Source: TPA_inf: Saccharomyces (taxonomy: Eukaryota). From it: a stretch of 64,000 nucleotides of DNA. Position numbers and translations under genes: made by a program. The notes beneath the pieces were generated by a model. The model saw only the letters and a program-made list of their open reading frames with translations. It was not told the origin of the DNA and searched no databases. Every line of letters begins with the position of its first letter. The first letter of the stretch is position 1. This document shows, piece after piece, positions 1 through 64,000 of this stretch. The stretch lies in assembly GCA_000146045.2 (NCBI GenBank), contig BK006948.2, forward strand, positions 960,001 through 1,024,000. Reading direction: 5' to 3'.

Positions 1-182
1 ACACCTTGCAAGGGATTTTCTAAATACATTGGTGCCAAAGAAACATAGAGAGCAATGGGAACACGCACTATACAGTTGGAAGTTCCATTTTTCTCATCAA
101 TTGGGTTTGTAACCTGTTTTTTGTGTTTCTTGATGAACCTTGCGGTTTCGCGGTTCTCATTGGCTCTTTTTACTTGTGACAT
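1..182 (-). CDS. RPA43: RNA polymerase I subunit A43, N-terminal 60 codons (partial; rest lies left of the window)
   Basis: Reverse complement of 182..1 translates to [61 protein letters not shown], which is the RPA43 N-terminus. ATG at 182..180 on the minus strand. Divergent to RPA190. Confidence 0.85.
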
Positions 183-344
183 AATCCACGTTTGTCTCTT
201 ATCTTTCTGATATTATTATATATAAGCAAAAAAACGAGGGAGTGTATAACGATAGTCCCTTCGGCTCTATTTTATTGTAAACCTCCACTACATTGTCATA
301 TTTGCGATGCCATTAGTATTTTATTGCAGAAAAATTTTTTTCAA

Positions 345-359
345 ACCACCCATACACCC
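345..359 (+). promoter_or_regulatory. Rap1-like ACCCATACACC motif in the shared RPA43/RPA190 divergent promoter
   Basis: The sequence accacccatacaccc resembles the Rap1 consensus ACACCCATACAYY. RRPE-like gaaaaattttt elements lie nearby at about 331-341 and 795-812, and poly(dA:dT) tracts at 771-820. Confidence 0.3.
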
Positions 360-986
360 TCATCGGAATCTTTTCATTTCAAAGCGACAGTAATATTTTC
401 TGTCAAGAATACACAAAGGATACACTTGCAGCTGGAATAAGCAAGATTCCACCAAGTTTCTTCTACCTGAAATACATCTATTACGGGGCCTTGATTAAAA
501 GTAACTTAACTTCGCAGTTAAATTTAACTTTACAAGAACGGCATATGATCAGATCGTATCCTTGCCCGCTATCGGAGGGTCTCAGAATTACATCTTATAC
601 TGTTTCGAGTTTCTTATGTCTCCTCTTATAGCTAAAATGATTTGAACTTAGAAATTATCGAGGATAGAAGTAAGGCGTTGCATTTCCTTATAACTATCGT
701 GTTTATTTTCTTAGTGGTGGTTCTTTTATTATTACCCGTTTTCTTCGGTAATATTTTATAGTGAAAAATTTTGGTAAAAAAAAAAAAAAAGAAAAAATTT
801 TTTTTATTTCAAATCTCATCTCATCTCTTAAAAAGGTTTATTCTGTTTACTCAAACTCTTCATCAAAAACAAAAGTACTGCGCTAATAATTCTGGTCTTA
901 GGTATCCATTAACTATACAGTGAACTTTATCCTTTTTCTGCTTTTTTTTTGCCGTACTTCGATTATAATCAAAGCCAGAAAGAAAA

Positions 987-3900
987 ATGGATATTTCTAA
1001 ACCGGTTGGTTCTGAAATCACATCCGTTGATTTCGGGATCCTAACAGCTAAAGAGATTAGAAATCTATCAGCAAAGCAAATTACCAATCCTACGGTTTTA
1101 GATAACTTAGGTCATCCAGTATCAGGCGGTTTATATGACTTAGCCTTAGGTGCATTCTTAAGGAATCTGTGTTCTACTTGTGGTTTGGATGAAAAATTCT
1201 GTCCAGGTCACCAAGGTCACATTGAATTACCTGTCCCTTGTTATAATCCATTGTTCTTTAACCAGCTATATATTTATTTGAGGGCATCATGTTTATTCTG
1301 TCATCATTTCCGTTTAAAGTCAGTAGAGGTTCATCGTTACGCATGTAAATTGAGATTGTTACAATACGGTTTGATAGACGAATCTTACAAACTAGATGAA
1401 ATAACTTTGGGCTCTCTTAATAGCAGTATGTACACTGACGACGAAGCTATTGAAGATAATGAGGATGAAATGGATGGTGAAGGAAGCAAGCAATCAAAGG
1501 ATATTTCCTCCACTCTCTTAAATGAACTGAAAAGTAAGCGTTCAGAATATGTTGACATGGCCATCGCTAAAGCTTTGTCAGACGGCAGAACTACTGAGAG
1601 AGGCTCTTTCACAGCTACTGTAAATGATGAACGAAAGAAATTGGTCCATGAGTTTCACAAAAAACTATTATCTAGAGGTAAGTGTGATAACTGTGGTATG
1701 TTTTCGCCAAAATTTAGAAAGGATGGTTTTACAAAAATCTTCGAAACTGCGTTGAATGAAAAACAAATTACAAATAACAGAGTAAAAGGTTTCATTCGTC
1801 AAGATATGATTAAGAAGCAAAAACAGGCTAAGAAATTGGACGGTTCTAACGAAGCATCTGCAAATGACGAAGAAAGTTTTGACGTTGGTAGAAATCCTAC
1901 CACCAGACCAAAAACCGGCTCAACATATATTTTATCTACTGAAGTGAAGAATATTCTGGACACTGTTTTCAGGAAGGAGCAATGTGTTTTACAATATGTT
2001 TTTCATTCGAGACCCAATTTATCAAGAAAATTGGTCAAGGCTGACTCTTTTTTTATGGATGTTCTTGTTGTGCCACCAACTAGATTCCGTTTGCCTTCCA
2101 AGCTTGGTGAAGAAGTTCATGAAAACTCTCAAAACCAATTGTTGTCCAAGGTTCTTACTACGTCATTATTAATTAGGGACTTAAATGATGATTTATCTAA
2201 GCTACAAAAGGACAAAGTTTCTTTGGAAGATAGAAGGGTGATCTTCAGTAGGTTAATGAATGCCTTTGTTACTATTCAAAATGACGTCAATGCTTTTATC
2301 GACTCTACCAAAGCACAAGGTAGAACCAGTGGTAAGGTTCCAATTCCTGGTGTTAAACAAGCACTGGAAAAGAAAGAAGGTTTATTCAGAAAACATATGA
2401 TGGGTAAGCGTGTTAACTATGCCGCTCGTTCTGTTATTTCTCCAGACCCAAATATCGAAACTAATGAAATTGGTGTCCCACCTGTTTTTGCTGTTAAATT
2501 GACTTATCCAGAACCAGTAACGGCTTATAACATAGCAGAGTTGCGTCAAGCTGTTATTAATGGCCCTGATAAATGGCCAGGTGCCACTCAAATACAGAAC
2601 GAAGATGGTTCTTTGGTCTCTTTGATCGGTATGTCTGTAGAGCAACGTAAGGCATTAGCTAACCAACTATTGACACCATCTTCAAACGTTTCTACTCATA
2701 CTTTGAATAAAAAGGTTTACCGTCACATCAAGAACAGAGATGTTGTTTTAATGAACCGTCAACCGACCTTACATAAAGCCTCCATGATGGGTCACAAAGT
2801 TAGGGTGTTACCAAACGAAAAGACTTTGAGATTACATTATGCTAATACAGGTGCTTATAATGCAGATTTCGATGGTGATGAAATGAACATGCATTTTCCA
2901 CAAAACGAAAATGCTAGAGCAGAAGCACTAAACTTAGCTAATACTGATTCTCAATACTTGACACCAACTTCTGGTTCTCCAGTTAGAGGTTTGATTCAAG
3001 ATCATATTTCTGCGGGTGTTTGGCTAACAAGTAAGGACAGTTTTTTCACCAGAGAACAATACCAGCAATATATTTACGGTTGCATCCGTCCTGAGGATGG
3101 TCATACCACAAGATCGAAGATCGTTACCTTACCTCCAACTATCTTCAAGCCATATCCATTATGGACAGGTAAACAAATCATCACAACAGTTTTGTTGAAT
3201 GTCACCCCTCCAGATATGCCTGGTATCAATTTAATTTCTAAAAATAAGATTAAAAACGAATATTGGGGCAAGGGATCTCTGGAAAACGAAGTTCTCTTCA
3301 AAGACGGCGCATTGCTATGTGGTATTTTAGATAAGTCACAATACGGTGCCTCTAAGTATGGTATTGTTCATTCATTGCATGAAGTTTATGGCCCAGAAGT
3401 CGCTGCTAAAGTCTTATCCGTCTTAGGTAGACTATTTACCAACTATATCACTGCCACGGCATTCACTTGTGGTATGGACGATTTACGTCTAACAGCAGAA
3501 GGTAATAAATGGAGGACTGACATCTTGAAGACGTCTGTTGATACAGGTCGTGAAGCCGCTGCAGAAGTTACTAATTTAGATAAAGACACGCCAGCAGATG
3601 ACCCAGAGTTATTAAAGAGGCTACAAGAAATACTGCGTGATAATAATAAGTCAGGTATTCTTGACGCTGTTACATCCTCCAAGGTCAATGCTATTACTTC
3701 TCAAGTCGTCTCCAAATGTGTTCCAGATGGTACTATGAAAAAGTTTCCATGCAATTCTATGCAAGCTATGGCACTTTCTGGTGCTAAAGGTTCTAACGTT
3801 AATGTTTCTCAAATTATGTGTTTGTTGGGTCAACAAGCTTTAGAAGGTAGAAGAGTGCCGGTAATGGTTAGTGGTAAAACTCTGCCTTCTTTCAAACCTT

Positions 3901-5981
3901 ATGAAACAGATGCCATGGCTGGTGGTTATGTTAAGGGTCGTTTCTACTCTGGTATAAAGCCACAGGAGTATTACTTCCATTGTATGGCTGGTCGTGAAGG
4001 TTTAATTGATACGGCCGTTAAAACATCTAGATCCGGTTATTTGCAACGTTGTCTAACAAAACAATTAGAAGGTGTTCACGTATCATACGATAACAGTATA
4101 AGAGATGCAGATGGTACGTTAGTGCAATTCATGTATGGTGGTGATGCCATCGATATAACCAAAGAATCACACATGACTCAATTCGAGTTCTGTTTAGACA
4201 ATTACTACGCATTATTGAAGAAATACAACCCATCAGCACTGATTGAACATTTGGATGTTGAATCAGCTTTGAAGTACTCTAAAAAGACTTTGAAATACAG
4301 AAAGAAGCATAGCAAGGAGCCTCATTACAAACAGTCTGTAAAATATGATCCTGTTTTAGCTAAGTATAATCCTGCCAAATACCTGGGTTCCGTTTCTGAG
4401 AACTTCCAAGATAAACTAGAATCTTTCTTAGACAAGAACTCTAAATTGTTCAAATCATCGGATGGTGTTAACGAAAAGAAGTTCAGGGCCTTGATGCAAT
4501 TGAAGTATATGCGTTCTCTAATTAATCCAGGTGAAGCTGTTGGTATTATTGCTTCACAATCTGTCGGTGAACCCTCAACACAGATGACATTGAATACCTT
4601 CCACTTTGCTGGTCACGGTGCCGCTAATGTGACACTAGGTATTCCTCGTTTAAGAGAAATTGTTATGACTGCCTCTGCTGCCATTAAAACTCCGCAAATG
4701 ACTTTGCCTATCTGGAATGATGTTTCTGATGAGCAAGCTGACACTTTCTGTAAGTCTATCTCAAAAGTCCTATTATCCGAAGTGATAGATAAAGTGATAG
4801 TCACTGAAACTACCGGTACTTCAAATACCGCTGGTGGAAATGCAGCTCGTTCGTATGTTATCCATATGAGATTCTTCGACAATAATGAATACAGTGAAGA
4901 ATACGATGTTTCTAAAGAAGAATTACAAAACGTCATATCTAATCAATTCATACACTTGCTAGAAGCTGCTATTGTAAAAGAAATCAAAAAACAAAAGAGA
5001 ACTACAGGACCAGACATTGGTGTTGCAGTACCAAGGCTACAGACAGATGTTGCAAATAGTTCTTCGAACTCTAAAAGGTTGGAAGAGGATAATGATGAAG
5101 AACAAAGTCATAAGAAAACTAAACAAGCGGTTTCGTATGACGAGCCAGATGAAGATGAAATTGAAACTATGAGAGAAGCTGAAAAGTCTTCTGACGAAGA
5201 AGGTATCGATTCCGATAAAGAAAGTGATTCTGACTCTGAGGACGAAGACGTTGACATGAATGAACAAATTAATAAGAGTATTGTGGAAGCTAACAATAAT
5301 ATGAACAAAGTGCAGCGTGATCGTCAATCAGCGATTATTTCTCATCATAGATTCATCACCAAATACAATTTCGATGATGAATCTGGTAAATGGTGTGAAT
5401 TTAAGCTAGAATTAGCAGCAGACACAGAAAAGTTGTTGATGGTTAATATTGTTGAAGAAATCTGTAGGAAGTCTATCATTAGACAGATTCCTCATATTGA
5501 CCGTTGTGTTCATCCAGAACCTGAAAACGGAAAACGTGTCCTTGTCACAGAAGGTGTTAATTTCCAAGCTATGTGGGATCAAGAGGCATTTATCGACGTT
5601 GATGGTATTACATCTAATGATGTTGCTGCTGTGTTGAAAACGTACGGTGTAGAAGCTGCTAGAAATACTATTGTGAATGAAATTAATAACGTCTTCTCTC
5701 GTTATGCTATTTCTGTTTCTTTCCGTCATTTAGACCTTATTGCTGACATGATGACCAGGCAAGGTACTTACTTAGCCTTTAACAGACAGGGTATGGAAAC
5801 ATCCACTTCATCTTTCATGAAGATGTCCTATGAAACTACATGTCAATTCTTGACCAAGGCTGTTCTAGATAATGAGCGTGAACAATTGGACAGTCCTTCC
5901 GCTAGAATTGTGGTGGGTAAATTGAACAATGTTGGTACGGGTTCATTTGATGTGTTAGCAAAGGTTCCAAATGCGGCTTAG
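987..5981 (+). CDS. RPA190: RNA polymerase I largest subunit A190
   Basis: 1664-aa ORF. N-terminal zinc-binding Cys/His clamp. Universal catalytic motif YNADFDGDEMNMHF. Bridge-helix and trigger-loop regions. Acidic, Ser-rich Pol I-specific insertion around aa 1350-1440. Protein length matches yeast Rpa190. Confidence 0.97.
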   Translation: MDISKPVGSEITSVDFGILTAKEIRNLSAKQITNPTVLDNLGHPVSGGLYDLALGAFLRNLCSTCGLDEKFCPGHQGHIELPVPCYNPLFFNQLYIYLRASCLFCHHFRLKSVEVHRYACKLRLLQYGLIDESYKLDEITLGSLNSSMYTDDEAIEDNEDEMDGEGSKQSKDISSTLLNELKSKRSEYVDMAIAKALSDGRTTERGSFTATVNDERKKLVHEFHKKLLSRGKCDNCGMFSPKFRKDGFTKIFETALNEKQITNNRVKGFIRQDMIKKQKQAKKLDGSNEASANDEESFDVGRNPTTRPKTGSTYILSTEVKNILDTVFRKEQCVLQYVFHSRPNLSRKLVKADSFFMDVLVVPPTRFRLPSKLGEEVHENSQNQLLSKVLTTSLLIRDLNDDLSKLQKDKVSLEDRRVIFSRLMNAFVTIQNDVNAFIDSTKAQGRTSGKVPIPGVKQALEKKEGLFRKHMMGKRVNYAARSVISPDPNIETNEIGVPPVFAVKLTYPEPVTAYNIAELRQAVINGPDKWPGATQIQNEDGSLVSLIGMSVEQRKALANQLLTPSSNVSTHTLNKKVYRHIKNRDVVLMNRQPTLHKASMMGHKVRVLPNEKTLRLHYANTGAYNADFDGDEMNMHFPQNENARAEALNLANTDSQYLTPTSGSPVRGLIQDHISAGVWLTSKDSFFTREQYQQYIYGCIRPEDGHTTRSKIVTLPPTIFKPYPLWTGKQIITTVLLNVTPPDMPGINLISKNKIKNEYWGKGSLENEVLFKDGALLCGILDKSQYGASKYGIVHSLHEVYGPEVAAKVLSVLGRLFTNYITATAFTCGMDDLRLTAEGNKWRTDILKTSVDTGREAAAEVTNLDKDTPADDPELLKRLQEILRDNNKSGILDAVTSSKVNAITSQVVSKCVPDGTMKKFPCNSMQAMALSGAKGSNVNVSQIMCLLGQQALEGRRVPVMVSGKTLPSFKPYETDAMAGGYVKGRFYSGIKPQEYYFHCMAGREGLIDTAVKTSRSGYLQRCLTKQLEGVHVSYDNSIRDADGTLVQFMYGGDAIDITKESHMTQFEFCLDNYYALLKKYNPSALIEHLDVESALKYSKKTLKYRKKHSKEPHYKQSVKYDPVLAKYNPAKYLGSVSENFQDKLESFLDKNSKLFKSSDGVNEKKFRALMQLKYMRSLINPGEAVGIIASQSVGEPSTQMTLNTFHFAGHGAANVTLGIPRLREIVMTASAAIKTPQMTLPIWNDVSDEQADTFCKSISKVLLSEVIDKVIVTETTGTSNTAGGNAARSYVIHMRFFDNNEYSEEYDVSKEELQNVISNQFIHLLEAAIVKEIKKQKRTTGPDIGVAVPRLQTDVANSSSNSKRLEEDNDEEQSHKKTKQAVSYDEPDEDEIETMREAEKSSDEEGIDSDKESDSDSEDEDVDMNEQINKSIVEANNNMNKVQRDRQSAIISHHRFITKYNFDDESGKWCEFKLELAADTEKLLMVNIVEEICRKSIIRQIPHIDRCVHPEPENGKRVLVTEGVNFQAMWDQEAFIDVDGITSNDVAAVLKTYGVEAARNTIVNEINNVFSRYAISVSFRHLDLIADMMTRQGTYLAFNRQGMETSTSSFMKMSYETTCQFLTKAVLDNEREQLDSPSARIVVGKLNNVGTGSFDVLAKVPNAA

Positions 5982-6665
5982 AAGCAGGCAAAAGGTCCCA
6001 TAATTATTACGATTTAATATTAGTTTATTTGAAGGAGAAGGTCAGAAGAAAAGAGAGAAAAATGCACAATGGGTAGCGCCATTAAAAAATACCTCTTTTG
6101 GTATTTGTCTGGTTTCCTATTTCTTCTTGCGCGTGTGTTATGTAAATTAAGAGAGCTAGGGTATTATAAAGTGCATCATCATCAAGCGGATATGTAACGC
6201 ATATACATTATATATGTGTAGTGAGTTCTTTATACCCTACAAATTTGATATTGTGTTTATTTATATATTGGCATTTTTTCTCGATTACGTGCTGGTATAT
6301 GTATACCTCATCTGTACATCCTAGACTAGACGCATTTTTTTTTCCAGGTACAAAGGCTATATTTGAAGGAACGGCCAATCACTGCAAGAGATAGCTGAAA
6401 TGTTATTTCAAAAAAGGCATGTATTTACCATGCAAATTTGGTATTGATAGAGCAGGAAATGTGCTTACAATGTAATAAGGTAGTTTGTCATTATTATGGT
6501 ACATAATTATGGAGCCTGTCAATGCTTATGCATTTATTTATGTATACAAATATATACATTTATAAATTTTCTTTTTTCTTTTTTTCGAAATTGTTCTTAG
6601 TGTCATTTGAATAGTGTTGTAGTTCGTTAGGTATGGACATTGATTTGGCCTTCTTCTTCGTGAAA

Positions 6666-7625
6666 CTAATCGCAGCGAGCCCTTTTAGGTCTCTCTGTTG
6701 AGCAGAAGGGGTTTTGTCTCTGTTGTGGTAGCTTTGATCGCATGATATTCTGGTCGTCACGTCTTCTTTGTTTTCTTTCCACTTTCGATATTGGGGACGC
6801 AAAGGACGTAAGTTTGCGACCCTTTTGCGAACCTAGGCCCCAATACATTTCATTTTTCTTGATTAATTCTTGATAGTTGATAAATCCTGTGACCCATAAG
6901 ATTTTTTCATCTCTTACCGTATCAGGAATTACTGCAATAGACTTAACGAATTGGAGGGCCTGGTAAACGTTGAAAGTTGGGTTTTCTTTCAATACGGTAG
7001 ACATCAGTAAACTTATCAAATTTTCATCGGTGCTGCCGTTTTCTGAGAGAACAAGTATGTTACTATTGGTATTCCCGCCTTGAGCGATAGAGTATTTGAA
7101 AATTGTAATTAGGTCGTTGAAGACTTGAAACTTCGCTTCGTTGGTAACTTGGAAAATATTTGTACGCGAGTATTCTGACTTATTACCATATAAAAGTTTA
7201 TCTAATATCGATACTGAGTCACTTGGATGGTCGAATTGAACATACGCATTTCTGTAATGAGATTCTGGTGGTGGAGTTAATGGTTCGCCGTGATTATTAA
7301 TACCGCTGAGAAAATCGAGATGATGGATCAATTGTTGCAAAAGGGAAGTGTTGTGCCAATGGAAGGAACGCACCAAATCGCTTTCTATTGGTATTTGAGA
7401 GTCATTGTCGATGTTGACAATTACTATTTCATGGGCAAACTTTGAGCGGACCTCATGATAGATATGTGATATTAGTTCAGTCGATAAATCAACGTTTATG
7501 AAAAACCTAATGTTATTTTCTACTAGGAAATCTGTATGCGTCAGTGAATGTACGGAGCCGAAAAATATGTGATTATCTAGCCTCTGAGGAATGCTTGAAT
7601 CATTAAGCTCCTCTAGAATAGTCAT
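6666..7625 (-). CDS. Uncharacterized protein YOR342C (319 aa; the ORF track extends it to 330 aa from an upstream in-frame ATG at 7658)
   Basis: 330-aa minus-strand ORF. Its second Met (MTILEELNDSS...) gives the 319-aa length that I recall for YOR342C. No recognisable catalytic motif. Confidence 0.8.
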   Translation of the reverse strand: MTILEELNDSSIPQRLDNHIFFGSVHSLTHTDFLVENNIRFFINVDLSTELISHIYHEVRSKFAHEIVIVNIDNDSQIPIESDLVRSFHWHNTSLLQQLIHHLDFLSGINNHGEPLTPPPESHYRNAYVQFDHPSDSVSILDKLLYGNKSEYSRTNIFQVTNEAKFQVFNDLITIFKYSIAQGGNTNSNILVLSENGSTDENLISLLMSTVLKENPTFNVYQALQFVKSIAVIPDTVRDEKILWVTGFINYQELIKKNEMYWGLGSQKGRKLTSFASPISKVERKQRRRDDQNIMRSKLPQQRQNPFCSTERPKRARCD

Positions 7626-8990
7626 TTTTTCTTTTCTATCGAAAAATGCAGGAAACAAGCTTGTATTTAGCGATGCTGTATTAATGTAAATTGGCTAATA
7701 GGGACGCCACTACCATAGATGAGCAATAGATTCGTAATATCAACCTCAAGAAAACTCATTAGGAGCAAGAAATGAAAAGTAAAAAAATGGTTGAAAGTAA
7801 AATCCATGCAATGAGATAAGGAAGAGAAAACTAATGAAAAAAATTTTTCAATTAAGGCATGGAAGGATCTTGAAATGAAGTGAAAGGAAAAATGGAAAAA
7901 CATGAAAAACTACACAAGCAAAGACCAGCATTATGGATGAAATTTTTTTTTTTTTTTCACGTCAGAAGTTAAGGCCATCTTTGAGTTCCAGGGTATCGCA
8001 TCTCAGGTCTTCCCACTTATGCTACGCATTCATGAAAATTTTTCAACTTTTTCTTTTGACCGTGGTGAAAGAAGATGCGCGTTTATGGGGAGAAAACCCG
8101 TAGAAAACGCGAAAAGCCGCTGAAAATACAAAGGGAAAAAGCCGCTCTCATTTCTTATTTAGGAAAAGAAATGAGCGGGGTAAACGGAGATCGCTGCGGA
8201 CGGAAGGCGCGAAATACCCACTGCCCTGAAGTCCAGCAGGTACTGAGGCTTGGATCTCAAAAGCGTGGGGTGCGTGGGCGTGCGCTGCTCGAGGCATTTT
8301 AGCCGCTGATAGTGCTGGCTCCAGGGGCCACTGCGCTTGCCATACCCGCACACGGGGTTCTTTGAGGCACTTAATTGACCGGAGATTTAAACGATATTGT
8401 CGTCGGGGATTAGAAGACATTACTGGTGGGGAACCCTTGATGATAATAGGAAATATATGCGCAGTATGCTCCATCGCTACGAGATGTTAGCAGCCTCAGA
8501 GCATCCTAATGGGAATATCAATGCATACACACCGGAGCTTGGATATGATAAACGAAATATTCTTGAATCGTGAGATCGCCTGTTTTCAAAACCGTTGGAG
8601 GCAGAAACAATTTTGTCACAAGATGGGCATTCTACCCCATCCTTGCTGTATTATTGTAGTCTCGCTTTCTTTTATGCTGGACAAATGAGACTACTGCACA
8701 TTTTTATACGTTCTTGGTTTTTTTTAAAGGTGTGGTTTCGGCATTATCCTGCCGCACGTTTCTTGGATAATTCATCCTGATTCTCTATTTTAAACGCTTC
8801 AGCCTATCAGGATTTGGTTTTGATACATACTGCAAGAGTGTATCTCGGGAACAGTCATTTATTCCGCAACAAACTTAATTGCGGAACGCGTTAGGCGATT
8901 TCTAGCATATATCAAATACCGTTCGCGATTTCTTCTGGGTTCGTCTCTTTTCTTTTAAATACTTATTAACGTACTCAAACAACTACACTT

Positions 8991-9302
8991 CGTTGTATCT
9001 CAGAATGAGATCCCTCAGTATGACAATACATCATTCTAAACGTTCGTAAAACACATATGAAACAACTTTATAACAAAGCGAACAAAATGGGCAACATGAG
9101 ATGAAACTCCGCGTCCCTTAGCTGAACTACCCAAACGTACGAATGCCTGAACAATTAGTTTAGATCCGAGATTCCGCGCTTCCATCATTTAGTATAATCC
9201 ATATTTTATATAATATATAGGATAAGTAACAGCCCGCGAATCAAGCTGGTAATCCGTTTTGACAGCTGGTTGCTTCCCCAAGACTGCTTATATTAGGATT
9301 GT
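8991..9302 (+). mobile_element. Ty3 sigma solo LTR, 5' ~310 bp (diverged), interrupted about 30 bp before its 3' end
   Basis: cgttgtatctcagaatgagat...cccaagactgcttatattaggattgt matches my recollection of the sigma consensus (TGTTGTATCTCAAAATGAGAT...CTAAGACTGTTTATATTAGGATTGT) at roughly 85-90% identity. The matching 3' tail reappears at 16359-16403. Confidence 0.7.
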
Positions 9303-10281
9303 TGAAAATATTGATTAACTTTTGTTAATTCCTACATACTCGGGGAAAGGTTCTAGTATATTCTGTATACCTAATCTTACAGTCTTTACTAATGGAATCC
9401 CAGGAATTATCAAAAAATTCACCTATCTTTCAAAATATTACTATTCACTCTGCTAAGATTATCGGAATAGGGACCAACTATCATCCGCTAATTACTGACA
9501 TTACCAAATGAGATCTGTGAATGGGCAAGATAAAAAACAAAAATTGAAATGTTTGACGTTATGTAAAACTATTAATTCCTTCGCTTTCGGCGGTCACAGA
9601 ATTTGCGTGTAGCTGACTCTTGTTCAATCAATATCATTTGTTACTTTATTTGAAAGTCTGTATTACTGCGCCTATTGTCATCCGTACCAAAGAACGTCAA
9701 AAAGAAACAAGATAATTTTTGTGCTTACACCATTTATAGATCACTGAGCCCAGAATATCGCTGGAGCTCAGTGTAAGTGGCATGAACACAACTCTGACTG
9801 ATCGCACATATTGCCGTTATCATAAATACTAGTTGTACTTGTCAATGCGACGAATGGCATCATGCCTATTATTACGTTCCTCTTTTTCCGTTTCATGTTT
9901 CCAGAATGCTATTGAATCTAACACTTCAATTATAAAAAAGAATAAATCCGCAATAATTTTAGGCTAATTGTTGTACTGTCAAGCGAACCTAATGGTTAAA
10001 ATTCAGAGGAACCTTCGACGTAGTCTGATCGCTACTTCTATATCTTATGTTCCCAGTCAATCAAAAGTTGATACTATAATAGCTGCCATTTATACCTGTT
10101 AGTTATGGCGATCGTTTATCACGACAAGCCCAATTTTGGTCGAGATGCAGCCAGTTGCCATCTATTGTTTCCAAAGCATTCGTTTGATTCGTATATGATA
10201 GGAAAACAAATTAAACGATGTATCAATTTGCTCATTCATCATAAATTGTGTTTGAGGCATTACTAAAAGAGCAGCAGATAT
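9303..10281. repeat. Unclassified LTR-like debris: a delta-like 3' end motif (about 9340-9420) followed by a delta-like 5' start motif (about 9455-9500) and about 0.8 kb of ORF-free sequence
   Basis: ggttctagtatattctgtatacctaat...taatggaatcccaggaattatc resembles a Ty1/Ty2 LTR end. ggaatagggaccaactatcatccgctaattact resembles an LTR start. No ORF of 60 aa or more in any frame. Confidence 0.4.
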
Positions 10282-10286
10282 CAGTC
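10282..10286. repeat. Left copy of the 5-bp target-site duplication (CAGTC) of the Ty2
   Basis: cagtc lies immediately 5' of the LTR start TGTTGG at 10287. An identical cagtc sits at 16246-16250, immediately 3' of the LTR end. Confidence 0.85.
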
Positions 10287-10618
10287 TGTTGGAATAAAAA
10301 TCAACTATCATCTACTAACTAGTATTTACGTTACTAGTATATTATCATATACGGTGTTAGAAGATGACGCAAATGATGAGAAATAGTCATCTAAATTAGT
10401 GGAAGCTGAAACGCAAGGATTGATAATGTAATAGGATCAATGAATATTAACATATAAAACGATGATAATAATATTTATAGAATTGTGTAGAATTGCAGAT
10501 TCCCTTTTATGGATTCCTAAATCCTCGAGGAGAACTTCTAGTATATCTACATACCTAATATTATAGCCTTAATCACAATGGAATCCCAACAATTACATCA
10601 AAATCCACATTGTCCACA
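10287..10618 (+). repeat. Ty2 5' LTR (delta-type, 332 bp)
   Basis: Begins TGTTGG and ends CCACA. The TYA ATG at 10578 lies inside the LTR, as in Ty1 and Ty2. Confidence 0.9.
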
Positions 10619-11894
10619 TGGTAGCGCCTATGCTTCGGTTACTTCTAAGGAAGTCCCATCAAATCAAGATCCGTTAGCCGTTTCAGCTTCCAATTTACCG
10701 GAATTTGATAGAGATTCCACTAAGGTTAATTCTCAAGAAGAGACAACACCTGGGACATCAGCTGTTCCAGAGAACCATCATCATGTCTCTCCTCAACCTG
10801 CTTCAGTACCACCTCCACAGAATGGACAGTACCAACAGCACGGCATGATGACCCCAAACAAAGCTATGGCTTCTAACTGGGCACATTACCAACAACCATC
10901 TATGATGACGTGTTCACATTATCAAACGTCACCTGCGTATTATCAACCGGACCCACACTATCCGCTGCCACAGTATATCCCACCGCTGAGTACTTCCTCA
11001 CCTGATCCAATCGATTCACAGGATCAACACTCTGAAGTACCTCAAGCTAAGACAAAGGTGAGAAATAATGTCTTACCACCACACCCACACACATCAGAAG
11101 AAAACTTTTCTACATGGGTTAAATTTTACATCAGATTTTTGAAGAACTCTAATCTCGGTGACATTATTCCAAATGACCAGGGTGAAATCAAAAGACAAAT
11201 GACTTATGAAGAACATGCGTATATATACAATACCTTCCAAGCATTTGCCCCATTTCATTTATTGCCAACATGGGTAAAACAAATTTTAGAAATTAATTAT
11301 TCTGACATCCTTACAGTCCTTTGTAAAAGTGTGTCCAAAATGCAAACTAACAATCAAGAATTAAAAGATTGGATAGCTCTTGCCAACCTTGAGTACAACG
11401 GAAGTACATCTGCTGATACATTTGAAATTACAGTCAGCACGATCATTCAAAGGCTAAAAGAAAACAATATCAATGTTAGCGACAGATTGGCCTGTCAACT
11501 AATACTTAAAGGTCTATCCGGTGATTTCAAATACCTACGTAATCAATATCGTACCAAAACGAACATGAAACTTTCCCAATTATTCGCTGAAATTCAATTA
11601 ATATATGACGAAAATAAAATCATGAATCTAAATAAACCGTCCCAATACAAACAACACAGCGAATACAAAAATGTTTCTCGCACATCTCCAAACACGACTA
11701 ACACGAAGGTTACAACTCGTAATTATCATAGAACAAATAGTTCAAAACCAAGAGCAGCAAAAGCTCACAATATTGCTACATCCAGTAAATTCTCAAGGGT
11801 GAACAATGATCACATTAATGAATCAACCGTTTCATCACAATACTTAAGCGATGACAACGAACTTAGTCTTAGGCCAGCAACAGAAAGAATCTAA
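10578..11894 (+). CDS. TYA: Ty2 Gag (TYA), 438 aa
   Basis: ORF beginning [10 protein letters not shown]. Pro/Gln/Tyr-rich N-terminal half and a conserved Gag core ([47 protein letters not shown]). Confidence 0.92.
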
Positions 11895-14800
11895 GCCAAC
11901 ACGCACAATAGACTCGAATGACGAACTACCTGATCACCTTCTTATTGATTCAGGAGCTTCGCAAACGCTTGTCAGATCAGCCCATTATTTACACCATGCA
12001 ACACCCAATTCTGAAATAAACATAGTCGATGCTCAAAAACAAGACATTCCTATAAATGCCATTGGTAATCTTCACTTCAACTTTCAGAACGGCACCAAAA
12101 CATCAATAAAAGCACTACACACACCAAACATAGCCTATGATCTATTAAGTTTGAGTGAGCTGACTAACCAAAATATTACTGCCTGCTTTACCAGAAACAC
12201 TTTAGAAAGATCGGATGGTACAGTACTAGCTCCCATAGTCAAACATGGAGACTTTTACTGGTTATCTAAAAAATACCTAATTCCTTCGCACATTTCAAAG
12301 CTAACAATAAACAACGTCAACAAAAGCAAAAGCGTAAATAAATATCCATATCCGTTAATACATCGAATGCTTGGACATGCTAACTTCCGAAGTATTCAGA
12401 AGTCTCTTAAGAAGAATGCAGTTACATATTTGAAAGAATCGGATATTGAATGGTCTAACGCTAGCACATATCAATGTCCTGACTGTCTAATCGGCAAAAG
12501 CACGAAACATAGGCATGTCAAAGGATCACGACTAAAGTACCAAGAATCATATGAGCCTTTTCAGTACTTGCATACCGATATATTTGGTCCTGTACATCAC
12601 TTACCGAAAAGTGCACCTTCTTACTTTATATCGTTTACAGATGAGAAAACCAGATTCCAATGGGTGTACCCATTACACGACCGTCGTGAAGAATCTATCC
12701 TCAATGTTTTTACATCGATATTAGCATTTATTAAGAACCAATTCAATGCTCGCGTTCTAGTTATCCAGATGGATCGTGGCTCCGAGTACACTAACAAAAC
12801 TCTTCATAAGTTCTTTACGAACAGAGGTATTACTGCATGCTATACAACCACGGCAGATTCTAGAGCACACGGTGTCGCTGAACGATTAAATCGTACTTTA
12901 TTAAACGATTGTCGCACACTGCTTCATTGCAGTGGTCTACCAAATCATCTATGGTTCTCAGCAGTCGAATTTTCTACTATAATCAGAAATTCATTAGTCT
13001 CACCAAAAAACGATAAATCTGCAAGACAACATGCAGGTTTAGCTGGACTGGACATTACTACTATACTACCTTTCGGTCAACCGGTTATAGTTAACAACCA
13101 TAATCCTGACTCGAAAATACATCCTCGTGGCATTCCAGGTTACGCCTTACATCCATCACGAAACTCTTATGGCTATATTATCTATCTTCCATCCTTAAAA
13201 AAGACAGTAGATACTACCAATTACGTTATATTACAAAACAATCAAACGAAATTGGACCAGTTCGACTACGATACACTCACTTTTGATGATGATCTCAATC
13301 GTTTAACAGCCCATAACCAATCTTTTATTGAACAAAATGAAACGGAGCAGTCATATGATCAAAATACAGAATCTGATCATGACTATCAATCGGAGATTGA
13401 AATAAACTCTGATCCTCTAGTGAACGATTTCTCGTCCCAATCATTGAACCCTTTACAATTAGACAAGGAACCAGTCCAAAAGGTACGTGCACCAAAAGAA
13501 GTTGATGCCGACATATCTGAATACAATATTCTTCCATCTACTATACGATCTCGTACACCCCATATCATTAATAAAGAGAGTACCGAAATGGGTGGTACCA
13601 TTGAATCAGATACTACTTCACCTAGACACTCGTCTACCTTCACTGCACGAAACCAAAAGCGACCTGGTAGTCCCAACGATATGATTGATTTGACCTCACA
13701 GGATAGAGTTAATTATGGACTTGAAAACATCAAAACTACACGTTTGGGTGGTACGGAGGAACCATATATTCAACGAAATAGTGATACAAATATCAAATAC
13801 AGGACTACAAACAGTACGCCCTCAATAGATGACCGTTCGTCCAACAGTGACTCCACTACTCCCATCATCTCCATAGAAACAAAGGCTGCATGTGATAATA
13901 CACCCTCCATTGATACGGATCCGCCAGAATATCGCTCTTCTGACCATGCGACTCCTAATATAATGCCTGACAAATCCTCAAAAAATGTTACGGCTGATTC
14001 TATTCTTGACGACCTCCCACTTCCTGACTTAACCCATAAATCTCCTACGGACACTTCTGATGTTTCAAAAGATATCCCACACATACACTCTCGTCAGACT
14101 AATTCCAGTTTGGGTGGTATGGATGATTCTAATGTTCTGACTACTACCAAAAGTAAGAAAAGATCATTAGAAGATAATGAAACTGAAATTGAGGTATCCC
14201 GAGACACATGGAATAATAAGAATATGAGAAGTCTGGAACCACCAAGATCGAAGAAACGCATAAATTTAATTGCAGCAATAAAAGGAGTGAAATCGATCAA
14301 ACCAGTTCGAACGACCTTAAGATATGATGAAGCAATTACATATAATAAAGACAACAAAGAAAAAGACAGATATGTTGAAGCTTATCATAAAGAAATTAGC
14401 CAACTATTGAAAATGAACACTTGGGATACAAACAAATATTATGATAGAAATGACATAGATCCTAAAAAAGTAATAAACTCAATGTTTATATTTAACAAGA
14501 AACGTGATGGTACACACAAAGCTAGATTTGTTGCAAGAGGCGACATTCAACACCCCGATACATATGATTCTGATATGCAATCCAATACCGTACATCACTA
14601 TGCACTGATGACGTCATTGTCAATCGCATTAGACAATGACTATTATATCACACAGCTGGACATATCCTCTGCTTACTTATATGCTGATATCAAAGAAGAA
14701 TTATACATAAGACCTCCACCACATTTAGGTTTGAATGATAAGTTACTACGTTTGAGAAAATCACTCTATGGTTTGAAACAAAGTGGTGCAAACTGGTATG

Positions 14801-15891
14801 AAACCATTAAATCATATTTAATAAATTGTTGCGACATGCAAGAAGTTCGCGGATGGTCATGCGTATTTAAGAATAGTCAAGTAACAATTTGCTTATTCGT
14901 TGATGATATGATATTATTCAGCAAAGACTTAAATGCAAATAAGAAAATCATAACAACACTCAAGAAACAATACGATACAAAGATAATAAATCTGGGTGAA
15001 GGTGATAACGAAATTCAGTACGACATACTTGGATTAGAGATCAAATATCAAAGAAGCAAGTACATGAAATTAGGTATGGAAAAATCCTTGACAGAAAAAT
15101 TACCCAAACTAAACGTACCTTTGAACCCAAAAGGAAAGAAACTTAGAGCTCCAGGTCAACCAGGTCATTATATAGACCAGGATGAACTAGAAATAGATGA
15201 AGATGAATACAAAGAGAAAGTGCATGAAATGCAAAAGTTGATTGGTCTAGCTTCATATGTTGGATATAAATTTAGATTTGACTTACTATACTACATCAAC
15301 ACACTTGCTCAACATATACTATTCCCCTCTAGGCAAGTTTTAGACATGACATATGAGTTAATACAATTCATGTGGGACACTAGAGATAAACAATTAATAT
15401 GGCACAAAAACAAACCTACCAAGCCAGATAATAAACTAGTCGCAATAAGCGATGCTTCATATGGTAACCAACCATATTACAAGTCACAAATTGGTAACAT
15501 TTTCCTACTCAACGGAAAAGTGATTGGAGGAAAGTCGACAAAGGCTTCGTTAACATGCACTTCAACTACAGAAGCAGAAATACACGCAGTCAGTGAAGCT
15601 ATACCGCTATTGAATAACCTCAGTCACCTTGTGCAAGAACTTAACAAGAAACCAATTATTAAAGGCTTACTTACTGATAGTAGATCAACGATCAGTATAA
15701 TTAAGTCTACAAATGAAGAGAAATTTAGAAACAGATTTTTTGGCACAAAGGCAATGAGACTTAGAGATGAAGTATCAGGTAATAATTTATACGTATACTA
15801 CATCGAGACCAAGAAGAACATTGCTGATGTGATGACAAAACCTCTTCCGATAAAAACATTTAAACTATTAACAAACAAATGGATTCATTAG
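11851..15891 (+). CDS. TYB: Ty2 Pol (TYB) reading frame; made as a Gag-Pol fusion by +1 frameshifting at 11878-11884; encodes protease, integrase, reverse transcriptase and RNase H
   Basis: 1346-aa frame. Aspartic protease motif [11 protein letters not shown]. Integrase zinc-finger region H..H..C..C with [13 protein letters not shown] and a DDE core. RT motifs including the YXDD box [11 protein letters not shown]-terminal RNase H ([10 protein letters not shown]). Confidence 0.92.
11878..11884 (+). promoter_or_regulatory. Programmed +1 ribosomal frameshift heptamer CTT-AGG-C joining TYA to TYB
   Basis: cttaggc lies in the TYA/TYB overlap. After the shift the pol frame continues [11 protein letters not shown], as in Ty1 and Ty2. 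Confidence 0.85.
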
Positions 15892-15913
15892 ATCTATTAC
15901 ATTATGGGTGGTA

Positions 15914-16245
15914 TGTTGGAATAAAAATCAACTATCATCTACTAACTAGTATTTACGTTACTAGTATATTATCATATACGGTGTTAGAAGATGACGCAAA
16001 TGATGAGAAATAGTCATCTAAATTAGTGGAAGCTGAAACGCAAGGATTGATAATGTAATAGGATCAATGAATATTAACATATAAAACGATGATAATAATA
16101 TTTATAGAATTGTGTAGAATTGCAGATTCCCTTTTATGGATTCCTAAATCCTCGAGGAGAACTTCTAGTATATCTACATACCTAATATTATAGCCTTAAT
16201 CACAATGGAATCCCAACAATTACATCAAAATCCACATTCTCCACA
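15914..16245 (+). repeat. Ty2 3' LTR (332 bp)
   Basis: Identical to the 5' LTR except for one G/C difference 7 bp from the end (cattgtccaca vs cattctccaca). Confidence 0.9.
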
Positions 16246-16250
16246 CAGTC
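16246..16250. repeat. Right copy of the Ty2 target-site duplication (CAGTC)
   Basis: cagtc immediately 3' of the LTR terminus CCACA. Confidence 0.85.
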
Positions 16251-16263
16251 ATACTCGTAAGAA

Positions 16264-16345
16264 TTGGTTGAATTTGAGATAATTGTTGGGATTCCATTGC
16301 TGATAGCTTTAATATTATGTATAAGGAATATACTAGAAATTCCGA
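16264..16345 (-). repeat. Inverted fragment of a delta-type LTR end
   Basis: tgagataattgttgggattccattgctgatagctttaatattatgtataaggaatatactagaa is the reverse complement of the LTR 3' end pattern (ttctagtatat...aatggaatcccaacaattatctca). Confidence 0.6.
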
Positions 16346-16358
16346 AAACTGCTTATAT

Positions 16359-16403
16359 CAAGACTTCAAGGAATCTGGTATTACTCGAGCCCGTAATACA
16401 ACA
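16359..16403 (+). mobile_element. 3' terminal remnant of the same Ty3 sigma LTR, ending 17 bp upstream of tRNA-Met
   Basis: caagac..ggtattactcgagcccgtaatacaaca matches the sigma 3' end (CAAGACACTCCGGTATTACTCGAGCCCGTAATACAACA). The 17-bp spacing to the tRNA is the canonical Ty3 integration distance. Confidence 0.7.
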
Positions 16404-16420
16404 CGTTTGATATTTTGTGC

Positions 16421-16493
16421 GCTTCAGTAGCTCAGTAGGAAGAGCGTCAGTCTCATAATCTGAAGGTCGAGAGTTCGAACCTCCCCTGGAGCA
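16421..16493 (+). tRNA. tRNA-Met (CAU), elongator type, no intron
   Basis: GCTTCAGTAGCTCAGTAGGAAGAGCGTCAGTCTCATAATCTGAAGGTCGAGAGTTCGAACCTCCCCTGGAGCA folds as a cloverleaf. The anticodon loop CTCATAA gives CAU. A-box and B-box (GGTCGAGAGTTCGAACC) are present. A downstream T-run provides the Pol III terminator. Confidence 0.93.
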
Positions 16494-17193
16494 ATATTTT
16501 TTTGCTAATATGACAGCCCAATATCTCGCTTCGAACAAATTGTCGTCAATCAGAGGGGGGAATACAAAAAGCCCAAAAAACTTCTTTAAGAATATAATGC
16601 TGTAAATATATGTTTCGTACTTAGTTTAGTTATGGCGTGACATAATAACGGGTTGTGAATGTAATGAATAGAAAAGGCCGTAATAAGATAATAAAATAAA
16701 ATAAATGAGAAAAGTTTGAGAAGAGTTCGTTCGTATAAATCATTAAGGTGTATGTGTTTGTTGAAATAAAAAAAATTGATTTTTTTTTATTTTTTCGGTT
16801 TTGGCATACATATCCGTCCGTAGCTGAAACGGAATTTCGTCATGTCTTGTGCTTTCTTGGCTATGAACCACGCGTCATTAATGTGTATAAAGGAGGAATA
16901 AAATTAGAATTTTTTTTGAATAATACGAAATAGAAAAGAAAAAGGTATGAAAAGTGCGCATCACGATTTATCATCCTTCTTTAGTGGGGATTTTTTTTTT
17001 TTATCTTTTTGTATGTTTTTTCCAACTTCTTTTTTTTTTTTGTATTCTTGTCTGCTATGTTATGGCCTTGTTATTTTTTGGGCTTGTTTTTTAAAGTACT
17101 TCGCTAAGAAAGAAAAAAATGTCGCATAAACAAAAGAGGAGAAAGGAATTTCTATCGTAATTTTATAATATTGGTGTTTAAGCAAGCGTGCTT

Positions 17194-18069
17194 TTATTTT
17201 TGGTCTTGTTTCAAAGTGTCGATTTCACTTTTCAACCTTTGAACTTCCATTTCGTATAGTCGTTCGTTATTTTGTAGATATAGAATATAGTCAACAGCTT
17301 TTTCTAGGATCATGCTTTTATTTAGCTTCGTGCTTGTAGCAGCGGCAGATGGAAGAGGAGTAGTAGCGGCAGTTTCTGCGCCGTCTTCGTCCTGTTTTTT
17401 TACAGAATCACCTACTTCGAAAGCTGTTTGTTCACTTGCTACCCATGGGATAATCTGCTGCAGTCTTGCAATCTTTGTGTTGATGTTTATTCTGTAGCGT
17501 TTTTCAATCTTGTTGTGAGCTTGCTTTTGGAAGGGGGTCAGTCTTTTTCTTGGAGCCCTCTTTTTCGTTTCCTTAGCATCTAGATTTGTTTTTATAAACG
17601 AGTCGTTTAGCTCGATTTCATTCTTAAGTGGGGTACTATCGTCATTATTATCAGTATTTATCATGTTAGGCATTAATTGCAAAGAAGCCGGTTCAAAATC
17701 TGCCAACGAAAGGGCATTGTCATCCTCTTCTCTTTTTATCGAGCTGCTAACCTCGGGAGAATGCGAGTATGAGGAAGGATTACTGAAAAACTGATCTGTT
17801 GGAAAAAGAGCAGATTCCTCGTTGTTGGAAGATATAAACTGGTCTTCGATTGGAGAGCCTATCGAGGAGCTGGATGCAGAGGAGATAATGTTTTCCAATG
17901 GTTCGAACCATGTGGAAGAAGATGCAGAAAGAACTGACGAGGAGTCCTTGTTGACGTTGATATGACTAGCTCCGTCATTTTCATCCGACAACCAATTATC
18001 AAATTCAGATTCAGGTTTAATTAAAGTAGTTTCGCTAGATCTAACATTTCTGTCTAAAATAGAGTTCAT
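17194..18069 (-). CDS. TYE7: bHLH transcription factor Tye7 (glycolytic gene activator), 291 aa
   Basis: C-terminal basic helix-loop-helix (QKQAHNKIEKRYRININTKIARLQQIIP ... leucine-rich helix). Ser-rich N-terminus. Length matches Tye7. Confidence 0.9.
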   Translation of the reverse strand: MNSILDRNVRSSETTLIKPESEFDNWLSDENDGASHINVNKDSSSVLSASSSTWFEPLENIISSASSSSIGSPIEDQFISSNNEESALFPTDQFFSNPSSYSHSPEVSSSIKREEDDNALSLADFEPASLQLMPNMINTDNNDDSTPLKNEIELNDSFIKTNLDAKETKKRAPRKRLTPFQKQAHNKIEKRYRININTKIARLQQIIPWVASEQTAFEVGDSVKKQDEDGAETAATTPLPSAAATSTKLNKSMILEKAVDYILYLQNNERLYEMEVQRLKSEIDTLKQDQK

Positions 18070-19816
18070 AATTGTTAAACTTGAAGAGATTTGATAGTGT
18101 GTTATTTGTCTTTATTTTTATTTTTGCACTAAAAGTTTATGAAGTGAACAAAAAAAAAAAATAATAGTAAAGTAGAGAGACTTTAGATCGGTACTGCTTG
18201 TGGTGCTTTACGCTTAATAAGAAAGAAAATGAGAAAAGAGAGAAATATGTAAAGAATAAAGGTTGATGGTTGGGAAATATAAAATAAGGATGTAATTAAG
18301 ATAGCTTTACTTTCCCATGAATTGATATATGAAGTGAAAAAGGATGTAAATAAGTTTAAATTTTGGAGATAACAAAAGAAGTTTATATAAGTACATTTGA
18401 TTGTTGAGGTGAGAAAAAAAAAGGAAACAGAGGTGAAAAAAATTAATAGCAAACGTTGCGTTTTGCATTTCTACTAAGAATGGAAATGTCGCAGACACGG
18501 TATCATCTACACTGTGAAAAAGAAATGAAAATGAGAATTGTTATTTGGCGAACTGTGAACGTGCGCAGGGCAGAATCCCATTGTACGGTTCGTACGTGGG
18601 CACAATGAATTACTACTAGGGTAAGAAATGACCGCAGCAGCATGAACATTCTAGAACAAAATTTGATTCCTTACCGAATGGAGAGAGGCCACGTTGTTAG
18701 GGGAGTAACAGCGCAATGAAGTGAGCTCAATCCCACTCCAGAAGGGCTTGTGTACGGCCGGAACTGGGCTAAGCAGTATCCGCGGGTGAAAGTCAAGGTC
18801 AGCTTGTTCCGGTTTCAAAAGGAAGATTTTCCGGGATACCTCTGGGTGTAACATTCAGATGCGTGCGTCATTTATTCTCTACCCATGTGGTGCCTGCCAG
18901 ATCCGGTAAGTACCGCCCAGCATAGCGTATACACAAGGATGAATGGGTTCTACGACACCGCGGTTTAAGGAAGTTGCCGCATTTGGCATGGTGTGGTGAT
19001 GTCTCTTTTCCTAAACCAGACTGAGACAGGTTTATTTCACCGATTTTTTTTTGCTTTGGCATAATAGAATGTCCAAGAAGGGTATTTTACTATCTTACAC
19101 GTGTTTGTAACATAAACGACAATTTTGTAGCACAACTAGGGCATGTCAGTCTGAGTCGTATTAGCGCCCTCCCCCTTACTTCAACAGTATCGTAGGATTG
19201 GCATTGCATATACGCCGATTTTAGCGTTGTTAATTGATCATTGCTGGCTTGCCACGTGATGGCAATAGGCTTTCTCTCGTGCTCGACCCCTAATGTCAGT
19301 TCAAGCAGGGAACGTGCCAAACATGGCTAGTGCATTTTTTACGTAAGCCGCAAAGAGGTTCCTCTTTTCTTAGTGTTTCGCCCTACTGATAAGAATGTGA
19401 AAAAGTAAACGATAAGATTAATATAATTAAAAAATGTTTCAATTCTAGACATCGTACCCACAAAGGCTGCCCATATCATATCGTAATACAGATCCGCTTT
19501 TCAGATTACATCCGATTTTCAGACTGAAAAGCAGCATAGCGGCAGTATGATGAATACAAGCGCGCTTATCTGTCGCTCTTCTTACTTGGAAAGGGAATCA
19601 TATTACCCGGCAGGGCGCTGACGGGAGCCGCATTAAATAAGCATACGAAAATCATCAAGGTTATCGGCATTTAATTTTTTAGAGGCTTCTTTATATCCCA
19701 TAGTTAGATTATTCAATCAAAAGGTTGTAAATGCCTATTAAGTTGCCTCTTGTCATGGTCCCATATTCCCTGAGGCATTCCTGCCAAGAATAATGGATTT
19801 CTTTCATGCATAATTA

Positions 19817-20252
19817 TTGAGTATTTGAATCATCTACATCGCACCCAAAGAAATTTGATATCGTATAATTCAGCATATTATTATATACTGTGTAAAAAGA
19901 TGACATGGGAATTAAGAAACAATCATCAGATTTAGTGGATGCCGCAATACAAGGACTGATAATGTAAAGAAATAAAAGAGAACGCGACACAAAATGCAAG
20001 GAAAAATAATAAATGTTACGTAGAAATATCGGTTTCCTTTCCTTGATTTCTATATCTTAGTAATGAACTTCAAGAATATGCTTATTTTACCCAATTATAG
20101 CTTTAATCATCAATAGGATCTTAAAAATTATTCTAATATCCACCGAATTTTCGAAAAGTATACTAATTTAAACATTTGGTGTAAGCGTTTAGGTTGCTAA
20201 CGTAGCAGCAAACGTTGGTATCAATCACCACTTATTGCGCTACATTTCAACA
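19817..20252 (+). repeat. Diverged solo LTR (old delta- or tau-like), about 436 bp
   Basis: Internal blocks (catattattatatactgtgtaaaaagatgacatggg...atttagtggatgccgcaatacaaggactgataatgtaa) are collinear with delta-type LTR blocks. It ends ...tttcaaca, a CA terminus. Confidence 0.5.
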
Positions 20253-20259
20253 ATGTTCT

Positions 20260-20591
20260 TGAGAAATGGGTGAATGTTGAGATAATTGTTGGGATTCCAT
20301 TGTTGATAAAGGCTATAATATTAGGTATACAGAATATACTAGAAGTTCTCCTCGAGGGTCTAGGAATCCCCATAATGGAATCTATATTTCTATATACCAA
20401 TATTACGATTATTCCTCATTCCGTTTTATATGTTTCATTATCCTATTACATTATCAATCCTTGCACTTCAGCTTCCTCTAACTTCGATGACAGCTTCTCA
20501 TAACTTGTGTCATCATCTTAACACCGTATATGATAATATATTGATAGTATAACTATTAGTTGATAGACGATAGTGGATTTTTATTCCAACA
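20260..20591 (-). repeat. Solo delta LTR (332 bp) in minus orientation, flanked by a GTTCT target-site duplication
   Basis: Plus strand reads TGAGAAATGGGTGAATGTTGAGATAATTGTTGGGATTCC...TTTTTATTCCAACA, the reverse complement of a Ty1/Ty2 LTR. gttct at 20255-20259 and 20592-20596. Confidence 0.88.
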
Positions 20592-20682
20592 GTTCTCTTC
20601 AACCATTCGTTTTTGGGACTGAGGAAAATGAATATAAAATTATAATACTTCATCTTGAACTTTGAGAAATCACAAATTGTAT

Positions 20683-20787
20683 GGGCGTGTGGTCTAGTGG
20701 AATGATTCTCGCTTTGGGCGATCCCCCTGATCAAACAGGAGGAACAAAGCATGCGAGAGGCCCTGGGTTCAATTCCCAGCTCGCCCC
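20683..20787 (+). tRNA. tRNA-Pro (UGG) with a 33-nt intron
   Basis: GGGCGTGTGGTCTAGTGG..TCTCGCTTTGGG[intron cgatccccctgatcaaacaggaggaacaaagca]TGCGAGAGGCCCTGGGTTCAATTCCCAGCTCGCCCC. The intron sits 1 nt 3' of the UGG anticodon. Poly-T terminator downstream. Confidence 0.9.
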
Positions 20788-21827
20788 TTTTTTTGCAACT
20801 TCGTTTTAGACAGTTACTTAATTTTGTTTCTTAGGCACAACAATATTTATAAAAGAAGAATGTAAGTATGACGACGAAAACGAAAAGACTAATAGTTTCA
20901 TATAATACTAAACGATTTCAATTTTCGTTTTATATCCTTCCTATTCATAAATTTTATTTCGCTATGCCAATAATGAGTGGATGTATAGTTGATATCTGTT
21001 TCGATAATTTTAAAGTAGATAGTAAAATCTTACTGACATGAATAATCCGTCCAAAACTAGATTACTGTATACAAGCATATTTAAAAAAATAATGAAACTA
21101 TGATCAAAAAACTGTGCTACTACAGCGGTGTTGTTATCCGATACAACCGGATATTTTTCTTTTAATGAGTCTAAACCGTGATAGCTTCAGGTTAATACAA
21201 TCAAAAAAAGCTCAAATATTCTTTTAATGCCGCGTTCACAGATTCCAATTGAATACAACTAGGTAGTTCATTATATGAAGCCTTTGCTACTATTTTTCAC
21301 TATAGTCTGCCTTCACCTTAATGCAGACATCCACATATTTTAATCACTTTAAAATAAAAAGGAAGATATATTAGAAGCTATGATCCAATCTGTAAGCCAG
21401 ATTAAAATTCACGAACTCTTCTTTCATTTGAATTGAATGCTTTGAGTTGGGGTAGATTATCGCAAATTACTCATCACATTTATTGACTACGAACTTGCTG
21501 ATGTCCTTTTTTTATTTATATTTTTCTTCAGTGAAGCGATTTTTTTTTTACACAGACCAAGACGGAAAAAAGTAGCTAAGGAAGAAAACAAAATCATGAA
21601 AAAAATGTGAAGTGATCATGCACATCGCATCAACTTAAACATTGGCTTAGAGATATATAGAGTTAGAGTTTACGGCAACCTTTAAGCACCAATACCTTTT
21701 GGCATAGTCTAAAGACCTGGTTCTTAATTTTAAACAAATTTAACTAAAGATTTCCCTATCAAAGAAGTAACGAGTTGACAGATTTTCTCAAAATAAATCG
21801 ATACTGCATTTCTAGGCATATCCAGCG

Positions 21828-24785
21828 ATGGGTGAACATGGTGGTCTTGTAGATTTATTGGACAGCGATTTGGAATACTCTATAAATAGGGAAACACCTG
21901 ATAAAAACAATTGCCTTAGCCAGCAAAGTGTCAATGATTCACATTTAACAGCAAAGACCGGCGGCTTGAATGCAAGGTCTTTTCTATCTACGTTAAGCGA
22001 TGATTCCTTAATTGAATATGTCAACCAACTCTCCCAAACTAATAAGAATAATTCTAATCCAACTGCAGGTACTTTAAGATTTACTACTAAAAATATTAGC
22101 TGTGATGAATTACATGCTGATCTTGGCGGTGGCGAAGATTCACCTATAGCTCGTAGCGTCATCGAGATCCAGGAAAGTGATAGCAATGGTGATGATGTTA
22201 AAAAAAATACTGTGTATACTAGGGAGGCTTATTTCCACGAGAAGGCGCACGGACAAACCCTGCAAGATCAAATATTAAAAGATCAATATAAAGATCAAAT
22301 TTCTAGTCAAAGCAGTAAAATATTCAAAAATTGCGTCATCTATATAAATGGCTACACCAAACCTGGAAGACTGCAATTACACGAGATGATAGTTTTACAT
22401 GGCGGAAAATTTTTACACTATTTGTCTTCAAAGAAAACGGTTACTCACATAGTGGCTTCCAATTTACCATTAAAGAAAAGGATTGAATTTGCAAATTACA
22501 AAGTAGTCAGTCCGGATTGGATAGTTGATAGCGTCAAAGAAGCAAGATTATTGCCCTGGCAAAATTACTCGTTAACATCTAAACTTGATGAACAGCAAAA
22601 AAAACTAGATAATTGTAAAACCGTAAATTCAATTCCATTGCCCTCAGAGACTAGCCTGCACAAAGGATCTAAATGTGTAGGGTCGGCATTGTTGCCAGTA
22701 GAACAGCAGTCACCAGTAAATCTCAATAATTTGGAGGCGAAAAGGATAGTCGCTTGTGATGATCCTGATTTCCTTACTTCCTATTTTGCTCATTCGAGAT
22801 TACATCATCTCTCCGCATGGAAGGCCAATCTGAAAGATAAATTTCTGAATGAAAACATCCACAAGTACACCAAAATTACGGATAAGGATACCTACATTAT
22901 CTTTCATATCGATTTTGACTGTTTTTTTGCAACTGTTGCGTATCTATGTAGAAGTTCTAGTTTCTCAGCATGTGATTTTAAACGGGATCCTATAGTGGTA
23001 TGCCATGGTACTAAAAACTCCGATATAGCTAGTTGCAATTATGTAGCAAGGTCATATGGGATTAAAAATGGAATGTGGGTGTCTCAAGCTGAAAAGATGT
23101 TGCCAAATGGGATCAAACTAATATCATTACCATATACCTTTGAGCAATTTCAATTAAAATCGGAAGCCTTTTACAGTACTCTCAAAAGATTGAACATATT
23201 CAATTTGATTTTACCTATATCTATTGATGAAGCTGTTTGTGTGAGGATAATCCCTGATAATATTCATAACACTAATACCTTAAATGCAAGACTGTGCGAA
23301 GAAATACGCCAAGAAATTTTTCAAGGAACGAATGGTTGCACAGTGAGCATTGGATGTTCCGATTCTCTTGTGTTAGCAAGACTAGCTCTCAAAATGGCGA
23401 AACCAAATGGTTACAATATCACGTTTAAGAGTAACCTATCTGAAGAATTCTGGTCTAGTTTCAAACTAGATGATCTGCCTGGAGTTGGGCATTCTACTCT
23501 GTCAAGGTTAGAATCAACGTTTGATAGCCCACATTCTTTAAATGACTTGAGAAAAAGATATACTTTAGATGCTTTGAAGGCGAGCGTCGGCTCTAAGTTA
23601 GGTATGAAGATTCATCTCGCGTTACAAGGCCAAGATGATGAAGAAAGCTTGAAAATACTGTACGATCCCAAAGAAGTCTTACAAAGAAAATCATTATCAA
23701 TTGATATCAATTGGGGAATCAGATTTAAAAATATCACTCAGGTAGACTTGTTCATAGAAAGAGGTTGTCAGTATCTTTTAGAAAAATTGAATGAAATAAA
23801 CAAAACAACGTCACAAATCACATTAAAACTGATGAGAAGATGTAAAGACGCTCCAATTGAACCCCCAAAATATATGGGGATGGGAAGGTGCGACTCATTC
23901 AGTCGGAGCAGCAGATTAGGTATTCCAACAAACGAATTTGGAATTATTGCTACCGAAATGAAAAGTTTGTATCGAACTTTGGGCTGCCCTCCAATGGAAT
24001 TAAGAGGTCTTGCTCTACAATTCAACAAATTGGTTGATGTGGGTCCGGATAACAATCAGCTGAAACTGAGGTTACCGTTTAAAACAATAGTGACGAACAG
24101 AGCTTTCGAAGCCTTACCGGAAGATGTAAAAAATGACATTAACAACGAGTTCGAGAAAAGAAATTATAAGAGAAAAGAATCCGGGTTGACTTCAAACTCA
24201 TTGAGCTCTAAAAAAAAAGGATTTGCCATTTCCAGATTAGAAGTAAATGATTTGCCCAGTACTATGGAAGAACAGTTTATGAATGAACTACCAACCCAAA
24301 TTCGAGCAGAAGTAAGGCACGACTTGAGAATTCAGAAAAAAATCCAACAGACAAAGTTAGGAAACCTACAAGAAAAGATAAAAAGGAGAGAAGAGAGCCT
24401 ACAGAACGAGAAAAATCATTTCATGGGCCAAAATAGTATATTCCAGCCGATCAAATTCCAAAATCTGACACGGTTCAAAAAAATTTGTCAATTAGTGAAA
24501 CAATGGGTTGCCGAAACTTTAGGTGATGGAGGGCCGCATGAAAAAGATGTTAAATTATTCGTGAAATATTTGATTAAACTTTGCGATTCTAATAGAGTCC
24601 ATTTAGTTCTTCATTTATCAAACCTAATATCAAGGGAATTAAATCTCTGCGCCTTTTTAAATCAGGATCATTCAGGCTTCCAAACGTGGGAAAGAATTTT
24701 ACTCAATGATATAATTCCACTTTTAAACAGAAATAAACATACTTACCAGACTGTGCGTAAACTTGACATGGACTTTGAAGTTTGA
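21828..24785 (+). CDS. REV1: Rev1 deoxycytidyl transferase, Y-family translesion DNA polymerase, 985 aa
   Basis: N-terminal BRCT region (CVIYINGYTKPGRLQLHEMIVLHGGKF). Y-family catalytic core with the FHIDFDCFFATVAY motif. Length matches Rev1. Confidence 0.93.
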   Translation: MGEHGGLVDLLDSDLEYSINRETPDKNNCLSQQSVNDSHLTAKTGGLNARSFLSTLSDDSLIEYVNQLSQTNKNNSNPTAGTLRFTTKNISCDELHADLGGGEDSPIARSVIEIQESDSNGDDVKKNTVYTREAYFHEKAHGQTLQDQILKDQYKDQISSQSSKIFKNCVIYINGYTKPGRLQLHEMIVLHGGKFLHYLSSKKTVTHIVASNLPLKKRIEFANYKVVSPDWIVDSVKEARLLPWQNYSLTSKLDEQQKKLDNCKTVNSIPLPSETSLHKGSKCVGSALLPVEQQSPVNLNNLEAKRIVACDDPDFLTSYFAHSRLHHLSAWKANLKDKFLNENIHKYTKITDKDTYIIFHIDFDCFFATVAYLCRSSSFSACDFKRDPIVVCHGTKNSDIASCNYVARSYGIKNGMWVSQAEKMLPNGIKLISLPYTFEQFQLKSEAFYSTLKRLNIFNLILPISIDEAVCVRIIPDNIHNTNTLNARLCEEIRQEIFQGTNGCTVSIGCSDSLVLARLALKMAKPNGYNITFKSNLSEEFWSSFKLDDLPGVGHSTLSRLESTFDSPHSLNDLRKRYTLDALKASVGSKLGMKIHLALQGQDDEESLKILYDPKEVLQRKSLSIDINWGIRFKNITQVDLFIERGCQYLLEKLNEINKTTSQITLKLMRRCKDAPIEPPKYMGMGRCDSFSRSSRLGIPTNEFGIIATEMKSLYRTLGCPPMELRGLALQFNKLVDVGPDNNQLKLRLPFKTIVTNRAFEALPEDVKNDINNEFEKRNYKRKESGLTSNSLSSKKKGFAISRLEVNDLPSTMEEQFMNELPTQIRAEVRHDLRIQKKIQQTKLGNLQEKIKRREESLQNEKNHFMGQNSIFQPIKFQNLTRFKKICQLVKQWVAETLGDGGPHEKDVKLFVKYLIKLCDSNRVHLVLHLSNLISRELNLCAFLNQDHSGFQTWERILLNDIIPLLNRNKHTYQTVRKLDMDFEV

Positions 24786-24941
24786 ATTAAAAAAAAAAAA
24801 ACATTTCAGCATACAGTAAACACGCAGTTTGCGAACATTACCTGTAATATCTGCATGATTATTACCAAAGAAAAAAAAAATAACTGACACAATGGACAAT
24901 TAAATAAAATTAAGTAAAAAAAATAAGGACTTTAATTTTTA

Positions 24942-26462
24942 CTAGAATTCTTGACCAACAGTAGAAATGCGTAAGGTATTGGAATGGCCGACTCCTCCTT
25001 TGAATCCTTGAATGGAAACAACAGTATCACCGTTGTCCACCATTCCGAAAGACCTCGCCATTTCAACACCAAACTTTAGGCGCCTATGAACATCCTCACC
25101 CCAGTCGTCTAGGCGTTTCGGTTCATACAGAAATGGGAAAACACCTCTATACAAATGCGCAATTCTTGCCGTTCTTGCGTGTCTTGTTACTAATATGATA
25201 GGGCAGCTTGGTCTATACTTCGACAGTAGCCTTGCCGTGTTCCCTGTAGTAGATAATACAACGATGGCCTTACCATCTTGCTCCAAGATTGCTGCGGTAG
25301 CTGCAGCTGCTACAGTTTCCGTAGTGGAAGTAGGTTTGGGAGTGGCGTCTCTGAGATCGTCATAAAGAGCCAAATGAGCGATAGTACTTTCAGCAATCAG
25401 AGCGGTCGCCGCCATAATATTAACTGCATTCACCGGATAATCACCCTTCGCCGTTTCTCCAGAAAGCATAACACAATCAGCACCATCCAACACAGCGTTA
25501 CCCACATCCGATACTTCAGCCCTTGTCGGTCTCGGATTGTGTGTCATTGAATCCAGCATCTGAGTCGCGCAAATGACAGGTTTGCCCGCCAAATTACATT
25601 TTGCAATCAGCTTTTTTTGAATGGCTAATACTTCAGGTGCCAGGATTTCAATTCCTAAATCGCCTCTCGCTATCATAACACCATCCGTGACTTCCAGGAT
25701 TTCGTCAAAATTATCCAACCCTTGCTGGTTTTCTATCTTGGATATAATCTTGATATCTTGCCCTTCAGAACCCAACGCTTTTCTGATAGACAACACATCT
25801 TCTGAAGTTCTTATGAAAGAGGCAAATACGATGTGAATGCCATTGCGGACTCCGAATTGCAAGTCCTTCATGTCTTTGGCGGACAAGGGGGGCAAATCAA
25901 CGTCGGTATTAGGCAGATTAACACCTTTATGAGATGCGATATAACCCGAGTTTACCGCTTGCACCCTTAAATTAGATTCGTCAATGATTTGGAGCACTTT
26001 AAAAGAGAGAATCCCGTCGTCCACGTATATAAATCTCCCCGGAACGATAACTTTTGTCAGGTTAGCATAGTCTATATACATGATTTTATCATTGGAGGTG
26101 TTTGCAAAACTTGCGTCAGTGGTAAAGATCATTTGGTGGTCTACGGGGATATAAAGATCTTGGTCATTTAACGTGCGACCTGTTCTGATCTCGGGACCCT
26201 TGGTATCCAGGGCAATGGCGAGCGGCCTGCCAGGGAATTGCTGTTCCGATTTCACAGCATTTTCGATTACTGATTGATGGAATTCGTAGGAGCCATGGGA
26301 AAAGTTCAATCGAATGATGTTCAAACCAGCTTTTCTCAGAGCAGTAATGGCCTCGCAGCTATTTGTCTTGGGCCCAATGGTACCTATTATGGAGGTGCGT
26401 CTGAGCTGCTGCGGAGTTCCTATTTTCAAATTAGCTAGTCTCTGCAATCTGGACTCTGGCAT
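24942..26462 (-). CDS. PYK2: Pyruvate kinase 2 (506 aa; the ORF track extends it by 27 codons upstream to 26543)
   Basis: Pyruvate kinase family: [16 protein letters not shown]-terminus, K+/substrate site and the [11 protein letters not shown] motif. Length from the MPESRL start is 506 aa. Confidence 0.92.
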
Positions 26463-26898
26463 CGATAGTGCTTTTGTTGTAATCTTACAATGGACGTAGA
26501 GGATGAAAGTAAAATATAGTTGCGTTTCACCGCTCTGCTTCAAAATGTTTTATGTTCTTTGTTTTCTTTCTCCATTTATATAAACGTGTGCATATTAATG
26601 ATATATCATTTTCTCTAAAAAGTTATGACACTTTACCCCTGTTTCCTATGCTGCGTCGCTAAATAAAAGCGACGAGAAAGAAAAAAGGAAACCAAAAGGA
26701 AGAAAAAAAAAGTAAAAGAGAAAAACACGTGTGGAGAACTTTTCATTGACTTTTTACAAATCTCTTGTATGTAAGAATACGCCAGCATTCATTTTATACT
26801 TTTATATATGTGTTTTTACTTCCATCCATCGCGGCGAAGGAGAAAGATTTTTCGAATATTAGTATCGTGAGAGATATCGGAATATGTTCATAAAAGCG

Positions 26899-28782
26899 TT
26901 ACAACAAGGCGTCCAAGAACTTGTCTTTGAAACCGGTGGGGGGTAATCTCATCTCCTCAATTTCTCTTGATTTCTCCTCGATCTCGACTAACCCTGTAGT
27001 AACATCGATCTCGGACACAGGGAGCCACCATTGTCTCCACGTCCGAGTATACAGCTTATGGCCGAACCACAAAACCAGGAAGATGGGTAGGGTGATGTAG
27101 GCAGCAATGAAATCTGCTACTCTCCAGTACTTAGGGATGAAAATGGCATACCCGTTGGTAATGGTGATGATGCCTATAACAATGAGAGAGAACCACACGG
27201 TGTAAGGCTGTCCCCACGTCTTGAAAGGCAATCTGTCGTAGAGGCCATTGTAGAAAATAGCCTTGCGGAATCTCAGGTACGCGATGCAGCCGCACATCCA
27301 GCCCAGAAACCCGGAAATGGTGCTGATATTGGAAAACCAATTAAACACGTCTGCCGTGGATGAAGACACGTTCAGATATGCCAAACAAGAACACAAGAAG
27401 GAAACACCCACAGCCACGTATGGAACACCCCATTTGTTGATTCTGCCCAAACATTTGGGTGCCTGTCCCGTTTGCGCCATGGTCAACAGTGATCTCGTGC
27501 TCGCAAACATAAACGCATTGGCGGCAGACCACGCGCTGGTCAAGATACACCCATTGATAATGTGGGGAAGAACCTTAATCCCGGCGTTTTGAATTCCGAT
27601 CACAAAGGGTGACGAGCCGGCTCCCGGTTTGCCCTGCGCCAGCGCATTTACCAATGTTGGGTCATTGTATGGAACAATAACGGAGATGGCCAGCGTCCCC
27701 AGAACGTAGAAGAAGATCAGTCTCCATACAAAGCGGCGCGAAGCCTTAGCGATATTTCTACGCTGGTCCGCGCATTCCGCGGAAGTCATGCACACCAGTT
27801 CCGGACCAAGAATGAAGGCGAAGGCGCCCTTGATAATCCCAGTGTAGATATCTGTGAAGTTACCCAGCGATCCGCCCGTGAGGTGATGCGCAAAAGCGCC
27901 CGGATGTTGCCAGTATCTGAAGCCAAGACGGTCATGGTTGGGGCCACCACCCCAAAACAAAATAAAGGACAGAATGATCAGTCCCACAATGCATAATATC
28001 TTGATAGACGCGAACCAAAACTCGGATTCGCCGTACACTTTGACCGCGGAAAAGTTTAGTATAACAACCACGCATAGAAAGATCGTGATCCAAACGCCCT
28101 TGGGAACCGCGGTGGTCCAGTATTCGACCACACCGGATGCCGCCGTACACTCGGCGGCCACTAAAATGACGTAGCAGTAGAAGTAATTCCACCCAGTGGC
28201 GAAGCCCAACGAAGGGTCAACGTACCTAGTGACCAGATTGGCCGTCGACCCGGCACTGTCAGAACCATCACCGGGCAAAAAGCACACCATTTCGCCCAGC
28301 GCGCACATGATCGGGTAGATCACCGCGGAAATAATAATGTACGATATGAACAGCCCCGCGGGACCGCACGTATGAAGCGTGGATGAAGTCCCCACCAGCA
28401 AACCGGTACCGATGGCGCCGCCCAGCGCGATCAGTTGCACATGGCGCGACTGCAAACCTTGTTTTAGTTTGTGCGGCTCGCTATCGCCATCGACGGAGGG
28501 CGATTTCTCCAAGTCCACGTCCATAATCAAATCCTCGCGGATGGTGCCGTTGGACGACGCGGACTGGTTCTTAGATATTTTCTCCATACGGATGGCGTCA
28601 TCTTTTTCATTGTCGCTGCGATGATTATTGCGCGACCCGGACGATGGTGATTCCGTTACCTGGACAACATCCTCCTCCTTCTTGGTGTCGCCGCCGCTAC
28701 CGTCGCCGCTAACATCGTCCGCGCAGGTGACGACTCCCGCGCTGTGTCTATTGTTCTTGTGGAAGGGCAGTATATTTACCAT
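26899..28782 (-). CDS. PUT4: High-affinity proline permease (APC/YAT amino-acid permease), 627 aa
   Basis: Twelve predicted transmembrane segments. Yeast amino-acid permease signature regions and a hydrophilic N-terminal tail. Length matches Put4. Confidence 0.9.
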   Translation of the reverse strand: MVNILPFHKNNRHSAGVVTCADDVSGDGSGGDTKKEEDVVQVTESPSSGSRNNHRSDNEKDDAIRMEKISKNQSASSNGTIREDLIMDVDLEKSPSVDGDSEPHKLKQGLQSRHVQLIALGGAIGTGLLVGTSSTLHTCGPAGLFISYIIISAVIYPIMCALGEMVCFLPGDGSDSAGSTANLVTRYVDPSLGFATGWNYFYCYVILVAAECTAASGVVEYWTTAVPKGVWITIFLCVVVILNFSAVKVYGESEFWFASIKILCIVGLIILSFILFWGGGPNHDRLGFRYWQHPGAFAHHLTGGSLGNFTDIYTGIIKGAFAFILGPELVCMTSAECADQRRNIAKASRRFVWRLIFFYVLGTLAISVIVPYNDPTLVNALAQGKPGAGSSPFVIGIQNAGIKVLPHIINGCILTSAWSAANAFMFASTRSLLTMAQTGQAPKCLGRINKWGVPYVAVGVSFLCSCLAYLNVSSSTADVFNWFSNISTISGFLGWMCGCIAYLRFRKAIFYNGLYDRLPFKTWGQPYTVWFSLIVIGIITITNGYAIFIPKYWRVADFIAAYITLPIFLVLWFGHKLYTRTWRQWWLPVSEIDVTTGLVEIEEKSREIEEMRLPPTGFKDKFLDALL

Positions 28783-29707
28783 GATTTATTCATTGATGGT
28801 GTGATTCTTCGAAACAGCAAAGAATAAAAGAAACTGGAAGGGAAGAGAGAAAAAAAAAGGAAAGGAAGAGGAACACAAACCCCCTATATATATATAGAAG
28901 TACATCAGTCTACAAATATTCGAGTGTATAAGTATGTATATACATATATGTTTATGCGTCTGTATCAGTACATGGATGGAGATATGCTGTGCCTACATTC
29001 ATGGAATATTCAGATTGGGGCATGTACATAAACAGACATAATTAGTATTTTGGCCGTAGGTCCTGCCCTACCCTGCAAGGTTCTTCTTGTTATCAGCACT
29101 GGATGGAGGGGTGAAGCAGATAAAACCCCGGTGTAGTTGGCGATAGGCAGAGTGCAGGCACGATGATAGCGAGGGGTTGAAAACGTCCCATTTTCCTTTG
29201 ATAGGAAATATCGGGCAGAAGTTGAAAAGCGACAAAAGCGACAGGCACACGCGAACCGGCTAGGCCACCCAAACGTCATAGCTAGCGCAATGAAAAAAAC
29301 TAACGTCGCTTCCCTTTTGGTTTGATGATGTTTCAACTCGCAGCGCGGGTACCCGGGCTGCCGGAACAAAGCCGTGCAAGTAGCGGCTGTCGTCACGCAC
29401 CATGGGTACCATCTTGTGCCGTGCCGTGCTACCTCAGATTTAGGACCCTGGAGATTTGGCAGACATGACAAGCAATTTTGACAAACTTGTGACAAGATTT
29501 GAACCGCGCGGGAATTCACATTGCAGTATGGACGGACATCCGGCCATCGCGCGCGGGCCCGGTATTTGATCTCCGTTTTAGAAGCACAGAAAAAAATAAT
29601 ATGATGTTATGATGTTTAATAGATGGATTCATATCGTCCGGGTAAAAACGCTTTTGGAGAAATCAAGGAAAATCGCCGAGATCACTAGGAAATACTATTA
29701 CTATTGA

Positions 29708-32833
<3,126 letters not shown>

Positions 32834-32863
32834 AATGTAAACGGCAAATTTTACATATAATCA

Positions 32864-34855
32864 TTATTTTTGTTGCATTTGCTTAGATCTTATGTAAGAA
32901 AATAGATTTTCTACTCTCTTTGCATAGGATACATCCGCAGCAAAATTATATTCCGCATCATTTGCGGTAAATAAAGCTTCATTCCGCATTTCTTTATCTC
33001 TTTTTGCTTTAGATTTTTGGAAAATTTCTGAATCCATATGAAATAGAGTTTTTCGCTCCCCAAAAATTTTGCGCAATTCCATTATGTTTATTGGTTGAAT
33101 GGTCCCTTTTTCTGACTTAAATGGTTTATTCTCAACATACCATTCGCCGACGTCATCTGTTATCTGCAAAACTCTATCGGTGTTTTCTTGTATATCAATT
33201 TCTAAGCTGGATAGCCATTCAGAAATTGCATCTCCGATTTGTATTGGCAACCTCCACGAAAACTTATCACTAAACTTATCGAAAAGAAAAAATTTGTGAC
33301 TTTGTGTAACCAACAAATTATAGAAAGCAAAATAGAAAAAATCAGAATCAGAGTAGTTTTTGCAGACTTTCAACATCGAGAGAAAATCGTGGGAGGTAAA
33401 TTGATAGCCGATTTCATTCAACTGGTTATACAATGCCAGTAGAGTAAGTTTGGTAGAAATATCTTGAGAGGCGCCATGAAAGAGGCAATGAAAAGTGGAA
33501 TTTTCTTTGTTTCCAACTATATTATCTGTGAGTAATAATGGCTGCCATAAATTTTTTTCGTATACTATGTGCTCGACCAATGAAAGCATAAAATCGAAAT
33601 CCTTGCGCACAGATAAGTGACACAGTAGCATATCAATAAAAAAAGCTCTTAAGGAATGCAGGTTGGACTCAGCCTGCATTTGGTCATCAACCTCCTTAAT
33701 GTGCTTTTTCCATACTTCTAAGTTCAGAGGCAAATCACTTAATTTAAACGATAGAAATTGAAGAAATGAATCTTGCTTGAGAGGTTCGAAATTATCTTTT
33801 GATAAAATATGTATGCTCTGCTTCAAACTCACGTCAGTTGGTAATTTTTCAAGTCCGAATTGCCTAGTGACAGCGGTAGTTGATGATAATCCATTCATGG
33901 TTTCAATAACTTTGAGGCAAGAATGGTTCTGGGATAATTGTATCAAGTTGGAGGAATCATGCTGATCAAAATGAAAGTTCCATTCAGACAAGCTCCTTAA
34001 AATCTGACAAGCTTCATTCTCCATATTTTGTGCTATCATTACTTTTAGACTTTTGACTAGGCATGGACTAAATAACTCCAACAATTGAATAGCTCTTTCA
34101 CGCTCCTTCGAACCTCTTAAACCAGAATCCGGTACACATGAGGATAAAATATCCAACATACTTGTCCATTGGGAGGTCTCCACATAAAATGCCAGCTGGG
34201 ATAAATTGGCTAATAATTGACCCTCCGAATTTTCCGCGAACAACCGCTGTATTGCCCTTAAGTAGTAGTTCGATTGGGATTTAACAATTAAAAGAGTACA
34301 ATTCCTCAAAAATTTTATGTTTGCCCGAAATTTTCCTTCTATAGTTAAAGATTTGGTTTTAAGAAAATAATAGCGATCCAATAATTGCAATGAAAATTTA
34401 GCTAGTGCAATTTTGTCATTTGCGGACCGAAGCGATAGTTTATAGAGCATATTAGATAGCTCATGATAAAATTCCAAAGGCAGCCGATCAGGTGGGAATG
34501 CATCAATCTGTCGGCCACTTTTATTTAGCCATTTTATGTGACCTGTGCCAATACGATTCAACAACGCAAAATACAAAGCAGGATTATCGGATGTACGAAG
34601 CTTCTGTAGAGTAGTCAGTACCACATTTAATCGTAAATTTACATTTTGGAGCTTATCTTCATTCAGTTTATCTTTTCTTGTTAGCGCATCCTTCAACCAT
34701 TTATCAGTTATTGAGTTAGTTCTTTTGTTATTTGGTAAACGTTTATGCGATGATGGCTGTCGCCCTAGCTGTGGTAGTATTTCAGGAGTGATTAAAGAGT
34801 CCTTAATCAGCTTACCAATATGACTAGACGAATATCTTTTAAAAAGTAACTTCAT
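32864..34855 (-). CDS. MNE1: Mitochondrial matrix protein involved in COX1 intron splicing, 663 aa
   Basis: 663-aa ORF. N-terminal presequence-like MKLLFKRYSSSHIGKL. Recollection of the YOR350C sequence and length. Confidence 0.8.
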   Translation of the reverse strand: MKLLFKRYSSSHIGKLIKDSLITPEILPQLGRQPSSHKRLPNNKRTNSITDKWLKDALTRKDKLNEDKLQNVNLRLNVVLTTLQKLRTSDNPALYFALLNRIGTGHIKWLNKSGRQIDAFPPDRLPLEFYHELSNMLYKLSLRSANDKIALAKFSLQLLDRYYFLKTKSLTIEGKFRANIKFLRNCTLLIVKSQSNYYLRAIQRLFAENSEGQLLANLSQLAFYVETSQWTSMLDILSSCVPDSGLRGSKERERAIQLLELFSPCLVKSLKVMIAQNMENEACQILRSLSEWNFHFDQHDSSNLIQLSQNHSCLKVIETMNGLSSTTAVTRQFGLEKLPTDVSLKQSIHILSKDNFEPLKQDSFLQFLSFKLSDLPLNLEVWKKHIKEVDDQMQAESNLHSLRAFFIDMLLCHLSVRKDFDFMLSLVEHIVYEKNLWQPLLLTDNIVGNKENSTFHCLFHGASQDISTKLTLLALYNQLNEIGYQFTSHDFLSMLKVCKNYSDSDFFYFAFYNLLVTQSHKFFLFDKFSDKFSWRLPIQIGDAISEWLSSLEIDIQENTDRVLQITDDVGEWYVENKPFKSEKGTIQPINIMELRKIFGERKTLFHMDSEIFQKSKAKRDKEMRNEALFTANDAEYNFAADVSYAKRVENLFSYIRSKQMQQK

Positions 34856-35017
34856 ATTCTTCTTGGCACACTACTATCATTTTTTCTCGCCGTTTCTAGT
34901 AGAAAAGGGCAACTTTTACTTAAAAATCATACAATTGACTTACTTTTTTTTTTTTACACAGATACCTTTTTATTTTGAACTACGCGCAGTTTGAAAGAGG
35001 AAGAGATAATCCTATGA

Positions 35018-36511
35018 TTACTCCAAAACCTTCTTCTTTTTCGGTATTGCCTGAGAAATGATAACACTTTTGGGTAACTTCCTTTTCCAGTCTGAATTTA
35101 TACTTTCTAGTTTAGGGCCTTCGTTATTGCACAATATCTTTTTGTAATATAATCTCTCTAATTGACTTAAGTGTTTTGCAATCCAAATATGTTTGAGACC
35201 TTGCTTACTATTTAATCGTTTAACTACGTCAGTTTGCAAAAGGTCTTTGACAAAACTCTTGGCATTATCTGAAACAATATCCCACTGCTTCAGTTTGAAA
35301 TTCAGCTTCCCAATTTTTGCATTTTGAATAATACTCCTCTCAGAACCATCTCCATAAAAAGGCGAGATCCCTGTTAACATAATGTGTGTAATGACACCCA
35401 AAGACCAAAGATCACATTTACTGTCATAACCTCGTTGCTCTAACGTAGCTGCTCTTGAGAAGCTTTGATATGCTTTTCTGTTTGCTCTGAATCCAACTTC
35501 TGGAGCGCAGTATTCCGGAGTGCCTACGACAGTATGCATTCTTTCTTTGTTGGAATTTAAATCTTTAGCTATACCAAAGTCTGCCAAGACGATTCTAGTG
35601 CACGGTTCTGGCGTACATAACAAAATATTGTCTAGTTTCAAATCGCGGTGAACAATGTCTTGATCATGAAGGTAGTTTAAAGCTTGCAAAATTTGAAAGA
35701 CGATCAATAGCGATTCAGTTTCTGACATGGAAGTTAGACAGTCGCCTTTAGCTAGGTAAGAAAACAAATCACCACCAGGGATAAGATCCTGGAATATGTA
35801 AAGGTGATTGTTCCTGTCACAGAAAGTATGGTAGACTTTGATAATATTTGGGTGATCCAGTCTCAAAAGGATTCGAGCCTCTTTATCGAATTTATTTGGT
35901 TTTAGTTTAATGATCTTCACAGCATAATTTTCAGGGTGATAACAGACATCTTCATCACGTTCTTTTGAGTTATGCGTGATCAGAACATGACCGAAAGTGC
36001 CATTACCCACTATTCTATTTGTTATTTCCCATTGGTCTACTTCCCTCAGAAAACCCATTTGATCTAAAAGTTTTGGGTCCAGAGAAGATTGTAAATCATC
36101 ATTAATCATAAAAACTAGTCGTGTTTTTTTAATGTCATTTTCTTCACTTCCCTGCGATAATTCAATAACGTCGCAATGTTTTAAAAGATACGTTTTGTCC
36201 CTTTTCAAAAGCAAACCGTTCAAATACGTTCCATTAAGAGAACAATCTTTAACGTAGAACATTGGAATACTATCCTCATCAAAAAAGACACACCAAAACA
36301 CGCAATGAACAGAGGAGATAGAGGGATTCGTTAGAACGAGTTGACATTCCTTATCATTTCTCCCAACTTTCACGAGCTGATGCTTTACTATAGGTATTGT
36401 CTGCTCTGTATTATAGCCGCCTACATTAACTTCCAGGTGAGCAGGAGCTACGCCACCTGCCATCTCAATATCATCTTTGGTTGCAAGGTTGCAGCTATAC
36501 AACGGTCTCAT
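35018..36511 (-). CDS. MEK1: Meiosis-specific FHA-domain Ser/Thr kinase, 497 aa (the ORF track extends it by 21 codons to 36574)
   Basis: N-terminal FHA domain (CVFWCVFFDEDS..YVKDCSLNGTYLNG). Kinase subdomains GNGTFGHV, HRDLKLDNILL, DFGIAK and GTPEYCAPE. Length from MRPLYSC is 497 aa. Confidence 0.92.
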   Translation of the reverse strand: MRPLYSCNLATKDDIEMAGGVAPAHLEVNVGGYNTEQTIPIVKHQLVKVGRNDKECQLVLTNPSISSVHCVFWCVFFDEDSIPMFYVKDCSLNGTYLNGLLLKRDKTYLLKHCDVIELSQGSEENDIKKTRLVFMINDDLQSSLDPKLLDQMGFLREVDQWEITNRIVGNGTFGHVLITHNSKERDEDVCYHPENYAVKIIKLKPNKFDKEARILLRLDHPNIIKVYHTFCDRNNHLYIFQDLIPGGDLFSYLAKGDCLTSMSETESLLIVFQILQALNYLHDQDIVHRDLKLDNILLCTPEPCTRIVLADFGIAKDLNSNKERMHTVVGTPEYCAPEVGFRANRKAYQSFSRAATLEQRGYDSKCDLWSLGVITHIMLTGISPFYGDGSERSIIQNAKIGKLNFKLKQWDIVSDNAKSFVKDLLQTDVVKRLNSKQGLKHIWIAKHLSQLERLYYKKILCNNEGPKLESINSDWKRKLPKSVIISQAIPKKKKVLE

Positions 36512-36637
36512 TCCGCTCTTCTTCTTTCTGTTGTATATTTGGTCCTTAATAAAATTTGAAACGTACAAGAGCACTCCAGAAGGAGCTCAAGTAAAAAATT
36601 AGTCAAACCTCTCCCTTTTATACTTGAATGAATGAAA

Positions 36638-36647
36638 TAGCCGCCGA
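36638..36647 (-). promoter_or_regulatory. URS1 (Ume6 site) TCGGCGGCTA about 130 bp upstream of the MEK1 ATG; a second GGCGGCTA core at 36652-36659
   Basis: Plus strand reads tagccgccga, whose reverse complement tcggcggcta is a perfect match to the early-meiotic URS1 consensus. Confidence 0.7.
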
Positions 36648-37212
36648 AATTTAGCCGCCATCATTCTTCTTTTCCCCGGCTAAATTACCACGGTATGCTT
36701 TATGATTGGAAAATACCCATAAAGTAGGAATAAACTACAAATGATTCCACTTAATGAAAGATAAGCAGACAAATATACTGCATATAAGTGAAAAATAGTG
36801 AGGAGATCGCTATCAGTCAATATTGTGAAGGACCTACCTACTCTTTTTCTAGATATATATTTTTTATTTGCACAGGACCCCTCTTGCATAATTGTTCCTA
36901 CTAATACGGTAGGTAGCACACAATTTTACACCACTTGCTTTACAATCATACCTCATAGGGCCTTCTTATTCTGATAATGCCCCTTTTAGAATGGCTAAAC
37001 TGCTTACGTCCCGCTTTCTTACGCACTGCGCGCAACATGCAGGAAGAACAAACAACCTCGCCCTGTTTCCATAATGAAGGTCCTTGAAATAGAAGCCCCA
37101 CAAAAGGGTGGAAATGTGGCAGAATAAACAGTAAGCTAACTGTTGTAGAGACTCCAAGCCCTGGTAAGGAAAGAAATATTATAAAAATAAAAGATTTCAA
37201 CACAGTATTTTG

Positions 37213-38244
37213 ATGTCTGAGCCAAACACACCATTACATGCTCAACCGAATGAGCAACTGGACTTGAACAACTTAAATGATCTAGATGAAAAAGACATTG
37301 ATGATTTAAACTTGGATCCAAACTCAGATGTAGAAATTAGTGCAGACTCAGGTGATGTCGTAAATTCTAACATAGACAACGTTATATGGCAGCGTAATTG
37401 TAATAAGAAAAGAAGATATCATACACCAGAATTCAATGATGTTTACAATGAAACTAACAACACAATCAACGACGTAACTATGCTCGATGATGTTGACGAT
37501 TTCCAGCCTAGAATAAACGTGTCTTCTCCCTTTTCGTCTGCCACAAAGCTGAGTGAATTATTGCCAAATGATCACAATGGAACGTCACACCCGAGAAGAT
37601 TGTCAATGTCTCAACAATCCAAATTCATCTCTTACGTTGATGATCAGCTTTTACAAATTCAAAGAAAATTTGTTCAATCCAGGGGCCTGAATATCAAAAA
37701 CGGCTATGCCAGTCTTACTCCGCTGCTGCAGGATTTAAAAACTTTAGTTGACTTCGTTTGGTATTCTATTGCCCATGTTCCAAACTCAGACTATTTACTT
37801 CAATCAGAAGAAAAGAGACATTGCCCAGATTCCCGAAACCCAAAAGATACATGCGGATATTCTAGTTATTTTGGTCAAGGGTCCTATTTAATAAAAATTG
37901 CGGACGATCTCATCGATTACGTTGAAAAATTTACATTCAAAAATATGGAAGACTCAGAGATTAATGACACTTTATCCAAATTATTCAAACTCTTCTTCAT
38001 CCTTGACAGGATATTTGTAATTCTAACTGATGATAATGATAATTGCAAAGAAGTCCCTAAAACGTCTTCAGCCAGCAAGAACATAGCAGGATTGAATGGG
38101 ACTGATATTGTGAGGTTAAAAGGTATCGCGGAACGAACAAGAGTTCGCCTACCCATATTTTTGGAATCCCAGGGTATCCATGGTTACCATTATGAATTAA
38201 GCAAGATTTACGAGGGATTTTTAGACCATGCCAATTCATTTTAA
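37213..38244 (+). CDS. TFB6: TFIIH subunit Tfb6, 343 aa (the ORF track starts one Met earlier at 37210)
   Basis: Acidic N-terminus (LDLNNLNDLDEKDIDDLNLDP) and an ORF length matching YOR352W. Confidence 0.8.
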   Translation: MSEPNTPLHAQPNEQLDLNNLNDLDEKDIDDLNLDPNSDVEISADSGDVVNSNIDNVIWQRNCNKKRRYHTPEFNDVYNETNNTINDVTMLDDVDDFQPRINVSSPFSSATKLSELLPNDHNGTSHPRRLSMSQQSKFISYVDDQLLQIQRKFVQSRGLNIKNGYASLTPLLQDLKTLVDFVWYSIAHVPNSDYLLQSEEKRHCPDSRNPKDTCGYSSYFGQGSYLIKIADDLIDYVEKFTFKNMEDSEINDTLSKLFKLFFILDRIFVILTDDNDNCKEVPKTSSASKNIAGLNGTDIVRLKGIAERTRVRLPIFLESQGIHGYHYELSKIYEGFLDHANSF

Positions 38245-38452
38245 CATTTACATTCAACCAGTGGCGTGTATCTTTTATACAATAAATCTGTAACTTTTAA
38301 AACTTCTGTTTCCGAACTCCTCATTTTTCATGCATAAATATATAAATATATATATATATATATATAAAGCATACATTTCAGTACCATGGGGTATATGATC
38401 CTCCCATTACGTATTCTAAAGTTCGCGTTTTCTCACAATGCAAGTTTTTATA

Positions 38453-40828
38453 TTACTCCGGAGAGTTGGCGCTTACTGATACAGCCTTGTATGAACTCAA
38501 GTCCAATATCACAGTGACATCCTTGGTAATCTTCGCCAAGTTGGCTAGGTTAGGTCTCAGCTCATTCAAATTAGGCACGTCGCTCATTACGATTTTAGTA
38601 TTAGCCAGAATTGATATTATTACTTTTAAGAACGAATTCATTATCTCCCACGTTTTCAGCTTCTCCAAAGATGTCAGATACTTCTCTGAATTTGAATCGT
38701 TCGGTATTAATACATTTAACCTTTCATTCAATTGTTTGGATAAATCCATCGCTTGACGACATGTTTCCGTCAAATCACGAATTTTAGGTGCTAGCGAGTC
38801 CGTCAAAATTTGCTTTCCCATGGTGCTAGCAATGGCTATCTTGGATATCTCTGAAGTTAACTGGTTATATACAACGCTCACCATTTTAACTACTGTGGAC
38901 AACGTTTGATACAGTTGAATGTCAATATTTGTCTCCACTACATTAGCACTACTGTTCGCGGCACCACCACCATTCATCGGTGGTGGGGTTATATTAACAT
39001 TCGAGACGTTATTACTATTTGATGCGTTAATTATTGAAGAAGTCATAACCGGATGCTGTTTAGGTTCATGCGCCTGTGACTCTTTTTTCGAATCGCTGAT
39101 GGATTTATTGTGCTGAAGCAGCTGTTGCCTTGGAATAGTATCGCTAGTAGTTTTTACTTCATTCATGTTCGTTTGAGAACTTCCATTGCTTATTGCATTT
39201 TGGTGTCCCAAAATTGGACCATGGGTGTGTGCACCATTTAGATTTGGTGATAAAAGAGGAACAGCAGTGGTATCACCCGTCAGAATATTACTATTTGAAA
39301 GCAATGCAGATGCAGATGGTGTTCTTGTGCTCCTTGTTTTCGGCAGTAATTTTATGTTTCCGCTACAATGTGTACTGGTCGTACTTGCTGCGGGTCCTCC
39401 ACCGCTTGTGATACTACTGGACGATGTCTCGTGCCTCGAAAAAGAATGTTTCTTGGGTGCCTTACTTGCAGAACCGGACACTTGATCATCTTCTTTGATA
39501 AAAGACCATGCATTATACATTTCCATATAAGCACACATTAATGTCATATAAAACATCCTTATGAAGCATAGATCGTCTTCTTTGAAAAAAATCTCAAAAT
39601 TTTTTCTCAACAATGTTATAATTTGTTTAAAATTTGTGATGATAGTGAGGCACAGCTTGATTAACGCCTGATCATGCGATTCGTCTTCGTTCTCTGTTTG
39701 CTGCAAGACCTCCACCAGATTATCAGTATGTGATCTGACAGAGTATAATAATGATACTACATTAACCGCTACGGCCTTCTCTTTACAGAAAGAGGCGATT
39801 TTTCTGATAGCTTGTTGGCATTCTGTAAAACTAAATAGGAGCTTCCGACAGGAAACAACCAACTCTGCATGCGATATTTTTTGATGCCCGTTACTCATTG
39901 ACTCTTCTGGTAAAATCGACAACCTCTTGAAGTAGTCATTATATTTGGTGTGATTGTATAGTTCCGTACCATTCACTGCCCCACTTTGTTCTGATTCTGC
40001 ATTGACTGTACCACTGAAAGATGTTGCAGAGGTTTGATTAGATGAGACCATTGCAGTAGATGCACTTATAGTTGTATTTGCACTTGGGGCAAGTGAAATT
40101 ATATTGTTTTCATTCATTGCTCCATTAGACAAGTTCGTATTTATGAATCCCATTCTTTTCGCTGCTCTAGATATTTTAGGTTCTGGAGTAGGTAGGTTAG
40201 GATGATCTTTTAGATATCGTGATATCGCAATTGCCCAATATTCTTCTTTGGGGATGCCCGTATGAAATGGAGTATAACTCTGTACTTGGTCAAGCTCTTC
40301 TTTGGGTATTTTATTATCCTCTAAATCCAAGATGCTCAGCTTGTTTAATTTTGTGATCGATTTCAAATTACGTATGCTAGTAACGTTGTTGTCTTTCAAT
40401 GATAATACACGAATATTATCTTGCCAAAACGATGATATTTCATCTGGCAATGCTTCAATCTCATTGGAGGACAGATCCAAGATCTCTAATTGAGGGCATT
40501 GTGTCAAAATATATGGGATTTCTTTAAAATTGTTATTATGCAAATCCAGATATTGCAGCCTTGATAACCTCTTGAAACTCGCTGGTAAGGATGTTAAGTG
40601 ATTTTTCCTTAAAGACAGTCTTTCAACATTTTGGATATATCCCACATCTTCATCTGATATGGACTTGATATTAAGAGCTATTAATTTTAGTGTAGTACCA
40701 CTAGAGCTGGATTTCTCTTGTGTTGCCAACTCAGATATTATAGTGTTGCTTGAATTAGTGGATGTTTTGTCAGCAGGCAAATGTTCCTCCTTCGGATCCA
40801 ACGTCCTCTTTGAAGATGTCGCTACCAT
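38453..40828 (-). CDS. SOG2: Leucine-rich-repeat component of the RAM signalling network, 791 aa
   Basis: N-terminal LRR repeats (LSLRKNHLTSLPASFKRLSRLQYLDLHNNNFKEIP..LEILDLSSNEIEALP). Ser/Asn/Thr-rich low-complexity C-terminal half. Length matches Sog2. Confidence 0.88.
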   Translation of the reverse strand: MVATSSKRTLDPKEEHLPADKTSTNSSNTIISELATQEKSSSSGTTLKLIALNIKSISDEDVGYIQNVERLSLRKNHLTSLPASFKRLSRLQYLDLHNNNFKEIPYILTQCPQLEILDLSSNEIEALPDEISSFWQDNIRVLSLKDNNVTSIRNLKSITKLNKLSILDLEDNKIPKEELDQVQSYTPFHTGIPKEEYWAIAISRYLKDHPNLPTPEPKISRAAKRMGFINTNLSNGAMNENNIISLAPSANTTISASTAMVSSNQTSATSFSGTVNAESEQSGAVNGTELYNHTKYNDYFKRLSILPEESMSNGHQKISHAELVVSCRKLLFSFTECQQAIRKIASFCKEKAVAVNVVSLLYSVRSHTDNLVEVLQQTENEDESHDQALIKLCLTIITNFKQIITLLRKNFEIFFKEDDLCFIRMFYMTLMCAYMEMYNAWSFIKEDDQVSGSASKAPKKHSFSRHETSSSSITSGGGPAASTTSTHCSGNIKLLPKTRSTRTPSASALLSNSNILTGDTTAVPLLSPNLNGAHTHGPILGHQNAISNGSSQTNMNEVKTTSDTIPRQQLLQHNKSISDSKKESQAHEPKQHPVMTSSIINASNSNNVSNVNITPPPMNGGGAANSSANVVETNIDIQLYQTLSTVVKMVSVVYNQLTSEISKIAIASTMGKQILTDSLAPKIRDLTETCRQAMDLSKQLNERLNVLIPNDSNSEKYLTSLEKLKTWEIMNSFLKVIISILANTKIVMSDVPNLNELRPNLANLAKITKDVTVILDLSSYKAVSVSANSPE

Positions 40829-41146
40829 ACGTTACGGATACTTATAGACTTAACTCCCCCCAATAAGTTCAGGTGAAAAGTAGCATGGAGTTTTGGCATT
40901 AACTTTATTTGCCCACTTATATTTAGAGATCTTGAAATACTTTTTGTTACCCGACTTGTAGCTTCATTTTTTCATTTTTTTTTTTTTTTTTTATTTTTAT
41001 TTTGTATTGTTCTTTGAAAGAATCATGCATGGAAGCAATAACTATTATACGGAAGTTATATACAAGAAATCATTATATAGTTACAGCATCATATGTGCAG
41101 AAAATTGGTTCTGAGCTTTTCTTATTGTCTTCTTATGACAAGTGTA

Positions 41147-43225
41147 TTAAGTCAACTTTTCTGGAACAGTAATTCCATCACATTCTTTTAAAATTTGAAT
41201 ATCCTTAGGGTTGGGACGAAAACCCTCATTAGTGCCTAAATCTCGCATAAACTGGTTAATAAAAGCAACCTCTTTGTCAGATAACTGCTGAGTATTGCGT
41301 GCAAATGTGGCCAAGTTGAATAGAATTTTCGAAACGGCCAAGTTCGACACCCTGATACTTGAATCCTTAGCTAGATTGTAGTACTTTTCGATGTAGGGAA
41401 CGTACTCGCTATGTTTACTCTTGTAAAGTTTATCACAGAACCCCAATAATAAAGCATTTAGAGGCGTATTATCCACGTTTCTCTTTCTAGTCTTTTGATA
41501 TGAGAGAAAATCAGAAAACAAATTCTTTGCCTCGGCCACTGTGCCGTCAGGCTTATTAAACTCTGCGGAAATAAAGTCTGCATAATTCCTAGCATTTAAG
41601 TGAGTTCCCAATTGTTTGTAAAGTTGACGAATCGGCTCGACAGTGGGGCACACTGAAATAAAGGCTTTCGTAATCTTTTCAACCTTTTCATAATCGGTGG
41701 GATTAATGGAAACACTTTGCAATAGATCGAATTGTGGGCGTGTATCTTCTGCCTGAAATTTATAATTAGCGTACATTTTAATGCTTAGAGTATCCAAAGT
41801 AGGGGGTAACACACCATCTGATGGATAATGGTTATAGTAAAATGTGTTGAATTGTTCTTCGCTCACTTTTTCATCATCTAACATTAGCAATAAAACTTTA
41901 TTGAACAACTTCTTGGTTTTAACAGTCTCTGCTAACTCCCCTTTGACTTGGTCATACTTTAGAGGCGAAGTTTGACATAAGGCCAGGAGAAATGCTTCCT
42001 TCACGATGGGATCTTTCTTGAACTTTTTAGGAAGTTCTTCTTCCCAAAATTCCTTTAAATGGTTGAAATTTCCAGAATCAGTTAGTGCGTTAACTAGCGT
42101 CGCATAAGATGTGTTTTTAATATTATCTCCTGGTTTGATAACACTGTTCCAGACTGCTAGAATTCTGTCCAACTTCTCTTTACTCGATTTAGCTCGTAAG
42201 TGCGACACAGCTCTTAAAAGACAATCTTTCAGCGACGTACTATTTGGGAAAACCTTGCTATACTGGTTATAAATAGTAACAACTTGGTCGGGTTTATCCA
42301 AATCAATAAACTTGTCCATGAACTTGCTTATGATCTCTACATTTTTCTCACCTTCAAGTTTATTGTATTGGCCATAAAGATCCCTTAAATCTATCCATCT
42401 AGGAGCATTTTCAATTTGACTTAAGAAATGATCACTATCCTGTACTGTGTATTGATAGTACAAAGTGTTTAGATTTTTGATAATCACGTCTCTTCTTTCA
42501 AGAGAGCTAAATTCTGTACTTAACATTCTTCTAATCATGTTAAAAGGTAAAACCTGGCCCATTTTACGATCGATCTGTAAAATCTTATACAGAATATTGA
42601 TATCCACAGTATTCTCTGGTAAAGATAAGTAAGCAATGGTGGTAATTGCAATATTTTGCATATGTGCACGAGAAGAACTATTTTGAAGTAAGATCACTGG
42701 GTTTTCGGAAATGGTTTCCAAGTACTTCACCCATAAGGCAATAACGTCCTGTGGTGATTGATTATATAGAAGGTACTTTAAAACAATCGTGAAATGTTGT
42801 GAGCGTGCCAATTTGTATTGGCACAATGTGTTTAATACTTGATAAGGATCTAGCGTCATATTTTTGCTTCTGTAACTTAATTCCTGTAGGAGATCCGAAG
42901 AAAAATTCGCTAACAAGTGTGATCTTTCCATAGGTGAAGGGTTCCTTAATTTCTGTTTCAACGATTCAATCTTATCTTTAAAGTCATTAAAAACTTCATT
43001 GATATCTGAATCTGGAGCTTTCAACTCGTTCTTCAAATCAGCAGCCAAATTTTGTACCCTTTCAAACGGTGAGACGTGCTTTTCTCTATTTCCTGAATGT
43101 CCATCATCTGTTTCTTGTAAGTGAACGCTGCTTTGTTGGTATATCGATGTTGAAGAGGTTAGACATCTTCGTGAAATAATCACCTTTGAACAATCAAAGG
43201 CCCTTAAAGCATTATGGGAAAGCAT
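41147..43225 (-). CDS. MSC6: Mitochondrial protein Msc6, 692 aa (the ORF track extends it by 36 codons to 43333)
   Basis: ORF from MLSHNALRAFDCSKVIISRRCLTSS (presequence-like) gives 692 aa. Helical-repeat (PPR/TPR-like) protein. Confidence 0.8.
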   Translation of the reverse strand: MLSHNALRAFDCSKVIISRRCLTSSTSIYQQSSVHLQETDDGHSGNREKHVSPFERVQNLAADLKNELKAPDSDINEVFNDFKDKIESLKQKLRNPSPMERSHLLANFSSDLLQELSYRSKNMTLDPYQVLNTLCQYKLARSQHFTIVLKYLLYNQSPQDVIALWVKYLETISENPVILLQNSSSRAHMQNIAITTIAYLSLPENTVDINILYKILQIDRKMGQVLPFNMIRRMLSTEFSSLERRDVIIKNLNTLYYQYTVQDSDHFLSQIENAPRWIDLRDLYGQYNKLEGEKNVEIISKFMDKFIDLDKPDQVVTIYNQYSKVFPNSTSLKDCLLRAVSHLRAKSSKEKLDRILAVWNSVIKPGDNIKNTSYATLVNALTDSGNFNHLKEFWEEELPKKFKKDPIVKEAFLLALCQTSPLKYDQVKGELAETVKTKKLFNKVLLLMLDDEKVSEEQFNTFYYNHYPSDGVLPPTLDTLSIKMYANYKFQAEDTRPQFDLLQSVSINPTDYEKVEKITKAFISVCPTVEPIRQLYKQLGTHLNARNYADFISAEFNKPDGTVAEAKNLFSDFLSYQKTRKRNVDNTPLNALLLGFCDKLYKSKHSEYVPYIEKYYNLAKDSSIRVSNLAVSKILFNLATFARNTQQLSDKEVAFINQFMRDLGTNEGFRPNPKDIQILKECDGITVPEKLT

Positions 43226-45136
43226 CTGTATCCCAGTGGAAGGCTCTGATATTATTTTGTGCAGAGCCAACTTAAGCAAACATATAGACAGTACGTCCTT
43301 AGTTAGACATGTGTAGCAATTGAACGATTCCACAGGCGGTATGTATATCGTATATGATGATATTACATTTTACTTACCCCGCTTTTTCCCTCTTATAATC
43401 GATTAATTACTTAGTCGACGAGCAACCTTTTATGGCATATTTGAAAGGTAATACAATGTTCCAACTTCGTTTTTTATTCACAGATCAATTAACGTATTGG
43501 CACACCTGATATTTCCTCAATAGTAAGTAGTTTTGGTGATGTAACTTTGACACTACCTTCGACCGAATATTCACTTATAAAACTTATATATTACTTGCTT
43601 TTACTTCTAACTTGTCTGGAGAGTTCAATCTTTGTTTTCAGCTCTATATACCGGTTTTCTGCATCGGCGGCTAAATGGTATTCTTTTCCGCTTGGCTCTA
43701 CACAATGTTTATTAAGCTGAGCGTCGGTGTTTCCGATTTGGACCGTTTGACTTTCTTTTTGGACTGGTTTTCTTTTTTAGTACGAGGTGTACGGACAAAA
43801 GATACTAACGGACAAAACGCGGTTGCAACTGAAATTTTTTTTTCACTATTTTCGTAGGGCACATTGGTGTAAATATATATATATATACTCAAGGTTCATC
43901 TCGTTTTTTTTAATATTCTTGTTCCTTACTCTTGATCATACGTAGAATGTATGTCTTTATCCTGAAAGTAAAGAAAGGATTATACAATGCTGAAATGTTA
44001 GTACTAAATATGAGCATACAATCACTTGTTGTTCACTAGTTCAACGAGTTTCATTCATATTCAACTCACGCAAGGGATTATGGAAGAAGAATCCTTTTTA
44101 TGAAAGGGAAAAAAAACCGAAATACTATGTTAACTGCTTCCAACGCTCTATACTAATGCGCATGAAGATTTTACTTGCGAATCAAACTGATTCGCACGCA
44201 ATATCTAAGTCTGCTATACCTACCTTACATCTCGCCGTATGTTATGGGTGCAAGGGTGTTTTTTTTTTTTTATATTTTTTTTGTTTGGGGTTTTCGATAC
44301 TTTGTGAAGGAACGACGCAGAAAAAAACGAAAATCATACGCCCGATGAAATTTTTGATAAGAAAATTTTCTGAAAACCCATGCGATGAGAAGTCAAAAAT
44401 TTTTCTTCTTCTCCTTTTCTTGTACTTTTATCCCGGCTAGTTCTTTTTCTAAAATTTTCATATTCCAGTCCAATATTTTACTTCATTTTTTTTTTCTGTT
44501 CTCGCTTGGCTTGATTTAATTTTTTACGTAGGTTTTTTTTACACGATATTGTTTGTATTATCAGTATTCCCTTCAAGCTCCCCTTTTTTTTATCAATTAA
44601 GGTTCTTGGTAATTTCTATTTCTGAAAAACCAAAAACAAAAAGTCATTGATTGACTATTTGACTCAAATTACCAAAATCATAACTTTTCTTTTCAGCATT
44701 CCATTATTGAAGGCTTTAAAATAATAGTTTCTTTTTTCCTATTATTTTATTTTTTCCTTTACATTGGAATACATTTTATTTTGAGTTTTAATTTTTTTTA
44801 TTTTCTATTCCATTGTTTTTTATTTGCTTTGGACTGCCCTTTTCGTAATAATTTCCCTTTTTACCCTATTTTAGTCACTTCTGTGTCAGCAAGCGGGATT
44901 ATATAAAGAAACGTTAGCAGAAACAATATCAGCAAAATAGAAAATAAACGGGCAATCAATCAATAACTACAGAAATATTGGGAGGTTTTAACTAATTTTT
45001 CCAGGATATTTCAACTTTTCATAAATCAAATTTTTTTTACTTTTTTTTTTGCTTTGCTATAGTATTTTAGAAAAGGACAAAAAAATACGAAAAAAGACAA
45101 AAAACCATATAAAAAAATTGATTAGAAGAACTTATA

Positions 45137-46705
45137 ATGGCATTGGCAAATTCCAGACCTTTGCAAATACCAACTTTAGAGAATGAAATTCTTCATAACT
45201 CAAATTCTCCAGTATTTCAGTTGAATTCAATGGGATTTACAACTAGAGCTGACACTATTTCGAATCCAGGCACGGATCTTATCGGCAACCAGCCAGGCAT
45301 GGCCCTTGATGATAATAATTTGGCCGGTTCTTCGTTTTCCTCATCTCAGGAAATAAAAGCTACCAAACCTAAGAAGGACTTTGGTGCTCCCAAAAAAGAC
45401 AATCCATTATTAGAAATTTCTAAGCTAATACCTGTTACTGGTGAGAGGCCAAAACCCGAAAATAGAGACTCCCCTCTGGATGATGACGTTCTTCACGCAG
45501 TTTTTTTAATATTATGGGAAATGGATCCGAATCAACAAGGCATGACCGTCAAACAACTGTGTGACTTGCTTTTGCAAAAACATCCAGATATGTCCAATTT
45601 ATCAACCAAGTTGTCAAATTTAATTTCCGCAAAACTGAACGCTTATGTTAAAAAAATTGAAAAAGGTGAGAAAACGTTAACTTATGCTTTATCAAGGGAA
45701 TGGTCTAATTCATCTCCTAGAAGGATGCTCTATATATACAGAGGCATATTATCTCCCGATTACAAGGAGCATGCTCAAGCTGTTACGATGCAACTTAAAC
45801 AACAATTGGAGACCTCCGGTGATACAAGCGACTTTAATTCAAATGGCAAGAAAAAAAGGGAGTCCAGCAGTAACCAGCTAGTTAACAATGACAGTTATTC
45901 AAGTTCTATGACGGACATGAAAAATATGTCTTCTAACAGTTCCTTCTCAAAAAATTTGAATGTAGGGAATCTGGCCTTTTCATTAAGTCCAGAATTCAAC
46001 ATACCTTATTCCACTTCTCCAGTGTCACTAAATCTTTCCCCATCGATGAGTAATAATCAGCAACAATTACTGACACCTAATTCGGCATCGAAGAGTAAAA
46101 ACAATAATAAAAAAAGAAATTACATGGATGAAGATACTAACGAGTCAATGACCGAGCCAAAGAAAACCAAAACTACTAAACCTGGCAAACAAACAAAATC
46201 CCAATCTTTATCAGTTTTATCCACCCCCAAAAAGGGTTCCTCTGCATCTCTTTCTACATTTGCAAGCTCCAAGAATATTTCGCCAGATTCTTCTCTGTCG
46301 CATAATGCATCGTCAAATACTTATGTTACTGCCGCTGCCGCTGCACCAAGGCTTTCTAAGCTTTTGCCGAAAAATGGGTTTAAGAAAAATTCACGTAGCT
46401 CTTCTGAACTGGCTGCTATCCATAAAGTAATCTCTACACAGACTCCAATTGAGAGCTCTTCAGAGAGCTCTCAATATAACAGTAGTAGTAGTTCACCAGT
46501 TAATAGTGCAGCTGCTTCTTCTGCTGAATCTTTATCCGACATCAATTCCAGTCAGGATAACGGAAGAGAATCAAACCCAAGTTCCCAAGAATCACGAAAC
46601 GAAGTTACGAATTGGATGAAAATTGTGAGAAATGGATTTTTGACACATGATATTGAATCTCCTGAATCAATCACATTAGATGACCTAGAAAATATATTCA
46701 ATTGA
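45137..46705 (+). CDS. GDS1: Gds1, Ser-rich protein of unknown function, 522 aa
   Basis: 522-aa ORF with an extensively Ser/Asn-rich C-terminal half. Matches YOR355W by length and sequence as I recall it. Confidence 0.8.
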   Translation: MALANSRPLQIPTLENEILHNSNSPVFQLNSMGFTTRADTISNPGTDLIGNQPGMALDDNNLAGSSFSSSQEIKATKPKKDFGAPKKDNPLLEISKLIPVTGERPKPENRDSPLDDDVLHAVFLILWEMDPNQQGMTVKQLCDLLLQKHPDMSNLSTKLSNLISAKLNAYVKKIEKGEKTLTYALSREWSNSSPRRMLYIYRGILSPDYKEHAQAVTMQLKQQLETSGDTSDFNSNGKKKRESSSNQLVNNDSYSSSMTDMKNMSSNSSFSKNLNVGNLAFSLSPEFNIPYSTSPVSLNLSPSMSNNQQQLLTPNSASKSKNNNKKRNYMDEDTNESMTEPKKTKTTKPGKQTKSQSLSVLSTPKKGSSASLSTFASSKNISPDSSLSHNASSNTYVTAAAAAPRLSKLLPKNGFKKNSRSSSELAAIHKVISTQTPIESSSESSQYNSSSSSPVNSAAASSAESLSDINSSQDNGRESNPSSQESRNEVTNWMKIVRNGFLTHDIESPESITLDDLENIFN

Positions 46706-47220
46706 TTTTTATCTCCCTTTACAAGAGCATAACGGCTGCTCTACACCTATGTCGTTGTTTTTTTTTATCAACTAATAATATGTGTTCCTCTCATTTGGAC
46801 AATTTTTAGCTAGTTCTAACTTTCACTACAATATTTAAATAAATAAACAACCATAAATAAATAAATGAAAAACAACTAAACCGTTAGAGGTGGACTAATT
46901 TACTGTTAATGACAGTAATTTTTTTTTTTTTGGCTGTTTTCGGTTATTCCGGATATATATGGATTGATCTTCATTTACCCCACAGTTAGTTTATCCGAAA
47001 TTTGCGGGAAGCTTTATTTTTTGTTACCAATGGATCGCGATTTGCCATGACTGTAGAAAAGAAAAGGTTAACTGAAAAATTCAACTTTTTCAAGCGGACT
47101 GAGTAGTAGTGGTCCCCACTTAATTAATTTATTCAATACGTTATATACTTACTGTTACTTCAGGCCACATAAAAGAACAAACTTAAGCTAGACAGGAAAA
47201 TCCACTCTGGGAAAGGGAAA

Positions 47221-49116
47221 ATGATTAAGTTCACTAACGAGAACTTAATTAGAGGGATCCGAATGACGATTTCCGCAAAATCTCGTCATTTGGCTCTAGG
47301 GACAGATATGACGAGAAAGTTTAGCTTGTCGTGTAGGTTTTTGAACAAAGCAAATCTTACTGAAGAAGAGAAAGAGTTGTTAAATGAACCAAGGGCGCGC
47401 GACTATGTGGATGTTTGTATAGTTGGAGGAGGGCCTGCGGGATTAGCAACAGCAATCAAATTAAAACAGTTAGACAATTCGTCAGGAACAGGCCAATTGC
47501 GTGTCGTTGTTCTTGAAAAATCCAGTGTATTGGGTGGACAAACTGTTTCCGGCGCTATATTGGAACCGGGAGTGTGGAAAGAACTATTCCCTGATGAAAA
47601 GTCTGACATTGGCATTCCGTTACCAAAGGAGTTAGCTACGTTGGTAACTAAAGAACATTTGAAATTTTTAAAGGGGAAATGGGCGATCAGCGTTCCAGAA
47701 CCATCTCAAATGATCAATAAAGGACGTAATTATATTGTCTCTTTGAACCAAGTCGTCGGATATTTAGGAGAAAAGGCAGAAGAAGTAGGAGTTGAAGTTT
47801 ACCCCGGAATAGCTGTCTCGGATCTCATATATGATGAAAACAACGCCGTTAAGGGTGTAATTACTAAAGATGCTGGTATTTCGAAGTCCGGTAAGCCTAA
47901 GGAAACCTTCGAACGTGGGATGGAATTTTGGGCTAGACAAACTGTATTAGCAGAGGGCTGTCATGGTTCCTTAACAAAACAAGCCTTGGCAAAATATGAT
48001 TTAAGAAAAGGCAGACAGCACCAAACTTATGGATTAGGTATTAAAGAAGTTTGGGAAGTCAAGCCGGAGAATTTTAACAAGGGATTTGCAGCTCATACCA
48101 TGGGGTACCCGTTGACAAATGATGTTTATGGCGGTGGTTTCCAGTACCATTTTGGTGATGGGCTGGTCACTGTGGGCCTTGTCGTGGGGTTAGATTATAA
48201 GAATCCCTATGTTTCACCTTACAAAGAGTTTCAAAAGATGAAACATCATCCATACTATTCAAAAGTTTTAGAAGGAGGTAAGTGTATCGCTTATGCTGCA
48301 AGAGCATTGAATGAAGGTGGACTGCAATCTGTACCCAAGTTGAATTTCCCTGGTGGTGTTTTGGTAGGGGCTAGCGCGGGTTTCATGAACGTTCCAAAGA
48401 TCAAGGGTACTCATACTGCGATGAAGAGTGGATTACTTGCCGCTGAAAGTATCTTTGAGTCCATAAAAGGGTTACCTGTCTTAGAAGAGGTTGAAGACGA
48501 AGACGCCAAAATGGCTATGTTTGATAAGGAGGCAACTATTAACTTGGAATCATATGAAAGTGCATTCAAAGAATCATCGATATATAAGGAACTATACGAA
48601 GTGCGTAATATTAGACCGTCCTTCAGCGGGAAACTTGGTGGATATGGTGGTATGATCTACTCTGGAATCGATTCTTTGATATTGAAGGGAAAAGTTCCGT
48701 GGACACTGAAATTTGATGAAAAAAATGACGGTGAAATTTTGGAACCTGCTTCCAAGTACAAACCGATAGAATACCCCAAGCCTGATGGTGTGATATCCTT
48801 TGATATATTGACCTCCGTGTCTAGAACCGGAACCTACCATGATGATGATGAACCATGTCACTTGAGGGTTCCTGGACAAGATATGGTAAAGTACGCCGAG
48901 AGAAGCTTTCCCGTTTGGAAAGGTGTTGAATCGAGGTTCTGCCCAGCAGGTGTCTACGAATTCGTCAAAGATGAAAAATCGCCTGTGGGTACGAGACTGC
49001 AAATCAATTCACAAAATTGTATCCATTGCAAGACCTGTGATATTAAGGCGCCCAGACAAGATATTACTTGGAAAGTACCCGAAGGTGGAGATGGACCAAA
49101 GTACACGCTAACTTAA
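47221..49116 (+). CDS. CIR2: Mitochondrial electron-transfer flavoprotein:ubiquinone oxidoreductase homolog, 631 aa
   Basis: FAD-binding Rossmann motif VCIVGGGPAGLATA. C-terminal 4Fe-4S ferredoxin-type cluster CPAGVYEF...CIHCKTCDIKAP. Confidence 0.9.
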   Translation: MIKFTNENLIRGIRMTISAKSRHLALGTDMTRKFSLSCRFLNKANLTEEEKELLNEPRARDYVDVCIVGGGPAGLATAIKLKQLDNSSGTGQLRVVVLEKSSVLGGQTVSGAILEPGVWKELFPDEKSDIGIPLPKELATLVTKEHLKFLKGKWAISVPEPSQMINKGRNYIVSLNQVVGYLGEKAEEVGVEVYPGIAVSDLIYDENNAVKGVITKDAGISKSGKPKETFERGMEFWARQTVLAEGCHGSLTKQALAKYDLRKGRQHQTYGLGIKEVWEVKPENFNKGFAAHTMGYPLTNDVYGGGFQYHFGDGLVTVGLVVGLDYKNPYVSPYKEFQKMKHHPYYSKVLEGGKCIAYAARALNEGGLQSVPKLNFPGGVLVGASAGFMNVPKIKGTHTAMKSGLLAAESIFESIKGLPVLEEVEDEDAKMAMFDKEATINLESYESAFKESSIYKELYEVRNIRPSFSGKLGGYGGMIYSGIDSLILKGKVPWTLKFDEKNDGEILEPASKYKPIEYPKPDGVISFDILTSVSRTGTYHDDDEPCHLRVPGQDMVKYAERSFPVWKGVESRFCPAGVYEFVKDEKSPVGTRLQINSQNCIHCKTCDIKAPRQDITWKVPEGGDGPKYTLT

Positions 49117-49223
49117 TCACAGGATTCATTATTTATTTAATTATTTTATTCATTATTTATTTAAATTTTTCTATTCATTCTTTTATATAATCTATATTAT
49201 TTATTCACGTAAAAGAGTTCTTT

Positions 49224-49712
49224 TCAGCCGACAAACTTTTCAGCTTCAATGAACCTCACGAGAACTTTAGAACCAGATTGTAAAAGCGGGTGCCCGGCTA
49301 CCGATTGCATCCAGGTATTCAAACCTTGTCTCCTCTCTTCAATGACTTCGTTACTAAATCTATTACTCAAGAGAATTTTACCCGGTAAATGAGGTACCAT
49401 GACTTTTGGGTGATTAAGCATAGAAATTTCCTTGATCAAGCATTTGCGGAAGAATTCAAAGTCTGAGTATCGTCTCCTTACTTTCGATACCCTCTTGTGA
49501 AAACTTGGCAAGTTTGTACGGCATATTATTTCGTAATCTGTAAACATCCCCTTCGAATCCATCCCATTTGGTATATGAGTTTTAGGGTTGTGCACCTCAA
49601 TCTCTAAAAAGTTCTCAGGCTCAGCGTATATTTCGCTGTAACTAGGCTCTCCATGTCCTTTTGACAGCAAAGACTTTTCTGTAGACCCAAAGGATTTGAA
49701 TTCTCTTGGCAT
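49224..49712 (-). CDS. SNX3: Sorting nexin 3 (PX-domain protein), 162 aa
   Basis: PX domain with the RRYSDFEFFR motif and the phosphoinositide-binding PxxP/K region. Length matches Snx3/Grd19. Confidence 0.92.
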   Translation of the reverse strand: MPREFKSFGSTEKSLLSKGHGEPSYSEIYAEPENFLEIEVHNPKTHIPNGMDSKGMFTDYEIICRTNLPSFHKRVSKVRRRYSDFEFFRKCLIKEISMLNHPKVMVPHLPGKILLSNRFSNEVIEERRQGLNTWMQSVAGHPLLQSGSKVLVRFIEAEKFVG

Positions 49713-50160
49713 ACTTTGTGTAGATGCGTACCGCTTCTCAGCTGTTCTTGCCGTCCTCTTTTATGCAGTATTAAGATCCGTTTTAATCCATTCATTCATT
49801 GCAGGTTTACATATCAATACATATCACTTAGTACGTGATAGTGCCCAAAGCTATCCTCGAGTTCACTTATGCAATTCTGAGCACCCCATAGCCAAGTCCT
49901 CATAGTAAATCATGGTCCCTCCTAGCGCAATACTTACTAGAGTGTAGAAATCCCGAAATGTCAAAATCGAAGAGTGTTGTGCTCCCTTTTCCGTAGTTAA
50001 ACTTAAATTTGCGTGGGACGGCTCCCTTAAGATTGCTTCCGGAGATTAAGCTTCCTTAGCTGCTATAATACCGCGTAAGCAAAGAAGAAGAATAGAGGGG
50101 AATAGGAGATAATGTAAGAGTTGTGACGCATTTGCAGCATCAGGATTGTTTACTCGCATA

Positions 50161-50889
50161 ATGACTGATAGGAATTTCTCACCACAACAAGGACAAGGAC
50201 CTCAAGAATCGCTCCCGGAGGGACCGCAACCCAGTACGATGATTCAGAGAGAGGAAATGAATATGCCAAGGCAATATTCAGAACAGCAACAACTGCAAGA
50301 AAACGAAGGGGAAGGGGAAAATACGAGGCTACCTGTTTCTGAGGAAGAGTTCCGGATGGTACAGGAGTTGCAAGCTATCCAGGCGGGCCATGACCAAGCT
50401 AATCTACCGCCAAGTGGTCGAGGATCGCTTGAAGGCGAAGATAATGGAAACAGCGACGGCGCAGACGGAGAAATGGACGAGGACGATGAAGAGTATGATG
50501 TGTTTAGGAACGTTGGTCAGGGATTGGTGGGCCACTACAAGGAGATAATGATCCGTTATTGGCAAGAATTAATCAACGAGATCGAGTCTACGAATGAACC
50601 TGGTTCCGAGCATCAAGATGACTTCAAATCACATTCCTTACCATTTGCGAGAATCCGCAAGGTCATGAAGACGGATGAAGATGTCAAGATGATTAGTGCA
50701 GAGGCCCCCATCATTTTCGCCAAAGCCTGTGAGATCTTTATTACAGAACTGACTATGAGAGCTTGGTGCGTGGCAGAAAGGAATAAAAGACGAACTTTGC
50801 AGAAGGCAGATATCGCAGAGGCCCTGCAAAAGAGTGACATGTTTGACTTTCTCATCGATGTTGTGCCTAGAAGACCTCTTCCACAATGA
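50161..50889 (+). CDS. HAP5: CCAAT-binding complex subunit Hap5 (NF-YC histone fold), 242 aa (the ORF track starts 5 codons earlier at 50146)
   Basis: Histone-fold core [63 protein letters not shown]. Confidence 0.92.
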
Positions 50890-51188
50890 GAGAGTTAATG
50901 GTTATACAGCTGCCATTTGACCGTGCACCACAGCAAATTATCTGTTGGAAAAAGAAAAAACGCAAATTTTTTTCATTATTTTTTTCCAGAATAAGTTTGG
51001 TAGCAAATTGGCGATGAGATATCTAACAACGACTACTACTACTACCATAGGATTGTCTCGAATACATTGTGTTTTGCAGTCACACTGGTACTTCGTCCCT
51101 TGGGCAATCTAGATCACTGTATATACTATAGATATTGTTTTCAGAAGAGAAAAACTGTTCATATAAAGTAATTGTCAGCAAAGAAATC

Positions 51189-51456
51189 ATGAAACATCCG
51201 TATGAGGAATTCCCCACAGGTTCCAAGTCACCATATAACATGTCTAGAGGAGCTCATCCAGGCGCCGTTTTGCTATCACCACAATCTTCTGCCATAAACA
51301 AGAACAATCCGGGCAGCAATTCTGGCAATAACCAGGGCAATTCATCCGTGACCGCGAATGTTTTGTCCCCTCAATCCCATAGTATGTCACTCAATGACAT
51401 GCTTGATCAGCAATCCTTTATGCTAGACACTGCGGGAACCAGGGCTCAGCCGCTCC

Positions 51457-51492
<36 letters not shown>

Positions 51493-52760
51493 CGTCGTTG
51501 CCTTCCCTTAATATTCAAACAGTTTCGTCTACAGCAGCTGGTTCTGCTATCGTTTCCCCCATGATGCAATCTCCAAAGGCGTTGCAATCTACTTTATCTT
51601 CAACATCTATGTATTTGGATTCATTTCAGAGATCTCCAAATAATATTTTGGGTATTCCATCGCAGAGTGGTTCAATTCCTTTGCCGCAATCCCGTCAATC
51701 GCAACAACAGTCTCAATCCCAAAAAAACGATCCGAACATGGGCACCAATTTCAGCCAAGACATCAACCAATTATGTTCTTGGATATCCATGCTGAACAGC
51801 AGCCAACAAAATACTGTAATGGACAATATCCTTTCCATTTTGAATGATGATGTTTTGAAATATACTAAGTTAAAAATAGAGACTTTGACAAACACTCCCT
51901 TCATCTCCCCACCGCTACCTGCAATTGCATCACCTATACCTAATAGGGATGACACACAAATTTTGAATATTGATTCAGTCTTTTCTTCAAGTCCTATAAC
52001 TAATGACCCTGAAAATACCGATAACTTGTTGTATCAAAATTGGTCCCCTCAGCCACATTCAATACCAATTAGCCAACCCATATATGACAACATCACCGAC
52101 GCTAGTCAAAGGTCCAAGTCGGCTGAGCCTCATGTTAATTCAAGCCCAAATCTCATTCCTGTCCAGAAACAATTCAACAACGGTAACAGTACCAAATATA
52201 AAAAGTTGCCATCAGAGAATCCCAACTATCTTTCTCACTCTCTCTCAAGTTCCCATTCTTTTTTCCAACCAAAGAAAAGGTCTAACATGGGAAATGAGTA
52301 CAATTCTCATCACCATCATTCATTGCATCATCCTCTGCATAATACCACCTCATATTTTTCGAATACTTCAAGACCATCAGGAACTGATTTGAATAAGTCC
52401 AACCAGAACGTGTTCAATAATACCATTACGCATCCTAATGCTGGTCCTACAAGTGCCACATCGACATCTACATCATCTAACGGAAACACTCCTTTATCGA
52501 GTAACTCTTCGATGAATCCAAAGAGTTTGACAGACCCCAAGCTACTAAAAAATATACCCATGTGGTTAAAATCGTTAAGACTACACAAGTATTCAGATGC
52601 CTTAAGCGGAACCCCGTGGATCGAATTGATTTACTTAGATGACGAGACTTTAGAAAAAAAAGGCGTTCTTGCCTTGGGTGCAAGGAGAAAATTGTTGAAG
52701 GCTTTTGGAATCGTTATTGATTACAAAGAACGTGATTTAATTGATAGATCTGCTTATTAA
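51189..52760 (+). CDS. VTS1: SAM-domain RNA-binding post-transcriptional regulator Vts1, 523 aa (the ORF track extends it by 18 codons to 51135)
   Basis: C-terminal SAM domain (PMWLKSLRLHKYSDALSGTPWIELIYLDDETLEKKGVLALGARRKLLKAF). polyQ tract around aa 98-115. Confidence 0.9.
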
Positions 52761-53240
52761 ATCTGGCATAATAAAGTTGATTGTCTTGACGTTGCATAAA
52801 GATTTAATTTTTATTTACTTTGCATATACCAACACAGGGAACATATTTCATTTATTTTGTAATTTTAACGTTTTCTTTTATGGAGTTTAATATTTTAGAT
52901 TACACCTGTTTTTGCACCGTTTAATGGCATAAAACTATTTACTTAACTTTTAACTCGGGAAATATGTATCACTATACTAAAAAACATTAATTTAATCAAA
53001 GAAAAATAAATTTAATGTATGTATCTATATATATATATATATATCACTTAAAACAGACAATAGCCATAATCAACTGGGTTATTATTATACAATATTAAAG
53101 GAAGAACGCATATTTGAAAAAAAAATAAAATGGGTAATGAATTTTAGCACAAATACTTCACAAAAGGAAATATACTAGTAGTAAATGTATATATTTATAT
53201 GTTTATACAATGAATGGTACAAGAAATTTTGATATTCTTG

Positions 53241-54821
53241 CTATTGTGGTTTCTTGTGTTTCATCCAGTATTCTTTATTGATTTTGACATTATCGCTTAA
53301 AAATTTTAATCCTGAGAATTTTTGACTTAATGCGTTGAAAAATACTTCAGCAAACGTATTAATGAAAAATATTTGACCGTTTGGAATATGCGGATGGTCT
53401 TTGATAATATCATCAGGGTCTGTTACGTTCACCAAAATATTTTGAATTGATTCCAAATCTTCTTTCGGAGAATCAACATTCTTGTATGAATCGCCAAAAC
53501 AGTCTTGTTCTGGGCGGTGAGCTTTATGAAATGTTTCCAAAAGAGCGCAATCATTAAATTCGAGAGTAATGAGGTATGCCCAACGTGCTGATATTGACAA
53601 GGTTCTCGTCACATTAGAGATGTCTGCAGCTTTAATAATTAGAGATATCAAAGTGATTTGTTTCATTGGGTTTTCATGCATTAATCTATCCTCATACTGA
53701 GAATGCAATGCCATATCTGTGGCCAGAATAGCCTCGGAAATAAAATCAAATTTTTTTTTGGAGATAGATAGCAATTGAGGCCAATGCTCTGATAGCAATT
53801 GTTGAAATAATTCCCTGTGAAAATTCTCCAAGATAGAGACATTTTTGAAATTTTGAGCAACCTCTGATTCACAGTTGCACAATAGTTGATTGTTAGTCCC
53901 AGGATGACCGACATCATGACCTATGGCAGCCATACACAACAGTAATGTTTGTACAGGATTATCTTTAAGAAGATATGTACACAATCGCCATGTGGCTTGC
54001 ATGACATCGATGGCATGCCTAAAATTGTGAAATTTGTTAACTTGATGATAGGATGATTCTAAAGTAAATAGTAGTAGCAGTAACTTATTATCTGCAATGA
54101 GTACTTTTGCATCCTTAGATAACTTTTTGATAAGCGTGAACCCGCACCAAATCAATTCTTGAGTGCTTAATGATAAAGCACAAAAGTCCCAAGTTGATAG
54201 AATGTTCCAATAATGTGATCCCTCTTGAGAAATTTTTTCTATTGGATCTGACAAAAAAGACATAAACTCGATGTTGCGAATTAGCCTTGGCACTGATGCC
54301 TTTCGTAAATGTTGTGCCTTGGAATCATTCAAATGCAATAATAAAGTGTAAATGTTTGCTTCACATGCTTGAGTGGGGACAGAATTCCCATTTACAGTAC
54401 CATAGCTGTTTTTGTTAATACCGTCTGGAGTATCATCATGATGGTGATACATCCAGTGGTTAATTCTCGTTATTCTATTACGACAGATGCTATTTTCACG
54501 CTCAACACATTCAAGACGTTGCAGGTTTTCCTCTCGTGTATGATCTATCGCAGAAATATTGAAAGATGGGAAAAATCGCTTGAATAGAACATCCAATTGT
54601 CGCACAGATAATTGAAATTTTGAAGGGTCATAAAGAACTATAGATACGCCCGTTTCAAAGTTATGGACGTTTGGAAAAGGCGAAACTCTGTCCTTATACA
54701 ATGCTACCATCAGAGAATCCAAATCTTGAAGCTCAATCACTCTATCAAAATAGTGTTCATTCTGTACAATTGTTTGAGATTTCTCAATCTCGTGTATTCC
54801 AATCAGAAAAAGGGTGGACAT
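53241..54821 (-). CDS. PDE2: High-affinity cAMP phosphodiesterase (class I, HD domain), 526 aa
   Basis: HD/PDEase catalytic motifs HNFRHAIDV and GHDVGHPGTNN. Confidence 0.92.
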   Translation of the reverse strand: MSTLFLIGIHEIEKSQTIVQNEHYFDRVIELQDLDSLMVALYKDRVSPFPNVHNFETGVSIVLYDPSKFQLSVRQLDVLFKRFFPSFNISAIDHTREENLQRLECVERENSICRNRITRINHWMYHHHDDTPDGINKNSYGTVNGNSVPTQACEANIYTLLLHLNDSKAQHLRKASVPRLIRNIEFMSFLSDPIEKISQEGSHYWNILSTWDFCALSLSTQELIWCGFTLIKKLSKDAKVLIADNKLLLLLFTLESSYHQVNKFHNFRHAIDVMQATWRLCTYLLKDNPVQTLLLCMAAIGHDVGHPGTNNQLLCNCESEVAQNFKNVSILENFHRELFQQLLSEHWPQLLSISKKKFDFISEAILATDMALHSQYEDRLMHENPMKQITLISLIIKAADISNVTRTLSISARWAYLITLEFNDCALLETFHKAHRPEQDCFGDSYKNVDSPKEDLESIQNILVNVTDPDDIIKDHPHIPNGQIFFINTFAEVFFNALSQKFSGLKFLSDNVKINKEYWMKHKKPQ

Positions 54822-55360
54822 ATCAATAGGTTATGTTTTCTTCAATTAAGTAGTAGTGATCTCAAAAAGAATGTCTGGATACTCTAATTAGTGGCTAATA
54901 AAGCGTCAGTGCAAAAGATAAAGAGGGACAACAAAATAATTTAAAAGAAAAACGCAAAATAGTCGGTAACTCGTGCTAAAACCAGTAACGACAGCTAATA
55001 TCAGGAAGATCCCACTTTATCTCAAATTTGCGCTTTTTAGTCCAATCTCTCACAGTGACTATAGTTTTCAATTTGCAAGTATATTCTCTCTAAGCCAATT
55101 TTTCTTCTTTATAATGCCTAAAACAAAAAGAAAAGAGGAAAAATTGTGCCCAGTAAAAAGAAATTCTCGGAGAACAAAAAAAGAAAAGTGCAACTAGAAA
55201 AGGACGCAGGACCCTTTTATAATTTTGTACGAGGAGAGCGACCCCTGCAGATTACAAAGATAATAGAGCCTATTGTAGTATTTATGAATATTAGACTAAT
55301 TCTCATACTTATACTAGATATTGTTGTTAGTTTACATACAAGCCCGTAAGTTCATGAAAT

Positions 55361-57652
55361 TTATTCGACCTTTTCCTTTGTTTCTTCCAAAACTTCTTCA
55401 ACTATCTCTTCGATGGTGGTAAAGTCATCGCTGGCATCTTCTGGTTGAACGTCAAAGATTTTGAAATTCATAGATTTTTCCATTTCTTGGCCAATTTTTT
55501 CTCTATATTCGGTCCATTGCTTCAATAATTCACGTTGGTGTAGAATCAAATCTCTCATGGCGGTGTCAGCTTCCATTGCATCTTGCTCTTCGAATTGGGC
55601 AGACCATTCCCTCAAGTTTTTCCTAACCTTTTTCCTTTCGGCGTTAGACAAAATGGAAGCTGGCCTTGGTCTCCAGGCAAAGTTCTTGAAGCCAGCAATG
55701 ATGTCTTCTTTAACTAAGTTACCAGCAATATTGAAAATTTTGTAACCATGCTCCACCTTGTGTTTCAAAGAACTTGACCATGCGGTAACGTATCTACCAG
55801 ATGGATCCCAAGTGATATTAGTAGCCGCAGAGTAGGTAGGATGAGCAACATCTTTCAAAGAAGCTGAAACATCATTATTGTCATTAATATTCTTTTCACC
55901 TGGATAGTCCATATCGTAAAATTGTAGGTCTGATCTACGCATGTTTGGACCCACTAAAGCACCTACAACCACAAATCTACCCGCTGGAGACCAAGAAACA
56001 GTGTTGGCAAAAGTTTTTGGAATTTCTTTGACCAAGCTCCATCTTTTAATTACGTCAGTCTTTTCTTTAGTTTCTGGAGCGTAAAATCTGATTGTATTTG
56101 CTGGGATAGCATAATTCATATCAGCTACTTCATGAACAGAAATTGTAACAAATCTATTTCCGTGGGGTTCCCAACCGAATTCAAAGACACTATCTTTCAA
56201 TTCAACCTTTTCAACTGGTATATCTCTTTCAGTCAACCTACAAATTTGTAGATTACTGAATTGAGTCTTACCAGACTTTGTGTGACGTTCGACATTGAAG
56301 CACAGGAACTCAGCTTGGTTTTGCCAGTGCAGAGTTACGTTGGAGACTTGAACTAAGTTAACGGTTTTTAGCACTCTACCGCGAGGAACTTCAGCAATGG
56401 TAGCAGTACAAGCGGAATTATTAGTCTCAGGAGTCCAATAAGCCAATAAAACAGAAGGCTCGTCACCGTTTCTGAATGGTTGTAATTTAACACCTTCTGG
56501 AGCAAATGAGAAATCTCTAATACCAGAAGGCTTCAAAGCCTTAGCTTCTAATGGCATGAAGTTTTTAGTAGCATCGTGAACTATTAAACTGTCTCCAACC
56601 ATACGAGCACAATATTTATCATTATAAGACCATCTAACTAAAGGCCATTTCAGATATGGGCTCTTTATCACTGGGAAAGTTGCCATCAACAGACCAGAAG
56701 CAATGTCCCAGATGCATAATTGATGACCCTCATTTTTCTTGGTAAATGGAGAGAATTCGTTATCTTCTTCTACAATGATTGGTTCCGTGGAGAAAGTGAC
56801 CAGGTACTTTTCATTCGGAGAGACGGAAGAGTTTCTTACATCTGGATGATAGAATCTTCTCAAACGATCGAAGTTTGGACCACCCCATGCAGTTACACCC
56901 TGTTGATGGTAAGAAAACAAATAGGTACCCTTTGGGGAGAATCTAACATAATTGGTAGACCAGTTCTCTCTAGATTCCACCAAAGAATCTTCTTCATTGA
57001 ACATAGAGTTCCAGAACACACTAGTCTTCACGTCATCTTGTAATACAAACTGATCTCTCACTTTGTCGTCCATTAACCAGGATTTTAAGGAACTAGATGG
57101 AACGAATGTAGGCATATCAGGCTCCCTGAATTCGGTGTCAAAGTCGTCAGAATTATATCTTTCAACATCTTTCATAGTATAAAGAAACAAACGATGTTTT
57201 AAATCCAGTCTTTTACCGTGGAAACTCTTGATAATTTTTTTAGCATCGTTCATTGAGCCACATTCCACGAAGAGAAAACCTTTCGTCTTACCAGTGGCTT
57301 CATCAATTGGAAATTCCATGTTAACAACTTTACCAGCTTTGGAAAACAAAGAAGTCAAAGCCTTTTTCAAAACAGGAACTTTGGCGGATGGGATGACTGG
57401 GGCACCATTAACGACGATGTACTGATCGAAATTGAATTCTTCAGTGACCTTGTATTGTTCTTCCAGGTCGGAAAAATCAATGTCGTCAACAGGGATGTCC
57501 TCTAGCTTAATGTCTTCGAAAGTCTCGGTAGTCATTTGAATTATCTTTGACCTTTTGAGCTGTGTGTTGCGAGATACTATACTATGTACTGAGATGTTAT
57601 TGAAATATAATTCGTAAATATTTTTCAATGTGCGTGGAAGAAAATTTTTCAT
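55361..57652 (-). CDS. PRT1: Translation initiation factor eIF3 subunit b, 763 aa (the ORF track extends it by 6 codons to 57670)
   Basis: N-terminal RRM ([36 protein letters not shown]) followed by a WD40 beta-propeller region. Confidence 0.92.
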
Positions 57653-57879
57653 TAGTTTCCCGCTATCCAAAATATGGAAAGGAGGGTAATAGGTGTCAGA
57701 AGAATAAAAGTATTAGGCGATCAAGTAATAATGATAAGATGGTGCACAATGAGAAGTTTATCTAGTTACGTAAAATGTAATGGAAGGTACTAAAATGTAT
57801 TTTTTGTTTCGCGGCGTTACACGTGAGTTCATATTATTTCAACTCTTTGGTTCTTCTTAACGTATTATCAGAATGTCAC

Positions 57880-58746
57880 CTATTCTAGGTGAATATCACC
57901 CTCTTGGTCAGTGGTAGCGTTTGCATTCGTAGCCACTGGAGCATTTTCATCATCACTGGACATGACGTTATCACTGTCATCTTCGTCCTCGTCATCATCG
58001 CCGTTAATTTCTTTTTGGGCAAAATCGATAGCTTCCTGTAGCAGATCGCCCTTAACGAACTTGTGCAGACCATTCGTTTCCGACAGTGAACACCAACTTA
58101 TTTCCAATTCAAAATCCTTTTCCTTGTTATCCTCGTGTGCCAAATAGATAATCTTTGCAGCTTGTTTAACGGCCTCTCTTGCTGAAAGACCTTCTGGATG
58201 ATGGTCAACTAATTTTTCCAATTCAGCCTTCGCAGATTGCCTACCTTTCCCAGTGGCAGCCCCCTTGTAGCCCCAATAAGAGCCACTTGGTTCCAACATG
58301 TAAAGATGAGCACCATTTTTATCTACACCACCAAAGATGGTACTGACCCCGAACGGTCTAACACTGTTGTATAAAGTGTGCGCCTGCACATATTGTCCTA
58401 AACGGTCTGCAAATGCAGGAATGGGAATGGGCGTTTTATACAGCTTTTTGAAGCTGGCGGCTTCTTCACGACCACGATTAACCAGGTGCCTACCATCAGG
58501 AATCAAACCTGAATAAACGCAACCGATGTGACGGTCTACGACTTGAATCTTGACATTTTTTTGTGGGACCAGCAGTTTAGACGTAATGAGCTTTTCCACT
58601 GCAAAGACTACACCGTCGTTACACTTTATACCGATTGATGTGGTACCGTTTTCGACTGCTTTGACGGCATACTCTACTTGGAAATTTCTACCATCGGGGG
58701 AAAAAACACTATTGGAAAGATCGTAACCAGTACCAATTGATGTCAT
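57880..58746 (-). CDS. PRE10: 20S proteasome alpha-7 subunit, 288 aa
   Basis: Proteasome alpha-type signature YDLSNSVFSPDGRNFQVEYA near the N-terminus. Acidic C-terminal tail. Confidence 0.93.
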   Translation of the reverse strand: MTSIGTGYDLSNSVFSPDGRNFQVEYAVKAVENGTTSIGIKCNDGVVFAVEKLITSKLLVPQKNVKIQVVDRHIGCVYSGLIPDGRHLVNRGREEAASFKKLYKTPIPIPAFADRLGQYVQAHTLYNSVRPFGVSTIFGGVDKNGAHLYMLEPSGSYWGYKGAATGKGRQSAKAELEKLVDHHPEGLSAREAVKQAAKIIYLAHEDNKEKDFELEISWCSLSETNGLHKFVKGDLLQEAIDFAQKEINGDDDEDEDDSDNVMSSDDENAPVATNANATTDQEGDIHLE

Positions 58747-58865
58747 TGCTGAAGAGTTATGCTTTTGTTAATTTGATGATGCGACGCTCGAATGTGTTTG
58801 AAAGCTTTACAACTGCACTACCAAATAAACCCTCTACCGCCACTATTACCACTTACTTTCTTATT

Positions 58866-58874
58866 TTTGCCACC
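58866..58874 (-). promoter_or_regulatory. PACE (Rpn4-binding) element GGTGGCAAA about 120 bp upstream of PRE10
   Basis: Plus strand reads tttgccacc, whose reverse complement ggtggcaaa is the exact proteasome-associated control element. Confidence 0.65.
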
Positions 58875-60221
58875 GATTTAGAGGGGCGGCGAAATCTTCG
58901 TTAAACGTGATTTAGCTATCGGAACCCATTATAAATTGTGAGGAAGCTTACCAACTCATAAGTGGAATAAAGACACAGGCAACACTTTTCAGAAGCAATG
59001 TCAGCAATGATTCAGAAAAGTGACCCCATCAGGGTCGAAATCTGAGTGCTCAGATTATCTCTTCAAAGGGTAAATTACGGGTAGGACTACATATACAGAG
59101 AACTTCTGGGACCTGGGAAATACTGTTCTTTCTAGTGTGTATACATGGGAATAGCTGCATATTTCCAGACAGTTTAGATGTTACCTTTGTTTAAAGTTAG
59201 AGTATTTTTCACACCGATGATTACGAAGTCACACATTCGCATCCTGCGGTATTGTCATTGACAACGCGTAAAAAAACATATACTTAACGGAGGCCGAAGG
59301 AGATGAGAAACAATTGAAGAAAAGGAAAGGTAATATTTATTTAAATAGTCGTTTTCAAACCAAAGCCCAGCAATATTTTTCATCACGTCTAATTGGCAGG
59401 GAAAATAGTAGTACGAATACTTGATAGGATTGCAGAAGATCTTGTACATAAATGGCCTATTATAGAGAGTCACGCTGAACACGCGGCGGTAGCTTCAAAT
59501 CTTTCTCTGCATTAAGTTGCTAGAGCTTGGTCTGCCCATTATATGTTCACTACCATCAGAAATTGTGCCTATGATTGTCTATCTTCACTTTTTTTTTTTT
59601 TTTGAACTTCCAAGCTGGTCGTGCTGCTATATTTATTTATACGTGTGATTTCGTCTTGCTAACATTAACATTTTTCTTCTTAAAACACACAACGGCGAAA
59701 TGATTCGTATCACATGTTTTTCTATCGTCTGAGCTGTCAATGTTTTATAACCTAGACATTAAAAGTTATATAATTAAGGTGGGTTCGTCTTTGGAGGAGG
59801 TGCTTCCTTCTTGTTTAGGACTTTCATACTGGTAATGCTTTATAAGCACGGCCGTTGTTTTAGTTTCAGATCTTCCTATTGTAAATGGAATAAACTGGCG
59901 TTCCTACCGTGATGGCAGCGATATTACCTACCTTATATACTGCGCTTTTAACTTATGTATAATATATATATTAAATAAAATACAAAACAAAGTCTTGAAT
60001 TTCTTTTCTATCTCTGCAATAGTTGACATTATTTCCAGTCCCAATTCAATGCGCTATCAAAAGGCACCATAATTTACAGTATATTATTTGAGCCATATCT
60101 AAGCGGAAAGCTCACAAGTTCTTGTCATGATACAACCTGATAGAATAACTATGTCGACACTCTACCGTATTAGGCGCAATGAAGTGGCCGTATACATCTC
60201 AGGAAAACTGGAAAAGACTTC

Positions 60222-63212
60222 CTAGTCGTTCTGGAAAAGTAGGTCATAATCGAAGAAATCAAGGCTACCAAAAATATCGGGAACATCCATGGATATGTCC
60301 AAAGAAGACATGGGAGGGTCATAGTAGTTTTTAAAATTACTCGGTAACTTAACATTGTCATTGTTATTAATGTTCGAACCACTGTTATTGTAGTTATTGT
60401 TTATCGGCATAAAGTTTAGATTAGGAGCGGCACGGTTACTTTCACTCGAACCAATTGACGGAGGCATGTTTTCCTCATTATTTTGGTTACTAATATTGTG
60501 TGCTAAGCTATAAGTGGAGGCATTACCAACATTTGTAGGGTCATTTGAGCTGCTGTACGGTGGTACACTCTCATTTTCCACGCTGGAGTTGAGTAAAAGT
60601 TCAATTGTGGGTGTATTATCTTTCATGTTTGGTTTTGATGGATTCAGAGAATTTTGTGGGTCAGCAACACCGATGTTTTTTATTCTGTCAAATTCTTTGA
60701 TGATTTGGTATAATTGATCAAGGGTAAAGTTAACAGTGAGATTTTTGCCCTTTAGTCTATCAATTAAATGGTCAGACTTGTCCAAGTTAATTCCAAGTGT
60801 CAACTCCAACATTGTGGCAATTTTTTTGGTAGTCAAGTCTTTGTCTACTTTGACAAACAAACCAGAAAATAATTGACCTTTCCTCAGCCTTTGAATGAAT
60901 ACGTCAAACAAGGTCAACATCTTGAAAATGTAGAAATATTTAAATCTCAGGTTTTGGGACGCAAGTAAATATACTTCCAACAAAAGCCTCTCGAAGTTCT
61001 CCTTGATAGTGTCCAATGACTTTATTTTCTCCTTTATTTCTGGGAGGTCACTAATGTCACCTCTGGCATTGCATTCGTTACATTTGACCAGAAGCATATT
61101 TTTGGCCAGCTCTACCCGCATGATGATGACCAAAAGGGTAAACATCGTGGTAGGAACAGCCAATTGAATAACTTTTGTAGTGATGAAACAAACTAAAGAA
61201 GAAAGAACTTTCTCGTAACTGCCATTGAAATACAGGAAAAAAAATCTGATTAGGGAAATGGTGTCGGCACAACATTGAAAAAAATACTTATAGAAGAAGG
61301 ATAAGCATTCGCTTCTCTCCATTGCAAGTGTTTCAAAATATAACATCAGCGCTATTGAGGCCCTTAACATCATTAATTTACCCAAGATCTGGCCCGATAA
61401 ACTTATAGAATTCAAAATTGAATTGAACGTTAGTTTTTGAAATGTCTTCTCTTCGTCGTAGATGTTAATATCCACACTTCTTAGCTGAAATTTGTTTTTT
61501 AAAAGTTCATTGGCTTTAACGCGTAAAGTTTCTAGTGTATCCATTGGAACCGAACCACTGTATGAAATGGTTATATTATTCAAATCAGACAAGAATAATG
61601 CTAATTGAGCCCTATGGAAAAAAATCTCATGGATTTCGAGCAGTTGCTCATCCGATTCGGAACCTGTTAGATCCTTCTTAACCCTTTTTTTATAGATTTC
61701 TACACAATTGGGATCCCGAACGTCAATGAAAAGATCAATCATTGAAAGGGGTGAGACCAATAGTCTACCCTTCAGGCTTGACTCCAGAGTTGCCATAGAG
61801 ATAATTGATAGCCACTGTATCCTTCGTAAATTTAGCAGCCTTTTGTCTGAAGCTTCGGGGTGGTTCAAGGCTGGAAAGTCAGATGGGTCACGATGTAATC
61901 CGATAGACGTCCCTATTAGTATGACAAGGTTAATTATAACATCCGACGGTTGTTCTAACAGAAAATCACCCTCAGTTGGGGAAAAAACAAATGCACACCA
62001 GATATAGAGTAAGCATGAAATGGTATTTTCATTTGCACAAGCACACCAATTTTCCGATGCAAGTATCTGCTGCGCTAGGAAAATTACTTCGCTTTGAATC
62101 GGATATTGCTCTAGCATCTCTTTGGTAATATACGGACTGTAATCTTCAATCTTATCTTCTATAAATGTCAAAGAGATATACGCGATCCTCAAAATTAACA
62201 GTAAGATACACAGATTCTCCATTTTATTTCGTATAAGGGTTGTGCCCATCGATAGTCGTACCTCTCCTAATTCATTATACTGTACTGTTGTGTGAATTGA
62301 TTCCTCCAACATTTCCTTGCTGGCGAAAGGGATTAGGTGGAAAATATGCTCAAAGAAATGAGAGAGGTACTGTTCAATGATTGCCTTGGGAGGGAGCGTT
62401 TTCTCGATTTCATTGATGTAGCCTTTCAACAAATCAGAATAGTCGTTTTCGGTGGGGCATGTATCCTCTAAATATGACGATTCCCTGTTACTGTATAATA
62501 AAGAAATTACTTTATTTACCGCAATCTGTTCTTCAGGGTTCTTTCTCTGTAGTAGCCTGTCCGTAAACTCGTTAATGGATTTTCTTTGTGATTCGTATTT
62601 TGAGTTTTTCAATAGAACCTCTCTCATTTTTACAACGTTATTCTTTACGCATGGCTGTGTCCTCGACCTACTAATATCTGCATTTAAAGCAGGAATCATG
62701 GAGTTTCTGGAACAACTTAGAAGCACGGAGGCAATTAATGTCTTCAGAAAGGTATCTTGAAATATTAAGTACTTCTCAGATAAAGGGTTGATTTCTCTTT
62801 TCATCACTTTGGTCATAATCAATCTGGGATGAGTCTTATAAAGACTTATTGGAAAGCTATTTTCCTGCAAGCTTTTACATGTCCTTCTAGCAGCTAATTC
62901 TTCAGTCGGCCTTTTCAATGCAGTGTAGAAGTCTTTCTTTTCTTGAGTCAAATCCACGGTTTTATTTCTCCAGTAACGAATCTCCTTTTTCAGTCTCGCT
63001 ATGGTGGCATCCTTATTCGGATTCCTAGGGGCCGCCTGTCTGGCGACATCATATATACAAAAGAGGTTTTGTTTAGTACATCTGCCACATCTAGGTTTTT
63101 CCTGGTCACACTTCGTCTTTGCTTTTCTACAAGCTTGGCAAACAAAAGAAAGTCTATTCCTTTTTTTACCTACTCTATTCATTGCCGGTGATGATTCGTC
63201 TGTAAAGTACAT
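60222..63212 (-). CDS. PIP2: Zn2Cys6 oleate-responsive transcription factor Pip2, 996 aa
   Basis: N-terminal Zn(II)2Cys6 cluster CQACRKAKTKCDQEKPRCGRCTKQNLFC. Fungal middle-homology region. Length matches Pip2. Confidence 0.92.
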   Translation of the reverse strand: MYFTDESSPAMNRVGKKRNRLSFVCQACRKAKTKCDQEKPRCGRCTKQNLFCIYDVARQAAPRNPNKDATIARLKKEIRYWRNKTVDLTQEKKDFYTALKRPTEELAARRTCKSLQENSFPISLYKTHPRLIMTKVMKREINPLSEKYLIFQDTFLKTLIASVLLSCSRNSMIPALNADISRSRTQPCVKNNVVKMREVLLKNSKYESQRKSINEFTDRLLQRKNPEEQIAVNKVISLLYSNRESSYLEDTCPTENDYSDLLKGYINEIEKTLPPKAIIEQYLSHFFEHIFHLIPFASKEMLEESIHTTVQYNELGEVRLSMGTTLIRNKMENLCILLLILRIAYISLTFIEDKIEDYSPYITKEMLEQYPIQSEVIFLAQQILASENWCACANENTISCLLYIWCAFVFSPTEGDFLLEQPSDVIINLVILIGTSIGLHRDPSDFPALNHPEASDKRLLNLRRIQWLSIISMATLESSLKGRLLVSPLSMIDLFIDVRDPNCVEIYKKRVKKDLTGSESDEQLLEIHEIFFHRAQLALFLSDLNNITISYSGSVPMDTLETLRVKANELLKNKFQLRSVDINIYDEEKTFQKLTFNSILNSISLSGQILGKLMMLRASIALMLYFETLAMERSECLSFFYKYFFQCCADTISLIRFFFLYFNGSYEKVLSSLVCFITTKVIQLAVPTTMFTLLVIIMRVELAKNMLLVKCNECNARGDISDLPEIKEKIKSLDTIKENFERLLLEVYLLASQNLRFKYFYIFKMLTLFDVFIQRLRKGQLFSGLFVKVDKDLTTKKIATMLELTLGINLDKSDHLIDRLKGKNLTVNFTLDQLYQIIKEFDRIKNIGVADPQNSLNPSKPNMKDNTPTIELLLNSSVENESVPPYSSSNDPTNVGNASTYSLAHNISNQNNEENMPPSIGSSESNRAAPNLNFMPINNNYNNSGSNINNNDNVKLPSNFKNYYDPPMSSLDISMDVPDIFGSLDFFDYDLLFQND

Positions 63213-63347
63213 CTTTTATCGAAGAAATTTTGTTCAGCAAGATCAGAAAGTGATATTTCATCCGCTCTATACGTTTCAGTAGATTTTCTTTATCTGACCT
63301 CTATTAAGTCCTAACAACGCTTTATGTTTTCTTCGTTGGAGATACTC

Positions 63348-63368
63348 CGGAGATTATATTTAGTTCCG
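63348..63368. promoter_or_regulatory. Oleate response element (ORE) CGG-N3-TNA-N9-CCG about 140 bp upstream of PIP2
   Basis: cggagattatatttagttccg fits the Oaf1/Pip2 ORE consensus CGGN3TNAN9-12CCG exactly. Confidence 0.6.
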
Positions 63369-63460
63369 AGATGGTCTTACAACCTTTCAAATTCCAAAAT
63401 CAGAAGAAATTTTGCAGGAAGGCAAATCCTACCGGACGTATTAGTCACGATTTTATTTAT

Positions 63461-64000
63461 TCACATATACAGATATTCACAGTTCGAATTTTGTTTACAA
63501 AGGTCAATCTTATTGATCTGCGGCTTTTGAATACCGTTGCATTCAAGAACGGCTTTCTTCATTTCGTGCAGTTCCGGGACCGATTCGTAAACCGCATCAT
63601 CATCCATTTCACCCTTCAAAAAGGATCGTCTTTGATCATCAATAGGTTTGTATCTTGTATCAGGGTGTTTGTAGTATATTGCCATCGTAAAGCATATCAA
63701 TATGAAAATGAAGAGATACAAAGAAAACGCTGCATTTAGAAAAAAGAAAATTAGTCCCATAAAAGAAGACACAGCTATGGGCTGCTGAAATAAGTTACTG
63801 AAAAATAAGAAAAAAAATGCGTTCACTAAATTCAGTGAATGGATACTAATATTGAAGAAGTTGGTTGTTTTATCCATGTAAGGTTGCATCCAGCACAAAA
63901 GGATGAGATAGATAGCTTCATTCAAAAAGATACCAATAGATTGAGATTTTCCGTGCGCTTGTAGAGAACCCACTAGTATAGACCTAATAAGCATGTGTGC
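63461..64000 (-). CDS. C-terminal part of a multi-pass membrane protein (YOR365C, FLC/TRP-like family); the 5' end lies beyond the right window edge
   Basis: Minus-strand ORF open to the window edge. Hydrophobic segments ([27 protein letters not shown]). Follows PIP2 as YOR365C does on chromosome XV. Confidence 0.6.

Follow-up and report, generated by a model that had tools for sequence, protein, structure and literature searches.

Nested Ty debris beside tRNA genes is textbook material. Ty3 integrates within 1–4 nt of the Pol III start, and its LTR ends ∼16–19 bp upstream of the tRNA gene (PMC5911963). LTR–LTR recombination at Ty3 LTRs is exemplified by segmental duplications of 115 kb mediated by YORWsigma3 and YORWsigma4 (Payen et al. 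2008, PMC2518615). The closest described object is the nest published as chrXV_s397+_TY3/YORWsigma4 (Carr, Bensasson & Bergman 2012, PMC3511429, Files S2–S3), in which REannotate united two Ty3 LTR fragments (sacCer2 968989–969299, score 1953, and 976337–976400) as one solo LTR, chrXV_s397, that encloses YORWdelta22, YORWTy2-2 and an inverted Ty1 fragment. In that work, the old elements of the nest were scored as fixed and the Ty2, labelled TY2, as polymorphic (5 of 17 SGRP strains).

We analyzed a stretch of 64,000 nucleotides (the window) whose gene content and gene sizes fit the RPA190 → TYE7 → REV1 region of Saccharomyces cerevisiae S288C chromosome XV, and in which the sacCer2 Ty annotation coincides with our positions at an offset of ∼959,998. 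A first-pass annotation of the window had described one diverged sigma LTR split by nested insertions upstream of tRNA-Met; since this nest is in Carr et al. (2012), the claim was already known, and the nest has been since 2012. As shown in Table 1, the two analyses concern the same object and agree on both Ty3 LTR fragments, YORWdelta22, YORWTy2-2 and the inverted Ty1 fragment. Unlike the present analysis, the published annotation counts both fragments toward a single solo LTR and annotates nothing at 969430–970283, and it contains neither a flag on the overlap of the two fragments nor the recombinant 3′ piece nor the origin of the 854 bp between them. Because that annotation was reference-based, a second, younger sigma was not seen. 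A literature search on the name YORWTy2-2 found nothing, and one on YOR343W-A/B returned unrelated papers only. The results below indicate that the “split LTR” is a mosaic shaped by recombination rather than a clean stack of nested insertions.

Table 1. Features of the nest upstream of tRNA-Met (window positions)
Feature	Position	Strand	Remarks
Old Ty3 LTR piece A (SGD YORWsigma4)	8991–9302	+	LTR positions 1–302
Ty1-type delta fragment (YORWdelta22)	9303–9432	+	LTR positions about 200–332
Segment U, non-Ty DNA	9433–10286		Inverted copy of DNA between tRNA-Pro and REV1 in S. paradoxus
ORF Y remnant, first ∼37 codons	9786–9896	−	Similarity to an ORF of another strain (L037)
Ty2 target-site duplication, left (CAGTC)	10282–10286		Repeat flanking element
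Full-length Ty2 (YORWTy2-2)	10287–16245	+	LTRs, target duplication, ORFs
Ty2 LTRs	10287–10618, 15914–16245	+	332 bp each, 1 mismatch
TYA	10578–11894	+	Pfam TYA
TYB ORF	11851–15891	+	Within Ty2
Ty2 target-site duplication, right (CAGTC)	16246–16250		Repeat flanking element
Inverted Ty1-type delta fragment	16259–16343	−	LTR positions about 245–332
Old Ty3 LTR 3′ piece O	16340–16376	+	LTR positions about 275–313
Last 27 nt of LTR, recombinant part	16377–16403	+	Identical to young Ty3 LTR B of other strains
17-bp spacer	16404–16420		First 5 bp, CGTTT, target duplication of sigma B
tRNA-Met(CAU) gene	16421–16493	+	ARAGORN; Rfam tRNA model 62.5 bits

The 5′ piece, A, proved to be the diverged sigma 5′ part that had been proposed, with 84.9% identity to canonical Ty3 LTR positions 2–302 compared with 69.5% to the Ty3p LTR, and it was found in 24 of the 27 S. 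cerevisiae assemblies that we fetched. Another LTR family as a better fit had been named as the alternative to look for; both pieces still fall in TY3 when RepeatMasker is run with a library of Ty1–Ty5 plus Ty3p (Carr et al. 2012, PMC3511429). The 5′ terminus at 8991 reads (C/T)GTTGTATC, the first base being C in this strain and T in others, and the 3′ terminus at 16393–16403 reads GTAATACAACA, which together give the Ty3 inverted repeat TGTTGTA...TACAACA even though the 3′ end derives from a younger copy. As originally annotated, 17 bp lie between the sigma 3′ terminus and tRNA-Met. The same distance separates the gene from the native old 3′ piece (14 loci) and from the young LTR (11) in other strains, and it is consistent with Ty3 integration at a Pol III start site.

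The Ty2 carries the expected parts of a full-length element (LTRs, a 5-bp duplication, and gag and pol ORFs with Pfam matches to TYA, RVT_2 and rve), and TGGTAGCGCC, the tRNA-iMet primer site, directly follows its 5′ LTR. It is missing from all 27 of the other S. cerevisiae assemblies fetched; one of these (L002) aligns collinearly with the window once Ty2 is taken out and has a single CAGTC, i.e. an empty site. The annotated complete Ty2 is thus borne out, and by this comparison it is a genuine late nested insertion, the sole clean one in the nest. No record matched the Ty2 Gag protein exactly when it was looked up to obtain other Ty loci as repeat references.

The two delta fragments are of a different kind. 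YORWdelta22 (chrXV_st201+_TY1, 969300–969429) aligns to Ty2 LTR positions 212–317 and keeps its 3′ terminus, ...TCTTTCA, at 9432; the inverted fragment (chrXV_st202-_TY1, 976257–976336) matches Ty2 LTR positions 246–322 on the minus strand, its 3′ terminus pointing toward U (fragment names from Carr et al. 2012, PMC3511429). Their outer ends meet sigma internally in the LTR, at ATTGT for YORWdelta22 (read from the sequence) and at TTC(C) for the inverted fragment, so that both joins show 4–5 nt of sigma/delta microhomology. Since neither outer delta terminus lies at a sigma junction, the nest gives no record of a canonical Ty1 integration into sigma. The earlier count of at least three successive insertions into one site is right only in part: Ty2 alone is a clean nested insertion, and the delta joins are not integration junctions. 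The delta-like debris, Ty2 and inverted delta listed between the sigma pieces are all present, but the list omitted 854 bp of non-Ty DNA.

The 3′ piece covers ∼64 bp (16340–16403) and is collinear with Ty3 LTR positions 277–340 at 82.8% identity. Its end had been placed correctly in the first-pass annotation, whereas the start given there (16359, for ∼45 bp) was too far downstream; the RepeatMasker fragment has the same span as ours (Carr et al. 2012, PMC3511429). The terminal 27 nt, GGTATTACTCGAGCCCGTAATACAACA, match the canonical Ty3 LTR exactly, and the native old piece of other strains differs from them at 6 of 27 positions. The first 33 nt are identical to the native old piece of one strain (L030), and the 7 differences that separate the window from native O all lie at positions 34–61 of the 64-mer.

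Comparison of 27 S. cerevisiae assemblies placed this piece in an allele series. The arrangement of A, an intervening block and native O was found in 13 of them and in one short contig, with native O, old and diverged, ending exactly 17 bp from the tRNA gene. A complete LTR, B, is additionally present in 11 assemblies; it is 98% identical to Ty3 and has CGTTT on both flanks, a perfect target duplication, so that the order in one strain (L003) is ...ACACA, CGTTT, sigma B, CGTTT, GATATTTTGTGC and then the tRNA gene. An O/B chimera is carried by L002 and the window, a single A/B chimeric LTR without the block by L008, and an A-like conversion patch within B by L006. A locus considered as a full-length Ty3 at tRNA-Met (L031) was dropped because its scaffold is N-gapped. 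Looking for each layer in other strains, as had been suggested, thus revealed native O, B, the chimera and the Ty2 empty site. On these alignments, the 27 nt next to the tRNA gene belong not to the diverged LTR but to a second, younger Ty3 LTR and were gained by recombination, and the 3′ piece of this strain is an old/young recombinant.

Two other accounts of the sigma pieces have to be weighed. The 3′ piece of this strain might be original, with the others mutated, or might have been repaired by ectopic conversion in a lineage that never held sigma B. S288C does have other young sigma donors, such as YORWsigma3 115 kb away (PMC2518615), and the A-like patch in L006 indicates that conversion between sigmas occurs at the locus. 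However, 6 changes in 27 nt against none in the adjacent 33 nt and ∼1–2% in the flanks cannot be explained by ordinary mutation, 11 assemblies have a complete B precisely here, and a simple O × B crossover gives the exact observed product together with the 345-bp length difference. We consider an origin without sigma B very improbable, although the chimera could alternatively stem from ectopic gene conversion by another young sigma. The other account concerns A and O, which had been read as two halves of one sigma, collinear and contiguous. It would have one old Ty3 solo LTR at −17 cut at about position 303 by a Ty1-type insertion, with later ones including Ty2 inside it and the 19 nt at 16340–16358 a templated junctional duplication. 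The pieces are of the same family, collinear, in the same orientation and of comparable divergence, and Carr et al. (2012, PMC3511429) joined them; in their alignment the joined pieces form one LTR with private 19-nt and 7-nt insertions, where ...GGATTG is followed by the private 19-nt insert and then TCAAGAC, contiguous at 303/304, and 16359 (CAAGAC) directly succeeds 9302 (GGATTGT). This register, which scores by hand about equal to the overlapping one, would favor one LTR bearing a duplication at the junction. The outer flanks of the old pieces (CACTT left of A and CGTTT right of O) match at 3 of 5 positions, which fits a single old integration, if weakly. Contiguity is not supported, however. 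Together, A (312 nt) and the 3′ piece (64 nt) make 376 nt, which exceeds the 340 nt of the LTR, and about 27 LTR positions of the 3′ piece (∼275–303) are already present in A at 9277–9302, an overlap beyond a 5-bp target duplication, so that the pieces do not complement each other as parts of one LTR. The shared stretch is a 22-nt match at 82%, equalled in 2 of 20,000 shuffles, and its 11-mer ACTGCTTATAT occurs in the whole 64 kb at 9283 and 16348 only. Secondary deletions could only have taken sigma sequence away, yet A and O overlap. The deltas join sigma at their own LTR positions ∼200 and ∼245, where neither a Ty1 integration junction nor a 5-bp duplication is seen and no inserted terminus abuts the LTR, and the tRNA-proximal 27 nt are not those of the old LTR. 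From the overlap and the microhomology at the outer joins, two LTR copies are likelier than one LTR cut once; a single split LTR seems to us unlikely, and A and O are more likely remnants of two copies, either the LTR pair of a single Ty3 or two solo LTRs in tandem.

A single split LTR would also leave only transposon-derived DNA between its parts, whereas 9433–10286 (854 bp, with a few further U bases beyond Ty2 at 16251–16258) is unique DNA that is syntenic in S. paradoxus. It is 77.2% identical over 852 bp to S. paradoxus L025_rc 14886–14084, where the entire segment lies downstream of tRNA-Pro; S. kudriavzevii and S. mikatae have parts of U plus the ORF, also downstream of tRNA-Pro, and upstream of tRNA-Met S. 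kudriavzevii and S. paradoxus have neither sigma nor U. The segment does sit amid LTR debris, and 9417–9596 has a second copy in the window (73% identical to the reverse complement of 20869–21043), as an unrecognised repeat or degenerate transposon fragment might. Such an identity is nonetheless hardly credible: RepeatMasker with all Ty families finds no transposable element in U (Carr et al. 2012, PMC3511429), its sole counterparts are the syntenic ones between tRNA-Pro and REV1 in those three species, and in other strains the U block contains a protein-coding ORF with a Torulaspora homologue. An internal Ty fragment was likewise rejected, as U has no BLAST match to the Ty2 interior and no long ORFs (none of at least 60 aa). 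We lean toward the view that U is a remnant of 2–2.5 kb of single-copy DNA that, in the S. cerevisiae lineage, was moved, inverted, over 4.3 kb from downstream of tRNA-Pro to a place among the Ty LTR fragments upstream of tRNA-Met, likely through Ty-mediated ectopic recombination or gap repair, after which the original was lost. Of two other routes, two successive Ty-mediated inversions were rejected, as they predict, on paper, a delta 5′ end rather than a 3′ end at the right side of U, and transcript capture (read-through or cDNA) agrees with the right delta, which ends near the Ty1 transcription start, but not with the other junction, which is without a poly(A) trace.

Taken together, these data suggest a probable history in which the nest is a Ty graveyard in a Pol III-targeted zone, first built up by insertions and later remodelled through recombination. 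At the tRNA start, an ancient Ty3-family integration, or two of them, would have left A (1–302) and O (∼275–340); between these a block would then have arrived in which U is flanked by a delta 3′ part on one side and an inverted one on the other. U itself would derive from downstream of tRNA-Pro, where ∼0.9 kb is now deleted in S. cerevisiae, and the block, larger and with an intact ORF in some strains, would have collapsed to 854 bp here. We infer these three stages. The later ones, which allele comparison makes directly evident, are the integration of a young Ty3 at the same position with the CGTTT duplication, giving solo LTR B; recombination of O with B within their 3′ ends in this lineage, with loss of one 345-bp unit, giving the chimera; and insertion of Ty2 into U with the CAGTC duplication.

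The locus shares with position-specific Ty3 integration the ends TGTTGTATC...TACAACA, the 5-bp duplication (CGTTT, for sigma B) and the 17-bp spacing; the same position was struck repeatedly and older copies were displaced upstream, which is nothing unusual. YORWsigma4 served as a recombination substrate, despite its divergence, both here and in Payen et al. (2008). The natural alleles show A × B and O × B crossovers and a conversion patch that resemble the LTR–LTR recombination of that study, but they are local 0.35–1.5-kb deletions in natural populations, whereas the duplications of Payen et al. were laboratory-selected. With Ty2 subtracted, Ty2 and the deltas lie within ∼1 kb of the tRNA gene, as expected of Ty1/Ty2 hot zones (PMC5911963). 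Unlike those zones, however, the nest holds relocated single-copy DNA between two inward-facing delta 3′ ends, and a segment bracketed in this way is not a standard integration product.

As a discovery the nest carries little weight, since both the standard S288C annotation and a published re-annotation already include it. It does give a caution: where collinear LTR pieces are “defragmented” and layers tallied as insertions, recombined loci can be misread, as such loci are shaped by LTR–LTR crossovers, microhomology joins and ectopic recombination as much as by integration. In compact form, the natural alleles at this one tRNA gene document how Ty3 targeted it repeatedly and how recombination then eroded the result; they span the pre-insertion state, the young-LTR state and two distinct recombinant deletions. 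Studies of Ty-mediated genome rearrangement may find the relocated host DNA of interest; the relocation of U, if true, would be a natural case of Ty elements moving a host gene that survives only in a Ty hot spot.

That gene, ORF Y, is left in the window within a 42-aa ORF at 9768–9896 that starts MKRKKRNVIIGMM..., matching MKRKKRNVMIGMMM... of the L037 ORF. It has no Pfam family and no relative in PDB; its database clusters number only 3, and an AlphaFold model from a 3-sequence alignment had a mean pLDDT of 36.6. It does not lie at the KHS1/KHR1 killer-gene loci treated in PMC10542562, and a preprint on the core gene set makes no mention of it near TYE7. In some strains the U block is 2.3 kb long, and in this larger version ORF Y is complete (323–331 aa), taxonomically patchy and secreted-looking, with several dibasic KR sites.

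In the window, genes for an RNA polymerase I large subunit (1664 aa), a bHLH protein (291 aa) and a REV1-type polymerase (985 aa) follow one another as RPA190, TYE7 and REV1 should on S. cerevisiae chromosome XV. All of the features named in the first-pass annotation (sigma pieces, delta debris, Ty2, inverted delta fragment and tRNA-Met) were found. The nest is exactly the object listed in the S288C Ty re-annotation of Carr, Bensasson & Bergman 2012 (PMC3511429, Files S2 and S3; sacCer2 coordinate = window coordinate + about 959,998), and the claim is therefore already in the literature. YORWsigma4 also appears in PMC2518615 as a named Ty3 LTR beside a tRNA gene that served as a recombination substrate. 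The locus is ordinary and annotated before, and novelty may lie only in the origin of its unannotated DNA and the ORF of that DNA in other strains.

Features of the Ty nest and its surroundings, with names, sacCer2 coordinates and strain counts from PMC3511429
Feature	Window	Strand	Published name	sacCer2	Remarks
Ty3 LTR, 5' piece	8991-9302	+	chrXV_s397+_TY3 (YORWsigma4)	968989-969299	solo, inactive, fixed 36/36 (both fragments)
Delta fragment, left	9303-9432	+	chrXV_st201+_TY1 (YORWdelta22)	969300-969429	nested; solo, inactive, fixed 23/23
Segment U	9433-10286				854 bp
Ty2	10287-16245	+	chrXV_i13+_TY2 (YORWTy2-2)	970284-976238	nested; full length, active, in 5/17 scored strains; two 332-bp LTRs, 1 base difference; CAGTC both sides
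Delta fragment, right	16259-16343	-	chrXV_st202-_TY1	976257-976336	nested; solo, inactive, fixed 16/16
Ty3 LTR, 3' piece	16340-16403	+	chrXV_s397+_TY3 (YORWsigma4)	976337-976400	17 bp to tRNA-Met
tRNA-Met(CAU) gene	16421-16493
Degenerate delta	19872-20177	+	st203
Delta, nearly complete	20255-20591	-	st204		polymorphic across fetched strains
Intron-containing tRNA gene	20683-20787	+			33-nt intron (ARAGORN -i)
Remnant of U	20869-21043				last ~175 bp

With the LTRs of the Carr et al. supplements as references, the 5' sigma piece matched positions 2–302 of the canonical Ty3 LTR at 84.9% identity and Ty3p at only 69.5%, and no other LTR family matched it better. The 3' piece is indeed a Ty3 LTR end 17 bp before tRNA-Met, but it is longer than the 16359–16403 first assigned to it: both RepeatMasker (Carr et al.) and our own alignment start it at 16340, and its 64 nt are collinear with LTR positions ~275–340. 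Positions ~275–303 therefore occur twice, with CCCAAGACTGCTTATATTAGGA at 9277–9298 pairing with CCGAAAACTGCTTATATCAAGA at 16342–16363, a match whose score was reached in only 2 of 20,000 shuffles; within the window, the 11-mer ACTGCTTATAT is confined to the two sigma pieces. The two pieces had been described as contiguous halves of one LTR. This holds in the register of Carr et al., where 9302 is directly continued by 16359, but in the collinear register they overlap, and the scores do not tell the two registers apart.

In the Carr et al. multiple alignment, joining the pieces into a single element requires a private 19-nt and a private 7-nt insertion at the overlap site. The delta fragments have their outer ends at LTR positions ~200 (left) and ~245 (right), with their genuine 3' termini facing inward, and the sigma/delta joins have microhomologies of 4–5 nt (ATTGT left, TTC(C) right); the joins are not integration junctions. 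Junctions of the microhomology type are left by deletion or end joining, processes that can only take sigma sequence away, and for this reason two LTR copies explain the overlap better than one LTR cut once. We consider it fairly probable that the 5' piece and the old 3' piece are remnants of two copies, a single LTR being the less probable origin. The two copies could be the LTR pair of a single old Ty3 or solo LTRs in tandem, the latter resembling the present-day pair of old 3' piece and young LTR in other strains.

Orthologous intervals were fetched via TYE7 and near-identical variants from 27 S. cerevisiae assemblies, S. paradoxus, S. mikatae and S. kudriavzevii, with one N-gapped scaffold (L031) left out of allele scoring. 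Thirteen assemblies and one short contig carry the 5' piece, the block (segment U between the two delta 3' parts) and an old 3' piece whose diverged end (GGTATTACACGAAGCCGTAAAAAGACA) lies exactly 17 bp from the tRNA. Eleven assemblies have, in addition, a complete CGTTT-flanked LTR (sigma B), 98% identical to canonical Ty3, that separates the old piece from the tRNA. The S288C-type allele, found in the window and one assembly (L002), is 345 bp shorter than these and has a single 64-nt piece, the first 33 nt of which are identical to the old piece and the last 27 nt to the young LTR; all seven of its differences from the old piece fall within positions 34–61. Such a piece is the expected product of a crossover between old piece and young LTR. 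The terminus that gives the 17-bp spacing in the window therefore derives from a second, later Ty3 integration and not from the diverged sigma. One further assembly (L008) has a single chimeric LTR of old 5' piece and sigma B without the block. In L006, a sigma B bears a short patch of old-LTR variants (CATCCCGTGAATCAAGCTGATAAACAG; L006_rc about 9090–9120), which suggests gene conversion between sigma copies 1.5 kb apart.

The Ty2 proved complete, with ORFs matching TYA, integrase and RVT_2. It is absent from all 27 fetched S. cerevisiae assemblies, and L002 is its exact empty site. S288C-type alleles are set apart from most others by a ~24-bp indel (TAGATAAGTAATTAGGTAATGAGAAT-like; window 16258/16259 versus L003_rc 8690–8720) where the inverted delta fragment has its inner end.

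Segment U is free of Ty annotation in Carr et al., does not match the Ty2 interior and lacks long ORFs. S. paradoxus CBS432 has a single copy of all of U (77.2% over 852 bp), in inverted orientation, between REV1 and an intron-containing tRNA gene, and parts of it occupy the equivalent place in S. kudriavzevii and S. mikatae. At that place the window (20860–20867) lacks ~0.9 kb relative to S. paradoxus and keeps only the remnant, 73% identical to 9417–9596. Upstream of tRNA-Met, neither sigma nor U is present in S. kudriavzevii or S. paradoxus. The simplest reading is that U is unique DNA that once lay downstream of the tRNA-Pro gene and was moved into the Ty nest, probably in a Ty-mediated event, since each of its ends adjoins a delta 3' terminus.

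The first-pass observation is for the most part correct, but three nested insertions, one after another, into one LTR are too simple a history for the overlap, the microhomology joins at internal LTR positions, the relocated DNA and the younger LTR end. The locus records a minimum of two Ty3 integrations and of two recombinational deletions, together with Ty1-type elements (two or more), a single relocation of host DNA and one Ty2 insertion that is clean and recent.

Upstream of tRNA-Met, L036 (GCA_030036075.1) is arranged differently and on a much larger scale, with additional delta fragments and a full-length Ty1-type element (71–84% identity to the Ty2 interior), which shows that the site is still receiving insertions. 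The S. cerevisiae assembly L024 (GCA_000976965.3) has the S. paradoxus CBS432 structure from RPA190 to beyond TYE7, at 81–86% identity to the window and with neither sigma nor U upstream of tRNA-Met, yet from the tRNA-Pro gene on its identity to the window is 99.3%; this has the look of an introgression from S. paradoxus whose breakpoint falls between window 19884 and 20683. The orthologous S. mikatae tRNA-Met has its own 5'-truncated sigma-like LTR adjoined by an inverted delta 5' terminus (L011_rc 8959–9205), with variants closer to the 5' piece of S. cerevisiae than to the young Ty3 LTR.

Neither ARAGORN with default settings nor Rfam at its gathering score detected the intron-containing tRNA gene, which lies directly downstream of the st203 and st204 deltas. 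With -i, ARAGORN reports it as Ala-TGC; by eye, its anticodon loop CUUUGGG is read as Pro-UGG. In S. mikatae and S. kudriavzevii its conservation is 84–89%.

In five S. cerevisiae assemblies (L032, L034, L037, L038 and L039), the block upstream of tRNA-Met is larger: it holds a second partial copy as well as an intact ORF of 323–331 aa (e.g. L037 12212–13207), of which the window retains only the first ~37 codons (9896–9786). Neither Pfam nor PDB gave a relative for the ORF, a structure model was too poor in quality for use, and only three database clusters contain it (S. cerevisiae, one metagenomic and Torulaspora globosa). Its N-terminus is signal-peptide-like, it has several KR dibasic sites, and S. 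kudriavzevii and S. mikatae have DNA homologues between tRNA-Pro and REV1.
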